DNA of 63,536 nt, filler included, from Pelomyxa schiedti (lineage: Eukaryota; Protista; Evosea), in NCBI GenBank assembly GCA_020536535.1. It is 6 parts of 6 records of this genome, joined end to end, with 100 filler letters (N's around TTAATTAATTAA, not from the genome) between each part and the next. Parts side by side here need not be neighbours in the genome. Positions count along the whole stretch, not along the records: positions 48,839 to 55,363 come from JAHLWZ010001414.1; 5 more parts are not named here. One strand, given 5' to 3'. The notes under the pieces were generated by a model, which saw only the letters and a list, made by a program, of their open reading frames with translations, ran no database searches and was not told the DNA's origin. Both the position numbers and the translations under genes were made by a program. This document shows, piece by piece, positions 1 to 63,536 of this stretch; the stretch's first letter is position 1; every line of letters starts with the position of its first letter.

Positions 1-203
1 TTTTAACCCAATCGCACAACCGCTCTGCGAGATTTTACACACTCCCTTTTTATCCCCTTACAACAACAACCAAACAAACAAGAGAACCCTTTATTCTCTT
101 CACTCTCACTCGTTTTCTTCCCCTGTGGGACTTATTCTCGAGCCTACAGAAGCTAACAAATTGGTGGAGGATGCGTCACGTTCTCCGTGGCTCGTATCCA
201 AAC

Positions 204-413
204 ACTACACAACATCGAAACTCGTAACTCACTCGTAACTTGTGACTCGAACTGAACTGATCACACCCGATCTCCGATGCTTCGATTTTACTCGGGACCT
301 TGCGTCAACCTACGAGGACACTACGCACATCGTAACTCGTAACTCGTAACTCGAACCGAAACTCTGACGATTACACCTGATCTCTGATGCTTCGATTTTA
401 CTCGTGGTCCTTA
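204..413 (+). repeat. Imperfect tandem duplication of an about 116-bp unit containing (CTCGTAA)n
   Basis: Units start at 204 and 320 and share actac...tcgtaactc...gatgcttcgattttactcg. Copy 2 has only one unit. Confidence 0.75.
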
Positions 414-830
414 CTAACGACACCGTACTTCGTTCGGCAGACATTAACCCGATTGCCGGATACTACCCGCGGCACTAATTTACATCACCCTTATCTTAAC
501 GACCACAGTGATTCGAAGTTTTCGAGTACTCTTACGAAGACTCTTATCGACCTCCAAATCGTTTCCTTTCTCATCTGTCAACGCACAGCTTGGCCCTGGA
601 CCAAGAACTACCCAGAGAATACAACTCAGCCCCAAGTCAGGCCTGATCATGCTCCAAGACTCAGAGAGCTGTCACCACGCCACATACAGAGATGATAACT
701 ACTATGCTCCTACTACGCACTGTACCTGTACGTGGAATGCTCACGATCACGATCCATTACTACCAACACGACCCGCTTCACTGGCAACGAGTACGACAAC
801 ACCATCTGCGTTGAACAACCCGTTCTTTCT

Positions 831-894
831 CGACATCGACATCGACATCGACATCGACATCGACATCGACATCGACATCGACATCGACATCGAC
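831..894 (+). repeat. (CGACAT)10 microsatellite
   Basis: Read directly. The homologous site in copy 2 (8245-8260) has only about 2 units. Confidence 0.95.
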
Positions 895-3800
895 GATGAA
901 GGACCCGTAGGCGTCGCTGCTAACGAGAGGAGCAGAGTGGAGTCAGAAGAGACATGCGGAAATGCCGGAAAGCAACCGTAAATCAGCGGAAGTCATACGG
1001 CAATGCACAAGCATGCAAATCCCACACCAAAGATAAATACAGCAAGCTGGCATCAAGCCCTCAAGGGAACCAGAACTGGCAAGCCTGGAATCTGCACTGA
1101 GATTAGGATCAGTGATTCCACAAGCAGAACCAACCTTACAGCACAACGGCCAGCACTTCTGAAGAGTCTAATTGCAATCCAGGAAGGAAAGGCTCGCATT
1201 TTAAGGCAGTTTTGCAGAGAACTGAATTGCGTAAGTGATATAGTTATCAGAGGTATCAGCAGCAACCTGGGCTTCAACAGCGGCATGATGGGAGCTGAGG
1301 CTGCATGAGCAAGCCTGAAGGTGAAACCGCTGTGATTCTGCGGCAAGAGCAGAACAAGACTGAGGCAGCACAATATTACAAATCGCATCAGCATCCTCTG
1401 GAATGGCATCAGGGTGCAGAAGAGCGTGGATGTGATGAAAGAAGTGCTTACCAGCGAGTTTGAGCTGAGCAGAGGGCACCAACAGAGCCGGTTTGAGAAG
1501 AGGCCAAGAGAAGGAGAAAATATGAACCCCTGAGCTCAGATAACTCATGAATTGTCACAAACCTGCGTAGCCATTAGCTATTTAACAATTAAAACTTGAA
1601 TTATACTTGAAACTGTATTGTTTCAAACCTTGTATTGCGTTGTTTGCATCCAAATTAATCTCGTTGTGAATCTGCTTGTGTTAATAATGTTGCTTCCATG
1701 GAATTTCACTTTTCTACCAAGCAGATATCGTTTTGTTGCCGCCCTGTAAATTGCCCATGAGAAATGATGACATAATTATATGTCTTGGGTGGATCATGGT
1801 GCATACAGGAGCGAGGCACATCCCTGTGGTGGATCCCAGCTTTGCACTTTGGCTGGATCATCCATCACGCTCCTATTTCCAATATTTGTTGAGACCTCAC
1901 GCCATTAATCATTTCTGCCCTGCAAGACGTAAACTTTCTTTGAAAGAAGAAGTGTGCACACATACTCCTTGCAGAGGACCCAGCAGCTCCCCCATTATTT
2001 CGGGCTAAATTGGGAGTTCAAGTAATGCTGGACACACATTGTTTCAATTCGAGGTCACCCTGTCATCTCTGGGGATGTAGTAAACAGGGAATCATTCAAA
2101 AAAGGTCACCCAACTAGAGCGCAGCCCACCAAACAAACAATAACTCAAGCAGCTGATATTGCAAGCTCCCAAGTTATGGGACAACGCAAGAGAGCCCAAG
2201 GCAAACTGGAGGAACTTAGAACACCAATGTTCCATGAGAGGAGGAACTACCTGAGAACTTGAGAGCCTACCAAAAGCTATGAGATCCATCTGGCCACCAA
2301 GGACTACAATACTACCCTGATTCGGCTGTAATTGCCATGATTCTGGAAGCCATATTGAGCTAGATGCAAGCAGTAACCAGGCCTGATAATACTACAACAA
2401 TTCTGAGGTGGAAATGAGCAAGGCTCTAACCTTTTATTCATTATTAGGAGTAGTTCTCTATATCGAACCAAGGGATTACCTGCAGCAGGACAACTTCAGA
2501 CTGACAACCAAGTTTTTCGTTTCCAGGCAGTAATACAGTCAACCTTCTTTGATGCCTGACGCAGATGAATACCAACACCATGCAGAGAGAGTCCTGGCAG
2601 GAATAGAATTGAGTGCGCTGGAGCTGACACAATGTGCACATGGGGAAATTTTTCAGGAAGGCCGATTCTGGCAAAGGAGTAAGGAAAACCATGCGGAGGT
2701 AATTAACAAACCAAACCTGACTTCTATTTGATGAAGCAGACATTGTGGAGTCTGGAGGAAGCAGGAACACCTCACAGAAACGAGATACACATTGGGAAAT
2801 GTGTAATACCAACTGAGGAAACTCCCAGCAATTGGCGAGAGCATTTTGGTGCAGAAATGGAGAAGATCATGCATACAACACTTGGGAAGCGTTCCTACAA
2901 GTGCGGAAACGCTATACATGGACATTGAAGCTCAGGAAAATACCAGAACTGGGCTACTTCATTTCAAGCCAAGGGAAATCGCACTCCAGTCGTAGCTTGA
3001 ATTCTTCAAAACCCATATTAGCAATAATAACAGCAATAAATTCACGCTTACCACTTAAGCGATCAGTTCCAACAGCACTCTCAGCGATCTGTGCTATGTG
3101 AGGAATCATCTATGGCAAGTGGAACCATACTAAGGGCAGGTCAAGTTTGCGTTTATTCAAAGCGGGGGAGTGCTATACAAAGAACCCTGAACGAATTGAG
3201 TTGATTCCTATTGGATAAGGTCAGACACAGGAATAGCTAGGCAACACCACAAGGCTTTTGGCAAGCAAGAAACTACATTTCGAGCACAGGAAACTCTAAT
3301 CCCATCATCATTAGTAGCTCTTATGGCATATCTAAAGGAAGTGAGTCAGAATGTTATGTTTCATTGCCTACGAACCTGAAGGAATTTTCAAGGCAACCAG
3401 TCATCCTTTACATCGAATTTGAGGTCATAAGCAACTCCAATCTTGGCACCACAGCATTTTGGTGAACAGAACCGCTGTTCAACACGCTGGAAACTCCAAT
3501 CAGAAAAATTATGGCACATGGGAAGGCCTCTAAATATTGTAGCACTCAAGCATCTCTGCGGATCCAATTCCTGGTTTCCATTAATTAACTTTCAGGCAAG
3601 GAGACTTGCACACCAACGCAGAGGAATCAGCACTACTTCCACAAAGTTTTGCACATCATTTCGAATTTCCTGCAATTGAATGAGTGACTTAGGGATAGTA
3701 ATGACAAGTATACTGGAAAGGGCACAGAACAACTGGCAGGCAAGCTTAAACCCAGCAGGGTTGCTGTGCAACTGGGAGATGAGTTGGGAAACACAATGCA

Positions 3801-4424
3801 TGATTGAAGCCCAATGGACACAGCAGAGGCAAGCATCAGCATCATGCAACAATCTGAGGACCGACACAGTGCAAGTCTGCACAGTAGCATAGTAGTGTCT
3901 AGACAACAATTAACAAGGCGATTTAAAGGAAACCTTACTCACACACCACCAAGTCCAAATTGAGATCCCTGCCAAGCAAAGGCACGAATCTGAATCAATC
4001 TAAAGGAGTCAGCTTCTCAATAGAAATTCGTGGGACATACCTGGAACTCTGCAGCTGTACCCCAACAACTGGGATAAAACCAACATGCAGGCAGTGCATC
4101 TGCATCTATTTCGTGAATGATTACTTTGGAAATCTGGGAGGTGGACTTGCCTTTGAGCAACGCAATGGCAGTGAAGGCTCCAACCTGATGGGAAAGCATG
4201 CAACAAAATGTGTTGGCAATCACAGATGAGGCACTGCAGTAATTCTCTGAGAGGGGTCAGAAGTCAGCTGGAAAGAAGCTGAGATACCTGTGCATGCCAG
4301 GCAAAGTAACAACGCCTTGCACTATGAGGGAAAAGAATTGAACCAAGACCCTGGATCAAAATATATCACCAGCAACAATCATGCTCAGCGTGGCTGATAG
4401 CTATTTACCCACACCTACAACACA

Positions 4425-4524
4425 NNNNNNNNNNNNNNNNNNNNNNNNNNNNNNNNNNNNNNNNNNNNNNNNNNNNNNNNNNNNNNNNNNNNNNNNNNNN
4501 NNNNNNNNNNNNNNNNNNNNNNNN
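4425..4524. other. 100-N scaffold gap of unknown true size
   Basis: Pure N run without the stop linker. Confidence 0.95.
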
Positions 4525-5412
4525 GTACAAAAATAGGTTCCTATACCCAGAAGGATGCAGTGGTGGAGCGGTAATCTCAAGGTGCTTGAACAACCACTTG
4601 AAAAGTTCCGTCTTCCCACGAATCAAACATTCCCTCAGTGGCCCATACAACTCCAAATACAAGGTTGTCTCATGTCTGTGCTCCCCAACACCAATCACAT
4701 CACCCACAAGCCACTTGACAACATCCAAGTTGCCACCCACACACACGCGGTACATTAAATAGAAATTTCCACAATCTGCTCTCACATGCTCAATCACCCT
4801 TTCGCGCAACGTGGTTCTCACTTCCTTGTCCAACAATCCCCAGCCCACAACACCCCACCCATCCCACAAACATTGTCCACCATCACTTGCACCGAATCCC
4901 AGCATCGCCTTGGCCATACTCAGGTGGCCACCAATGCACAAACCCATGAGTGCAGCCACAACCTCCTTCACAGCAGACAACGACTCCCCCCAATCACGAC
5001 GTTGTTGCTCCACCACCACCACTTCACAGCAATCTCGTGTCGTTCCACCACTGTGGCTTCTGATAGTAGCCGTGGGTTGCGCAGCAGTTGCCTTACTGTA
5101 TCCCATTCCAATGACGTCATCGTTGTTGCTGCTGTGGTTGCCACCACGGCGCCGCGCTTCCCTGTTGTTTACGAGCCAAGCGACACAGCGAGGGGCAGGG
5201 ACACTGGCAGCACTCGTGATCGCAGAGTATCGAGACATGTTTCTAGTTCGGCAGAGCGCGGTTGCCCTGGAGCACACGACCCCGACCAGGGGGAACATCG
5301 CCTCGCCGACCCGGAACAGGTCCAGGTCGTGGCGCCAGTGCTCGTACTTGGACTTGTGGTCGTCGTCGAGCCAACCGGGTTTCACGACCATTTCGGACAC
5401 GAGACGTGCCAC
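4525..5412 (-). CDS. Lineage-expanded ankyrin-like repeat protein, 3'-truncated at the gap, start uncertain
   Basis: ORF with LCIGGHLSMAK, VCVGGNLDVVKWLV and GKTELFKWLF motifs. Paralogous to 5621-7500 and 59379-60131. Confidence 0.7.
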
Positions 5413-5620
5413 TTCGAGGACATGCCACGACGATGACGATTCATCTACGCCTTGAAGTAACGTTGGCTTGAGTTATGGGAGTTGGTGCGTACTACAACAC
5501 GACACTGCTTGTATCGAAGCCATCACAATCATCAAAACCCAGGAAGTTTCTGTTTTTTTTTTCTGACATACACTGTTGTGAGACTGAGTGGACAACCAGT
5601 GGGCAGTATGGATGGATGAA

Positions 5621-7500
5621 CTAATCCAGAAGGGATGTGAGGGGCATTCCCAGCCAGATCTGAGTGGCATTGGAAACTCTGTAAATACTTTGTGTTTTCA
5701 GGAAGGCATGGAACTCAGTGAGAGTGATTCCAAAGGAGTGGATGGTGTGTATCGCCACATGTGGTGACTGCGAGATCATTGGAATGAAGTGACTCCGAAT
5801 CATGGCAGCATCAATTGTGGGGTAATGCCTCACAAGCAACTTCCAGCCAACAATGTCAAGGGACTGGTCTTCAGCCAGGCCAAGGCCATTACATTCAGAG
5901 CATGTTCTGGCCATTTCACAAACCTGTTGTTTTGTTTGGCTGGACATTAAAAGAAGAGAGCAGCAACCAGCTGAGAGAGGCGCTGCAGAGCAGGAAGGTT
6001 GGATTTCATGAAGGCCAAAATTATCTCCTGAAACTGTGATTGATCGATGTGAGGATCAAACTGTGGGAAGCTTTCCAACACAAATGCAGCTGTATTTGGA
6101 AGGGGAACCAGCAATGCCCTGGAAACAACGTTGTGAATGGAGCTCATTTTCAGTGAGGATGGTGAGGATAGGTGCTTGATGAACCACTTAAAACCAACGA
6201 AGTTTTCGTTGGAGAACCATGTACGGTTGTTTAAATACCCCTCACAGATCTCTTTCAATGAGTTTCCAGCAATCTCTGTGTTGGTGTCGATGGACTGCAT
6301 CACGTGGAAGGTATCCTCCAACCAATTTGCCACCTCCGTGTTGTTCCAAAGGAGTGCCTTAACCATGGAGTGTATGATGTCGGACTCTGAGAGTGTCACC
6401 AGTGTTGACAGAAACCTTGCAAGTGAAGAACCATGCTCTTTTGCTGATGTTGAACACGCCCAGGCAAAGGATTCAGCTGTTGGAGTGCAATTCTTTTCAT
6501 TTATCAGCCACTCAACGAATTCCACATCTCCTGTAATTTTGCAAAGACAATTGAATGCCTCCTCTGATGGCGTCTCTGTGGGGAACAATGAAAGCATCCA
6601 CTTGGCGACATCGACTTTTTGAATCAATGCAAGTTTAAGGTCCCAACCATTCAGCCCAATTTCACAGATGTTGTGCAGCCATTGACAATCCTTCACAGTT
6701 GCGTGCCTGTTTTGCAGCAGTAATTGAAGAGAAATTGTCTTGTCGTCTTCCAGCGGTAAATTCTCAAAGCACCACTTGAGATTTTCAGGACACTCTCCAA
6801 CTGCACAGTCGAATTCCAGCTGGAAATGCTCAGATGGGTACAGTGGCTGGGCCCCAATCTCTAGGCTGTAAAACAACCACTTGAAAACCTCCATCTTCCC
6901 CCGACCTAAGCATGTCTCAAGGTGTCTGGACAGATCCCAACGAAACGTGGTTTCCTGCCTGTGCTCCCCACCTTCCATCACATCATCCACAAGCCACTTT
7001 ACAACATCCAAGTTGCCACCAATTCCACACACTGTGTACTTCCATAAAGTACACGAACTCACTGAGTCGGAGGAATCTGATCATCTCGGGGGTGAGAGAT
7101 CTGATCTTGACTTGCAGATTCGTGATGGTTACTGGAAATGGAGGCCGAGAGTAAATATCACATGGTGGGGCTAGCACAAGCAGCTGCCGTTGATAATCCT
7201 CAAGCCGTTGGCTCGGCTGCGTTGAAAAGTGGTCCCCCCAATACTCTGGACCACGTGGCTGTTGGAACCTTCTAGAACAAGCGTGTCCTTTTAAGCCAGG
7301 CTCAAATCCACCTGACAACACACACAAAGTAAAAGCAATAAGAACACACCAACACTACACGAAATAAACCAAAACATTATCATTATTACATTCTTGTTAC
7401 ACATAAAAGCACACAACACGTGCTGCATAAACATGAGATTGCCACAATCTTCTCTCACATACTCAGTCACCCTTTCGCTCAACGTGGTTCTCACTTCCTT
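5621..7500 (-). pseudogene. Disrupted paralog of the ankyrin-like repeat family
   Basis: KEVRTTLSERVTEYVREDCGN (about 7400-7500) is separated from GGNLDVVKWLV (about 7030 downward) by about 370 bp of unrelated sequence. Reading frame shifts near 5947. The 5' part is missing next to the TIR element. Confidence 0.65.
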
Positions 7501-7648
7501 GTGTGTACTTCCACAAAGTACACGAACTTGGCCTTGCTCGCGAGGCTCTGAAGTCCTGGCGCACTTTAGCGGGATGATTGGAGAGACTGAGGACTGAGCC
7601 GAATCTGGACTATTACCAGAATGAGACAGCGAAGGTAATGATCAGCGC

Positions 7649-7896
7649 ACAGCGCAGCTGGGCGCACAAATACAGCAACAAGAACGTGGCAGGCGGTTTT
7701 GATTACATGCACACTTGTCCGAGAATCCATTTGAACATCGCAGCCTTTTAACCCAATCGCACAACCGCTCTGCGAGATTTTACACACTCCCTTTTTACCC
7801 CCTTACAACAACGACCAAACAAACAAGAGAACCTCTTTATTCTCTTCACTCTCACTCGTTTTCTTCCTCTGTGGGACTTATTCTCGAGCCCACAGA
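7649..7896 (+). repeat. Left terminal inverted repeat (about 248 bp)
   Basis: acagcgcagctgggcgcacaaatacagcaacaagaacg...gagcccacaga matches the reverse complement of 12689-12938. Confidence 0.9.
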
Positions 7897-8559
7897 AGCT
7901 AACAAATTGGTGGAGGATGCGTCACGTTCTCCGTGGCTCGTATCCAAACACTACGCAACATCGAAACTCGTAACTCACTCGTAACTCGTAACTCGAACTG
8001 AACCGATTACACCCGATCTCCGATGCTTCGATTTTACTCGTGGACCTTACGTAAACCTACGAGGACACTACGGCACACTAACGACACCGTACTTCGTTCG
8101 GCAGACATTAACCCGATTGCCGGATACTACCCGCGGCACTAATTCACATCACTAACCCTTATCTTAACGATCACCACGATGATTCGATGTTTTCGAGACT
8201 CTCACGAAGACTCTTATCGACCTCCAAATCGTTTCCTTTCTCATCGACATCGACATCGACGATGAAGGACCCGTCGGCGTCGCTGACACCCAACACAATG
8301 ATTATTTTCCGCAAGGAAGAATCAAAAATTTGATTCGATTTGATTTGATTGATTTCAATGAATCTCCAATCTCTTAATTCGAGGTGCTGCTAACAAGAGG
8401 AGCAGAGTGGAGTCAGAAGAAACATGCGGAAATGCCGGAAAGCAGCCGCAAACCAGCGGAAGTCATACGGCAATGCACGGGCATGCAAATCCCACGGCAA
8501 AGATAAATACAGCAAGCTGGCATCATGGATGGCCAAGCCCTCAAGGGAACCAGAACTGG

Positions 8560-11500
8560 CAAGCCTGGAATCTGCACTGAGATTAGGAACAGTGATTCCA
8601 CAACCAGAACCAACCTTACAGCACAACGGCCAGTGCTCTGGAGAGTCTGATTGCAATCCAGGAAGTAAAGGCTCACATTCTAAGGCAATTTTGCAGAGAA
8701 CTGAATTGCGTAAGTGATATAGTTATCAGAGGTACCAGCAGCAACCTGGGCTTCAACAGCAGCGTGATGGGAACTGAGGCTGCATGAGCAAGCCTGAAGG
8801 TGAAACCACTGTGATTCCACGGCAAGAGCAGAACAAGACTGAGGCAGCACAATATTACAAATCGCATCAGCATTCTCTGGAATGGCATCAGGGTGCAGAA
8901 GAGCGTGGATGTGATGAAAGGAGTGCTTACTAGTGAGTTTGAGCTGAGCAGAGGGCACCAACAGAGCCGGTTTGAGAACAGGCCAAGAGAAGGAGAAAAT
9001 ATGAATCCCTGAGCTCAGATGACTGATGAATTGTTGCAAACCTGCGTAGCCATTAGCTATTTAACAATTAAAACTTGAATTATACTTGAAACTGTATTGT
9101 TTCAAACCTTGTATTGCGTTGTTTGCATCCAAATTAATCTCGTTGTGAATCTGCTTGTGTTAATAATGTTGCTTCCATGGAATTTCACTTTTCTACCAAG
9201 CAGATATCGTTTTGTTGCCGCCCTGTAAATTGCCCATGAGAAATGATGACATAATTATATGTCTTGGGTGGATCATGGTGCATACAGGAGCGAGGCACAT
9301 CCCTGTGGTGGATCCCAGCTTTGCACTTTGGCTGGATCATCCATCACGCTCCTATTTCCAATATTTGTTGAGACCTCACGCCATTAATCATTTCTGCCCT
9401 GCAAGACGTAAACTTTCTTTGAAAGAAGAAGTGTGCACACATACTCCTTGCAGAGGACCCAGCAGCTCCCCCATTATTTCAGGCTAAATTGGGAGTTCAA
9501 GTAATGCTGGACGCACATTGTTTCAATTCGAGGTCACCCTGTCATCTCTGGGGATGTAGTAAACAGGGAATCATTCAAAAAAAAGGTCACCCAACTAGAG
9601 CGCAGCCCATCAAACAAACAATAACTCAAGCAGCTGATATTGCAAGCTCCCAAGTTATGGGACAACGCAAGAGAGCCCAAGGCAAACTGGAGGAACTTAG
9701 AACACCAATGTTCTATGAGAGGAGAACTACCTGAGATCTTGAGAGCCTACTTACAAAAGCTATTATATCCATCTGACCACCAAGGACTACAATACTACCC
9801 TGATTCGGCTGTAATTGCCATGATTCTGGAGGCCAATATTGAGCTGGATGCAAGCAGTAACCAGGCCTGATAATACTACAACGATTCTGAGGTGGAAATC
9901 AGCAAGGCTCTAACCTTTTATTCATTATTAGGAGTAGTTCTCTATATCGAACCAAGGGATTACCTGCAGCAGGACAACTTCAGACTGACAACCAAGTTTT
10001 TCGTTTCCAGGCAGTAATATAGTCAACCTTCTTTGATGCCTGACGCAGATGAATATCAACACCATGCAGAGAGAGTCCTGCAGGAATAGAATTGAGTGCG
10101 CTGGAGCTGACACAATGCACACATGGGGAAATTTTTCAAGAGGGCCGATTCTGGCAAAGGAGTAAGGAAAACCATGCAGAGGTAATTAACCAGCCAAACC
10201 TGACTTTTACTTGATGAAGTGGACATTGTGGAGTCTGGAGGAAGCAGGAACACCTCACAGAAACGAGATACACATTAGGAAATGTGTAATACCAACTGAG
10301 GAAACTCCCAGCAATTGGCGAGAGCATTTTGGTGGACCTACAGTCAGTGAGTGACTCCGAATTAGTGCAGAAATGGAGAAGATCATGCACACAACACTTG
10401 GGAAGCGTTCCTACAAGTGCGGAAACGCTATACATGTACATTGAAGCTCAGGAAAGACCAGAACTGGGCTACTTCATTTCAAGCCAAGGGAAATCGCACT
10501 CCAGTCATAGCTTGACTTCTTCACAACCCATATTAGCAATAATAACAGCAATAAATTCACACTTACCTGCGCTATGTGAGGAATCATCTATGGCAAGTGG
10601 AACCATACTAAGGGCAGGTCAAGCTTGCATCTATTCAAGGCAGGAGAGCACCATACAAAGAACCCTGAACGAATTGAGTTGATTCCTATCAGTCAAAGTC
10701 AGACACAGGAACAGCTAGGTACACAACAAGGCTTTTGTGCAAGCAAGAGACTACATTTCGAGCACAGGAAACCTTGATCCCATCATCAGCAGTAGCTCTG
10801 ATGACATTCCTGAAGGAAGTGAGCTAGAATGTTGTGCTTCATTGCCTACGAACCTGAAGGAATTTTCAAGGCAACCAGTCACCCTTTACATCGAATTTGA
10901 GGTCATAAGCAACTCTAATCTTGGCACCACAGCATTTTGGTGAACAGAACCGCTGTTCAACACGCTGGAAACTCCAATCAGAAAAATTATGGCACATGGG
11001 AAGGCCTCTAAATATTGTAGCACTCAAGCATCTCTGCGGATCCAATTCCTGGTTTCCATTAATTAACTTTCAGGCAAGGAGACTTGCACACCAACGCAGA
11101 GGAATCAGCACTACTTCCACATCATTTCGAATTTTCTGCAATTGAATGAGGCATCTAGGGATAGTAACCATGACAAATATACCGGAAAGGGCACTGAACA
11201 ACTGGTAGGCAAGCTTAAACCCAGCAGGGTTGCTGCACAACTGGGAGATGAGTTGGAAAACACAATGCTTGATTGAAGCCCAATGGACACAGCAGAGGCA
11301 AGCATCAGCATCATGCAACAATCTGAGGACCGACACAGTGCAAGTCTGCACAGTAGCATAGTGTCTAGACAACAATTAACAAGGCGATTTAAAGGAAACC
11401 TTACCTCGCACACCACCAAGTCCAAATTGAGATCCCTGCCAAGCAAAGGCACGAATCTGAATCAATCTAAAGGAGTCAGCTTCTCAATAGAAATTCGTGG

Positions 11501-12408
11501 GACATACCTGGAACTCTGCAGCTGTTGGATAAAACCAACATGCAGGCAGTGCATCTGCATCTATTTCGTGAATGATTACTTTGGAAATCTGGTGAACTTG
11601 CCTTTGAGCAACGCAATGGCAGTGAAGGCTCCAACCTGATGGGAAAGCATGCAACAAAATGCGTTGGCAATCACAGATGAGGCACTGCAGTAATTCTCTG
11701 AGAGGGGTCAGAAGTCAGCTGGAAAGAAGCTGAGATACCTGTGCATGCCAGGCAAAGTAACAACGCCTTGCACTATGAGGGAAAAGAATTGAACCAAGAC
11801 CCTGGATCAAAATATATCACCAGCAACAATCATGCTCAGCGTGGCTGATAGCTATTTACCCACACCTACAACACATTAAGGAAGATCAAGCAAGGAGTTT
11901 GGGCTTACAGGGCAATCGCCACAGAAAACACCAAAAATCAAGGCAAAGTCAGTGAAAGGCAAATCCCTGAATCAGTAGAAGTCATTTGAGGATACTAGGT
12001 CCATTGTAAACGAAATTGGGACCATCAGGAGAGTCACCAGCAACAATAATACCAGTGAGTACGAAATTGGAACATACCCCAAGGAAAGAACAATCAACAC
12101 CAACCATTCAGTGCTAAGAGAAAATGGAGATTCCTGGGACACTCAGCCACATAGACAGTGTATTCAGCATCAGAAATGATGCTACGAAATTGAGGAAGGC
12201 ATACATCCCAGAGGCTATGTAAATTTCTGTTGGCAAAGCAAGAGATACAATGAAAGATTGCAAAAGGAAAGAAGCTCCATACTTGAGGAATGAAATCAGA
12301 ATACAATGGAGTGAAGGCATACGCAACTGGCAAAATGGAAGCAAATACAACGGACACTACTGAGCAATAACAGGATCATTGCGGCTCCACAGTCTCATAC
12401 TAACTTCG

Positions 12409-12444
<36 letters not shown>
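8560..12444 (+). mobile_element. Degenerate L1/Tx1-like non-LTR retrotransposon ORF2 remnant with poly(A) tail
   Basis: Frameshifted motifs in canonical order: WNL (8566), LIAIQEVK (8647), RFEN (8968), IPEG...PVTL.IEFEVIS (10806-10910), QQGC (11222), GTNLNQSK (11448), TYLE (11502), KQG[G]LGL (11888), then A36. The + strand is A-rich. Confidence 0.6.
12409..12444 (+). repeat. Poly(A)36 tract, putative retrotransposon tail
   Basis: Read directly. Confidence 0.9.
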
Positions 12445-12449
<5 letters not shown>

Positions 12450-12688
12450 CAGTGACAACGCACATACATCTGCGACATCGACGTGGTCTCGGCACCATCG
12501 ACCCGATGTCCGGCAACATGCCGGCACCACAGGAAACTCTCCCACAAGATTCACCCGACAACTCCAGCCTCACCGCACCATCCGCGGACCAACGCCGACG
12601 TATCTACGTGCATTTTTACACTCTATTACCACCACCACCGACGCCGAATGTCCGGCACCACCCGAAACGTTCCGCATACCATAAACAC

Positions 12689-12938
12689 TCTGTGGGCTCA
12701 AGAATAAGTCCCACAGAGGAAGAAAACGAGTGAGAGTGAAGAGAATAAAGAGGGTTCTCTTGTTTGTTCTCGTCGTTGTTGTAAAGGGGATAAAAAGGGA
12801 GTGTGTAAAATCTCGCAGAGCGGTTGTGTGATTGGGTTAAAGGCTGCGATGTTCAAACGGATTCTCGGACAAGTGTGCATGTAATCAAAACCGCCTGCCA
12901 CGTTCTTGTTGCTGTATTTGTGCGCCCAGCTGTGCTGT
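12689..12938 (-). repeat. Right terminal inverted repeat (about 250 bp)
   Basis: Reverse complement of 7649-7896 with few mismatches. Has an internal 9-bp stem CTCTGTGGG/CCCACAGAG at 12688-12718. Confidence 0.9.
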
Positions 12939-12992
12939 TTCTATTTGTATAGAAATGAGGTGAACTCGGTGTGTTTATAAAGGATTCCAAAG

Positions 12993-13719
12993 TCAAAGGA
13001 CAGGTCTTGGGTATCTCGATGATCTTTCTGTGAACATGATTTCCGAACTTGGTAAGTGATGACTCAGCCTCTGAGTGTCCAGTCTCGAGTCTTGCGAGTG
13101 TGCCTTGCGCACAGTTTGCCTGTGTGTTCGCAGAATCACACAATACTCTCCAAGTTCCCCACGAGCCTTTTTGGTGTTCACCTTTCATGACAATACCCAA
13201 GGAACACCTTGGCCTTGTCACTACCATAAAGCCCTGCAGCGGCGCCGTTGAGTAGTTGCACACCCTTTGCCACGTCCCTTCCCACGCCACACCCCCACCG
13301 CCTGTGCAGGTCTGGCCTCACTGAGCTCTTGGAAGATCGCCACAGCCTGAGCCCAGTCCCTCTCCACGCCCTCGCCACGCAAATAACACACACCAACCCG
13401 CCCATGTGTACCCCCTTTGGCATGGCGATTGCAGTGTAGAGAGACGCGGCCCTTGGCTTGTCACACTCCACACACACGCCGTGCTGATAGCACCACCCAA
13501 GCGCCACCATCGCGTCGTGGGGTTGCCCAAGTCAGCGGCCATGGCCCGCGCCGACACCGCCTTGTCCGCGTCGCGGTTGGAACCAAAACGGGTGCCCTTG
13601 TAGTACTCCCGCCCAACCAGGAACAGGCCAGGGCCATCACTGGTAACGCAGAGCCAGTTCTCTCATTGCTTGGGTGTTGCCTGCGCAGGCCTGGTCGATG
13701 AGGAGGTGTCTGTTGCCAT
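12993..13719 (-). pseudogene. SEL1-repeat pseudogene, inverted paralog of 14425-15630
   Basis: LIDQACAGNTQAMRELALRYQ* is out of frame with the ATG at 13719. Further frameshifts precede ALGWCYQHGV and VFLGYCHERG...GELGEYC. Confidence 0.75.
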
Positions 13720-14424
13720 TTTTTTTATTGCTTAATCTGAAGCTGTGAACATCAACCCTCAACAAAATAATCATGTGTGGTGGTTGTGGTGACGGTGGTA
13801 CCACCCCCAGCTACATCAGTTCCCCCTCAGCTGAGAATGCCGACAGCAAAGCAATGGGAGTACTGGCTTGGTGTTACCACTACGGTACGGTAAACGTGGA
13901 GCGGACAAGGTAGCAGTGTCAGTGGTGGTGGAGATGATAATGACAAGACAACCATGATGGCAAAACAGAGAGAGAGAGCTACTGTGTGGAATCGGGATCT
14001 GTGGGAGCGATATTATGAATCGTGTCCACGCCAACTCCATCCACTGAAAAGGAATACCACTGGAACAAATTTTCCGCATCTAGGTCTTTCTTCAATTCAA
14101 TCTTTTCCCAGGATCAGATATTAACATTGGAACAGGGTGCCATGTTGATATATCTCTGGCTCCATTATCTGTTGGGAACCAGGAAAGCCTTTGACTGTGT
14201 GTTTTCTCCCAAGCAGTTATTATTTAAAAATAAAAAGAGCGCATAATAATAATATATAATATATATAATATACTAGTTAGTTCAACTATATGTATGTATG
14301 GAACCGCGACACACGATTTTAGCAGTTGTATTCAACAACTTGGAAAACCCCAAGTTGTTTGTGGCAAAAATTGAACACGTGAACCATCAATTCGGCTAGT
14401 TGAGAAATTTTCTTGTAGGCTACA

Positions 14425-15630
14425 ATGACACACGCGGCCAGCAAAAGCAGCATTGGTTCCCTCATCGACCAGGCCAACGCAGGCAACACCCCATCCATGC
14501 GTGAGCTGGCTCGGTGCTACCGCATTGGTGCCCAGGGAGTGGCCAAGAACCTGGACAAGGCATTGCGCTGGTACCACGCCGCGTGCGACGGCGACGGCAT
14601 GTACAACGTGGGGGGTGACTACTTCCAAGGCAGCTGCGACGTGGACAGGGCCGTGTCTGCGTGGAGCATGGCGGCTGACTTGGGCCATGCCCAAGCACTG
14701 GTGCAGCTTGCGAGGTGCTACCAGCACGGCGTGGGCGTGGCATGTGACCAACTGAGGGCCGTGTCACTCTTCAGGGCGGCAATCACCAAAAACGAGGTGC
14801 ACTCATGGAGGCTTGGAGTGTGTTACTTGTGTGGTGAGGGTGTGCAGAGGGACTGGGCCAAGGCTGTGGAGCTCATGCAACTGTCTGGTGACAGTGATGC
14901 ACAGGCGTACATTGGGTGGTGCCATTTGTGGGGTGGGTGTGGTGTGCCCAGGGATGTGGCAAAGGCCGTTGAGCTACTCCTCAGTGCTGATGCCCACAGT
15001 AGTACCAGGGCCAATGTGTTCCTTGGGTATTGTCATGAAAGGGGAATTGGTGTTGCACTGGACATCAAAAAGGCTCTCATGTTGTTCAACAACGCAAAGA
15101 GTTCACGATGGGGTGCAAGGGCACTTGGGGAACTTGGAGAGTATTGTCAAAGGGGAGACTGTGGAGCACCAACAGACAAGAGGGCTGCTGTTGGATATTT
15201 TCGGATGGGTGCTGAGGGTGGTGATCTGGTTTCAATGTTTCACCTTGGTGTGTGTCTCAGGGATGGTTCTGGTGTTGATTGTGACGTGGAGCAGTCTGAC
15301 ACCTGGCTGGTGATGGCTGCCCAACGTGGCCACAGGGGTGCTTCAAATATCCTCTCTGAGATTGCTTCTCTGAGAAGTAGCTCTGCAGTGAAACAACAAG
15401 ACATCATCATTGAAACATTGAAAAAACAAGTTGAATCCTTGAAAGAACAGCTCCTTGAAGAACTGATCAGTCAATGAGTGGCAAAGATAAAGATACCCCC
15501 TGTTTTGTCTTTTCCAGTTGCTGAAAGAAAAGGAAAGTCTTGAGAGCTGTGTCAAGACCACAGAAGCAACACTTTGGCAGGAAAGAATTTCAGTGGAAAA
15601 TCTAAGAAAAGAGCTTCAAGAAGAGGTTGT
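14425..15630 (+). CDS. SEL1-like repeat protein with C-terminal coiled coil, probably 3'-partial at the linker
   Basis: 350-aa ORF with repeated A..LG.CY..G.GV..D...A motifs. An open coiled-coil frame (LLKEKESLE...ELQEEV) follows a tttccag acceptor and runs to 15630. Confidence 0.85.
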
Positions 15631-15730
15631 NNNNNNNNNNNNNNNNNNNNNNNNNNNNNNNNNNNNNNNNNNNNTTAATTAATTAANNNNNNNNNNNNNN
15701 NNNNNNNNNNNNNNNNNNNNNNNNNNNNNN
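15631..15730. other. Artificial contig linker (N44-TTAATTAATTAA-N44)
   Basis: Six-frame-stop spacer; identical structure five times in the window. Confidence 0.97.
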
Positions 15731-16278
15731 AGACGGGGGAGCTGGTGGCCGCTGCTGGCGGGGGCGGCGGCGGGGGCGGGTACAACGGCGGCGGAGGAGG
15801 GGGCGGGGGCGGGGCGCAGAGGAGGAGGCTGGGGTCAGGGGGCGGGGGCGGGGACATGGCACAAGGGAAGGACGGGAGCGTAGGCCGCCGCGGGAACGGC
15901 GACGGGGGCGGCGCGCCCCTGGGCGACCCCGCCAACACCGGCGGGAGGGGCGGCGACGCCGACGAAAGCGCCACGCCCGGCACCACCGGCGGCGGGGCCG
16001 GCGGGAAGAACAACGAGAAAGGGGAAGACATCGGAGGCGGAGGGGGCGGCGGAGGCGGCACCACCCGCTGCCTGCAGGCCGCCGCGACCCACGACGCGGA
16101 GTGCTTCAAGGGCTATGCAGCCAATGAGGGAGACCCCCACTGGGCCTCGCCCGCCGGCCGCGGCGGAGCCCCCGGCAAGCACGGCTGTACCGGCCGCGTG
16201 GTGCTGCTGTCCGAGGACGGCTTGCGTGTATTGGCAGTCTTTGACAGGCAAGGCACATTCTCGTGGTCTGCGTTGTGA
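15731..16278 (+). CDS. 3' end of a glycine-rich-domain protein (ALK/LTK GRD-like), 5'-partial
   Basis: GGGGGGGYNGGGGG tracts ending in G.HGCTGRVVLL. Confidence 0.55.
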
Positions 16279-16374
16279 GAAGACCACCTTCCAAACGCGG
16301 CAACGAAGAAACAGCAGATCGGCACGAAATTGAATTTTTTTTAATTTATCTGAAGTCTTTCTACTACTGGCGCG

Positions 16375-17551
16375 ATGCACGAGACGACGGATGAGCCGCA
16401 CGACTTCAAATACACCAAGACTCGTTTCCTGGAACATTGGCGACAGGGAGGGGGTTTTATCTCCTTGTGTATCGGAATCGTGGTGGCGAGTGAGGCTCTC
16501 GCTTTTGGCTTTGGTTACCTATCGACCCTCGTGGGGCTTATATTGGGTCTCGCCGTTGGTACGCTGTAGTTTGGGTTTTTTTTGCTGCATGTTTGGTGGA
16601 AGTAAACGAAATGGCTAACAACTCGTTATAGGACCCACGGCTCTGGTTGTGTTGTGGTGCATAGCATTTAAAAACCGGACAGCCAATGCGTGGTTTTTCA
16701 ACAACGGAAAACCAGCTCGGCACACTGAGCAGGTGTATCCCACAGTGATATGTAGTTCCAACATGATATTCATCCTTCTGGTGGGCCCCGTCCTCGGTGT
16801 ATTCTGTGCACCCTGGCTGCTCCTGCACTTCAGTGACACCGCGGTAATCACGATGGACTCCCAGAGCGGCGCCGTGATGTCATCCAACTACACAGATGAC
16901 ACCTGGGAGATGGAATTCTACAACTACCGGCTGGGCCTGGACTCCATAATAGGCAGCGAGCACGGCGGCAGCGCCGACGGCAGCAGCGTGTCCACGACCT
17001 GTGCGATACCCGTACTCGGCCGGCTCGAGTACGTCGGGATGTCCGACGACTCGCTGGCCTCTGGCAACGGCTACGAGCCCCGGGCTGTGTTCTCGGAAGC
17101 CATGTTCTTTGCCACCTGCGAGCTTCACAGCGCGACGGACTGCGCGTCGGACGCGGCCAGGCACGAGTCCCCGTGCGTCGACAAGTGGTACGACGACGGC
17201 ATACGAGGCGCGCTCAAGCGCAGCTCCCAGGACCAGAAGAACCTGCACAACGCGCTGGACGACGCCGGCGACGACCTGCTGTACCCCTACATCGCCCCGT
17301 CGGACGCGGTCGCCGTCCAGTGGCTCGACGTCGACCAGGAGGAGTACATGCGCTCGGTCACGTTCTACGTGCTGGTGACTGTCGGAAACTTCGCGCTGGT
17401 GCTCATGTGCGCCCTGTTCTTTGTGGTGTTCTACTACCGCCGCAAAGCGCAGATTCTGAGCCAGGCCGACATTCTGGCGCCTCCCAAGAAAAGGCACCAC
17501 CACCGCCATCACAACACCGACCACCACGAGGAGAACCTGATCAACTCCTAA
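16375..17551 (+). CDS. Multi-pass membrane hypothetical protein (2 exons)
   Basis: Exon 16375 to about 16558 plus a 300-aa ORF. Several hydrophobic helices, a Cys-containing loop and a His-rich tail. Confidence 0.65.
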
Positions 17552-17668
17552 AAACAGGGGCCCCATCAATCACTGCAACACCAACGAAAAACCCCTCCAA
17601 AAGACGCCGAAAGTATCACCATACTGAACCGGGACACACCACTATTCAATATACACAACACCACAGAA

Positions 17669-19824
17669 ATGGCCACCAGTAGCAGCACTCAACCACAATC
17701 GCGGTTCCACATTGTAATAGACATAGGTTTTCCTTTGTTACCTCTTCTTTGGGTTTTTCCTTCCGTCGCTGGGTTTGCTGTTGGTTGTTTGTTGTGTACT
17801 CCTCCCTCCACAACCAACGCGATCCGTTTTTTTTTCCCCAACAGGCAAGACCAACAAGAAGGTGCTTGTGTTTGACAGCGGACTCCACGTAATATCGTCC
17901 GTGTCACGTGCGTTCCCCGAGGTTCAGCGGCAGTACACGCCGTGCAATGGCGGCGGAGCCCCAGCCCCAGTCGACATTGTGTGCGAGGACGTGGAGGCCG
18001 TGATGCCGTGGCTGCAGGAGCGGCTGAGGGAAGCAGGGGCCCTGTGCAGGAGTGCGAGTGCCACATCACATGGGGTGGGATTTACTGTGGCGGTGACTAC
18101 TCATGGCGCTACTTTTGCTGCTGTGGGGAAGGATGTGCTGTTGCCATTTCCGGTGCTGTCTTATACTCAGCAGGTTGGTTATTGGGTCACGAGATTGCGG
18201 AGGGGCTTTGGGACTCTCTAAATTTATATTTTAGTTTTAGTTTTAGTTTTATTTTCCCCCCTTTTGTTGGTGCCACAAAGTGTTTTCCTTGGGGGCCTTT
18301 ATTCTGGTCTTACATATTCAGATGAGTGAAGAGCAAAACAACGAATTTTATAACCTATGCGGCACTGCTGAGGTGTTACATGCAACCACCGCTACTCCAC
18401 CCTATGGAAGTCTGTTGAATATGGCAAAGGGGATGTTTCTGGCACAAAAAATGTTCATCTTTTAACTTTGAGCGGTAATATTGATTTACCTGTTCACAGC
18501 TTTCGGGACAAATGGGAAGGTGTGAAGTATTTAATTCCATATTCTTCATTTTTTGGGTATTGGCTGACTGGTGTGATTTACTTATTCTTTTCCACTATTT
18601 ATACGCTTGCTGATTATTATGCGAAATAGGCGTAGCAGCTTGCGATAAAACCGCAGTTGGATGCCATACATATTTGTGGGATTATCAGAAAGATTGTTGG
18701 TCTAGTGTAACAAAGTCACTGGGCATTGCACATCTTCTCCCCCAAGTAATCCCAATTGCGTAAAGCCACTGCTCTTAGTACAGCAAGGTCAAAACCTCTG
18801 TAGAAAAGCTTGGGACTCTTCAACCTTCCATCGCGCGTTTAACTGGACTGCCAGAGGACACTGTCGTGATGATGGGGGTACACGATTCAAATGCCTCTCT
18901 TGTACCATACTTTTCATCACTTGGTGGCACCAACTTCGCTGTAAATTCGTCTGGAACTTGGGGTGTTATAATGAAGCCATCAAAATCTGTCGAGTTTGCT
19001 AGCTGTGACATTGGAGAATTGATTCTATACAATATGAGTGTCTTTGGTAAGCCAGTGCGCACTATCTCATTCCCAGCTGGCATGGAGTTCAGTGCCGTTA
19101 GTCAAGCTTTCAAGACGGTACCACTTTGAGTTGCCAAACGAAATAATTACATTCCATACAGAAATTCGATGGTGCTGCAGATATTGATTTCTCTGTGCCG
19201 CTTTCTGGCAAAGAGCTTTCACTTTACCAGTCACTCATTGACTCCAACTCATTTTTACTGCCGGGTGTGACAGGAACGGGGATCCACTTTTGGCATTGCA
19301 AACCAGGATTTGTTCTGGAGCACACCACCCCCATATTTGGAAGCAGCGGTTCCTCACAGGAAACCATTGAATGGCCATCGATCCCCGGTGGCACGGATAT
19401 CGTATCCTGCATGGCACTTCTTCGTTTGAGCGTTGCCGTTCAGACATATGAAGCACTGATTCGCTCCGGAGTTGTAACTACCGGCGGCTCCAAATCTGCA
19501 AACACTGCGGTGTTTGTAGAAGGTGGATTCAAGAACGACCTCATCTACTGCTCGCTCCTGGCTGCCCTTCTGCCCCATAATGCCGTATCCACCTCGGCAG
19601 CGCCGGAAGCCACCGCTCTGGGCTCGGCGCTTCTCGCCCATGCAGCCACAGCCACCGCGACTCCAGAAGAAGCCACGCAATCACTCTGTGGTGGTGGCAG
19701 GTCACCAGCATCAATAGACCTTAGGAGTCACATGCAATTCACAACAATACAGCCGGCGGCACTCACGGGTCTGCCTAACTACGGCCAGAGAATGCTGTTT
19801 TGGGCTTCGCAAAGGCGCGTTTGA
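17669..19824 (+). CDS. FGGY-family carbohydrate kinase (rhamnulo/fuculokinase-like), multi-exon
   Basis: VIDIG|KTNKK.LVFD across an intron, VAVTTHGAT, NSSGTWG, FVEGGF, EATALGSALLA. Confidence 0.85.
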
Positions 19825-19967
19825 CCCTTGTGTAACTGGGGTGAAGGAAGTGGATTTATTGAGAAAAGAACGAACTTGTCGAATTTAGGCAAACACGTAA
19901 CTAGATTTTAGTGTTGACCTTTGCGTCGAAAAGTACAACTTCAGTCCAAATCAGTGATTGAAAAAAA

Positions 19968-21421
19968 ATGTCTGGCGTAGGGGTGGCGGAGCCGGGGTGC
20001 CGGGAAATAACGTCAACTGCAACAACAGAAGAACACCCAACACGGGAAAGTGGCGCTCCCATAATACAACCCACTGGTGGGGGCGAGAGTGCGAGCCCGT
20101 TTGCCGTGAAACCTGGGGAGTTCTTTTTTTCTTGTCCATTTGGTGGTTGTAGTTGCGATGGCGGGAGCGACCAAGTGCCGAGGAAGACAAGGGAAATAGT
20201 TTCTTCATATTCCAACAGCACTTATTGGAACGGCTTCGAGTTCAGAGAGGGCGACATTATGGGTAAGTTTGTGTAGCCAGAATAATTCCCTGTATTTTTG
20301 ACTAACTGTGAAATAAAATTGTCTACACGTTTTTTTGTTCTTTTTTTTTATGTTGGCTCTAATATGAAATTAAGTTTGTTCGAGCTACAAAACCGGGTCT
20401 ACTTGGCTACAACAACTGATAAGCCAATTACTGCGTGGCCCAGACCCAGTTATTCATCCTATAACCTCTGTTATATCCTAACTCAATAAAAGAATCGATC
20501 TGTTTATGACGATTTCGTTTGGGTTGATCTCAAACTCCTCAAACCTGAGTTCACTCACGCCAAGTTGGCAAGTATTCCTACCACAACCCGCAGATTTCTC
20601 AAGGTAGAAAGAGTGTATTTTTGTTATGCAAACAAATGTAACAGACACACCTCCCGTTCTATACCATCCCATATTCTCCCAAAGTTTCCTATATTTGCAT
20701 TGGAAGAAATGGGAGAGACACATTCCTCAGTCTTTTTCACCAACACAGCAACTTTTCGTATGTTTCTTCCAGGGTTTATTTTTCTCTAAATATTGACAAA
20801 TTTTCAGACCTGAATTTCTAACGGGACTTGGTGCAGACGGTACTGTAACATTTCCTCCTGCAGAACAATTCCCGTGGAACTCAAAGGATGACTACTTTAA
20901 ACTGTGGTTGGAAAATAAAACCTACTTCCTGCCATTTTTTGACCACCTGCATAGTTACTGGAAGTAACCTACTACTAACTATTCTCCTTCCATACTAATT
21001 AAAACATAAGATATCGAAACTGCAAGAATGTTTTCTTGACACACTTTGATGCTCTTAAAAATAACATGGAAGTAGAACTGCGCCGAGTAGCCGAAATGTT
21101 GCAGATACCGGTGAAAGAATCGTGGATGACTCAAGTCTTGGAATACGGCTCATTCAATTGGATGAAGGAGCACCATACGACTGTAATGGGCCCAGTTAGC
21201 TGGGTACCACTCCCTTATCTAGCCAACTCCTCCCTAAGATCCCAACCCAGGTTTTCCGCGAGAATTCCAAATACTTTATGTACAAAGGGCAGAGTAAAAG
21301 ATGGCAAACTGAGCTCACCCCCGAGCAATGGGATATGTATCTGGCTGCCCTCCATGAAAACTGCACCCCAGAGTTAGCAAATTGGATAGAAACCGGCCAC
21401 CCAATAACAAAGTCCCTATGA
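19968..21421 (+). CDS. PAPS-dependent sulfotransferase (Sulfotransfer_1), multi-exon
   Basis: FEFREGDI..SYKTGSTWLQQ (5'-PSB loop), RRFLK/THLP, YICIGRNGRD (3'-PB), FMYKGQSKRW. Confidence 0.85.
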
Positions 21422-22950
21422 CCCTCCCACCTTGTTGTTATTTAATCTTATTGTTTTCTCTTTTGTTCCTTCTTCCTCCCTTAGCCGAAATCCAACCTGC
21501 TAATCTCATCGTCAAAGGCTTTGCAAGGAGCCAAGGGAGTACCTCAGGAACCGGTACTCACCAAGCAGTAAATATAGGCACTTTTTTAACAAGGAGCGTG
21601 TGAGTCGTGGGACATGACTTTTGGGAATGTCAACTTTCCTCGCGGAACAGCGGCGATCCGTTGTTGGCAACAACAGTAAAATCAAAGCACACGAGATGTC
21701 GTTTGGAAGGATACTGACAGTCTGTGCCGCAGCACTTTTTCTTGTTGCTGAGGGGTCAGTCTTGATAGGAGATAAGGAATGGCGGAACAATGTAACAATT
21801 TACACCTTGGATACTGATGCTGACCCAATGGAGCCAAGAGACATGCAAGTTCCCAAACGAAACCACACACTCTCACCTTTTCTCACATTCTGACAAGATA
21901 TGCAGTCTTGGACTCTTATGTTGGAGGGTGCATTGATAACAGTGATAACATTGTGTATTTGTTGTACGGCTACAATGGCAAGCCCCACAGAATTGATGCA
22001 ATGGACCCAACAACAGGCAGCCTGATTTATACTGGGTAAATTGGGGATTTGCCTGCTGGCTTCTAATGGTTAACCTTTGTTTTTTTTTCCCCTGTAAAGG
22101 GCAGAGTTCACCGTTGATGAATATATCGGTGATGTTCAATGCGATTCTGTGTGGCACACAGTAATTCTGGTCACTACAGTACGTCGAAGTGTTATTGTGT
22201 ACAACGCTGTTCCTACCACTGGACAACTTACTGTGACGGGGTACTATAACTCCAGCTCTGAGATGATGTATTTGACGTACTGTTCCCCATTTCTAAAGCT
22301 CTTTTTTGATACAAATATCCATCATAGAGCTGGGGGCCAGGCCTATGATAGCCAGACTCATCGTTATTTCTTCCCCAATTTGTACACGGAAGTAAGAACT
22401 CCCGATGGATACATATACATGGGCCTCTTAATTATTTTCCATGAAGACGGAACAATTGAAGAATATCCTTGGGAAACTAAATTATGGCGTTACGAAGTAA
22501 TACCGGCCTTTCAGTACTTTCATAAATTCATTAGGCATAGAGCCCTGCAGTAATCCCAGGAGGTGACTCCCTGATTGGAATTAATATGTCATTCCCCACT
22601 TCTACCTCCATCTTGAAAAGCCGCAACGAAAGTGGGTACTCCTAGGAAGATTCCCTCCTTAATATCTTTCAGGGAAAAGGTTAGCTGGTTTCTCAGCCGC
22701 ACTTTGTTTGGATGTGATGGATGTTGGTCCGCCGGTTACCTTCTCTGATGTTGGACCCACTTATCCCCTGGCAAACGCACTGTGGGCTGTTTCTTCCGCG
22801 TACATTCCACAAACCAACCAACTCTACCTGTACGAGGCTCCTACAGTTGGTGCAATGCTCATGACTTGGGACGTGAAAACTGGAATCAGTACAGAATATG
22901 GGGAATTGGAAATGGATCCCCTCAATTGGCTTGGCTACCTTTACCCATGA
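21418..22950 (+). CDS. Putative secreted beta-rich hypothetical protein, multi-exon
   Basis: Signal-peptide-like start (CYLILLFSLLFLLPPLA) and successive beta-strand-rich exons. Confidence 0.45.
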
Positions 22951-23037
22951 CGCAGTCAAGGGTAAAGGGAATTTCTAGCTGTTCTTACTTCCCTTTTTCG
23001 CGTTTCGTTCTTAAAAAACCCATTCTCTGAAACACAA

Positions 23038-24355
23038 ATGAAACGACGCAACGAAGCACAAGCGATGTTGGGCGTTATGCTCCAATCGAGGATGCAGAAT
23101 CAAGCGTCTACTGCGTCCTCTGTTGTTGTGTTGCCTTCGGATTCCACACCGCTCGACCCCAGAGCCACCGAAGAACGGGATTGTGGGACTGCGACTACCT
23201 GCGCCACTACGAGCACCGACCGTGGCTCTCGTGTAATTCTTAACCCCCCGTGGCCGAATTTTGGTGCCCTGAGGATGTCAATCAAGTCCGTTTTTGACAT
23301 TCACGTCAGCCCGCCGTTTTGGCCGCACGCCGACCAACTTGGTGGCCCAGACAGGCTGGCGCAGTCTATAGGCACAAGGGTATTTGGGATAGGCAATTAT
23401 GGGACGGTTGCTTCTGCAACAGGCACCTCGTCAAGAGCGGATGAGCGCCGTTTGGTTTACGAAGGGACACTCAGGAAATTGGCAGAGCACAACGTGAATG
23501 TAAAGGAACTGAGGACTATTCTTGTGATATCAGCTGGGGGCACTCCTTATTCCAAGTACTGCTTTGGGGGCTGCGAGGGTATGTTTTTCTGAGACAATTG
23601 GATGGACAATAGACCTTATATCTAAGCTCCATCCCGCACACTCTCCTCGACATCGGGGGTTCCTCCTGATTTTATGGCTTCTGGGGTGATTCCTTTGTAG
23701 GCGCCATTGAGGCTCAGGTGCAGCTGGCAATGCGATTTGGTTTAATTTTTGATGTGCTCCCTCTCCTCTTTTGTGACTTTGATTCGAGCCTGCATCATGC
23801 CTCCATTGGAATGGCTGCTGCTGTTCTTGGGAGATTACTTGGAGAACAACAGCCTTCCGTTGATGGAATCATGTTTGCCTGCAAGGGAACTTGCCCCGCG
23901 GCACTGGCAGTATTCCAATTTCTGCGACAGCTTCCAGCTAAAAGAACACTTCCTCTCATTGCAATGGGCACTGATATGCAGTACACCTCTATTTTTGTGG
24001 TTTCCAACATTAAAAACAACATAGATATTTTTACAATAACTGCTCACCACTACAAATCAGCCCTACGGAGCTAGGCCCAGTAGCACCTATGCTTATATTC
24101 AACAGTAAACAGGATACAAGTGTACATGGTATTAGCCGAACTTCTCTGAACACTTTTATGTCAGAAATAAGCCGGGCGAACCCCAAGTCCAGGGAAGTGT
24201 TGTTTGATATCGATACCCACATGCCGGAGTGGTTTCCCCATCTTACAGCCAATCCTGACCACAACTGGTACGATACTGCCTTTGTGAACGCTCACGCCTT
24301 TGAGAATCTCACATGCAAAGAGGTATCTTCCATTCCACCACTTCCAAGCTTCTAA
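23038..24355 (+). CDS. Hypothetical protein, multi-exon
   Basis: 184-aa, 118-aa and 88-aa + strand ORFs separated by intron-like segments. No recognised domain. Confidence 0.45.
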
Positions 24356-24459
24356 AATTCCAAAGATTCTGCCTGCAATAGTTGAATTACTGCACTGATA
24401 AACGAGTTATCTTCTGGACTAAAAGTCGACGCAACAAATGTTTGTAAAAGAAGTTTGTT

Positions 24460-26606
24460 CTAGAATCCTTTCTTTCTTCTCGATAGTTCCGTTTTCTGGG
24501 ATGACTCAAATGATGGTACTGCCTCATCCAAGTGCATTAATTTCTTCGTGTCTCTCCACTGCTTTTCTCTCTTTTCGCTGGGCTGTGCTGGCGGGGCCTT
24601 CTGTGGGGCCCCAATGGTTCTATTTACCTTTGTGAAAAGGCCCTCTGCCACATCCCACACCAAAAACCGCTCATAGCGGGGATATGAGTAGGCATAGACA
24701 ACCATTTTGCTGTAGCCGTACCACCCTACTGTATACACTACAGTAGAAGATGTTGGGTCCCCAAGAGTGATGGAACATAATTGAGTAGCCGTTCTCCAGA
24801 GGCCTTGCCACACAACCAGTTGATTTTCTCGGACTTCACCGTAAAGATTCCCACTGCACGTGATAACTGGAGACTGGAAGCCCCAGGAACTGGAGAGAGA
24901 AATGTGAGTAACAATTCTGGAAAAGTTGAGGAGGTACTTGGCGGGTGAAGAGCAACCACAACCGGAAGTAATGCCAAGGTAAATTGCCTTTCTGAGCCCA
25001 TTTGGCGTTGCCAGTTCTATTCCATATGGAAGAGCAACCCTACATTTGGATGAAACGCTGTCCGAGGCAAAGTGCCAGGCAATAAGCAAGCCAGAAGCAA
25101 ATACAATTGCAAGTTCAACTTGTGATAATAGCGAGATGCCAAGAGGGGTATCTTTGGAAATTAATGTAGCCAGTGCCACTGAGGACGCACTGCTGGCAAT
25201 AGTTTTCATAGGTGGCATGTGGAATATTTCAATGGACTCTTGAATCAAACTGTTAATTAACTTCCTAGGTAAAAGAAAAGGTTACTTGTCTCCAGGCACA
25301 GGGTGGCCACTAGACTCTGAAAGCAAGAAACTCTTGGAAAGCGTCCTGCTAGTTCTGGTGGTATTCTCCACAGTTGTTTTCCACTTGATAAAGAGATGCC
25401 ACGTACCCCATTGAAGTCTGCGAGTGCTGCCCAACCAATGGTGTCATCAACAGATAAGGTGGGGAGAGTGCGAAGGTCACCCACATTATGATGTGGTCCA
25501 GCAACTTTAGCTCCACTTGCTATGGTAACCTTCCTCCTGCGATCACAGTAGGATATAGTGGTGCTGTGCAACATTTAAAAAAAACAGGCAAATGGAAAGT
25601 GGTTGGTCAACTTCCAGTTCCTCAGTGCCCTCCGTTGTCTGAGCAGTTGATAAAATACAGGCTCAGTAGTACCCTTTTTCTTACCGCTCTTAGTAGTTAC
25701 ATTCCTAGCGGAATTCTCACAAGTGGATGCAGTGGCCGTTGCCGTGGTTGAAGCAGAGCGCACGGAAAGAGAATTACCCGGACTGTCCAAATCGGACCAG
25801 CTGAAAGAAGTAGCCTCCACTACAGGCACGCCCTCGCGCCTGGCAACTAGAAGCCACAGCCAGTCACACCTCAGTACAGTGCACCAGGTGTGCGACACGA
25901 GGCAGCAGGTTAGCAACTGCCTCCTTCCTAGCCACTGGAATATCCTGTCCAGCAAATCCGGGGGCAGCAGGGGCACCAGGTCGAACTTGGGCGCCCGAGC
26001 CAGAGAAGCCGCCGCATCGCAATCACGATTGACGGCAGCAGCGTCGCCCTCGGCATTAGCACCACCACTAGTGGTGGTGGTAGCAGCAGGAATAACAGCA
26101 GGACCGTCAAAGAGACTCCCGCACTGGGCAATGGCTGCGCTGCCGCTGCTGTTGTTGTTTGTGCTTGTGGTGGTGGTGGTGGTGGTGGTTGTGGTGGTGG
26201 TGCCGTCCGTAGAGGGGGCAACGACTGGCGGGGATACTTGTGGGGAGTCAATGGCGGCGGTGGTGCTGGTGGGGGGAGTGGCGGGGGTCACTGCTTGGGG
26301 GAGGGTGTCGTCAGGAGACGAGGGAGTGGTTGTGGTGGCGGAGGGTGCGGCAGCAGGGGCAGCGGCACCGTGCCGCCGCCGCTTCTTCTTCTTGTTGTGG
26401 CTGTTGTTGTTGTTTTTGGTTGTGGTTGTGGTGTTGCTGCTGGTTGGGGTGTTGCTTGGCTTATTGTTGTTCTTGTTTTTGTTGGTCTTGTTCTTGTGGC
26501 GCCCTGGCTCCTCTATCACGAACGACATCGACACTCCAAACTGCCTGAAACGGTTGGTGCAATCAGGAGAATCCAGGGCGCTGGGAACCTCTAACAACAT
26601 CCTCAC
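24460..26606 (-). CDS. F-box protein with low-complexity N-terminus and probable beta-propeller C-terminus, 3' end approximate
   Basis: LLPPDLLDRIFQWLGRRQLLTCCLVSHTW F-box, followed by beta-rich exons. Confidence 0.75.
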
Positions 26607-26711
26607 AAATCGTTCCCTGGGAGTATTTCCGAACTCATCTGGGTACTCAGTTGCGAGAGCTGTGGCAGTCCGCTGGGCTCAAGTCTATTCTCTTGTTGCT
26701 TCGCCAAAACG

Positions 26712-28354
26712 ATGGACGACGACGGGGAAGGAGGGCACGTGCACCAGGGGGCGGACGGGTCGTACAAGTGGCTTGGGGCGTACCAATGGGCGGACTTGTC
26801 GTCGGCCATAGCCGCGGCGGCGGCGGGGGGCGAGATGGACTCGGCTACGCTGGCGGCACGCGAGCGCGACGACATGAGGCGACGTCACACTGCCAGGGGG
26901 TGTGCGTGCGCTCCTTTTGTTGGTGTTGTTGCTGCTGTTGTGTTATGGGTTGTTGTTTGTTTCCGGTGGGTTGGTGTGTCAAATATCTCAATATTTAATC
27001 CGGTTTTTCTTTTTTTTTTTTTTTTTTTTTTGGGTTGTAGGATGTTCAAGAGTGCTGTGCAGAGGGGAATGCACAGGCACGTGTTTTTGGTTATTGACTT
27101 CTCAAAGTCGATGAACGAGATAGATATGAAACCGTCAAGGATAACCGTTGCTGTGAATGGTAAAGTGCCAGCTCTGGCTGTTATGTACTCATTGTTTTTT
27201 TTATTTGCGAAGCTTGCATTGCTTTTATCAAAGAATTCTTTGCACAGAACCCCATCTCCCAGATTGGTGTTATTATAACACGGAATGGCATCTCTGAGAA
27301 GCTCACCGACCTCAGTGGTAACCTTTACACTGTTTTCCCCCGTCATTCATACTCCAAGGTAACCCATCAAGACACATTGATCAAATAGAGCAACTCCTGG
27401 CAAAATCTGCTGTATGTGCAACTGGCGAACCGTCACTGCAAAATGCACTCCTGAGTGCAAGTGCATCACTCAAGTATGGCATTGTCACCCTTCACTGGTC
27501 CAACCCCCAGAAAGATATGTTCCCCATTATGGGTGCCGTGAAATTATATCCGTGATGGCCAGCCTTACTACAACTGACCCGGGAAATATTTTAGACACTG
27601 TTGCCCTGGTTGTTTGTCTTCATCCTGGTCTCACCAGCAATCTCTGGCCAATTGCTAATCTTCCCAATTTCACAGCTGAAGAAGCATAGTGTCCGATGCT
27701 CTGTAATTTCTTTAACAGCTGAAGTATTCATTTACAAACATTTGGCTGAACAAACTGGAGGAACTTGTGCAGTGGCCCTTAATGATCAACATGTGCAACA
27801 ACTATTGTTGGAACATGTTCACCCACCTCCTGTACTTCCTTCAATTGTTGCACAAATAGTGAAGATGGGGTTTCCAACACAAATACTAGAAACGACAGCA
27901 ACTTTCTGTGCATGGTTGCAACACTTCCCTCTCTTCTCCTTCATAATCAATGTTCAGCCACAAAAAGTTAAATACACGTGGTTACCTGTGTCCGCAGTGC
28001 GGAAGTAAAGCATGTGAACTGCCAATAGAATGCGCTGTTTGTGGTTTAATGCTCTTGTCATCACCCCATCTTGCCCGGACTTACCATCACATGTTCCCGA
28101 TTGTTACATTCAAAGAACAGAGGTAAATGCCTTTTCTACTGCTCGCACTCACTTCTCATCGCAGACCCAAACCAGGTGGAACATGCCATGCTTGCATGGC
28201 TCCACTATCGAAGTTTATGTATTCATGCCCCAATTGCCTACAGAACTTCTGCATTGACTGTGATGCCTATATACACGACTCTCTGCACAACTGTCCTGGA
28301 TGTGAAATGTCTCCCTCTACAAAATCCACGACGCCCACGGCGTCATCCTTGTAA
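26712..28354 (+). CDS. GTF2H2: General transcription factor IIH subunit 2 (Ssl1/p44)
   Basis: [92 protein letters not shown]. Confidence 0.95.
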
Positions 28355-28397
28355 AAGCAATACAGTTTTTTTTGGTAAACCTTTTTTTTGTTACAAA

Positions 28398-30375
28398 TTA
28401 AGATGTTTCAGACAATAATTTTGTGATGACGGTGTGGAAGTGTGTTTTGTGTGAAAGGGGGCTGTAATCACCAGAGGGTACTTGGGAAAGGATGCCCTCC
28501 ACTTGTTCAAGGAGTTCTAGAGGAGTGGAGACTTCTGCTGTGGAGTGGGCGGGTGGAGGAACAATATTTTCATATGCCGCAATTTCCTGAAATAAATTGG
28601 TGAGCAATAATTTGGGAAATGCTCACCTACCTGCATGAGAAGAATCTGGTTACCGTTGGGGATCGCCACGAAATAGTGTAGAGTTGAGGAAAAGGACCGC
28701 ACAATGCAATAAGGGTTTCGCGGTGTCTGATTTGTTACCATCAATAAGGCAGTATCCTGCGATGTCGCTGAGCCAATGTCATGCAGAAAGTTGAAAAAGC
28801 GATAAGAAGCAACCTCTGACTCCATAAGTGAGCACAGGGAAATAAACTTGAATATCTCTGGTGTGTCGCCTGTATCCATGGCCACAAGGCATAGCGGTAA
28901 ACCAAATAATAAACCCTTGGGTTACCGTTAGAGATAATACATCAAATATTCTAAATGGGTACCTGGTCAATGGAACCAACGGGGATTTTTTGAAGAACTA
29001 CCAACTCCCAGGGCAGGCTAGAAACAGGTGTCATGTGAGAAGTGTCACATGGTATCACAGTTGCACCAATCCTTTTGTATGAATAGATCACCCCACAGAG
29101 AGAGAAGAGAATGGGAGAAGAAATAGGAAGGCTGTTCAGGGGAGGAATGCAGGGTATGTTACCTGGGCAGCTCTGCCTAAGTCTTTGTGCTTCAGGGCTG
29201 TTCCCACAACTGAGCATCTTGGGGCGCCAGAATCTACAGGTTGACCATGGCATGAACACGTGGCAACTGTTGCAGAAGAAGGAGAAGGAAGAATGTACGT
29301 CCTGGACGTGCATTTGATGACGCTGTTGTTACTGGAAATGTGTATGGGGCCAGGATCAATTGATGCAATTTTTCGGGGCTTAGCACCTGGGGTAGTGGTT
29401 GTTCTTGGCACAGTTGATGCAGAAGGAGTTTTGTTTGACCACAATTGATCCAGAGTGGTAGTGGGATTTTCTGGGAATAATATAGAGCAAGTCGTTGACT
29501 CTCCAGCGATCCAAGAACGAATAGCCCTTTGAAATGAAAAAAATCCTATCGTTTTGAGCAGGCGTCACTTGGTACAATGTACCGTTTTCCACACGTAATA
29601 AACGGCACAGAGACCAGGAAGAAAAAAGTAGACTCAATTCTCCAAGTGTTGTATTTACACCCGTGCTTTTTGGGAAAGTAACATAGTAGAACTCTAGGAC
29701 AGCGTTCATATAATTGAGTTGCTAAGAGAAGTTAATAGTCCCCTCATGAACTAGTCTGGGTACTTGGAGAATTTGCGTGAGTTCAGGACTCACAGGAAGA
29801 CATTTTGGAGAGAACATTCTCACAATGATATCAACATGAGCTCCTGGAGGTTGTATCGCCCGATATTCTTCCACTCGCTCAGCTACCAGCTTTAGTACTG
29901 GGATGGCTGCACCAATTGTAAATTGTTTCGAAGATACAGTAAGGTTCAACAAGTGTCTGATCCTCCCCTGCAAGGGTTGGAACACAATCTCAAATTGCTG
30001 AGGCACTGGTGAATAGACCTTGGCTCAAATGAGTGGACCCAAAGTTCTTTCACGCCTTACCTTAAATCAAACTTCTGCCCTTTTAAGATTACAAGCTGAG
30101 TAAAGTCAGAAGGGCACCAAACAAACAGTATGGACCGGTTGTGGATCAAAAGTAACGCCAAAGATTGACAGGACCATCAGTGTATGGGTTTGCAAGGACA
30201 CATAGTTCGCGTACTCCATCAGCACAGAGCCATAGTTCTTTGTTGGCTGTGATTAGTAACACTACAACTGGTAGCAGCAGACTACTTGTTTCATCTCCTC
30301 GTAGTCATCGATCAAATCACGGTCTAGCACCCTCAGATCCAACAACAAAAACGCAAGGCATCTCCTCTTCTCCAT
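28398..30375 (-). CDS. vWA plus beta-barrel protein resembling meiosis 1 arrest protein (M1AP-like)
   Basis: Spliced reading: MEKRRCLAFLLLDLR, QKFDLRQF, CSCHGQP...CSVVG, LQKIPVGSIDQGLLFGLP, FISLC, YFVAIPNGNQILLMQEIAAYENIVP. Confidence 0.5.
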
Positions 30376-30459
30376 TTTTTTCCCGTTTGTGCTTGACTTT
30401 GACACCTTGACATGATGAAGGTGGGGGTGCAGGGCAATGGTGCCAAAAATTCTTGGTTG

Positions 30460-32275
30460 TTAATTGGCGGTGTTGGCCGGGGCAACCGGCGCCCAATTTC
30501 CCTTGAAAAGCGGTGGCATCCAGATGGCTCCTTCCAGTAACGCGAAAATGATCAGCCCAAGGCAGAGAATCACAGTTACCCAGAGACTGAACCCAAGCGA
30601 CAGAATGAGAGTCATGCCAACATTCGATAGTTGTTGGAAGAACCAGCATACGGATAGAACGAATGCTGTAAGAATGATAAGGTTTGGAAGTAGGGATGAA
30701 TGGGTGGGGTGGTCACACCTAAGAATTCTTCTGTTGCGGCAGTATTTAAAACATAGAAGTCATATGACTGTAGGTAATAGGGTATTACTTGTGCGCCAGT
30801 TATGACACACATTTGGATTACAACCTGAGTTGAGAGAATTAAAACGGGGAATGTGGTGAGGGGAGGGAGGAACTGTATCAATGTGAAGGAGAAGCAATCC
30901 AATTAGAACGGAATTGACTATAGCAAGAAAAGGAAATAGGAATTTGAAATAGCGATATGGGGGACAATCAACAATAAAGATGCGATAGCTGTTAATGAGA
31001 GTGAGCCCTCAAAAAAAGAGAAGTGAAATCATACAGGTAGGCGGTGATAAGGTAGCACATGTTGATAATTAGACCTTGCAAAGAAAGCTGAGGAAGTAGT
31101 TGATTGCATTGGTTTTCAAGTGTAGGAGCCTCCTCAGAAGTTGTTCGAGCAACAGCCTGTGAGTCGTTGGAAAAGGAGGGAAAAATATTGAAGCAGACTT
31201 TACTTCAAAAATTGTGACAGGGTATGTGACCTGAAGAAAGTGAAAAAAGAAACTAGACGACAAGGGAAAGGCACAAGAAGGTAAACGGCCCAAGTGATGA
31301 TGCCATGAATCAATATATGGGTGACGTGAGGTGTGTTCCATAAATACAGAAATCTTGTTTTGAGGCCTCGAAGAACATCAAATAGGCACGTCTAGTTGCA
31401 ATTAGCTCCAAAAAGGCAATACATTGAAGGCACTTTCGCAGACTTGCATGACTGAGTTGCTGGCTTCGCTGCTGGATCACCTCCAGCCGTAATCTTCTCT
31501 ATCTCTTGAATATCTCTGGAGTGGCTGAGTTCAATTGCTCTGATACTATTCACACCTGCTAGATATAGTCATGGAGAGGATCCACAAAGTCGTTGCAACA
31601 GCCGTGCCCCATCCACAAAGAACAAACAGAGACCCCTTAAATCCCAGTGGCAGCACTGAACAAATAAGCAAGGAATTCAGAAATTATGAACTACCGGTCA
31701 CAACTCCAAGAGCGAATATATTTGTTGACACACAGGTGATATCCCCAGTATTTCCACAACTGTTGGAGACAGTGTTCTCAGCATCCTTGTGGTATTTGTT
31801 AACACAATCTGGTATCAACTCACCCTCACTCTCACTACCAGCGAATGTGGGGTGTGACTATTAGAAATTGTGAGCCGTATTTTGAGCACTTTCCACACAG
31901 AGGTCATGATTTGAAAAATGAAAACTTGACGTATCAGGAAGCACACCTAAAACTATGAGTGCTCTGTGTATTTAACAAAGTCACACGAACCCAAATTCCA
32001 ACTTGAAAATAGAAAACTGAGGACAGTATTTCTCCAAGAAGTAATAATAAATTTGATAAGGAGCAAAACTTTAGTCACGTTAACTTAGAGGAAGAGAGAA
32101 AGATGGTGACCTGGAGCACTCTGTGCTGTTTGGTGGCTGTTGCATCAGAAAACCATCCACAAATGAGAGATACTCCAACAAGCAAAATATTTGTGGCAAG
32201 AAGCAAGTTCGAGTACATGTTAAGGAAAGCACAATCACCACCAGAAGATGACCGTGCAATCAAGTAGTACACCAT
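30460..32275 (-). CDS. Multi-pass membrane protein, possibly LMBR1/LIMR-like
   Basis: Many hydrophobic exons. VIQMC...FYVLNTAATEEFLG resembles the LIMR C-terminal motif. TAA at 30460. Confidence 0.4.
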
Positions 32276-32319
32276 CTATTGCCCAATCAGAGGGGAAAAA
32301 AAAAAAAAGGAAAATCAGT

Positions 32320-32808
32320 CTATTTGGTGTTTTGGCTGGGGGTGTTCAGTTGTGCTTCCTCCTTCCTGAGTGCACTTTTTGTTCTGTGCATTGGCTTCAC
32401 ACAACTAGTACACACATATTTCTCAAAGTCATAAGTTGCCAGTGACATTCCCCACAACAGCCCAATTTTGAGTCTCTCCATTTGCCTGAGTGGCAACTTT
32501 TGCAGCAGTTGCACAACGTGTTCTGCTCCCCTTTTGGCCTCTGGCCCGATTGGTCCACCCGCCAATCCCGAGACCCCAGCTTCAGCCGCGGACAAAGAGC
32601 CCACGCACGACGACGAAGGAGGCGGAGTCGAGCTCGGCTCCGCGACGATGGCCGGGGTGCGGACGTACCGCTCAGGCTCGGTCTCGGTCTCGCTGGATGG
32701 GACAGGCGTGGTGCTGGTGTCGATGTCGGGGTCGCCCATTGATGATGACGAGGACTTGTGTTTGTTCCTTGTAGTCCGCTTCCGAGCTCCCCCAGTGTCC
32801 TCGAGCAT
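32320..32808 (-). CDS. Small hypothetical protein
   Basis: Open frame with Ser/Pro-rich N-terminus and an ordered C-terminus (LWGMSLATYDFEKYVC). Confidence 0.35.
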   Translation of the reverse strand: MLEDTGGARKRTTRNKHKSSSSSMGDPDIDTSTTPVPSSETETEPERYVRTPAIVAEPSSTPPPSSSCVGSLSAAEAGVSGLAGGPIGPEAKRGAEHVVQLLQKLPLRQMERLKIGLLWGMSLATYDFEKYVCTSCVKPMHRTKSALRKEEAQLNTPSQNTK

Positions 32809-33055
32809 GCTGCTCTGTTGAACCCACACAGCGTCTTTAGGGCAAGAGTTGCCAAAAAGGGAAAAAAAAAGGTGATCCTGCGTTCCCTTTTTCGTGTAGC
32901 TCCCGAATTCCGGCTGACGGATAATTCTGGGTGACATGGCCTTCATAATCCAAGGAGGGTTCATGCAGTATTCGTTTCGCATGGCAGAACAGCCTCCAAC
33001 TTTGATGGGATGCACGAGATCCAGTGATTGAAAAAAAGGAAGAACAAACGGTTCG

Positions 33056-34687
33056 ATGGCAGATGGTCGACCGGTGTCGGGATCTGGGGGCGCAACGCCT
33101 ACAGCTACGACAACAGCAACGACTATGGGGGAAGATGTGGAGGGGATCTCGTTGACGCCGTCGGTCTGCTCTTTAATTGTCGCTAGGTTGCCGGCTCAGC
33201 GGCAAGTTTTGGGCCGCGTGTCGCAGGTTTGCCGTGCATTCAGGATCGCAGTTCTGGCAGATCCGCGCTTTTCGCTTCTCGGCCAGCTGTTTTGCATCAG
33301 TCCTGAACCTTTGTTCACCACGTGCGCACAGATTTTTTTCCCCCTTAGAGTGTTGCTTGCTGTGTGTTGTTGTCGTTCTCAGTGCTGATTACTGTGAAAT
33401 TCGTGTACCTGTTGTGCTGACGTTTGTCAAGAATCAAGAATTTAAGTGGAACTTTGAGAACAGTGACTGTAGTTGCTACAGGAGAGGTTGCCATTATACG
33501 AAAAGTTCCACTTGCACTACCGCCCTCATCCACAGCCCCCTCTGCCAGGGATCAGGCTGTGGCGGCATATTCCTGGTTAAGAAGGTTTTTTCCTTCATAT
33601 CTTTTTTTCCTCCAAGGCTGATAATAATAGAAATTAATTTTTCTAGTTACTTATCTGGACCAACACCTACTACCCCTCCTGACACACCCTATAAAAAACT
33701 GCTGGCTTTCCTGAACGATGATATTATCAACGATATGGGAACTCTTCAGCTCATCAATTGCCCAAGTATCCCGCGCAGTTGCCTTTTCCCTTCAAGAGTT
33801 AATTTCCCAAAGATGTCATTAGCGGGTTCCGTTTTTATTTTCACTCAGAACTCGTAGAGCTCTGGATTGTAATGGAACTATTTGAGAGCAAAAATGTTTT
33901 GCACATATGTGGCAAACTGCCTCCTCCTCAAGTTGCTGCCGTTACGCGGGAAATTCTCAAAGTTCCTCACCCTTTTCCTCCTTTCTTCTCTTAACGGGGA
34001 TCTGTAAAGGGATTAATTTATTTGGAGGATATAGGTTTTACAACAAACTTATGGCTTAAAGTCTCCCATATTCAAGCAAACATTTCCCGGGTACAACACA
34101 CCTTCATTGACCATCCAATTTAATTTCTATTTAGAAATGCATTAAAATCAGCCCTTCGAGAAATCTTATCCGCCTTGTTGATAGTTATATAAGTCCCAGT
34201 GACTCTAGTTCGGTGTCTGTCTCGTCCATATGGCTTCCACCTGAACTCTCCGAGAGTTCATGTAGGGCTGCACCATCTGTAAGTCTCTCGTGAAAAAAAA
34301 AAAAAAACAAGATTACCCAACCATACATTCCCCTCCAATTAGGCTAACGTTTGGACTCTGGGCATGGTTGTTGTAGAACTATTACTTGGCACAAACGAGT
34401 TTATTGTTCTCATGAATGACCAGCTAGAAAATCATCCAACTGAGATGTATTTCTATCTATCTTCTATCTTCAAAACAACACCATGGCTGACATTTTGTGT
34501 TTCACCTAGGGTGGCCTTTGCCTTGGAACTGGCTAACAAGTCCCATGATCCCGAACTCGCCCTGTTTGTCACCGAGTGCCTAGTACCAGTCGAACGACGA
34601 CCCACATTGAGGCACCTCCAACACCACAGATTCATAACCAAATCACCAGATATTGACTGGGCTCTGCTTGGGGGCTCCTCGTCCTGA
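33056..34687 (+). CDS. F-box-like domain fused to a degenerate protein kinase C-lobe (pseudokinase)
   Basis: LTPSVCSLIVARL...VSQVCRAFR, ELWIVMELF, VTREILKGLIYL, WLPPEL, ANVWTLGMVVVELL, RRPTLRHLQHHRFI. Confidence 0.6.
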
Positions 34688-34870
34688 ACAAAAACATTTT
34701 GTAAATCTTTCTAAGTTTCTGCGTTCTATTGTTCTAAGAGCCATCAAAAACCGAAAGGGGGAAAAAAGGACGCGGATGAGCTGGTCGAGTGCTAATGGTC
34801 CCAAGGGCGAAGTCGTCTTTTTTTTATGTTGGTACACAATTGAGACTAAAGATTGACTGGGATTGAGACT

Positions 34871-35995
34871 ATGCAACAAGGTGCCGAGAGTGCTGACGAG
34901 GAAGTATGCGCGCCGTCGCCTGGGGACGTGCCTCAAGAGCCAAGTCGAGTGCGTTCCGAGTATCGCAATAGTGGGACTGGTGGGGCAAGTGGCGACGCTT
35001 CGTCGGGGGACCCTACGGCCTCGTCTTCAGAATTTTCTTATTTGGGCTCTTCTGCGTCGCCGTCTTCCGCTTATGGGTCGTGCTCATCCACTTTTGGGCG
35101 CGTGAGGTCTGCTCCTGTGTGCAAGTTTTTCCTGGATGGAGTGTGCAATAAGGGCTTCAATTGCAATTTCTCTCATGATATTGATGCCGGTTCGTGGAGT
35201 CCTCGCAAGGGAATTCCATTTGGATTGATGATGTCGAAGCAACCTGTGAATTCGGTTGCTTCTTCTTCGGCACCACTGGATGGATATATGATTATGCCAA
35301 GATACCCTGTAATTGCATCTCCTTGTGAGGATGACGGGTGTTGTGCCTCAGGAGTATTTTCTTGTATGTCTGATTATATGTAATATGTTACTAAAGTAGC
35401 GGCAGTCATTCGTTTTAATGAGTTGTATATGATTTAAGTGATTGCTTGTCCACTTTTAAGTTCATTAATTATTCTTTAAGGTCCAATGTACAACCAGTAT
35501 GGTTACCAGTACTTTCGGGGTGCTGAACCTGGATTTGGTATGATAAATGGTGTACCTCTTCTGTCTACTCCTACTGCTTTCTTTGCTCCTGTTTCTGCAC
35601 ACATGTCCATGCGGGGTCCCTTGCATCAACCAGTAGTTGTCCCTCAAAATGCATGGTTACCCAAGTCTGCTAAGTATCGCACAAAGCCCTGTACATTTTT
35701 CTTTAGCAACGGGTTTTGCCACAAAGGGTACCTACTCCCGTGTTCTTCCCAAGCCACTGACCCACTACAGAGATAATTGCAACTTTTCACATGACCAATC
35801 CATGTCGGGGACCCCACCAACACCTTCTGAAGAGTCAACAAACAAGAATGCTTTCTACAGGTTAGTTACTGACAATCATCACTCTATCTAATTTCGTTAC
35901 TGTATAGAACCAAGCCTTGCAAGTTTTTCTACGAGGAAGGAAAGTGCCGCAAAGGGGACAATTGCAACTTCTCACACACTTCTGAAGAGTCCTAG
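34871..35995 (+). CDS. CCCH zinc-finger RNA-binding protein (3 fingers)
   Basis: CKFFLDGVCNKGFNCNFSH, YRTKPCTFFFSNGFCHKG|DNCNFSH, YRTKPCKFFYEEGKCRKGDNCNFSH. Confidence 0.9.
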
Positions 35996-36335
35996 GACCT
36001 CCGCTGCAAGAATAGTTCTATGATTCGCATAAGTGTCTGAATGACTGAAAAGATCATTTATTTTTCGATTCTTTCGTGTTGCTGTTTCCCGTGCCGTGAT
36101 TTTTTCCCATAAAGCGAATAATCGGGAACGACACTTCTGTGAGTGGAAGATCCCTACTTCGTGACAGGTACCAGAAAAGCCACGCGATCTGCCCTGTGCA
36201 GAGAAAAAAATCCTAAAAACCCACCAGCACAAAGAGGTTCGTGTGCACACAAGAGGCAAACCGACGGCTGCCAATAAATAAACCAAACTGACGCACAAAG
36301 GATCGCCACAACGAGAGACTGGGAATTTGAAAGGA

Positions 36336-39300
36336 ATGTGCGAGTGTTCAGGGACGATCAGGGCATTGGAGCAGAGAGTGGCACGACTGGAATCTGTTCT
36401 CTCGGGAACGATTCTGGACCTGTTGGGGAACAGCCAGCCGGATCTGAGTGCTTTTGGGGAGTACCGAAGAAACAAACATTCCGAAACCGAAGCGGCGTGC
36501 GGGTGTGTGGGCGTTGATGCCGGGGCGGTGGTAAGTGGTGGCGGCGGGCCAGGCCGGCCGGACGGCGATTATGGGTCGTCGGTGTGCTTGGCAAAGCTAC
36601 AGCACTTCTCGCCCTCGAGCGAGTTGATAGCTGGTGGGAAGGTGCTCCAGAACATTGTACTTGTGGGACGCCAATTTCAAAAGGCCAATTTCCGTGGATG
36701 CGACGTCTCAGGAATTTGCATGTGCGCTTGCACCCTGAGAAATTCTGTGTTCTCACAGATCGTAGCTCGATCTGCCTTACTTTGCGGTACAGATTTTTCA
36801 TCTAGTAACTTTTCACGCTCTGTCTTGAGAGACTGTGACCTTCGAGGTATTTTTTGTTCCTTCCAACCACCTATTTAGTTTGAATTTTTATGCTTATTCT
36901 GAATCAAAAGGCTGTTCTTTGGTTGGTTGTGATTTGTCCAATGCTGAGCTCACTAATGTTGATTTGACTGGGGCTGATCTCTCAGGTGCGAATATGACTG
37001 GGGCCACACTGGTGCACACTAAGTTGGGGGAGTGCAAGTTGATTGACGTCAATTTATCTGGAGCTTCAATTTCAGATATTGACCTTTCAAAGACGATTGT
37101 GAACGGATTGAAGCTAGCAAATGCGGAACTCAACAACGTTACCTGGAAATCCAGTGGTGAAAGCTGCCCCATTTCTAGGGTAAATGCTGATGGGGCAAAG
37201 ATTATGGGACTGGAGTTCTCTCGCATTCAGCTCGACCAGACTTGTTCCTTTGTTGGAAGTCACTTCAGCTCAGTAAATTTTATCTCCTGTTCATGCGGTG
37301 GCTGTAGGTTTGACCAAAGCAAATTCTTGGAGGACTGTTACATTACTGAATCGTCATTTCAGGGAGCGAATTTCTCAGGCTGCGATATTACCTCCCTGTG
37401 CGTAACAAAAAGCGATTTTTCTTGTTCCTTGTTTGTGGATTTGACTGCAAACCTGCTGTGTTTCACCTCTGCAGACCTCAAGAAAGCGGATTTCTCCCAC
37501 TCTGACGTAATACATTCAAGGTTTCTTAACTGCGAGGCAGATGAAATAGACCTCTCAGAGTCAGTGGTTGCTAACACTGATTTTTCTGGCAGTATTCTAA
37601 CTAATGGTGCATTTACTGGTACCGAAATGACTTCTTGTACACTTAATGGATGCACACTGAATGAATCGATATACAAAATTGGAAGTATGCAGTCATGTTC
37701 GTCGAATGCTTTGTACACTGTCGTTCCAATCAAAGGAAATGAATACTTTGAAGTTCATTTCGAATCTGCAGTCCTAGTTACTGATGTGACTCTTACATTC
37801 GATTGTTTCCATTGTGAAGTCTTCTCTGAGGTTGCTACATCTTCAGTGCGGAAGAAGCTCATTTGGAAGAGAATCCTCGAGGAGTATTCTCATTGCTTTA
37901 GTCCTGGGGCGCCTTGTTCTACTGAAAGTAAAATCAACCACATCAAAGTTTCATGTTTGGCACTTACATCCAAGCTAAAAGTCCGTTTCAGCGGAGAAAG
38001 TTCCTCTTCCCCACAATTCAGCTGTTCCGCAATTCCCATTTCTTACTCCACAAATAACGACTCCTCTTCCCAATCTGAGTGCGAATGTACAACAACAACA
38101 AGCTCAGCACCAACCACCAGAACTCAGAACTTGCTCAAACTAGTTTGCTGGCTAAGAGCACTGCACGTCATAGTTCTCCCTCGACTTGAAGGCTTTTCAG
38201 GTCACTTGGACTTGCTTTTCGATTTATTTTGGGGTTTACCACTATCTCAGCAGTTTACTGGAAGGAGGCTTCTCTCAAATTTTGGTTTCGAAGGGATGCT
38301 AGAAAAGATGACAACTTCACCCTACAGTAGTCAGTATGGCTTCACCTGGTACTTCAAGAAATTTGCAAAAGAATTTCAAGATCCTATGTTTAATCATGAG
38401 AAGAACACGTTTCTTCAATATCTCTCGTGCTGTCCAATGAGTAATGAACTGATCCCCCTTGCATGGCCGCACATTATCCCAACTTCACCACTCCTCAACC
38501 TCAAAACTGTGAAACTAATGGCAAAGAATCTTCCAGCTCCAAAAATTATGGAGGAGGCAGTAAATCTATTGTCTGCCTCCATTTCTAAAAGTGAGTCTTC
38601 ACCATCGCCAAAAGAACTCTGGGAAATTTTGAATAGTATCTCCCATTGGGAAGATGCTTTGGAAACATTCAGTTGTCTTCAAGTTTTACTTGAAGCGTGC
38701 AATGAACTTATACCAGAGTTGATCTTCACCAGCATCCAAAAAGTCAATGAAACTCTTGCTGCCTATTTAGTCACGACATATGCAAGCAGACTGGAAGTTT
38801 TGCAAGCAATACAGGCAACTGCATTGGCTGGATGGAAAGGCCTCCCGTTTGTCGTAAAACTGTTGGTAAAGTGCAAATCCTTATCTACAAGAGATATTAC
38901 GGACACAAATTCCTGCAATCACAGAAATTTCAAGATTCATGGAGCAAGCAAGGAGAATCCCATGCTGTATTCTTGTGCACTTGGATACTGCTGTAAGAAT
39001 ACTCAAGCAATGAAATGGTTGTTCAAGCACATGAACTTTGAAAAATCCGCTGCCATTAATGCACTTGCTATGTGTTGCACGTACCATAAGAGGAAAAGCG
39101 CAATCTGGATTGTTGAGAAGTTCGAAGTCACCTCAAAGGAGCTCTACGAGTGGGGTTATTGCTCTCATTACTTCACGGCAAGCAATGTGTGGAGAGAGTG
39201 GTTAGGAGCACTCTGTCCTTCCACACTTCCAGATTTCCCAGGTTATCGATTTTTCTTCCTGTCTCAGTATCTGACTTCGATTTAGCAACTCTCATCATTA

Positions 39301-39983
39301 CCTTACGCGGGGCTTCCGGGGAGCAAGGAAGCTGCCAAATGCAAGACGACTCCGCCAACTCGGTACTGACCGTCAAAGAGCCTCTTCTTCCCGAAGAAGG
39401 TGATACTGTCACCGGCGTGATAAGAGCCACTCACCCCATCATCATAGTTGTAGGGGGTGCAGGAGGCCACCAACAGAGCTTCAATTCCAGGGAAGGGGAC
39501 TGCTTCCTCTCCCGCGCCGTAGCTCCGGATGCACCAAAGCTACCAATGTGCTGCGGAGGTAAAAAAGACACACCGGCATGCTTTGGAGGAGGCGGCCCTG
39601 GATACTTCCGCACAGAGTGCATCAAAGAAGGAACCGGCGGCCGGTCGCTGTACAAGAAATTCCACATTGGATCAGGAGGAGGTGCCACAATATTCATGGA
39701 CGGGCATAAAATTCTGGCATGTGCTGCAGGAGGCCGAGGAGGAGGGACTAGCCAATTGAGGGGTGCTGGTGGAGGTACTGCACATCCCTCTATTGAGCAA
39801 TCCAGCTTCATTGAGGAGTCCGGATTCATTCCCGGGACTTGTGAGATAGTCTCTGAAAGAAAGAAAGTCACTGTGCCCGCGGGTAGATGTGGATATGCTG
39901 CCATAACGTGCCCCACAACAGGCAGGACCCTGTTGGAATTCACGTCTCATGGCTCCTATGCCGTGTTTTTTAAAAGGATGTAA
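36336..39983 (+). CDS. Pentapeptide-repeat multidomain protein with ankyrin-like and probable C-terminal glycine-rich domain
   Basis: Long A(D/N)LxG-type pentapeptide array, a beta-sandwich-like segment, helical repeats, then LRGASG...GGGAT...AAGGRGGG joined through a putative 26-nt intron (39242-39267). Confidence 0.7.
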
Positions 39984-40072
39984 ATGAAATTTTTGTGTAA
40001 AAAATGAGCATTGTTGGCTCTAGAATCCCGAAGGCAATTAAAGACACAACAGGATTTTAATATATTTACATC

Positions 40073-40350
40073 TCACAGTCCAAACTCCTCATCCATGAAG
40101 TCATCCCGTTCATAGCCAGCTTGCCTCTGATATATTTGGTACAGTACATAACCCTGCCAAGCTGTGGTGCTTGTTGGTGAATTTCAAAGTAATTGAAGTA
40201 AATACCTCCAGGAAGAAACAACAGTGCCCCAATTACAATGAATGCAATGCCGTTCAACTTGTCAGTGAGCAACAGGCTAATCACGCCAGCAGTGATAAGA
40301 GCCACACCAACAACAACCAATGAAACGATGAGCGCTGGAAACAGGTCAAA
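40073..40350 (-). CDS. TMEM230/TMEM134 (DUF872)-like small membrane protein, 5' end not resolved
   Basis: Two TM helices, AFIVIGALLFLPG motif, acidic tail GYERDDFMDEEFGL*. Confidence 0.55.
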
Positions 40351-42482
40351 AATTCAAAACAAAAAAACCAAAAACACAAGCAATGTTGTTGGCGTTGACC
40401 AATGTAGCAGCCTCAGTTTAATATCAAGTTCAAATAGTGTAGTACACACAAATGGTTCTGCATCGTTTCGAGCAGAACGCACGATAGAGCTCCTCAGGCT
40501 TTCTTACTCTGAACACATAGGAACGCTTCTTCTTGGTCTCAGTTACTGCTTCGTTTATGTGTGAGGGTAATTCTCCCGAACTCCCAACGTCCGCCCTTGT
40601 TTCCCCTCCAAGCATCCAATCACAGTGACCGTTTTTCTTATCGGAATTTGTGGCTGCTAACGGTGGAAGAAATTTTAAATTAGAATTAATGTTCATCTTC
40701 ACTGGTGTTGGGGTATTGGTGTTTGTTGTTCCTTGAAGCTTCAAGTCAGTCATTATGGATAAATCCCTTAATCTACAAATTTTGATTTGATAACCATATG
40801 TGCACCCTTTGACTTAGAACCGAGGGTAGGAGGTTTTTGGTGGGACCAACTGGTGCAACCAATCTGGGTGCCCCTTGGCCAGTTCTTTGAGATTGTTGAG
40901 CTCTTTTAGTCTCACCTTCGTATGCGGACTGATCCAGGTGGAAGCAGCAGTCTGATACTCTTTTTTGCATGAAGTAACACAGTATCCGCCGCCGGAGACG
41001 TCAAAACAGCTTGGAGTTGTTGCATGGTGAACCAGGAACAGAACCAGTCACCCTGTATGGCTCTGGTTCGCCTTTGCCTGCAGTGCTAATCGTGGGCTCT
41101 GCTTTTATTTTCACATGACATTGGTGATGATGAGTTGTAGTTGTTGCAGTCGTCTCGACCGTATGCGTGGGGAGGGGACTGGGAATAATGGATGACGAAG
41201 GAAACAATCGCCAATGTCACCGAGTCTGTTTTTGGACCTTCGTTGAATGGCGTGTGCTACACACAACCGCACAAGGGGAAAAAAAATGGAAATTCAGAGC
41301 CCAAAGGAATCGAAGGAACACAAGCGGGAAGACCGACTTTTCGCTTTCCAAGAGGGGCACCAGGCCCCTTAATGGCGGATCTGTCCGCATCAACCCCCGT
41401 GAAGGCACCACTCCAGAAGTTTGTGTGAAATACAGCATCACAGTTTGTGTTCTTCCTCCTCCTTTCCTCGAATTTCTTGTTTATTTTTTTTTTCATCAGT
41501 GCTTTGCTCGGGTTTTTTTGTTATTTTTGTTTGCAAGCACATCATAACTCGTGGAATTGCAGCTTTTCGGTGTCTAAAGCAATCACCGTCGGCCCGGTGG
41601 ACCGGATAATGGGAAAAACTAAAAATAGAACGAGCTAAAATTTCTGGTATGTATCTTGCACTCTATCCTGTAGGAGTTTTTTTCGGGAAAGGCTATCCTG
41701 CCTTGGCGTGGATGTTTGGTTCAAAGCTGAGAAACAAATTCCCCCTGGACCGGTCCTATGACGTGACATTGATATTCTTTACAAAAAAAAAAAAAGAAGG
41801 CAAACCACGGTCAAGGCCTCTGTTGTGATGGCTGCTTGATGGGATCAACTTCCTCTAGTCACACTCTCCAATGAATCTCTTCGAAATCGTTGCAACTGGT
41901 TGATTGTCTTAAAAAAAACCAAGGGAAGGGGGTTACTGGCAGCCCGTCCAACGATTACCAGACCTCAAAACTGTTACCTGAGAGACCCATTTTCCCATCA
42001 TCTGGTTCTTTTTTTTTTTTTTTTACCGTGCTACAGACCCTGTGTCTGTTGGCCCGCCCCCGTCGCGTCGCGTTTTGTTGGTTGTCTTACTGAAACAATC
42101 AATGTGATGCGTGGAATAGGTAAGACAGGGATTAGGGGTCATTCATCAAGATCAGCACAGTTCAACTGGAAGCGCACACTCCATCGCTGATCATGGTACA
42201 TTGGCTCAGAAGGTTCTCTGATTACATGTTGTGTTCGACTTGCAAGATTGACATCACATGCCGGCAAATCCTGCAAAGTTGTGCCAAAACTACATTAGCT
42301 TGACCTAACATTCCTCACCAGGTGTATCCCAGGTTGCGACCGATTATATTTCGCTGTCTCCTTCGCTGAACTACTCTCGAAAATGCAGCAGCAACTGAGC
42401 CCTGTTGACAACCAAAAAAAAAATAAAACAATAAAAGAGTCGCTCACTCAAGCCACCGGAAAATATCGCCGCTCCAGCGCAA

Positions 42483-43840
42483 ATGGCGAAGTGTTATTCA
42501 GATGATCTTGTTGACTATATCTACGTTAACGGCTCAGCGCGATCCACCTCCGCATCAGGAGCTCCCAGGCGTTTGTGCGCTCCCGCGAAGCCCGAAAACG
42601 CACCGGTCACGAAAACGCCGATACGACGATCCCAGCACGCTCCTACGCTTTCCTGCAAAATAATCGCAAAGCAGCTGCCAGAGCAGTTTTCTCAGCTTAG
42701 TCTATCGCCCGTTCTCCATGATGTCCAGCTCTCGGAATCAGAACAAGTCCCCTCCTCGACATCCGAAAATGCCTTCGCGAGCGCGCTATGCACAAGTTCA
42801 GGAGATGTTCAGATGATCACTGAAACGGAATCCGTGGCGGAGAGAGCCAAAATAAAGTCAAATTACAACCAGACCGAAATTGTGTGATTCTTGGGTTTTA
42901 CAGTTTGACCCCCAAACTTTCTTCCCCCTTAAAAAGGTTGACGAGGAGAGAGACCATACAGAGCACTACCCATTCTTCCTTGAAGGGGATCCTATATGGG
43001 CAGAACCTATCCAGTGGCCACTCCTCCCAAAGGTTTTTCCTTTTTTGGTTTGCCGTTCTAATTGTCGCACAGCCGGATACTTATGGCCACAATGGCATCC
43101 CTGTTTGTGTACTGGATTTCCTAGAGGAAGAGGAGAAGAACACACCTAAGAAGACACCACCTGAGCTCCCATTGGACATCTGGGGCAAGGTATCAAGCGT
43201 TCTTTCACTTCCTCCTATTCACTCACAGCAAAACCACCAGATCTTACTGGCGCTTTCCAGGCAAGACTTTTACATGGCCAGACAAACCAATCGTAGAGTA
43301 TACAGAGCTTCTGAAATAGTTGTGAGGTCTCTATGGGAGGAAGTCACTTTTTCTTTGAATGAGAAAGCCACACGCGATTTCATTTTACTTCACAAATGGG
43401 ACTTGAACCACATCATGCCTGTGATCAAGGCCAATCACTTGGAGGTCTCTCTGGCCAACAATTGCCTGGTTCTGTTGAAAGAGCTCTCATTGATGAACGG
43501 CGTCCACGCCAAGAATTTTACCGTTCACTGCTACAAGGTACAAAACAAGGCAATTGTTGACGACCCGACTTCTGTTGAGACAAGGGCGGCCCTGGACCAG
43601 ACGCTAAGACAAGGAATACCATCTGCCAACAGGCGGCACTCAATCGCAACACTGAACTTCCGCAGTGTCACCCGTAGTGTCTTTGCCCTCATCTACCCCT
43701 ACATTGTGAGCCCAGCTTTCACTGTCGACTACCCAAGGGTCAACTGTGTCAATGTTTTCTGGACAAGGGATACTGTGGATCCTGAGAGCGTTGAGGAGTT
43801 TGGAGGAGTTCTCCCCTTCGCCTTGGTTCACCATCATTGA
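42483..43840 (+). CDS. F-box-like hypothetical protein, multi-exon
   Basis: PELPLDIWGK|ILLALSRQDFYMARQTNRRVY across an intron; long open C-terminal exon. Confidence 0.6.
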
Positions 43841-44398
43841 TTTGCTCCTTCTTCGTCCCTCCAAATTTCTTTCTTCTCTGGTTTTTTGCTTCTTTGATTT
43901 TATGCACATCATGGTACGTACTCCAGGGTTTCAGGGTTCCTAAAAAACCTCCCGCCGGCCGGGTGGTCCGAATAATGGGACAATTCCAAAAATAGACCAA
44001 GTCGGGCCTTTTTTAAGTTGGTGTTTGGTGTTGTGTGGCTCGTTTGCCCATTTTCGACTTCTCCTTGCAATTTTGGCACATAATACGCACAGATACGGAA
44101 GTACCTGCAACTGGCATGTTGTGAGAAGCAGAAAAGAAAGAAGGGCTCACTTACACTTACAGCTTTTATGGCACGGCCAGTGTGGTGGTCTTCACACAAC
44201 AGCCAACTTCGAGGCAGTTTCAGTGAGTTGCTTTGAGAGACTATCAGCTTGCCAGTGGGACTCGCAATATTTTCTTCTCCGCAGTACATTTTACAACACT
44301 TTGTTGCCGCGCATATTTCTCTCTAAGTTCGGCAACGCGTCGGTTCAGCTCTGCTGGTTCCTCCTTTGCTGCTGCAATTCTTACTTCAAGCCACACTT

Positions 44399-44498
44399 NN
44401 NNNNNNNNNNNNNNNNNNNNNNNNNNNNNNNNNNNNNNNNNNTTAATTAATTAANNNNNNNNNNNNNNNNNNNNNNNNNNNNNNNNNNNNNNNNNNNN
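44399..44498. other. Artificial contig linker
   Basis: N44-TTAATTAATTAA-N44. Confidence 0.97.
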
Positions 44499-46569
44499 CA
44501 GGATGGTTTGAGGGCAGAGTACCTACGACCAGTATGTGGAACTCTGCCATAACAGTGCGGTATTTTTTGGAGGTACCTGCCTGCTTTGTGTGCGTGATTC
44601 AACCTTGCCTAGAGATTCTATCAGTTTATAACTGTTGACGAAGATAGGCAGGCCGAGCACAGACGTGATATCACAAATGGTTTGAGTCTTCCATGTTTCT
44701 TTAGTGATTAAACCCTGCAGATGACCGCATGAGAGCAATGGACCTAGCCAAAAGCTTTCACTGCCGGAAATGTGGACACAATTTCCAAATTCCAAATCCG
44801 CCGTGTCCAGAAACAACAAAGGAAGAAGCTTTCAGTTTCTATGAGGTATCAAAGCTTTGAAGAAATTGTACCCACATTACACCAGGTTAAAGGAAGATCC
44901 ACACATCATTTATCGGGAAATGGTTCGGAATTAGAACAGGCACTGGAGGATTTTGTGTGCCCAATAACCGGGGTGGGTGTGACCGAGTCTATAATTGGAT
45001 TTGGGCTAACTATGCAAGGAGAATCATTGCTCACTGGTATGTGCACCCTTCTGGTACCTTCTAAGTTAAGGGCAGATTTAAGTCCTCTTAGCTACGAAGC
45101 CTTTACGTTTGATAAAGTGAGTATCAACCTTTTTACTCTATCTCAAGTACCTTAGGTACGAAAAACAAGTCGCGGCAAGAAGATTGTTTATTGGCTCCCC
45201 TTTGCTGTTAATGCAGATCATTGGGAAAAAGCGCGGCCTCTTGCTGAAGACATACTTTCCTTAATCTGTTCAAGCAACACTTCTTCTTTTCGCCCAGATA
45301 TGATATACCCTGTAATATCAAGGTAGCCATGACATTGAAAAGTTGCCACGTTAAGTGTTCTTAGTCTATGGAAGGAGTGGTCGGACAAACTTGTGAAGAG
45401 AGACACCTGTAGCGAGCGAGTACTAAATGGGCTTTGTTCTCTTCATCATGTATTAGTTTCATTTGCCAATCATTACCCTGGAATGGTTAGTGCTGCCGAT
45501 GAACACATTCAAGGACTGGTTAATAATTCTCAATCTTGGGGATTCCCGCCACAAATTAGTATCATGCAGGTATTACTTCCTCCCGGCTTCTCAACTCTCA
45601 CTGAGTTCACCTAGTTTCTTTTGCTGACGAGCGTGCCACTTGAAACTGTGATCCCGGCCCTTTCAGACACATTGATGATGTGGAATTCCTTCCACATTGC
45701 CAGAAAGTATCCCTATCTAGCGGATTTGTGTGCACTTGTTCCTTCTTCTGAGCGAATTTCTAGAAGCTGGGATGCTTGTTCGATCTTAAGTAAGAACAGC
45801 CTCTATGAGCCCTATGTAACGTGGAACAGTGAAGATAACATGCTTGAAAGTCCGCTTTGTGATGGAAGTTGCCAGGCCTTCATCAGAAGGTATAGAGGCC
45901 ATGCTGGAACGTTATAATGCCAGTGGGGGGCACGCACCAGTAAAAACAATCCAGGTTAACCTTCCCGTGTGTTAAACGAAAATAACGTACCAAAGAAATT
46001 TCAAGATAACTATAAGAAGATAATGCAGTGTTCGAGCTTCTTTGACTGGTTCAGGTATACCATAACTTTTATATTAAAGTCTCATAAACTCTAGCGCAAT
46101 GGGTCTTGGAAACCCAACGGAGCAGGAACTCTGTGCCGCTTTGGAAAAGGTTTGTCCTCTACCAATCTAGGTTTAGTTTACACAATACCAGGCAATGAAG
46201 GTGTCTGAGATAATGGGGTTCCACAAGCGGCCACCCAGGATTACGTTCCGCACCCATTATCTCTTTGCGAATCCAAATCACGGCCTTGCGGTAGTTGGAA
46301 ATTTGCCGGAGTTAGGCAACTGGAGGATAAGTAACCGCGGGCGTATGCACAGCGTTAACGAGCGAGGATGGTGGGAAACAACAGTAGCGGTTCCCGCAGA
46401 AACTTGGTTCACATGGAAAATGGCAAGTCAAAAATCTCCCTCCCTTCTCCTCACTGTGCCCTAGGTTGTTTGTGATGGTGAGCAAATAGTGCGGTGGGAA
46501 GAGCGCCTCAACCGTGTAAGTGATACTGGCAGAGAGGACACCATTTTCACTCGAATGTGGAATTGCTAA
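44499..46569 (+). CDS. Uncharacterised helical domain (usually downstream of a UBC/E2 domain) fused to a C-terminal CBM20, 5'-partial
   Basis: LSYEAF, YWLPFAVNADHW, SERVLNGLCSLHH, FSAMGL...AMKVSEIMGFH, then ITFRTH...LAVVGNLPELGNW...WETTV...RWEERLNR. Introns 46055-46094 and 46150-46191 splice in frame. Confidence 0.75.
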
Positions 46570-46619
46570 TACCAAGAATCAATTCCCTCAAAACCATTGT
46601 ATGCTACAGAATCAACCAA

Positions 46620-48681
46620 AAAAAAAAATAAAAAAAACAAGTTTGGTGTTGGCAAAGGGTTTTAAATTGTCTTTTGCAGGTGGAAGTGGCATAAGGTTAC
46701 AGTAAAACACAACAACATTTCTGTGTATGTAGTTTTGTGAGGTGTTACATTTTTATGTAATAAAAAAAGAAAAGAAGAGACACACGCTCTCAAATTCTTT
46801 TGGAATGTGACCCAGTTCAGTGACATCAACAGCACTTTGTGAAATGTGTGCAGACCTTTTGGGGCCAAGTGCGTTGGCTGCTGTGCCTTGTGCAGCCTTG
46901 AATTTATGTTAGTAAATATATTGCGGAATATGCTAAATACCATATGCGGGTCGATTAAGGGGAGCCCAAAGTATGCACAAATGGGGTTGCATTTGTGTGA
47001 CCTCAGGAATTGCATAATTCCGTCCCTTCCCATGTTCCCGCTGAATAGGTCGGCTCCTTCTTCGGCCATGGTGTGAATTGCTGGGTCCGTATACAAGTCA
47101 TTAACTCCTGTGAGTTTGTGTTACTAACTTTTAGGGATGTTGAAGACTTTACCTTGGATATCCACAATGACTATTGTGTGCAGAGAGCGTTCCCACGTGA
47201 AATGGCTGAAAGCTTGCGGAGTATTGCGGGAATTTTCTACTACGAAACCGTAGTTGTTGTTCCACTATTGAGAACATCAATGGAACATAATATGGAAGGA
47301 GCATACCTTGCAGTAATTTCCGGCAATATACTGCTCAACCCCACACCTGTGTAGAGTTTCAATCAAAGGGAGATAGACTGTGAACCATACAGATTCATAG
47401 GATATGCCGGTCGGTCAACAAGTTCCACAATGAAAGCTTCAAGAAAATCAACGGTCTTAGGAGGCTTATATTTGTTGAAGAGCGTGGCATAGTGTTTGGC
47501 GATCATCTGTTGCTCTACATCCTAGGAGTGGAGTGAGAACAAGACACGCAAGCCAAAAGCAAAACCTGGAAATAAAGTTTCTTCATTTCATAGTCAGAAT
47601 CTCCCATTTGACTCAAAAAGAATTTGGCTACAAAGACTGTGTTGATAGCAGTTTTGTCACTAGCTGAAATCACTTGCATGAAATGTGCTCTCCGCATTCC
47701 ACCTAATATTAGATTAGTATAACAATAGTGCATTGACGAGGAAACCTGTAGCAAATGGTTTTACAACAACTTTGACAATCAGTTGAGATTTCGACCAGGT
47801 CTTTGATGCTTTTTAAAATAGTAAGAAGAACAGCGATACATCACGGGAGTGCATTGTGTATGAGATTTCCTGACAAACCTGCATCATAGCTATGCTTAAC
47901 AGCCTTCTCAGATTCTACACCGTCGAAGGTTGGTTGGAAGTCTGCAGTTTTTACAAAGTCGGCTTCGGAGGCCATGATGGAAAACACCGATTTCGATCTA
48001 AAGTTGGGTTAGGGGACAAAAAAGAAATCAGGTAGAAACTTGGCACGGGTAGTAGGATCCGCCGCTGCAGTCTCTAGAGTCTCTGCAGGTGGTGCTGGAG
48101 CTGCCGCTGTGGGTGTTCCTGTTGGTGCTGGTGGTTTCGGAGCCTGCAGAAAGGAGTTAAGTACAGCAACCACACTATGGATAAAATCCACATACTCTCT
48201 TTTCAGGTTTCCCTTTCTCTTTCCCTTTTGGGATTAGTGGAGTGGCTTCTGTTCCCTTTGCGTGGTATGGTGTAGGTGGGTGCTGTGGAGGTGGTAATAC
48301 AGATGGTGATGATGTCGTTGTTGTTGTGGTTGCTGTGGTGGTTGAAGGTGGTGCGGGTGGTGCAGGTTGGGGTTCTGGCTTGGGAGCAGGTTTTAAAATA
48401 GGTTGCAGAGCTGGAGCTGGAGCGGGAGCGGGAGCAGGGTGGGGTGGGGGAGCCAACACAGGAGCTGCTGCAGCAGTACTTGGTTTCCCATCACTTTCGG
48501 CAGCTGAGGAGCTGGTGGCAGTGGCGCTGCCGCTTTTCTTGCTGCCCTTTTTGGCCGCTTTTTTTGCTGCGGCCTCGTCCTTTTTCCTCTGTTTCTCCGC
48601 CTCTTCTCTTGCCCTCTTTTCTTCCTTTGCCCTCTTCTTCTCCTCTTTTAGTCTGTGCTTCTCCGCCGCCTTATCAGACAT
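46620..48681 (-). CDS. Alpha-kinase (eEF2K/MHCK family) with Lys/Glu- and Pro/Ala-rich N-terminus, 3' end approximate
   Basis: PFATG|GMRRAH, FVAKF, NNNYGFV, RNTPQAFSHFTWE, VDIQG, YTDPAIH, GNMG..G...FLRSHKCNPIC. Confidence 0.92.
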
Positions 48682-48738
48682 CTGCCTCGCTAAGAAGAAG
48701 AATAACCGATTTAATGTTAGGTCCACATTGTTACCCAC

Positions 48739-48838
48739 NNNNNNNNNNNNNNNNNNNNNNNNNNNNNNNNNNNNNNNNNNNNTTAATTAATTAANNNNNN
48801 NNNNNNNNNNNNNNNNNNNNNNNNNNNNNNNNNNNNNN
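48739..48838. other. Artificial contig linker
   Basis: N44-TTAATTAATTAA-N44. Confidence 0.97.
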
Positions 48839-49545
48839 GGGAAGCACATTGGTGTGTCTGTTGGCCGTTGGCGTGCTGCAAACTGTGTGCACACTGTTTT
48901 CCCAGAAAAACGCTCGTTTTTTGATCGTGTGCACACCGAAAAAGTTTGGGCAGTCCCAATCATAAGCCGATGCGAAACGAAATCGGTCTGTGGCAGCGGC
49001 ACCTAACTTGCACCATATGTGAGATATAATGCTACAAGTAAGGTTTCACAAACCTTGTGATTGACTTTTCGAGAGGAGCGTGCAAGCTTCGAGGAGTGGC
49101 CTTGGTGGGTTTTGGCTGGGTGCATAACAGCAGGTGTGGTCACACTCCCACTGGCATTAACAAGGTCCCCACCCTCAACCCTATGCTGTAGATCTGACTA
49201 CCGCGGTCGCGACATGATCTCGCCGTACGTGTTACTTCTTCCCCCTTTGGTGTTTATTATGTTTGCGGTTTTTCATTAATAATTATTTAATTATTAGATA
49301 TTCCTGATGGCATGTTTTGCCTGCCAAACTCCAGACACCAAAATTTCGTTTTGCCGTAAAATCGCGCCCATTGCGGAAATTTGCGTATCGGAGTGCACGG
49401 AGCGCCAGCAACAGCAGCCAGTAGGGACAAAAAACTACAGTGGTTTGTCGGCGGATGCTACCAATGAGGGGATAGAAGAAAGTCGTGTTATGGTGATAAT
49501 GAACGCGGAAAGGGTTCCAGCACACGTAGTACGGAAAGCATGTAA

Positions 49546-52080
49546 AGAAACCGACATATTTGGCGAAGTGTAAGTTACACTTATGGGAAGGGTGCAGTGG
49601 TGTACGAGGGGCAGTGGGAGCGAGGAAACTTCCATGGAAAGGGGACTCTGAAATCAGGGAAAAACGACATGTACGTTGGCGATTTTGAGAATGGCAAAAG
49701 GAGTGGACAGGGAACGATGTTTTTTGGTGATGGTGGGAGTTATATTGGTGAGTGGAGGGATGACCTGTTCCAAGGACATGGGGCACGACTACTGGCTAAC
49801 GGTGACACATATATCGGAGATTGGGACAGAGGTTTGGAAAAAGACAAGAAAGGGTGGAAAGTATGTCACAGTGAGAGTTCTAAGCTGCAGGACGTGGAAG
49901 CTAAGTGGCAGGATGCTGGTGGCTGCAACGAAAGGCTAGTCGAAGCAATTGAGCAAAGAAATTTCGCAGTCAGTCATCTGTCAAGCGTGGAGCTAATCGT
50001 TCTTTACCTCAAGCTGGGAATTGCAGTTACTTCTGTGCTTTCCATTACTCTTTCGTTTACTTTCTATGTCAAACAACACAAAACGAGTTCAAAGGTACAC
50101 CAAATTTTCCTTTTTGAATTTGTTCTTCTTGACATTAAAAACCTAGGACAAGGCGACAGAAGTAGAAAATAGTTGTGTGTATTTAAAGTTTGCTTCGGAT
50201 CACAAACAACAAATAGTTGCGCAACACATACTGCAACATATTCAAGGAGGTATATGGGTAAAGAGACTTCCCCAAGGCACCGAAAAAGAAGTTAAGGTCA
50301 CATTTATGAACAATGAGTTTCAGGAATCTTTCTGCTGCAATTGTCCTTTGGATAAAGTAGGTCCAACAAGGGAAAACCCCAAAAACTAAAAATAAAAAAG
50401 GTTGTAAAGATGTCCATTCAAAACCAATTTGGAGTTGAGGCAGGTCACCAAGAAGTTTATCTTGTGAAGCAAGATGGTGAAGAGCTATTATCGCCTCTGC
50501 TCACCTTGTCTCAGTGCCACATAGATTTATGTACGTGCCATCACTTTATACTTTTATTTCCACCTCATTTTTATAGCTGTTCCTTGTTTGATTAAAGTGA
50601 AGATGAGACCAGTTCCCACAGTGAAGAGAACTGATCTCACCCCTGAGCCCCAAATTGGTCGTGGGTCGTATGGCCGGGTATTTGAGTGTGAGCACAAAAT
50701 AACCAAAGAGAAATTTGCAGTGAAAGAGCTCCACGGCGCACTTGTTTCAGACTACCATATGGTAGAAAAATTCCAACTTCATGAAGCTGAGGTGTTCACC
50801 TTTTGTGCCGCGAAGGTTCCTCTCTCATATTACATAGACTGTTGCGGCCCTGGAACATCCAAACATTGTTAAATTTATTGGAACATGCCCCCCTGCTTCG
50901 GATTTGTGGATCGTTTCAGAGCTCCTTGGTTGCAATCTGAAATGCCTTATTACCAAAGTCTTAGCATTTTAATATCCTTCTATCTAACATCATTAGAAAA
51001 ACAAGTTAAATATTGAAGAGGCAATAGTAGTTTCCTGGGGGATTGCCAAGGGAATGGAGGCGATTCACAGGTTAAACTGGTTTTCATTTTTTAGGAAACC
51101 TAAATCGAGTAGATACAACTATATGCATAGAGACTTGAGTGTCAAGAACATCGTGTTTGATCTCTCTGGAATCCCAAAAATTTGTGATTTTGGTATCTCA
51201 CTGTTTTTTTTTTAAATTTAATCCTTCAAGGAATGGCCCATCAGGTAGTTCCCAGGGACGATGGCATGACATTCATGCCCGGAACTCCCTTTTATATGGC
51301 ACCACAAATGCAGACGGAATACTACACAATTGCTGGTTACATTCTCTTTTTCTGATCCCAATCCAATCAACATTCTCGAAGGTGATATGTGGGCAGTTGG
51401 GATTTTGATTAGTGAGATGATTTGTGGCGAAATGGGTAATAATCAGCCACGGCATCACTCCCTAGCAGAAAAAAAAGCGCGCTCCCTGGAAGAGCAACAA
51501 ACCCATCTTTCCCAGAGCGCCAAAGGTTTTGTTCACCTACTGTTTAGTGTGCTTGCCCAGTAACTGTTACAGAGGAAGTGTGCCGACTTCTCAAAGATCC
51601 CATCTTTGAAGGGAATTCAGGGATTTCTTCTCTTGCTGAGTACTTGGAGAGAAGGGATACTTGCCTGAAAAAGCTTTCTGTGGAGCTCTCTCCCACTTCA
51701 AATCTTTACCCCAAGGCCACACACATTCTCGAAAAAGTGGTAGAATGGTGCCTCTCCGTTGTAGGTGTGCCAGATATCTTTTCCTGTTTCCTTCAACACC
51801 AATTTTTCTGAGTCACACAGAGAAAGAGAGACCACCGTTCAACGCGATTGTGCAACTGCTCTACTGCTGCCTCACCTTATATTATTTTGAGTCTTGTCCC
51901 TCACCATACAGTCCTGACCCCACACCCACAGCAGGCACGAGTGCAAGTACGAGCACAGCACACTCAGGATGGAAGATACCCCCGGCTTACGAGAGTGACA
52001 TCACATCAAGAATATCGACCTGCTACTCCTCCTTGTCCCCTCTCACTGGCAGAGACAAGAAGGGAGAAGAAATGGAGTGA
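49546..52080 (+). CDS. Receptor-like kinase copy 1: MORN repeats, TM, ubiquitin-like domain, protein kinase (HRD intact); 5' end unclear
   Basis: YEGQW..GNFHGKG MORN repeats, TM LGIAVTSVLSITLSFTFYV, VKMSIQNQFGVEAGHQEV, GRGSYG, FAVKE, HPNIV, HRDLSVKN, DFG, PGTPLYMAPQ. Confidence 0.8.
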
Positions 52081-52149
52081 ACTTTCGTGCCCTTGGGAAA
52101 ACTTCCATTTCCGGTAGGCACAAGGGGGAACCGGTTTTACTAGTACAAA

Positions 52150-55007
52150 ATGTTCGCCAAGTTGGGTTGCATCCTCACGGCGGTGGGTGCACTGGCTGCA
52201 CTGTGGGCCGTAATTGTTCTCCGCATCGAACATAAGTTCTTGGATAGTACAGAAGACGGTGTCACGCTCAACGGCTGGGCCAAGGAGCTCTACGATGACG
52301 GCTCAGTTTACGAAGGCCTGTGGCGCCAAGGAACCTGGACAAGGGGAAGTTGGCACCACCGGGCCCGAGATGGATCCATTGTGGCTTACGAAGGCGAGTG
52401 GGCGTGGGCTGGGGCGGGAGTAGGGGCACGCGGGCACCAGCTAAACGGGTGGGGCGCGAAGAGGGTAATGCCGGCAGGGACCCCCTTCACTTATGGGAAG
52501 GGCGTGATGGCGTATGAGGGGCAGTGGCTCCGGGGAAACATTCACGGCAATGGGACCCAAATGTCAGAGGGGGGTGAGATTTACATTGGGGAGTTCAAGA
52601 ATGGTAAAAGAAGTGGGAATGGGAGGGCATTGTTTGCAGATGGTGGGAGTTATATTGGCGAGTGGCGGGACAACATGTTTCATGGACATGGAGCGAGGCG
52701 ACTGGCTACTGGTGACACATATATCGGGAAATGGGACAGAGGATTGGAGCAAGATAAAAAGAATTGGAAGGTATGCCGTGGTGAGAACCCTGGCACAAAG
52801 CTACAAGAGGCAGATAGGCTATTAGATATTACACATGGGCTCAACAAAGAAGCCTTGCAAATTGACAGAAATATATTGAGGATGGAACTAACTATTTTTC
52901 GCCTCAGGCTGGGTTTTGTGGTTGTTTCTGGACTGGCCATTGCACTATTCTTTATTGTGTTCTATTTCAAAACTAAAGTATCCAAACTGATCAAAGAGCT
53001 TGCAGACGTAATTTTTCCCCTTTCTTAGAAGACCACTTAAAGACACCTAGAACAAAGAAAGAATTAAACAGTTATCTGAAACAAACGATTACCTTCAACA
53101 GCAACTTGAGGAGGAAAAAAAAAGTATGGCTATTCGTACATTTGCCATACAAACTACAAATAGATGCACAGCAGAAACTTCAAGAGGAAAAAAGATGTGT
53201 GTACGTTGTACTTACACCTACGTCTTGTAAAATATAGGTAGTTGCTCAGCATATACTACAACATGTTCAAGGAGCGTGGATCCAGAGACTTCCCCAGGGC
53301 AATGAAAAAGAACTCGAAGTCACGTTTCTGAACCACACTTTTCAAGATTTTTTTTGCTGCAGTTGTCCTTTGGAGAAGGTTAAATATCAAAGGAAAAATA
53401 TCTCATCAAAAAAAAGGTTGTAAAGATATCAATTCAAAGTCGGTTTGGGGTTGGTGCCTGTCACCAAGAAGTATATGTAGTAAAGAGGGCTTCTGGAAAA
53501 TATATCGAAGAGCTCTTATCCCCCATGTTCACCTTGTCTCAGTGGCACACCTCTAACTGTACATTCACCTCAATAACTTTACACCTTCACCCCTTTTTAC
53601 AGTGGCGCCATATCCTATACTTGTTAAAATCAAACCCATTCCAACAATGATGCGATCTGATTTCATTACTCTATCTCCAATTGGCCGGGGGACCTATGGG
53701 TGGGTGTATCAGTGTGAACACAAAGGAACCAAAGAGCTACTTGCAGTGAAAGAGTTGCATGGGATTCTTCAACCAGATTACTATTTGGAAAGATTTCAAC
53801 ACGAAGCGGAAGTATTTTATACCTTTTACTTTCCTGCAACTCTCTCATCTTTTGCAGACTATTGCAGCACTTGAACATCCTAACATTGTTAAATTTATCG
53901 GAACGTGTCCTCCCGCTACAGAACTGTGGATTGTCTCTGAACTCCTTGGTGGCAATCTGAGAGACCTTATTACAAAAGTCCTAAACTGTTGGTATCCCTT
54001 TTTCTAACATGAGAAGAAAAAAAAGTTAAATCTTGAGGAAGCAGCAGCAATTGCCTGGGGAATTGCAAAGGGGATGGAAGCTATCCACAGGTTACCTTTT
54101 TTTTTTTTAAGAAAACCTAAAAGTCAAAGACACAATTATATGCATCGTGCCCTGAGTAGCAAGAACATTGTATTTGATTCCTGTGGAATTCCAAAAATTT
54201 GTGATTTTGGTCAGGACTGATTTTTTTATATCAAAGTAATTTCCCTCAAAGGAGTGGCACAGAAAACACATAACATGGCACACATGCCTGGAACTCCTTT
54301 TTACATGGCACCACAAATGCAAACACACCACTATACAATCGCTGGTTTGCTCTCCTCCTTGAAACCACGCAAACATCCTAAAAGGTGACATGTGGCAATT
54401 TGGCATATTGATGAGTGAGATGATTTGCGGTCAAGTTGAGGATAAAACTCACTTAAGAAAGGATACCCGGTCCCTAGAAGAACAAAAAAGCATCCTTTCT
54501 CGTAGCGCAAAAGGTTTATTCTCATCTTTTGTAACTTCCCAGTGAAACACTATTATATCAGATGAAGTTGATCGACTTCGCAATGACCCCAGCTTTTCTC
54601 AAAGGAAGCAAGGAGCTTCGTCTCTTGCCGAATACTTGGGGAGGAGGGACACATGCCTGAAACAAGTTGCCGTAGAGCTGGCATCAACATCAAAATCTTG
54701 CCCCAAGGCCAGTCAAGTTCTCAATAGTGTGGTAGAGTGGTGCCTCTCTGTTGTCGGTATGCGTGCATAGTTTCTTTAAACGGAGTTCACCTGCTACACA
54801 GAGAAGGAGAGACCACCTTTCAATGCAATTGTGCAGCTTCTTTACAGCTGCCTGTCTTTATATTATTGCGAGTCCGGCTCCTTGCACCCACAGTACGACC
54901 TCACAAGTGCTTCATCAGGCTGGCAAACACCCCTTTGCGAGACTGACATCACAGCAAGAATATCAGCATGCTACTCCTCCTTGTCCCCTCTGACCCGCAG
55001 AGAGTAG
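52150..55007 (+). CDS. Receptor-like pseudokinase copy 2: signal/anchor, MORN repeats, TM, ubiquitin-like domain, kinase with HRA
   Basis: MFAKLGCILTAVGALAALWAVIVL, MORN array, TM LGFVVVSGLAIALFFIVFYF, GRGTYG, LAVKE, HRALSSKN (54143-54166), DFG, PGTPFYMAPQ. Confidence 0.8.
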
Positions 55008-55068
55008 AACCAAAAAAAACCATTCTCCCATCACCACCGTTAACGGAGAAAACACAAACCTTTCATTC

Positions 55069-55363
55069 TCAGCGGGAGCTGGCAGCAAACACAGAAAACC
55101 GCGGGCATAGCCCATCCCCGACGGCTACGGAGCCTGGCGCTTCTGCTGCCACCACGACAGGCGCACTGGGCGGTGGCCCTGCCACTGCGGCCGCTACTAC
55201 TTGCACCACCGCACTGGGCGGCGGCGGCGCCGCTGCGTCCCCGCCCGCGGCGTTCGTGGTGGAGGAGACGGCGCGGTTCGGGCCGCTGGGGGCGGCGGTG
55301 GCGCGGTACCGCCACGTGGGCACCGGGGCGGGGGTGGTGACGGCGAGGCTGGCGACGCCGCTG
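55069..55363 (-). CDS. Ala/Pro-rich 3' fragment of a gene cut by the linker
   Basis: GC-rich open frame from the contig end; no domain recognised. Confidence 0.25.
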
Positions 55364-55463
55364 NNNNNNNNNNNNNNNNNNNNNNNNNNNNNNNNNNNNN
55401 NNNNNNNTTAATTAATTAANNNNNNNNNNNNNNNNNNNNNNNNNNNNNNNNNNNNNNNNNNNN
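55364..55463. other. Artificial contig linker
   Basis: N44-TTAATTAATTAA-N44. Confidence 0.97.
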
Positions 55464-55895
55464 TTTGTTGGTTTTTGTTACCTTGGTGGTGCTTGTGTCC
55501 ATTGAATGCCATTTGAATAATTGATGATATTAACACCTTCAAAGAGCGTGCCGGGTTGTCGTAGGAGCACTTGACAAGCTTGTCGGCATTCATCTTACAT
55601 CATCAATTCAAAGGAGAAAAAAAGAGATGAATGAAGCATGTTCAAAAAGGATGAGAAACATACAATAAACGCCGATCGAAGTAGAGAACGATCGCCGCCC
55701 GTAAAGGAGAGAGCAGCTTTATCGGAACTGAACTTGAGAAGAATAAAGGGTGCCGAACCAAGCTGCACCGCCTTGTTTGCCAGTGTCTGATCATTGGATG
55801 GCGAAGGGTCTTCGTGGTTGGGCATTATGGCCACCACCACAGAACCCTCAGAATCCGCACACCCGTCCTTCATCATCACACTCCCCTCACAGTGA

Positions 55896-57366
55896 AATGC
55901 CACACAATCAATATCATTTTCATCACCAGCACTATCACTTGTTCTATTACTGGTACCACTACTGCGCACGGTGGCGGTTGTTGTTGTTGTTGCATGGTCG
56001 AAATGGGTCCTGGGCTCCCGCTGCGACTTCGCCCTCCTGGTGCAGGAGAAGGTGGACCCGTGGAGCGACGACGAGGCCGCCGGGCGGTCCCTGCAGTTCG
56101 GGGTGTCGCGCGCCACCCTGGGCCTCACTCCCGGCCCCGGCGGCGGCGGGAGCGACGTGGACGTGTGCCGCTGGGGGAGGCACTGGCTGGCCCCTGGGGT
56201 GCCCATGCTGCGGTGCAGCTGCGTCTTCCGGATGTACTCGATAAAGCTCAAGAGGGCGGAGAGGGGGACGGAGCCGTCCTTCGCCAGCTCCCCCCTCGAC
56301 GCTGTGTACCTGACGAGGAGATCGGTCATGTGCGATGCGTACAACTCCAGGTGGTGGGTGACGTGCGAGAAGCAAGGGGGCACTGAGGGGGAAACGAGCC
56401 GCGCTCCAGTGACTCTGGCAATCAGTTGGATTGAGGGCTACACCTCTCGCGGTATGCCAAAGGAGAGCATAGAATCCGTGGAGGGTGTTTCCATTCCGTG
56501 GGCGCCGGAGACTGTCTCTGAAATGCGGTTGTTCTTCAGCAGTGTGGTTCCGGATGAGGCACTGCTTACTTTCTGTGTGAACGGCACCACAGTCATCTCA
56601 TTCACCCCTTTTGATGTTCGCAAGACACACAAGCTCCGGAGTGTACAGACTACCTCAAGAGAAACAAGGCAGGATCTGAGTACAGATTGCAATCTGCCTC
56701 TGGCTGCACTGATTTTGAGGAGGAGGAATGGTGCCACTGTTTTCATTGTGGAGTTGCCATGTGAGCAGTTGTATCAAGTTGATTCTGAGACAGGGGTGTC
56801 CAAGCTACTATCGAGGAAGTGCTCCGATCTTTCACAAGTGAATGAGAGCATGCCGTATGTTGGGAAACCTTCGTTCCAGAAAACTTTCGTTGCCGAAAAC
56901 TTTCGTTGTCGAAAACTTTTGTTGCCGAAAACGTGCGTCGGTAAAAAAGTTCGGCACCTAAAACCACGACACTTGATAGTCTGCGAAAATGATCGTCGCC
57001 GAAAACTTTCGTCGGGTGCTGTGGGCTACGAAAAATTTGGGCAACGAAAGTTTTCAGCAACGAAAGTTTGTTGGAACGAAGGTTTCTCAACATACGGTGT
57101 TCTGCGTCGAGAGTGCTGATGAGCTGTCTTACGAATTGTGGGACTGCAACAGCAGCACAGACCAACCAGTGAGGTCCATTCAGACTGGTGACTGCTTTGA
57201 CCAGGTCTTGGCTGCGCATGGTCTCCTGTTTGCTGTCAATTCTAAGAACAGGCAGATATTTGTCACTGAGGCCTCATCAGGACTTCCTGTGATCACCTTT
57301 CGTGTCTCGTTTCCCTCCACAGAAGCTTTCCACATCCACAAGAGCTCCTCTTTCTTCGGTTTCTGA
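55896..57366 (+). pseudogene. Lineage-specific family gene (beta-rich C-terminus) frameshifted by a MITE insertion
   Basis: AWSKWVLG...FGVSRATLGLT motif. Removing 56853-57099 restores LSQVNESM|FCVESADELSYELWDCN. Confidence 0.7.
56853..57097. mobile_element. 245-bp MITE with 56-bp TIRs and a 2-bp TG target-site duplication
   Basis: Ends CCGTATGTTG(G/A)GAAACCTTCGTTCCA; 4 mismatches over 56 bp; subterminal 16-bp repeats CGAAAACTTTCGTTGY; TG at 56851-56852 and 57098-57099. Confidence 0.9.
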
Positions 57367-57741
57367 TACTTTTATGGCATAAAAGAGAAAATAAGCACTT
57401 GCCAACCCAGCGTCTGGCTTACTCCTTTTCAGAAATGCCTGCTCATTTGTGGGTTTTGGGGGATGAAACTTGCATTTCGTTTCAATATGTTTGGGTTTTT
57501 ATGGTGTTGGCTCAGAAGAACACTGTTGGCTGTTGTTGGGTTTTATGTAATTAGCTTGGAATTGTCCAAGGGGGAACATCACCACCCAAGAGCGTAAAGG
57601 AAATTTCTGTTGGGTGAGCAGTGACTGCTTACCCCCCTCCCTCCACCCCCCCAACCTGGGGTGCTTGCACCAGAGAGAAGCAAGCATTGGGGTTGAAGTA
57701 CTCACAAGTGTATTTTGGTTTTTTTTTGTGGTGATGTGGCA

Positions 57742-58632
57742 TTACCTGCTGTCTGACAGTCGTGGTGTGCCTGGGATTGATTTGATACAGGCCAGAGGAG
57801 TGAACCTGCAGGTTGCAAGACCTGATTGGTTTGTCCATTTGGGCTGCGGTTTGTGTATGGATTGGGGTTTGGGTTTTATCCTGGACTTCTTCACCATCGT
57901 CCAGTCCACAAAGAAGATCTTCTTGCCGGCTCCGGCGGCGCGGGCGCTTGCGGCGGCGGCTGCGGCGTCGGCGGCGGCGGAGTCCTGGGCCTCGATGGCG
58001 ACGCCGAGGGGCAGCTGGTCCTTCATGCCGGGGCCGCTCAGCACGATGTGGGGCTGGTGCGACGCCCGCTGCACGCGGCGCATGGCGTCCACAGAGGCCA
58101 GGGGTGTGTCCGTGGAGCTGCTGCGTTTGCGGGCAAGTTCTTCCTGAATTGCCAATCAGTAATTGTTTGTGTCTTGTGAGTTGTGGTGATGCAATGTAAT
58201 TTGATGCGGTGCGGTGTAGTGTGGTGCGGCTGTGCCATTAGTAATTGTAATTGGTTGAGTGGAATGGAATTGCGGTGATGCGGCTGAGTGGATTGAATAC
58301 CTGGTACTTGTGGAGTGCTTTGTCCAGCTTGTTCTTGCCGGGGCATTTGCCGTGGAACTTGTAGGAGAGGCGCCTGAAAGCTTCTTTGGGGGTAAGGACA
58401 CGGCCTTGTGGGAAATTAGTTTGGGATGGATGAAGAAAAGTGGTGGGAAACACACCGAATTCATCTGTGTGTTCTAGTCTGATATTGGGAGCAGGGTCAT
58501 CTTTTTTGGTAAGTGTCAAAACGTGATCTTAAGCTCTGCCGGCATAGTTCACAAGATCGCGCTCGTCTGCTACAACACCTCGTCGTTGAAGCATTCGTAT
58601 AGTGGCACCAACTCCTGATGAAACAAGTGGCT
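57742..58632 (-). CDS. SART1: U4/U6.U5 tri-snRNP protein SART1/Snu66, 3' exons only, with one in-frame TAA
   Basis: DEPLVSSGVGATIRMLQRRG, IRLEHTDEFG|RVLTPKEAFRRLSYKFHGKCPGKNK, EEL...SSTDTPLASVDAMR...IVLSG. TAA at 58529-58531. Confidence 0.9.
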
Positions 58633-58738
58633 CATCCTCTAGAAGAAAATGACAAAAAAAGAGGGAGAAGAAACAACAACAAAAAAAATGTCACAAGGAC
58701 ACAAGTCTACGAACTATACGAATGCTTCAACGACGAGG
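58578..58738. repeat. Perfect 26-bp inverted repeat (58578-58603 / 58713-58738) with 109-bp spacer
   Basis: cctcgtcgttgaagcattcgtatagt versus actatacgaatgcttcaacgacgagg. Confidence 0.9.
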
Positions 58739-58806
58739 GATACATTTTCCAACAGGTCCCCGTTGGGTCGATCTTGATTGCCATCATCATCCCAAAATAG
58801 GGGGAA

Positions 58807-59278
58807 TCAGCAAGGGTAAGGATGACCTGCTGTCCTTCTTGAAGCTTGGATCTGAGATCGTGGGAAACCTGAGATGAGGTGAGGTGAGAAATAACTCGCT
58901 GATGAAGAATTGGTTGCACCTGAATTCCTTGCAGTTCTGAGGGCCTGGAGGAGCTCTGTCTCTCCCCTCTGCTGCTGGTGGCCCCCCTGGGGGTCTTTGT
59001 CCCGCCCCCTCTTGATGCGTTTTGTGTTCTTACGGAGATTTTGCTTGATGGTACCAAAGCAGGTTTCAACCCAGGCAAAATCAGGAGAGCTAACAGGTCT
59101 GTGTAAAAATAAGAAAAAATGAAAAAAAATAATAAAAAGAACAGGAAGCCCACCTATGGACAAGTAGATGACCCTCACTTTCAACAAGCTCAAAGATGGA
59201 CTTGTCTAAATGTGATTTGTGGTTATCCATCAGGCACACCCTGGGTCTTCCTCGAATTGCAGGAAGTAACAGTGTGGC
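58807..59278 (-). mobile_element. IS630/Tc1-mariner DDE transposase, 3' part, intron-containing, 5'-partial
   Basis: LLPAI..RPRVCLMDNHKSH...FELVESEGHLLVHR|PVSSPDFAWVETCFGTIKQNLRK. Splicing the 55-nt GT-AG intron (59099-59153) gives 34 residues between D and E. Confidence 0.8.
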
Positions 59279-59378
59279 NNNNNNNNNNNNNNNNNNNNNN
59301 NNNNNNNNNNNNNNNNNNNNNNTTAATTAATTAANNNNNNNNNNNNNNNNNNNNNNNNNNNNNNNNNNNNNNNNNNNN
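59279..59378. other. Artificial contig linker
   Basis: N44-TTAATTAATTAA-N44. Confidence 0.97.
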
Positions 59379-60131
59379 AGGCTCCGTGATGCGGAACCTC
59401 TCACACAGCCACTGAGCCACCTCCAAGTGGCCGTTCCCACACGCACCCTTCAGTATCTCCGAGAATCTCACATGGTAACCAATGCCTTCAACTCCTCCTC
59501 CTCCTAAGTCCCCACGCCCTCCCTCTCCTGCTCCCTCTCCCTCACCCTCTCCCAGCAGCCTCTGAGCCATGCCCAGGTGCCCACCCCTGCACAGCCCCGC
59601 CAGTGCACTCACAACATCCCTCTCCCTCTCTTTACCCCCGTCCCTGTCCCTGTCCCTGTCCCTGTCCTCCCCTTGTGCAGCAGCATCATCGTCCCTATTT
59701 GTGGCGGCTGTGGTGCTGGTGGAGCTGCGGCGGGGGTGGTGGGCGTCGTGGTGGTGGCGGTGGCGGAGCATCCAGCGCAGGCACGAGGGGGCGCCAGCCT
59801 CGGCCGCGGCCTCGAGGGCGTCGCGGGAGCGGCGGGGGGAGCGCCCCAGGAGCAACCTGCAGGCGCGGGGGACGAGGGGGAACAGGGCCTCCCCGACGCG
59901 GCACAGCGCCATCGCAGCGCGCGACCACGACGACCACCAGCGGGCGCGCGAGGGCTCCGAGTCCGGGGAGTAGAGCGCGGAGGGGGGCGGCGGGGGCTGG
60001 GGGGGGAACACGACGAGCCAGGGGATCGCCCACTCCCACACGATCTGCGAGATACTCACAATGCGCTCGTGGTACTGCTCCCTTGCCGTCTTGTCGTCCA
60101 CCGTTGTGTTGGTGCCGCTGGCCCGTTTCAT
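59379..60131 (-). CDS. Lineage-expanded ankyrin-like repeat protein, 3'-partial
   Basis: ISQIVWEW, RVGEALFPLV, GLCRGGHLGMAQRL, ACGNGHLEVAQWL. Same family as 4525-5412. Confidence 0.75.
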
Positions 60132-60386
60132 TATTTCTCTGCTTTAGCTTTGATGTTTTCAGTGATCACTTCACCAACTCTCTGCCAATAGCAGGCTCAT
60201 TTGGGGGGGGGAGTATTCAGAATACTGTATTCCACAACCGGGATTGTTGTTGACAAGTGCAATCAAATCAAGGCGGTTCGAGGATATCAAGACTTGATGA
60301 TGAGGTGACCAGACGTCTCAAAGTAAGCCTTATAAACCAACTGAGGCTTGTGTCATTATTTCTTTAAAAAAAATAACAGAGAAACG

Positions 60387-62801
60387 ATGGACAAGAGACG
60401 ACGCGGTCCGCAACCGGAACCAACGCAGCGCAAGTGGCAGGCGATCCCAGTGCCTAGATCTTCCAGATCCTCAATAGGAACGCTACAGCGTAGTCGCGTT
60501 CGTTTCTGCCTCCGCGCGATGTCGCGGCCCGCTCCCTCTCGTCGCCAGCCGCCGCAACGTGCCCCGCCTCGCTGCGCGCCCGATTCCGCGAACGGCGCCG
60601 AAGCGGCCGCTACGAAGGAGATAGCGAGGGATTGCCTGCGCCTTTTGGTGTGCAACCAGTATCAGCAGTGCTACGACCTCGCGTGGTCGCTGGCGGGTGA
60701 TGATGATGATAGCGGCGCGGCTTGCAACACGCACAACAAGCACGGCGACGCGCGCGCGTTTGCTCTGGCGCTGCTGGCGTTCTTGTATGAGTCCTTCCCG
60801 AAGCTGTTTGTGCACAGGCAACCGTTCCGTACGTACTTGTGGGCCGTGCTCATGCAGAGGGCGGCTGAGTGCGACATGAGGTGCCAGGAATGGATGCTCA
60901 ATCTGCTCTATTCTGAGTGCGCGCGCAATCCCCTGGAGAAAGTGAGGGCGTTCTGCCACTTCTTCTTGGCAACTGTGCTGGCCAAGTCCTATGGCAAGTT
61001 TCCATTCACCAGTGGGGAAAAAACCTGCTCCCACGGTACAACAGCTGCAGAGAGGGGTGATCTGCGAGCTCTCACAGCCATTGGTGGGTTTGCCAACCTC
61101 AAGTACACAGCCTCGTTTGATTTCTGTACCGCCCAGAGGGACCTTGGAGTCATGTACCTCAAAGGGGATGCTGACGAAAAGGTACCACTGGATAAAGCTG
61201 CGGGCATGAGACTGCTGAGGATACTGTTGTATTTTGTCAGTGCTCAACCAAAGCAACATGATCCATGGAGCAGATCATCATCACCAGGTTTTTTAAATGA
61301 CGGGGCAATAACTTGGATGGACAGCAACAACCAACGCGATGGCACACAACACAAACACAACAAGTGGCGGGTGACGATCCCAGTGCCTAGATCTAGATCC
61401 ACAATAGCAACTCTGCAACACCGCCGTGTCCGTTTTTGCCTGAGAAAAATGTCGCGGCCCCCGACCCCCGCGTCGCCGTCGTCGTCATCCTGCTCATCAT
61501 CTTCTTGTTCATCGTCACCGTCGTGCTCATCATTGGACGAATGCAAGCCACAAAACAGCACAACGAAAGAGACAGCGAGGGATTGCCTGCGCCTGTTTGT
61601 GGAAGATCAGTTTCAGCAGTGCTACGACCTCGCGTGCTCGTTGGTGGGTGGTGACGATGACGACAGCGATGACGTGTTGGTTGGCAACTGCAACAACAGC
61701 AAAAGCAACAGCAACAGTGACAGTGACAAGCACAAGCACGCCGACGCTGGTGCATTTGCTCACATGGTGCTGGCGTTCTTGTATCTATCCTACCCGAAGC
61801 TGTTTGTGCACAGGCAACCGTTTCCAACGAACATGTGGACCATGCTCCTCCGTCGCGCTGCCGAGTGTGACCTGAGGTGCCAGGAATGGATGGTAAAGCT
61901 GCTCAATTCTGAGTGTGCGCGCAATCCCCTGGAGAAAGTGAGGGTGTTCTGCCACTTCTTCTTGGCAATGGTGCTGGATGGGTTCTACGGCAAGTTTCCA
62001 TTCACCAGTGAGGAAAAGAGCGGCTCGAATTGTACCATTGCTGCACAAGGTGGCGATCCGCGAGCACTTACAGCCATTGGTGGGTTTGACAACCTCAAGC
62101 ACGCAGCCTCACTTGGTTACTGTCCTGCCCAGAGGGACCTTGGAGTGATGTACCTCAAAGGGAAGAACAACAAACAGGGTGATGATGCAAAGGCACCATT
62201 GGATGAAACTGAGGGAATGAAACTGCTGATGATTGCGGCTGAGAAAGGTGACCCACTGGCGCAAGTGGAGGTTGCCTGCAAACTGCAGAAGAAACACACC
62301 TCAGAGGCTGTGAGGCTTTTCAAGTTGGCTGCACCACAGGGATTCCTTGACGCCGACATCCATCTTGCACAAGTTTACCTCACTGGGCCTGAGCATCTTC
62401 TGAATGTCACAGAGGCCCTGCGTATCATGTCGATGGCCGAGTCAGTGTTCACCAACAAGTGGATGAAACAGGGCAAAGAAGCAGGGAGTGCGATCCAAGA
62501 GCGCCGTTACCCTGCTGAAATGTGGGCATCAGGGTTTTCCACACTGGCAAAGGCTTACTGGGACGGAACTGGTGTGAAGAAGGATGTGAAGGAGGCTGCG
62601 AGGCTTCTGCACCTGGCACTGCAGGCCGCTATGCACCATGATGCTGTTGAGAACACGCACAAGCTTGCACTGGCTATGGGACTGGGGAAGATGTATGACG
62701 AGGAGTACCACGATGGGAGGGAGCAGATGAAGTGGATGAAGCTCTGCCTTGATTCAAACACAGACCCATTCTTGTACTTGTATCTAGGAGGCTCCTGGTA
62801 G
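60387..62801 (+). CDS. SEL1-repeat protein built from two tandem paralogous units (starts 60387 and 61317) in one frame
   Basis: Duplicated N-terminal module (RVRFCLR...ARDCLRL...LFVHRQPF...RCQEWM...LEKVR.FCHFFL) and AQRDLGVMYLKG SEL1 motifs. Confidence 0.8.
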   Translation: MDKRRRGPQPEPTQRKWQAIPVPRSSRSSIGTLQRSRVRFCLRAMSRPAPSRRQPPQRAPPRCAPDSANGAEAAATKEIARDCLRLLVCNQYQQCYDLAWSLAGDDDDSGAACNTHNKHGDARAFALALLAFLYESFPKLFVHRQPFRTYLWAVLMQRAAECDMRCQEWMLNLLYSECARNPLEKVRAFCHFFLATVLAKSYGKFPFTSGEKTCSHGTTAAERGDLRALTAIGGFANLKYTASFDFCTAQRDLGVMYLKGDADEKVPLDKAAGMRLLRILLYFVSAQPKQHDPWSRSSSPGFLNDGAITWMDSNNQRDGTQHKHNKWRVTIPVPRSRSTIATLQHRRVRFCLRKMSRPPTPASPSSSSCSSSSCSSSPSCSSLDECKPQNSTTKETARDCLRLFVEDQFQQCYDLACSLVGGDDDDSDDVLVGNCNNSKSNSNSDSDKHKHADAGAFAHMVLAFLYLSYPKLFVHRQPFPTNMWTMLLRRAAECDLRCQEWMVKLLNSECARNPLEKVRVFCHFFLAMVLDGFYGKFPFTSEEKSGSNCTIAAQGGDPRALTAIGGFDNLKHAASLGYCPAQRDLGVMYLKGKNNKQGDDAKAPLDETEGMKLLMIAAEKGDPLAQVEVACKLQKKHTSEAVRLFKLAAPQGFLDADIHLAQVYLTGPEHLLNVTEALRIMSMAESVFTNKWMKQGKEAGSAIQERRYPAEMWASGFSTLAKAYWDGTGVKKDVKEAARLLHLALQAAMHHDAVENTHKLALAMGLGKMYDEEYHDGREQMKWMKLCLDSNTDPFLYLYLGGSW

Positions 62802-63038
62802 CTGTCTGACATTCAAAAAATGTTGCCTGTTTTTTTTTGGTGCACTGTTGCTGATGCATAATGGCACACAACCGCGTACTCCCACAAGTGCTACTACGTC
62901 CGCAATGATCACTCAGTTTTAATATTTTCGGCCTTTTGGCGGTTTTCAGGACGACAAAATGATGACAGCCCACACAGTACTTACAAAAAAACCTGGCACC
63001 TGCCAAAACCCCATTTAAAACCAAACAACACACGAGAG

Positions 63039-63536
63039 ATGGACAACAACAACAACAACAAGAGCGACCGTCGGCGACGCAAGTGGGCGGTGGTACCACC
63101 AGTGCCTGGATCTAGATCCACGCCAGCAACACACCAACAAGTTCGTTTTTGCCTGAGAAAAATGTCGCGACGGCCGCCGCCCTGTGGATCTAGATCTGGT
63201 ACCGCCGCCAGTGAAATGGATGGATCTTGCACACACCAGCCCGGTTCCCAAAGCGACACGACGCGCGACGCCCCAGACAGCGAGACGAGCCAGATCGCAC
63301 GGGAGTGCCTGCGGCTGTTTGTGGAGAAGGAGTTCAGAGGTGCTACGATCTCACGTGGTCGCTGGTGGGCGAGGATGCTGACGACGACAACAACAACAAG
63401 TTCAAGCACGCCGAAGCTGGCGCATTTGCTCACGTGTTGTTGGCGTTCTTGTATGAGTCTTACCCGAATCTGTTTGTGCACAGGCAGCCGTTTCCGGCAT
63501 ACATGCGGACCATGCTCCTCCGCCGTGCTGCCGAGT
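63039..63536 (+). pseudogene. Third paralogous unit of the SEL1 family, frameshifted (or sequencing error), 3'-partial
   Basis: Same module. ttcagaggtgctac near 63335 is one base short relative to FQQCYDL in the paralogs. Confidence 0.6.

Follow-up and report, generated by a model that had tools for sequence, protein, structure and literature searches.

MORN-repeat proteins of Pelomyxa schiedti as a candidate family of membrane-anchored receptor-like kinases

Can a MORN-repeat array form the exoplasmic part of a eukaryotic receptor-like kinase? This question is raised by two tandem paralogues of the anaerobic amoeba Pelomyxa schiedti (Archamoebae). The window, that is the whole stretch of DNA analysed (63,536 nt), includes the entire contig JAHLWZ010001414.1 (6,525 nt), which carries both genes on the plus strand (Table 1). 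Every element described in the original prediction was found on that strand where it had been placed, and the order of MORN repeats, stalk helix, transmembrane helix (TM), ubiquitin-like domain (Ubl) and kinase was borne out for both copies by Pfam, hydropathy and predicted folds. We consider it reasonably likely (probability roughly 0.6) that these proteins belong to a P. schiedti-specific family of membrane-anchored receptor-like kinases, in which the MORN array and stalk are exoplasmic and the Ubl-kinase unit is cytosolic.

Both copies contain 11-12 GT-AG introns of 38-64 nt at identical positions and phases, and their exons are 74-86% identical at the DNA level, which indicates a tandem duplication. 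GenBank already contains both genes, with names that are uninformative (copy 2, for example, is KAH3731544.1, “kinase fused”), the deposited P. schiedti proteins having been predicted by Augustus, PASA and EVM with transcriptome data (PMC8887013). Translation of our copy 2 exon set is identical to P0014, and the copy 1 set reproduces P0165 apart from one acceptor set by eye (50997 rather than 51006). The stops at 50172 and 53028, which might have separated the MORN-TM part from the kinase, are not real ends: they are encountered only if the exon 1 frame runs past its splice donor and, since they lie beyond this donor, each copy is one predicted gene, in agreement with the shared intron positions and phases and with the deposited proteins. 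The spliced reading frames are uninterrupted, and comparison of the two copies gives dN/dS values of 0.16-0.22 across the MORN, Ubl and kinase parts (dS ~1), with purifying selection across all parts. Intergenic spacers at other P. schiedti loci measure 63-99 nt.

Table 1. Features of the two tandem genes, in positions of the window
Feature	Position	Strand	Basis or remark
Copy 1 gene	49546..52080	+	called gene; database product P0165, 621 aa, starting at ATG 49717
Copy 1 exons 1-6	49717-50094, 50147-50174, 50217-50356, 50401-50530, 50577-50791, 50838-50957	+	exon set vs P0165
Copy 1 exons 7-12	50997-51070, 51113-51192, 51231-51335, 51382-51525, 51573-51764, 51821-52080	+	exon set vs P0165
Speculative copy 1 5' exon	49214..49267	+	by eye: ATG and 17 mostly hydrophobic residues, GT at 49268
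Copy 1 MORN repeats, ~4, array N-terminally truncated	49573..49870	+	Pfam MORN E 1.2e-15; alignment to copy 2
Copy 1 transmembrane helix	50014..50070	+	hydropathy, 19-residue uncharged run
Copy 1 HxxxH helix and predicted Ubl (introns 50357-50400, 50531-50576)	50217..50640	+	family alignment; fold predicted on a paralogue
Copy 1 kinase domain, limits approximate	50645..51860	+	Pkinase E 1.2e-44 on P0165; motif scan
Intergenic spacer	52081..52149		69 nt, copy 1 stop to copy 2 ATG; read from sequence
Copy 2 gene (KAH3731544.1 = P0014, 782 aa)	52150..55007	+	called gene
Copy 2 exons 1-6	52150-53007, 53051-53123, 53164-53196, 53242-53378, 53417-53558, 53603-53811	+	translation = P0014
Copy 2 exons 7-13	53858-53977, 54017-54090, 54130-54209, 54252-54344, 54385-54513, 54562-54756, 54802-55007	+	translation = P0014
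Copy 2 N-terminal hydrophobic segment (residues 5-24), signal anchor or signal peptide	52162..52221	+	hydropathy maximum 2.42
Copy 2 MORN beta-hairpin array (residues 42-209)	52273..52776	+	Pfam; AlphaFold2; Foldseek
Copy 2 stalk helix (residues 218-253) into transmembrane helix	52801..52968	+	hydropathy; predicted structure
Copy 2 transmembrane helix (residues 254-273)	52909-52968	+	hydropathy; predicted structure
Copy 2 cytosolic juxtamembrane charged helix (predicted), two small exons	53051..53196	+	repeat family D15; exon model
Copy 2 HxxxH helix and predicted Ubl (introns 53379-53416, 53559-53602)	53242..53670	+	family alignment; predicted fold of paralogue
Copy 2 kinase domain, limits approximate	53671..54836	+	Pkinase E 2.7e-45; motif scans

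Exon 1 of both copies matches the Pfam MORN family (PF02493; E 1e-13 in copy 2, 1.2e-15 in copy 1). The AlphaFold2 model of copy 2 exon 1 contains 13 strands forming ~6 MORN repeats, with pLDDT mostly 84-94 in the MORN block, dropping to 65-68 at residues 81-100, and its best Foldseek matches are MORN1 crystal structures (6t69, E 1.3e-11). The suggestion that the MORN regions are more diverged than the kinases did not hold, as the shared MORN core and the kinase are 68% and 70% identical in amino acids between the copies and their dN values (0.198 and 0.199) reveal no MORN excess; divergence is concentrated in the stalk and juxtamembrane linker (31% identity each). Nor do the two genes correspond throughout, since the first ~110 residues of copy 2 are without counterpart in copy 1. 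A coiled coil after the TM, claimed for both, is substantial in copy 2, where it has grown by an internal repeat (the juxtamembrane exon ends form a direct repeat of family D15 with a spacing of 73 nt, 53096-53128 and 53169-53201), but amounts to only ~9 residues in copy 1.

The N-termini of the two copies require separate consideration. Copy 2 residues 2-31 form a predicted helix, an in-frame TAG lies two codons 5' of the ATG, and residues 39-210 are conserved with the paralogue P0018; the adjoining stop and this conservation indicate that the hydrophobic N-terminus is genuinely coding. In copy 1 a conserved, open MORN frame extends upstream of the annotated ATG 49717 as far as 49546, and the 47 codons 5' of this ATG have a dN/dS of 0.20. 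Homology to copy 2 begins at ~49573, where it breaks off abruptly, and no homology to the copy 2 N-terminus was detected in the DNA upstream. For the speculative 5' exon of copy 1, the sole phase-compatible acceptor located by eye ends at 49590, giving an intron of 323 nt.

The segment preceding the kinase, originally described as Ubl-like, matched no Pfam family in profile searches, including any beta-grasp family, and its predicted fold agrees with ubiquitin-like domains. The model has the order strand, strand, helix, strand, strand, strand, with pLDDT of 74-81 in the core blocks; its mean pLDDT is 66.6, and the paralogue sequence used to build it includes 14 residues translated from intron read-through. 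The top Foldseek matches and the VIA-align matches examined were all ubiquitin, SUMO, UBX or other beta-grasp proteins (Z 7-8.4, rmsd 2-3 A across 72-89 residues), the best being Ubls of the TBCE/TBCB, USP and SUMO types rather than RBD or PB1 domains. We thus predict a ubiquitin-like (beta-grasp) domain on a model of moderate confidence. An HxxxH...CxxC motif is conserved in, and specific to, the Ubl-kinase family.

The kinase, a divergent eukaryotic protein kinase, begins ~20 residues after the Ubl and is followed by a conserved C-terminal tail. Its pieces are found in the correct order over the downstream exons of both copies. Copy 1 retains every catalytic motif in the motif scan (HRD codons at 51126-51134), whereas copy 2 has HRA in its catalytic loop, the codon GCC (54149-54151) taking the place of the Asp encoded by the other 12 of the 13 family members. 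Copy 2 also has the longest tip branch (0.35, as opposed to 0.08-0.21 in the other three membrane-bound members). Given HRA in place of HRD and the fastest evolution, copy 2 is probably a pseudokinase; the HRA codon could nevertheless be an assembly error, because only one base differs (A to C) and the assembly was made from amplified single-cell DNA.

Sidedness was assessed from the helices and their flanks. The internal TM of each copy (TM2) is a single uncharged, strongly hydrophobic run of 19-20 residues, and copy 2 has a second run at its N-terminus (TM1); this combination of N-terminal signal or anchor and one internal helix recurs in the unlinked paralogues P0164 and P0018. The N-terminal segments of P0014, P0164 and P0018 comprise 14-21 residues, are not conserved in sequence, and are flanked by basic residues on the N-side and acidic residues on the C-side. 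For TM2, each of the four members has more Lys and Arg in the flank next to the kinase than in the flank next to the MORN array, although the difference is small in two (P0014 and P0018). Cysteine accounts for 0.3-1.2% of residues between the two helices, compared with 3.2-3.7% in the cytosolic parts of the same proteins and 1.8-3.5% in the corresponding regions of paralogues lacking a membrane helix. In line with the positive-inside rule and with the depletion of cysteine, the topology that we predict as most likely places the N-terminus inside, the MORN array and stalk on the exoplasmic side (cell surface or lumen) and the Ubl-kinase unit in the cytosol, hence our designation receptor-like kinase. 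Several observations count against an exoplasmic array: the MORN region contains 1-2 N-glycosylation sequons and one conserved cysteine, and annotated copy 1 is without a signal sequence; a folded N-domain of ~100 residues before a single helix would tend to be retained in the cytosol. The N-terminus of P0170, which has no internal helix, is also weakly hydrophobic, which shows that annotation noise can produce segments of this kind.

Searches recovered the Ubl-kinase module from P. schiedti alone, in 13 members, of which four paralogues on three contigs have the membrane-bound architecture. These form a clade (support 100/100) apart from the helix-less MORN, LRR and ankyrin paralogues. In eight of the 13 the kinase is not separated by a membrane helix from the N-terminal MORN, LRR or ankyrin repeats and, because these are the majority, the clade looks to be derived from a cytosolic kinase. 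The helix-less paralogues (P0166-P0172, P0282 and P0283) share the HxxxH helix, Ubl, kinase and C-terminal tail at 35-40% identity, and most have N-terminal MORN repeats. They differ in having no internal membrane helix, no N-terminal hydrophobic segment except in P0170, a catalytic loop that in most is HRDLSSNN rather than HRDLSSKN, and a position on the opposite side of the tree, whose midpoint rooting is for drawing only.

Similar architectures occur elsewhere. In junctophilins, whose structures are among the Foldseek matches, a MORN array likewise precedes a long helix and then a membrane-spanning one, but the latter serves as a tail anchor at the C-terminus and the array is cytosolic, whereas the Pelomyxa proteins continue for ~500 residues of Ubl-kinase and have an N-terminal signal before the MORN array. 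A ubiquitin-superfold domain also adjoins the kinase in RAF (RBD), PB1-kinases (MEKK2/3), IKK/TBK1 (ULD) and doublecortin-like kinases, in which it functions in partner binding, dimerisation or regulation; the Pelomyxa Ubl differs in showing no sequence similarity to Pfam beta-grasp families. The ectodomains of Entamoeba TMKs consist of Cys-rich, CXXC-type repeats, in contrast to the Cys-poor MORN array and pre-kinase Ubl of Pelomyxa; searches for relatives of the Ubl-kinase module brought up no Entamoeba protein. The E. histolytica TMKs (such as PATMK and EhTMKB1-9) possess an extracellular domain, one TM and an intracellular kinase and, like the proposed Pelomyxa proteins, are archamoebal receptor-like kinases in large lineage-specific families (PMC2211552, PMC2880585). 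Apicomplexan TKL kinases and pseudokinases (for example Plasmodium pTKL) have MORN motifs N-terminal to the kinase in one polypeptide (PMC6544628, PMC4177888). pTKL lacks a signal peptide, membrane helix or Ubl and has SAM and other domains, and no sign of specific kinship with the Pelomyxa family was seen. Bacterial Hanks-type kinases from metagenomes (P0030, P0048 and P0131, the last on an intron-free, bacterial-type contig) have one TM between the kinase and a long C-terminal MORN array, which in P0030 is extracytoplasmic to judge from the Big_2 Ig-like domain that follows the helix. Their order (kinase-TM-MORN) is the mirror image, they are prokaryotic and lack a Ubl, and the similarity is limited to the MORN repeats; this is analogy, not family membership.

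Placement of the same proteins, with the same sidedness, in internal membranes (ER, nuclear envelope, phagosome or symbiont vacuoles) is rather unlikely in our estimation. The MORN array would then be a luminal structural, dimerising or tethering module instead of a ligand-binding surface receptor. No sequence feature singles out the plasma membrane; on the other side, a non-systematic look revealed no retention or sorting motif. Foldseek ranks the MORN1 structures highest, and the crystallographic work on MORN1 is said to have reassessed lipid binding and shown the arrays to form dimers. In P0018 the MORN array is separated from TM2 by a coiled coil of ~190 residues, which is awkward for the preferred reading if an uncleaved TM1 sits in the same membrane; together with such a TM1 it would suit a lumen-spanning or membrane-parallel layout. 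P. schiedti harbours prokaryotic endosymbionts (PMC10579272), while the many surface transmembrane kinases of Entamoeba, described in the papers cited above, favour the cell surface; a cytosol-facing kinase fits either site and is not decisive.

It is improbable that the MORN array is instead cytosolic, with the internal helix as an anchor and either a luminal kinase or an N-terminal stretch devoid of targeting function. All characterised eukaryotic MORN proteins have, to our knowledge, a cytosolic MORN array, and the eukaryotic structures matched here (MORN1, radial-spoke proteins, junctophilins and SETD7) are all cytosolic or axonemal; the nearest paralogues outside the clade, in which no membrane helix divides MORN from kinase, the missing signal sequence of annotated copy 1 and the weak TM2 asymmetry of P0014 and P0018 point the same way. 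Against this, with just one helix between them, MORN array and kinase necessarily lie on opposite sides, a luminal Ubl-kinase of such high Cys content would be odd, Cys depletion is confined to the inter-helix region, and the N-terminal segments of three paralogues have the charged flanks given above. We find it barely credible that the fusion is a gene-model artefact, with separate MORN-TM and Ubl-kinase transcripts or a contig made chimeric by whole-genome amplification. The assembly does derive from multiple-displacement-amplified single cells (PMC8887013), and the homology break at ~49573 could be a chimeric junction, which would affect only the 5' end of copy 1. The position and phase of the first intron are kept in both copies, however, two other loci have the same fused architecture, an independent Ubl-kinase gene would have neither start codon nor promoter space, and selection and open frames extend over all parts.

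Under the preferred reading, that of receptor-like kinases with exoplasmic MORN arrays, the full-length form (copy 2, P0164 and P0018) would comprise a signal or anchor, ~6 MORN repeats, a helical stalk continuous with the TM, the HxxxH helix, Ubl and kinase. The clade may have arisen when a helix-less MORN-Ubl-kinase gained a signal sequence and a stop-transfer helix. Outside, the array and stalk may bind a partner or mediate dimerisation, and a signal could pass via the helix to the Ubl-kinase unit, resulting in phosphorylation; that the array binds a ligand is purely conjectural. Copy 1 would have lost or replaced its N-terminal ~110 residues while keeping all catalytic motifs, and copy 2, with its entire receptor part, may act as partner or scaffold in a division of labour. 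A literature search found no paper on MORN-TM-kinase proteins, in keeping with the description of this architecture as possibly undescribed. Because it was found in one species only, is nested among helix-less paralogues and is preceded by bacterial kinase-TM-MORN proteins, we regard it as adding a new kind of ectodomain to the eukaryotic receptor-like kinases, not as a new class of system. A MORN array outside the cytosol would, if true, be unusual for a eukaryote.

The tandem genes on this contig are best described as encoding lineage-specific receptor-like kinases with a predicted MORN ectodomain and a juxtamembrane ubiquitin-like (Ubl) domain, for which a role as receptors is plausible. 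They are the only two genes called on contig JAHLWZ010001414.1 of Pelomyxa schiedti, a free-living anaerobic archamoeba, and their DNA reveals them to be tandem duplicates whose blocks of 74-86% identity alternate with short diverged segments. The assembly (GCA_020536535.1) was obtained from amplified single cells, with genes predicted by Augustus, PASA and EVM together with transcriptome data, and introns in this organism average 7.4 per gene and are nearly all of the GT-AG type (PMC8887013). A six-frame listing of open reading frames in the contig gives fragments only, and a scan for bacterial promoters and terminators was uninformative, having been built for bacteria. A bacterial-style reading, in which the stops at 50172 and 53028 would end separate frames, was rejected: once GT-AG introns of 38-64 nt, identical in position and phase in the two copies, are removed, the reading frames are open throughout and the stops fall out of frame, being met only when the exon 1 frame runs on past its splice donor. 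The exon set for copy 2, with exon choices corrected against the deposited protein, translates exactly to P0014, and that for copy 1 gives P0165 except at one acceptor, which was corrected by eye; both models include a small intron of 39-42 nt. The architecture originally noted is real, and each copy is a single gene unit, as had been claimed.

Features of the tandem kinase genes and their contig (positions along the window)
Feature	Copy 1	Copy 2	Remarks
Entire contig JAHLWZ010001414.1			48839-55363; 6,525 nt, carries both copies
Gene	49546-52080 (+)	52150-55007 (+)
Product	P0165, 621 aa	P0014 (KAH3731544.1), 782 aa	copy 2 deposited as "serine/threonine-protein kinase fused"
HxxxH motif	50225-50240	53250-53265	approximate, alignment A2
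CxxC(P) motif	50330-50345	53352-53367	approximate, alignment A2
33-nt direct repeat		53096-53128 / 53169-53201
GCC codon at HRD aspartate position		54149-54151
C-terminal tail motif	51960-52060	54905-55000
GC-rich segment		52139-52588	part of copy 2 exon 1 missing from copy 1
GC-rich 3' edge			54989-55363; contains the 3' edge ORF

The MORN motif (PF02493), a ~23-residue YxGxW...GxG unit that occurs in tandem and forms beta-hairpins, is found in exon 1 of both copies above the gathering score (E 1.2e-15 in copy 1 and E 1e-13 in copy 2). The AlphaFold2 model of copy 2 exon 1, for which family members served as the alignment, has a helix over residues 2-31, 13 beta-strands spanning residues 42-209 (pLDDT of 10-residue blocks mostly 84-94, with a dip to 65-68 at residues 81-100) and a single long helix at residues 218-285 that takes in stalk, membrane segment and juxtamembrane region. 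When the strand array was searched with Foldseek, MORN1 crystal structures were retrieved (6t69, 6t68 and 6t4d; E ~1e-11, 30-34% identity). The internal membrane helix (TM2) is an uncharged run of 19-20 residues with a hydropathy maximum of 2.0-2.6 in all four proteins that possess it (copies 1 and 2 and the unlinked paralogues P0164 and P0018), and in the copy 2 model it is predicted to be helical and continuous with the stalk; hydropathy locates a second hydrophobic helix at residues 5-24 of copy 2. Exon-by-exon Pfam searches placed kinase fragments in the correct profile order in the later exons of both copies, and the full products match Pkinase (PF00069) at around 1e-45 (E 1.2e-44 for copy 1, E 2.7e-45 for copy 2); all full-length searches were run with the deposited proteins. 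Pfam and hydropathy thus bear out the original observation of MORN repeats, one TM helix and a kinase in both copies, with an extra N-terminal hydrophobic segment in copy 2. In copy 2, each of the two small juxtamembrane exons finishes with one unit of a 33-nt direct repeat (79% identity, 73 nt apart), splice donor included. Copy 1 lacks this internal exon duplication, by which the charged helix became longer.

A Ubl-like segment had also been claimed ahead of the kinase. Pfam searches with both Ubl exons of both copies, taken to E 1, returned nothing but a chance-level match to DUF7076 (E 0.14), and the Ubl region of the full database proteins is without any Pfam match, so that membership of the Ubl, UBX, PB1, RA and RBD families was not found. 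Because an intron interrupts the Ubl in both copies, the homologous segment of an ankyrin paralogue (L004:3376-3759) was folded instead; this segment carries 14 intron-derived residues, from a 42-nt intron that is in frame and stop-free, which appear as a low-confidence loop. In the model (mean pLDDT 66.6, core blocks 74-81), two strands are followed by a helix and then by three further strands. Its best Foldseek match is the Ubl of TBCE (1wjn, E 4e-4; TM-score by target length 0.64-0.73 over several chains), and ubiquitin variants, SUMO, UBX and the USP15 UBL are further top matches. In VIA-align, an independent search, the rows inspected were ubiquitin-superfold domains throughout (Z 7-8.4, rmsd 2-3 A, 72-89 residues), although the tool rates such Z values as common. 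Despite this, the uniformity of the matches makes it reasonable to assign the segment to the ubiquitin-like beta-grasp fold; the claimed Ubl lacks a Pfam family but its predicted fold, modelled on the paralogue, superposes on ubiquitin-like domains. Ten or more of the 13 members retain an HxxxH pair in the short helix that leads into the Ubl, as well as a CxxC(P) motif in the loop following the domain's second strand, and this four-ligand pattern could represent a candidate zinc site that staples the helix to the Ubl.

The kinase domain is divergent. It matches both Pkinase and PK_Tyr_Ser-Thr, its best solved relatives are a mixture of EGFR, MST1/2, PKG and PKC (80-95 bits), and the TKL label on some paralogues is the depositors' naming. 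All motifs of a catalytically competent kinase, from the Gly-rich loop, the VAIK Lys and the alpha-C Glu to the HRD Asp, the catalytic-loop Asn and DFG, are present in copy 1 (GRGSYG, AVKEL, HEAE, HRDLSVKN and DFG). The HRD aspartate, found in the other 12 of the 13 members, is replaced by Ala in copy 2 (HRALSSKN), with the remaining motifs and the fold kept, and copy 2 has the longest tip branch in the family tree (0.35, compared with 0.12 for copy 1). Copy 2 is probably a pseudokinase, as predicted from this substitution, unless the GCC codon is an assembly error. Apart from copy 2, members of the membrane-bound clade have the catalytic loop HRDLSSKN, or HRDLSVKN in the case of copy 1, and most of the other paralogues have HRDLSSNN. 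A conserved tail motif after the kinase, with 85% DNA identity between the copies and the wider-family consensus IS.(C/W)(L/Y)SSLSP, may be a putative docking or regulatory site.

Between the copies dS is ~1, and dN/dS is 0.16 for MORN, 0.20 for the Ubl and 0.22 for the kinase, with higher values in the stalk, helix and linker; within the shared core, the suggestion that the MORN regions are more diverged than the kinase regions is not borne out. Homology begins abruptly at ~49573, and the first ~110 residues of copy 2 are without a counterpart in copy 1; a tblastn search for them upstream of copy 1 found nothing. Two ORFs in this upstream region (49061-49279 and 49307-49573) gave no Pfam match, and a hydrophobic open frame at the contig's 5' edge (48840-48905) was dropped, the first helix of P0018 matching it only at E 14. 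The annotated start of copy 1 (49717) is probably too far downstream, since the 47 MORN codons that precede it are open, have a dN/dS of 0.20 and retain residues in common with P0018. The true 5' end of copy 1 could lie in an unannotated exon, for which 49214-49267 is a speculative candidate, in a frameshift that connects to the 49307 ORF or in an amplification chimera. Two segments of the contig have a GC content of 59-65%, the remainder of both genes being 36-49%; the second of these contains an unannotated Ala/Gly-rich, GC-rich open frame that runs off the contig. Pfam returned nothing for this frame, which may resemble the start of an M16C presequence protease, and a PDB sequence search gave one chance-level match only.

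A search with the post-membrane part recovered 11 P. schiedti proteins before bit scores fell from 241 to 134 into generic kinases. With the Ubl segment alone as query, every match was a P. schiedti protein, and two of these were additional. All 13 members contain the Ubl (11 by the family HMM and two as Ubl-segment matches). Searches with exon 1 recovered KAH3731544.1 itself and P0018, with the N-terminal, MORN and stalk regions in common, and otherwise generic MORN proteins. A word search with exon 1 alone, which is limited by its length window, gave only generic MORN proteins, and the ESM Atlas only bacterial MORN clusters with scores below threshold. Copies 1 and 2, P0164 and P0018 form a clade (support 100/100) characterised by the internal membrane helix. 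Among the remaining nine, none of which has a membrane helix ahead of the kinase, eight contain MORN, leucine-rich or ankyrin repeats; P0167 lacks both a Pfam repeat match and any membrane helix. Derivation of the membrane-bound clade from a cytosolic MORN-Ubl-kinase is the simplest interpretation, a direction of change that we infer from a tree rooted at its midpoint only. At the loci of P0164 (L006:366-6850) and P0018 (L007:331-7354), the upstream neighbours match in identity, order and orientation (an MFS_1 transporter followed by an Aminotran_4 gene), which implies that segmental duplication of 7 kb or more also contributed to the spread of the family. The double-kinase MORN paralogue P0166 is adjoined by genes for another MORN-kinase and a MORN/RING-finger (zf-C3HC4_3) protein (L005:1-1306 and L005:6358-7754). 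MORN-domain genes have clustered and proliferated in this genome.

Since a single helix separates the MORN array from the kinase, the two would lie on opposite sides of the membrane. N-terminal hydrophobic segments (TM1) are present in copy 2 (20 residues), P0164 (14) and P0018 (21), and none was found in copy 1; their sequence is not conserved, and targeting signals typically are not. The hydrophobic N-terminus of copy 2 is real, because an in-frame stop lies two codons upstream of its ATG and the next ~100 residues are conserved with P0018. TM1 is flanked by basic residues on its N-side and acidic residues on its C-side, and TM2 has more Lys and Arg on the kinase side than on the MORN side in four of four proteins. 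Cysteine makes up 0.3-1.2% of the region between the helices, 3.2-3.7% of the Ubl-kinase parts of the same proteins and 1.8-3.5% of the homologous regions of paralogues without the helix, a pattern that, in a small and phylogenetically non-independent sample, fits a move of the inter-helix region to an oxidising compartment. An NGT sequon is present at residue 134 of copy 2. In combination, the single helix, the hydrophobic N-termini, the flank charges and the cysteine depletion favour a predicted topology in which the N-terminus is inside, the MORN array and stalk are exoplasmic and the kinase is cytosolic; we judge the chance of this to be roughly two in three, and the exoplasmic side may be the cell surface or a lumen, both being compatible with the sequences. 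A junctophilin-like tether, by comparison, consists of a cytosolic MORN array followed by a C-terminal tail-anchor helix, whereas the helix here is internal, with ~500 residues after it, and the MORN array comes after an N-terminal hydrophobic segment. One candidate eukaryotic analogue, the oomycete protein P0070 (Avl9, MORN, several membrane helices, kinase), was set aside, as its N-terminal Avl9 domain, taken as cytosolic, points to a MORN array that is cytosolic too.

No account of MORN-TM-kinase proteins was found in the literature. MORN repeats and kinases are combined in apicomplexans without a membrane helix (PMC6544628; PMC4177888), and Entamoeba possesses many transmembrane kinases (PMC2211552; PMC2880585), with ectodomains of other kinds. 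Among the best MORN matches were Hanks-type kinases of bacteria in which a kinase, one membrane helix and a MORN array follow one another, the mirror image of the MORN-TM-Ubl-kinase order in P. schiedti. Three metagenomic examples (P0030, P0048 and P0131, the last at L008:6001-8751) comprise a kinase, one membrane helix, a Big_2 domain in one case and at least 10 MORN repeats; the Big_2 Ig-like domain of P0030 is located between the helix and the MORN array, and the contig encoding P0131 is bacterial-type and intron-free. MORN arrays do, on this evidence, occur extracytoplasmically on prokaryotic transmembrane kinases. The bacterial architecture is apparently undescribed, and implies a predicted periplasmic or extracellular MORN sensor.

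We tentatively propose, with a probability of about 0.4, that Pelomyxa made a true receptor kinase from a cytosolic MORN-Ubl-kinase. Addition of a signal sequence and a stop-transfer helix would have placed the MORN beta-hairpin array at the cell surface or in a vacuolar lumen as a ligand-binding or dimerising ectodomain. The tandem pair would then comprise an active kinase (copy 1) and, as a full-length receptor, a pseudokinase (copy 2), and might sense prey or the prokaryotic symbionts of the amoeba. The weight of this proposal is limited by the occurrence of the family in one poorly studied amoeba that is hard to manipulate, and everything beyond domain content is inferred. Eukaryotic MORN repeats are treated as cytosolic modules associated with membrane or cytoskeleton; the receptor reading, if true, would make this the first eukaryotic MORN domain on the exoplasmic side. 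Should the predicted topology hold, MORN could also serve as an exoplasmic receptor ectodomain, paralleling the uncharacterised bacterial kinase-TM-MORN proteins, and the Ubl with its HxxxH...CxxC pattern beside the kinase, together with the kinase/pseudokinase pairing, would be testable regulatory features. With helix-less paralogues in the same genome, the family would then provide a compact and datable case of a receptor kinase born from a cytosolic one.
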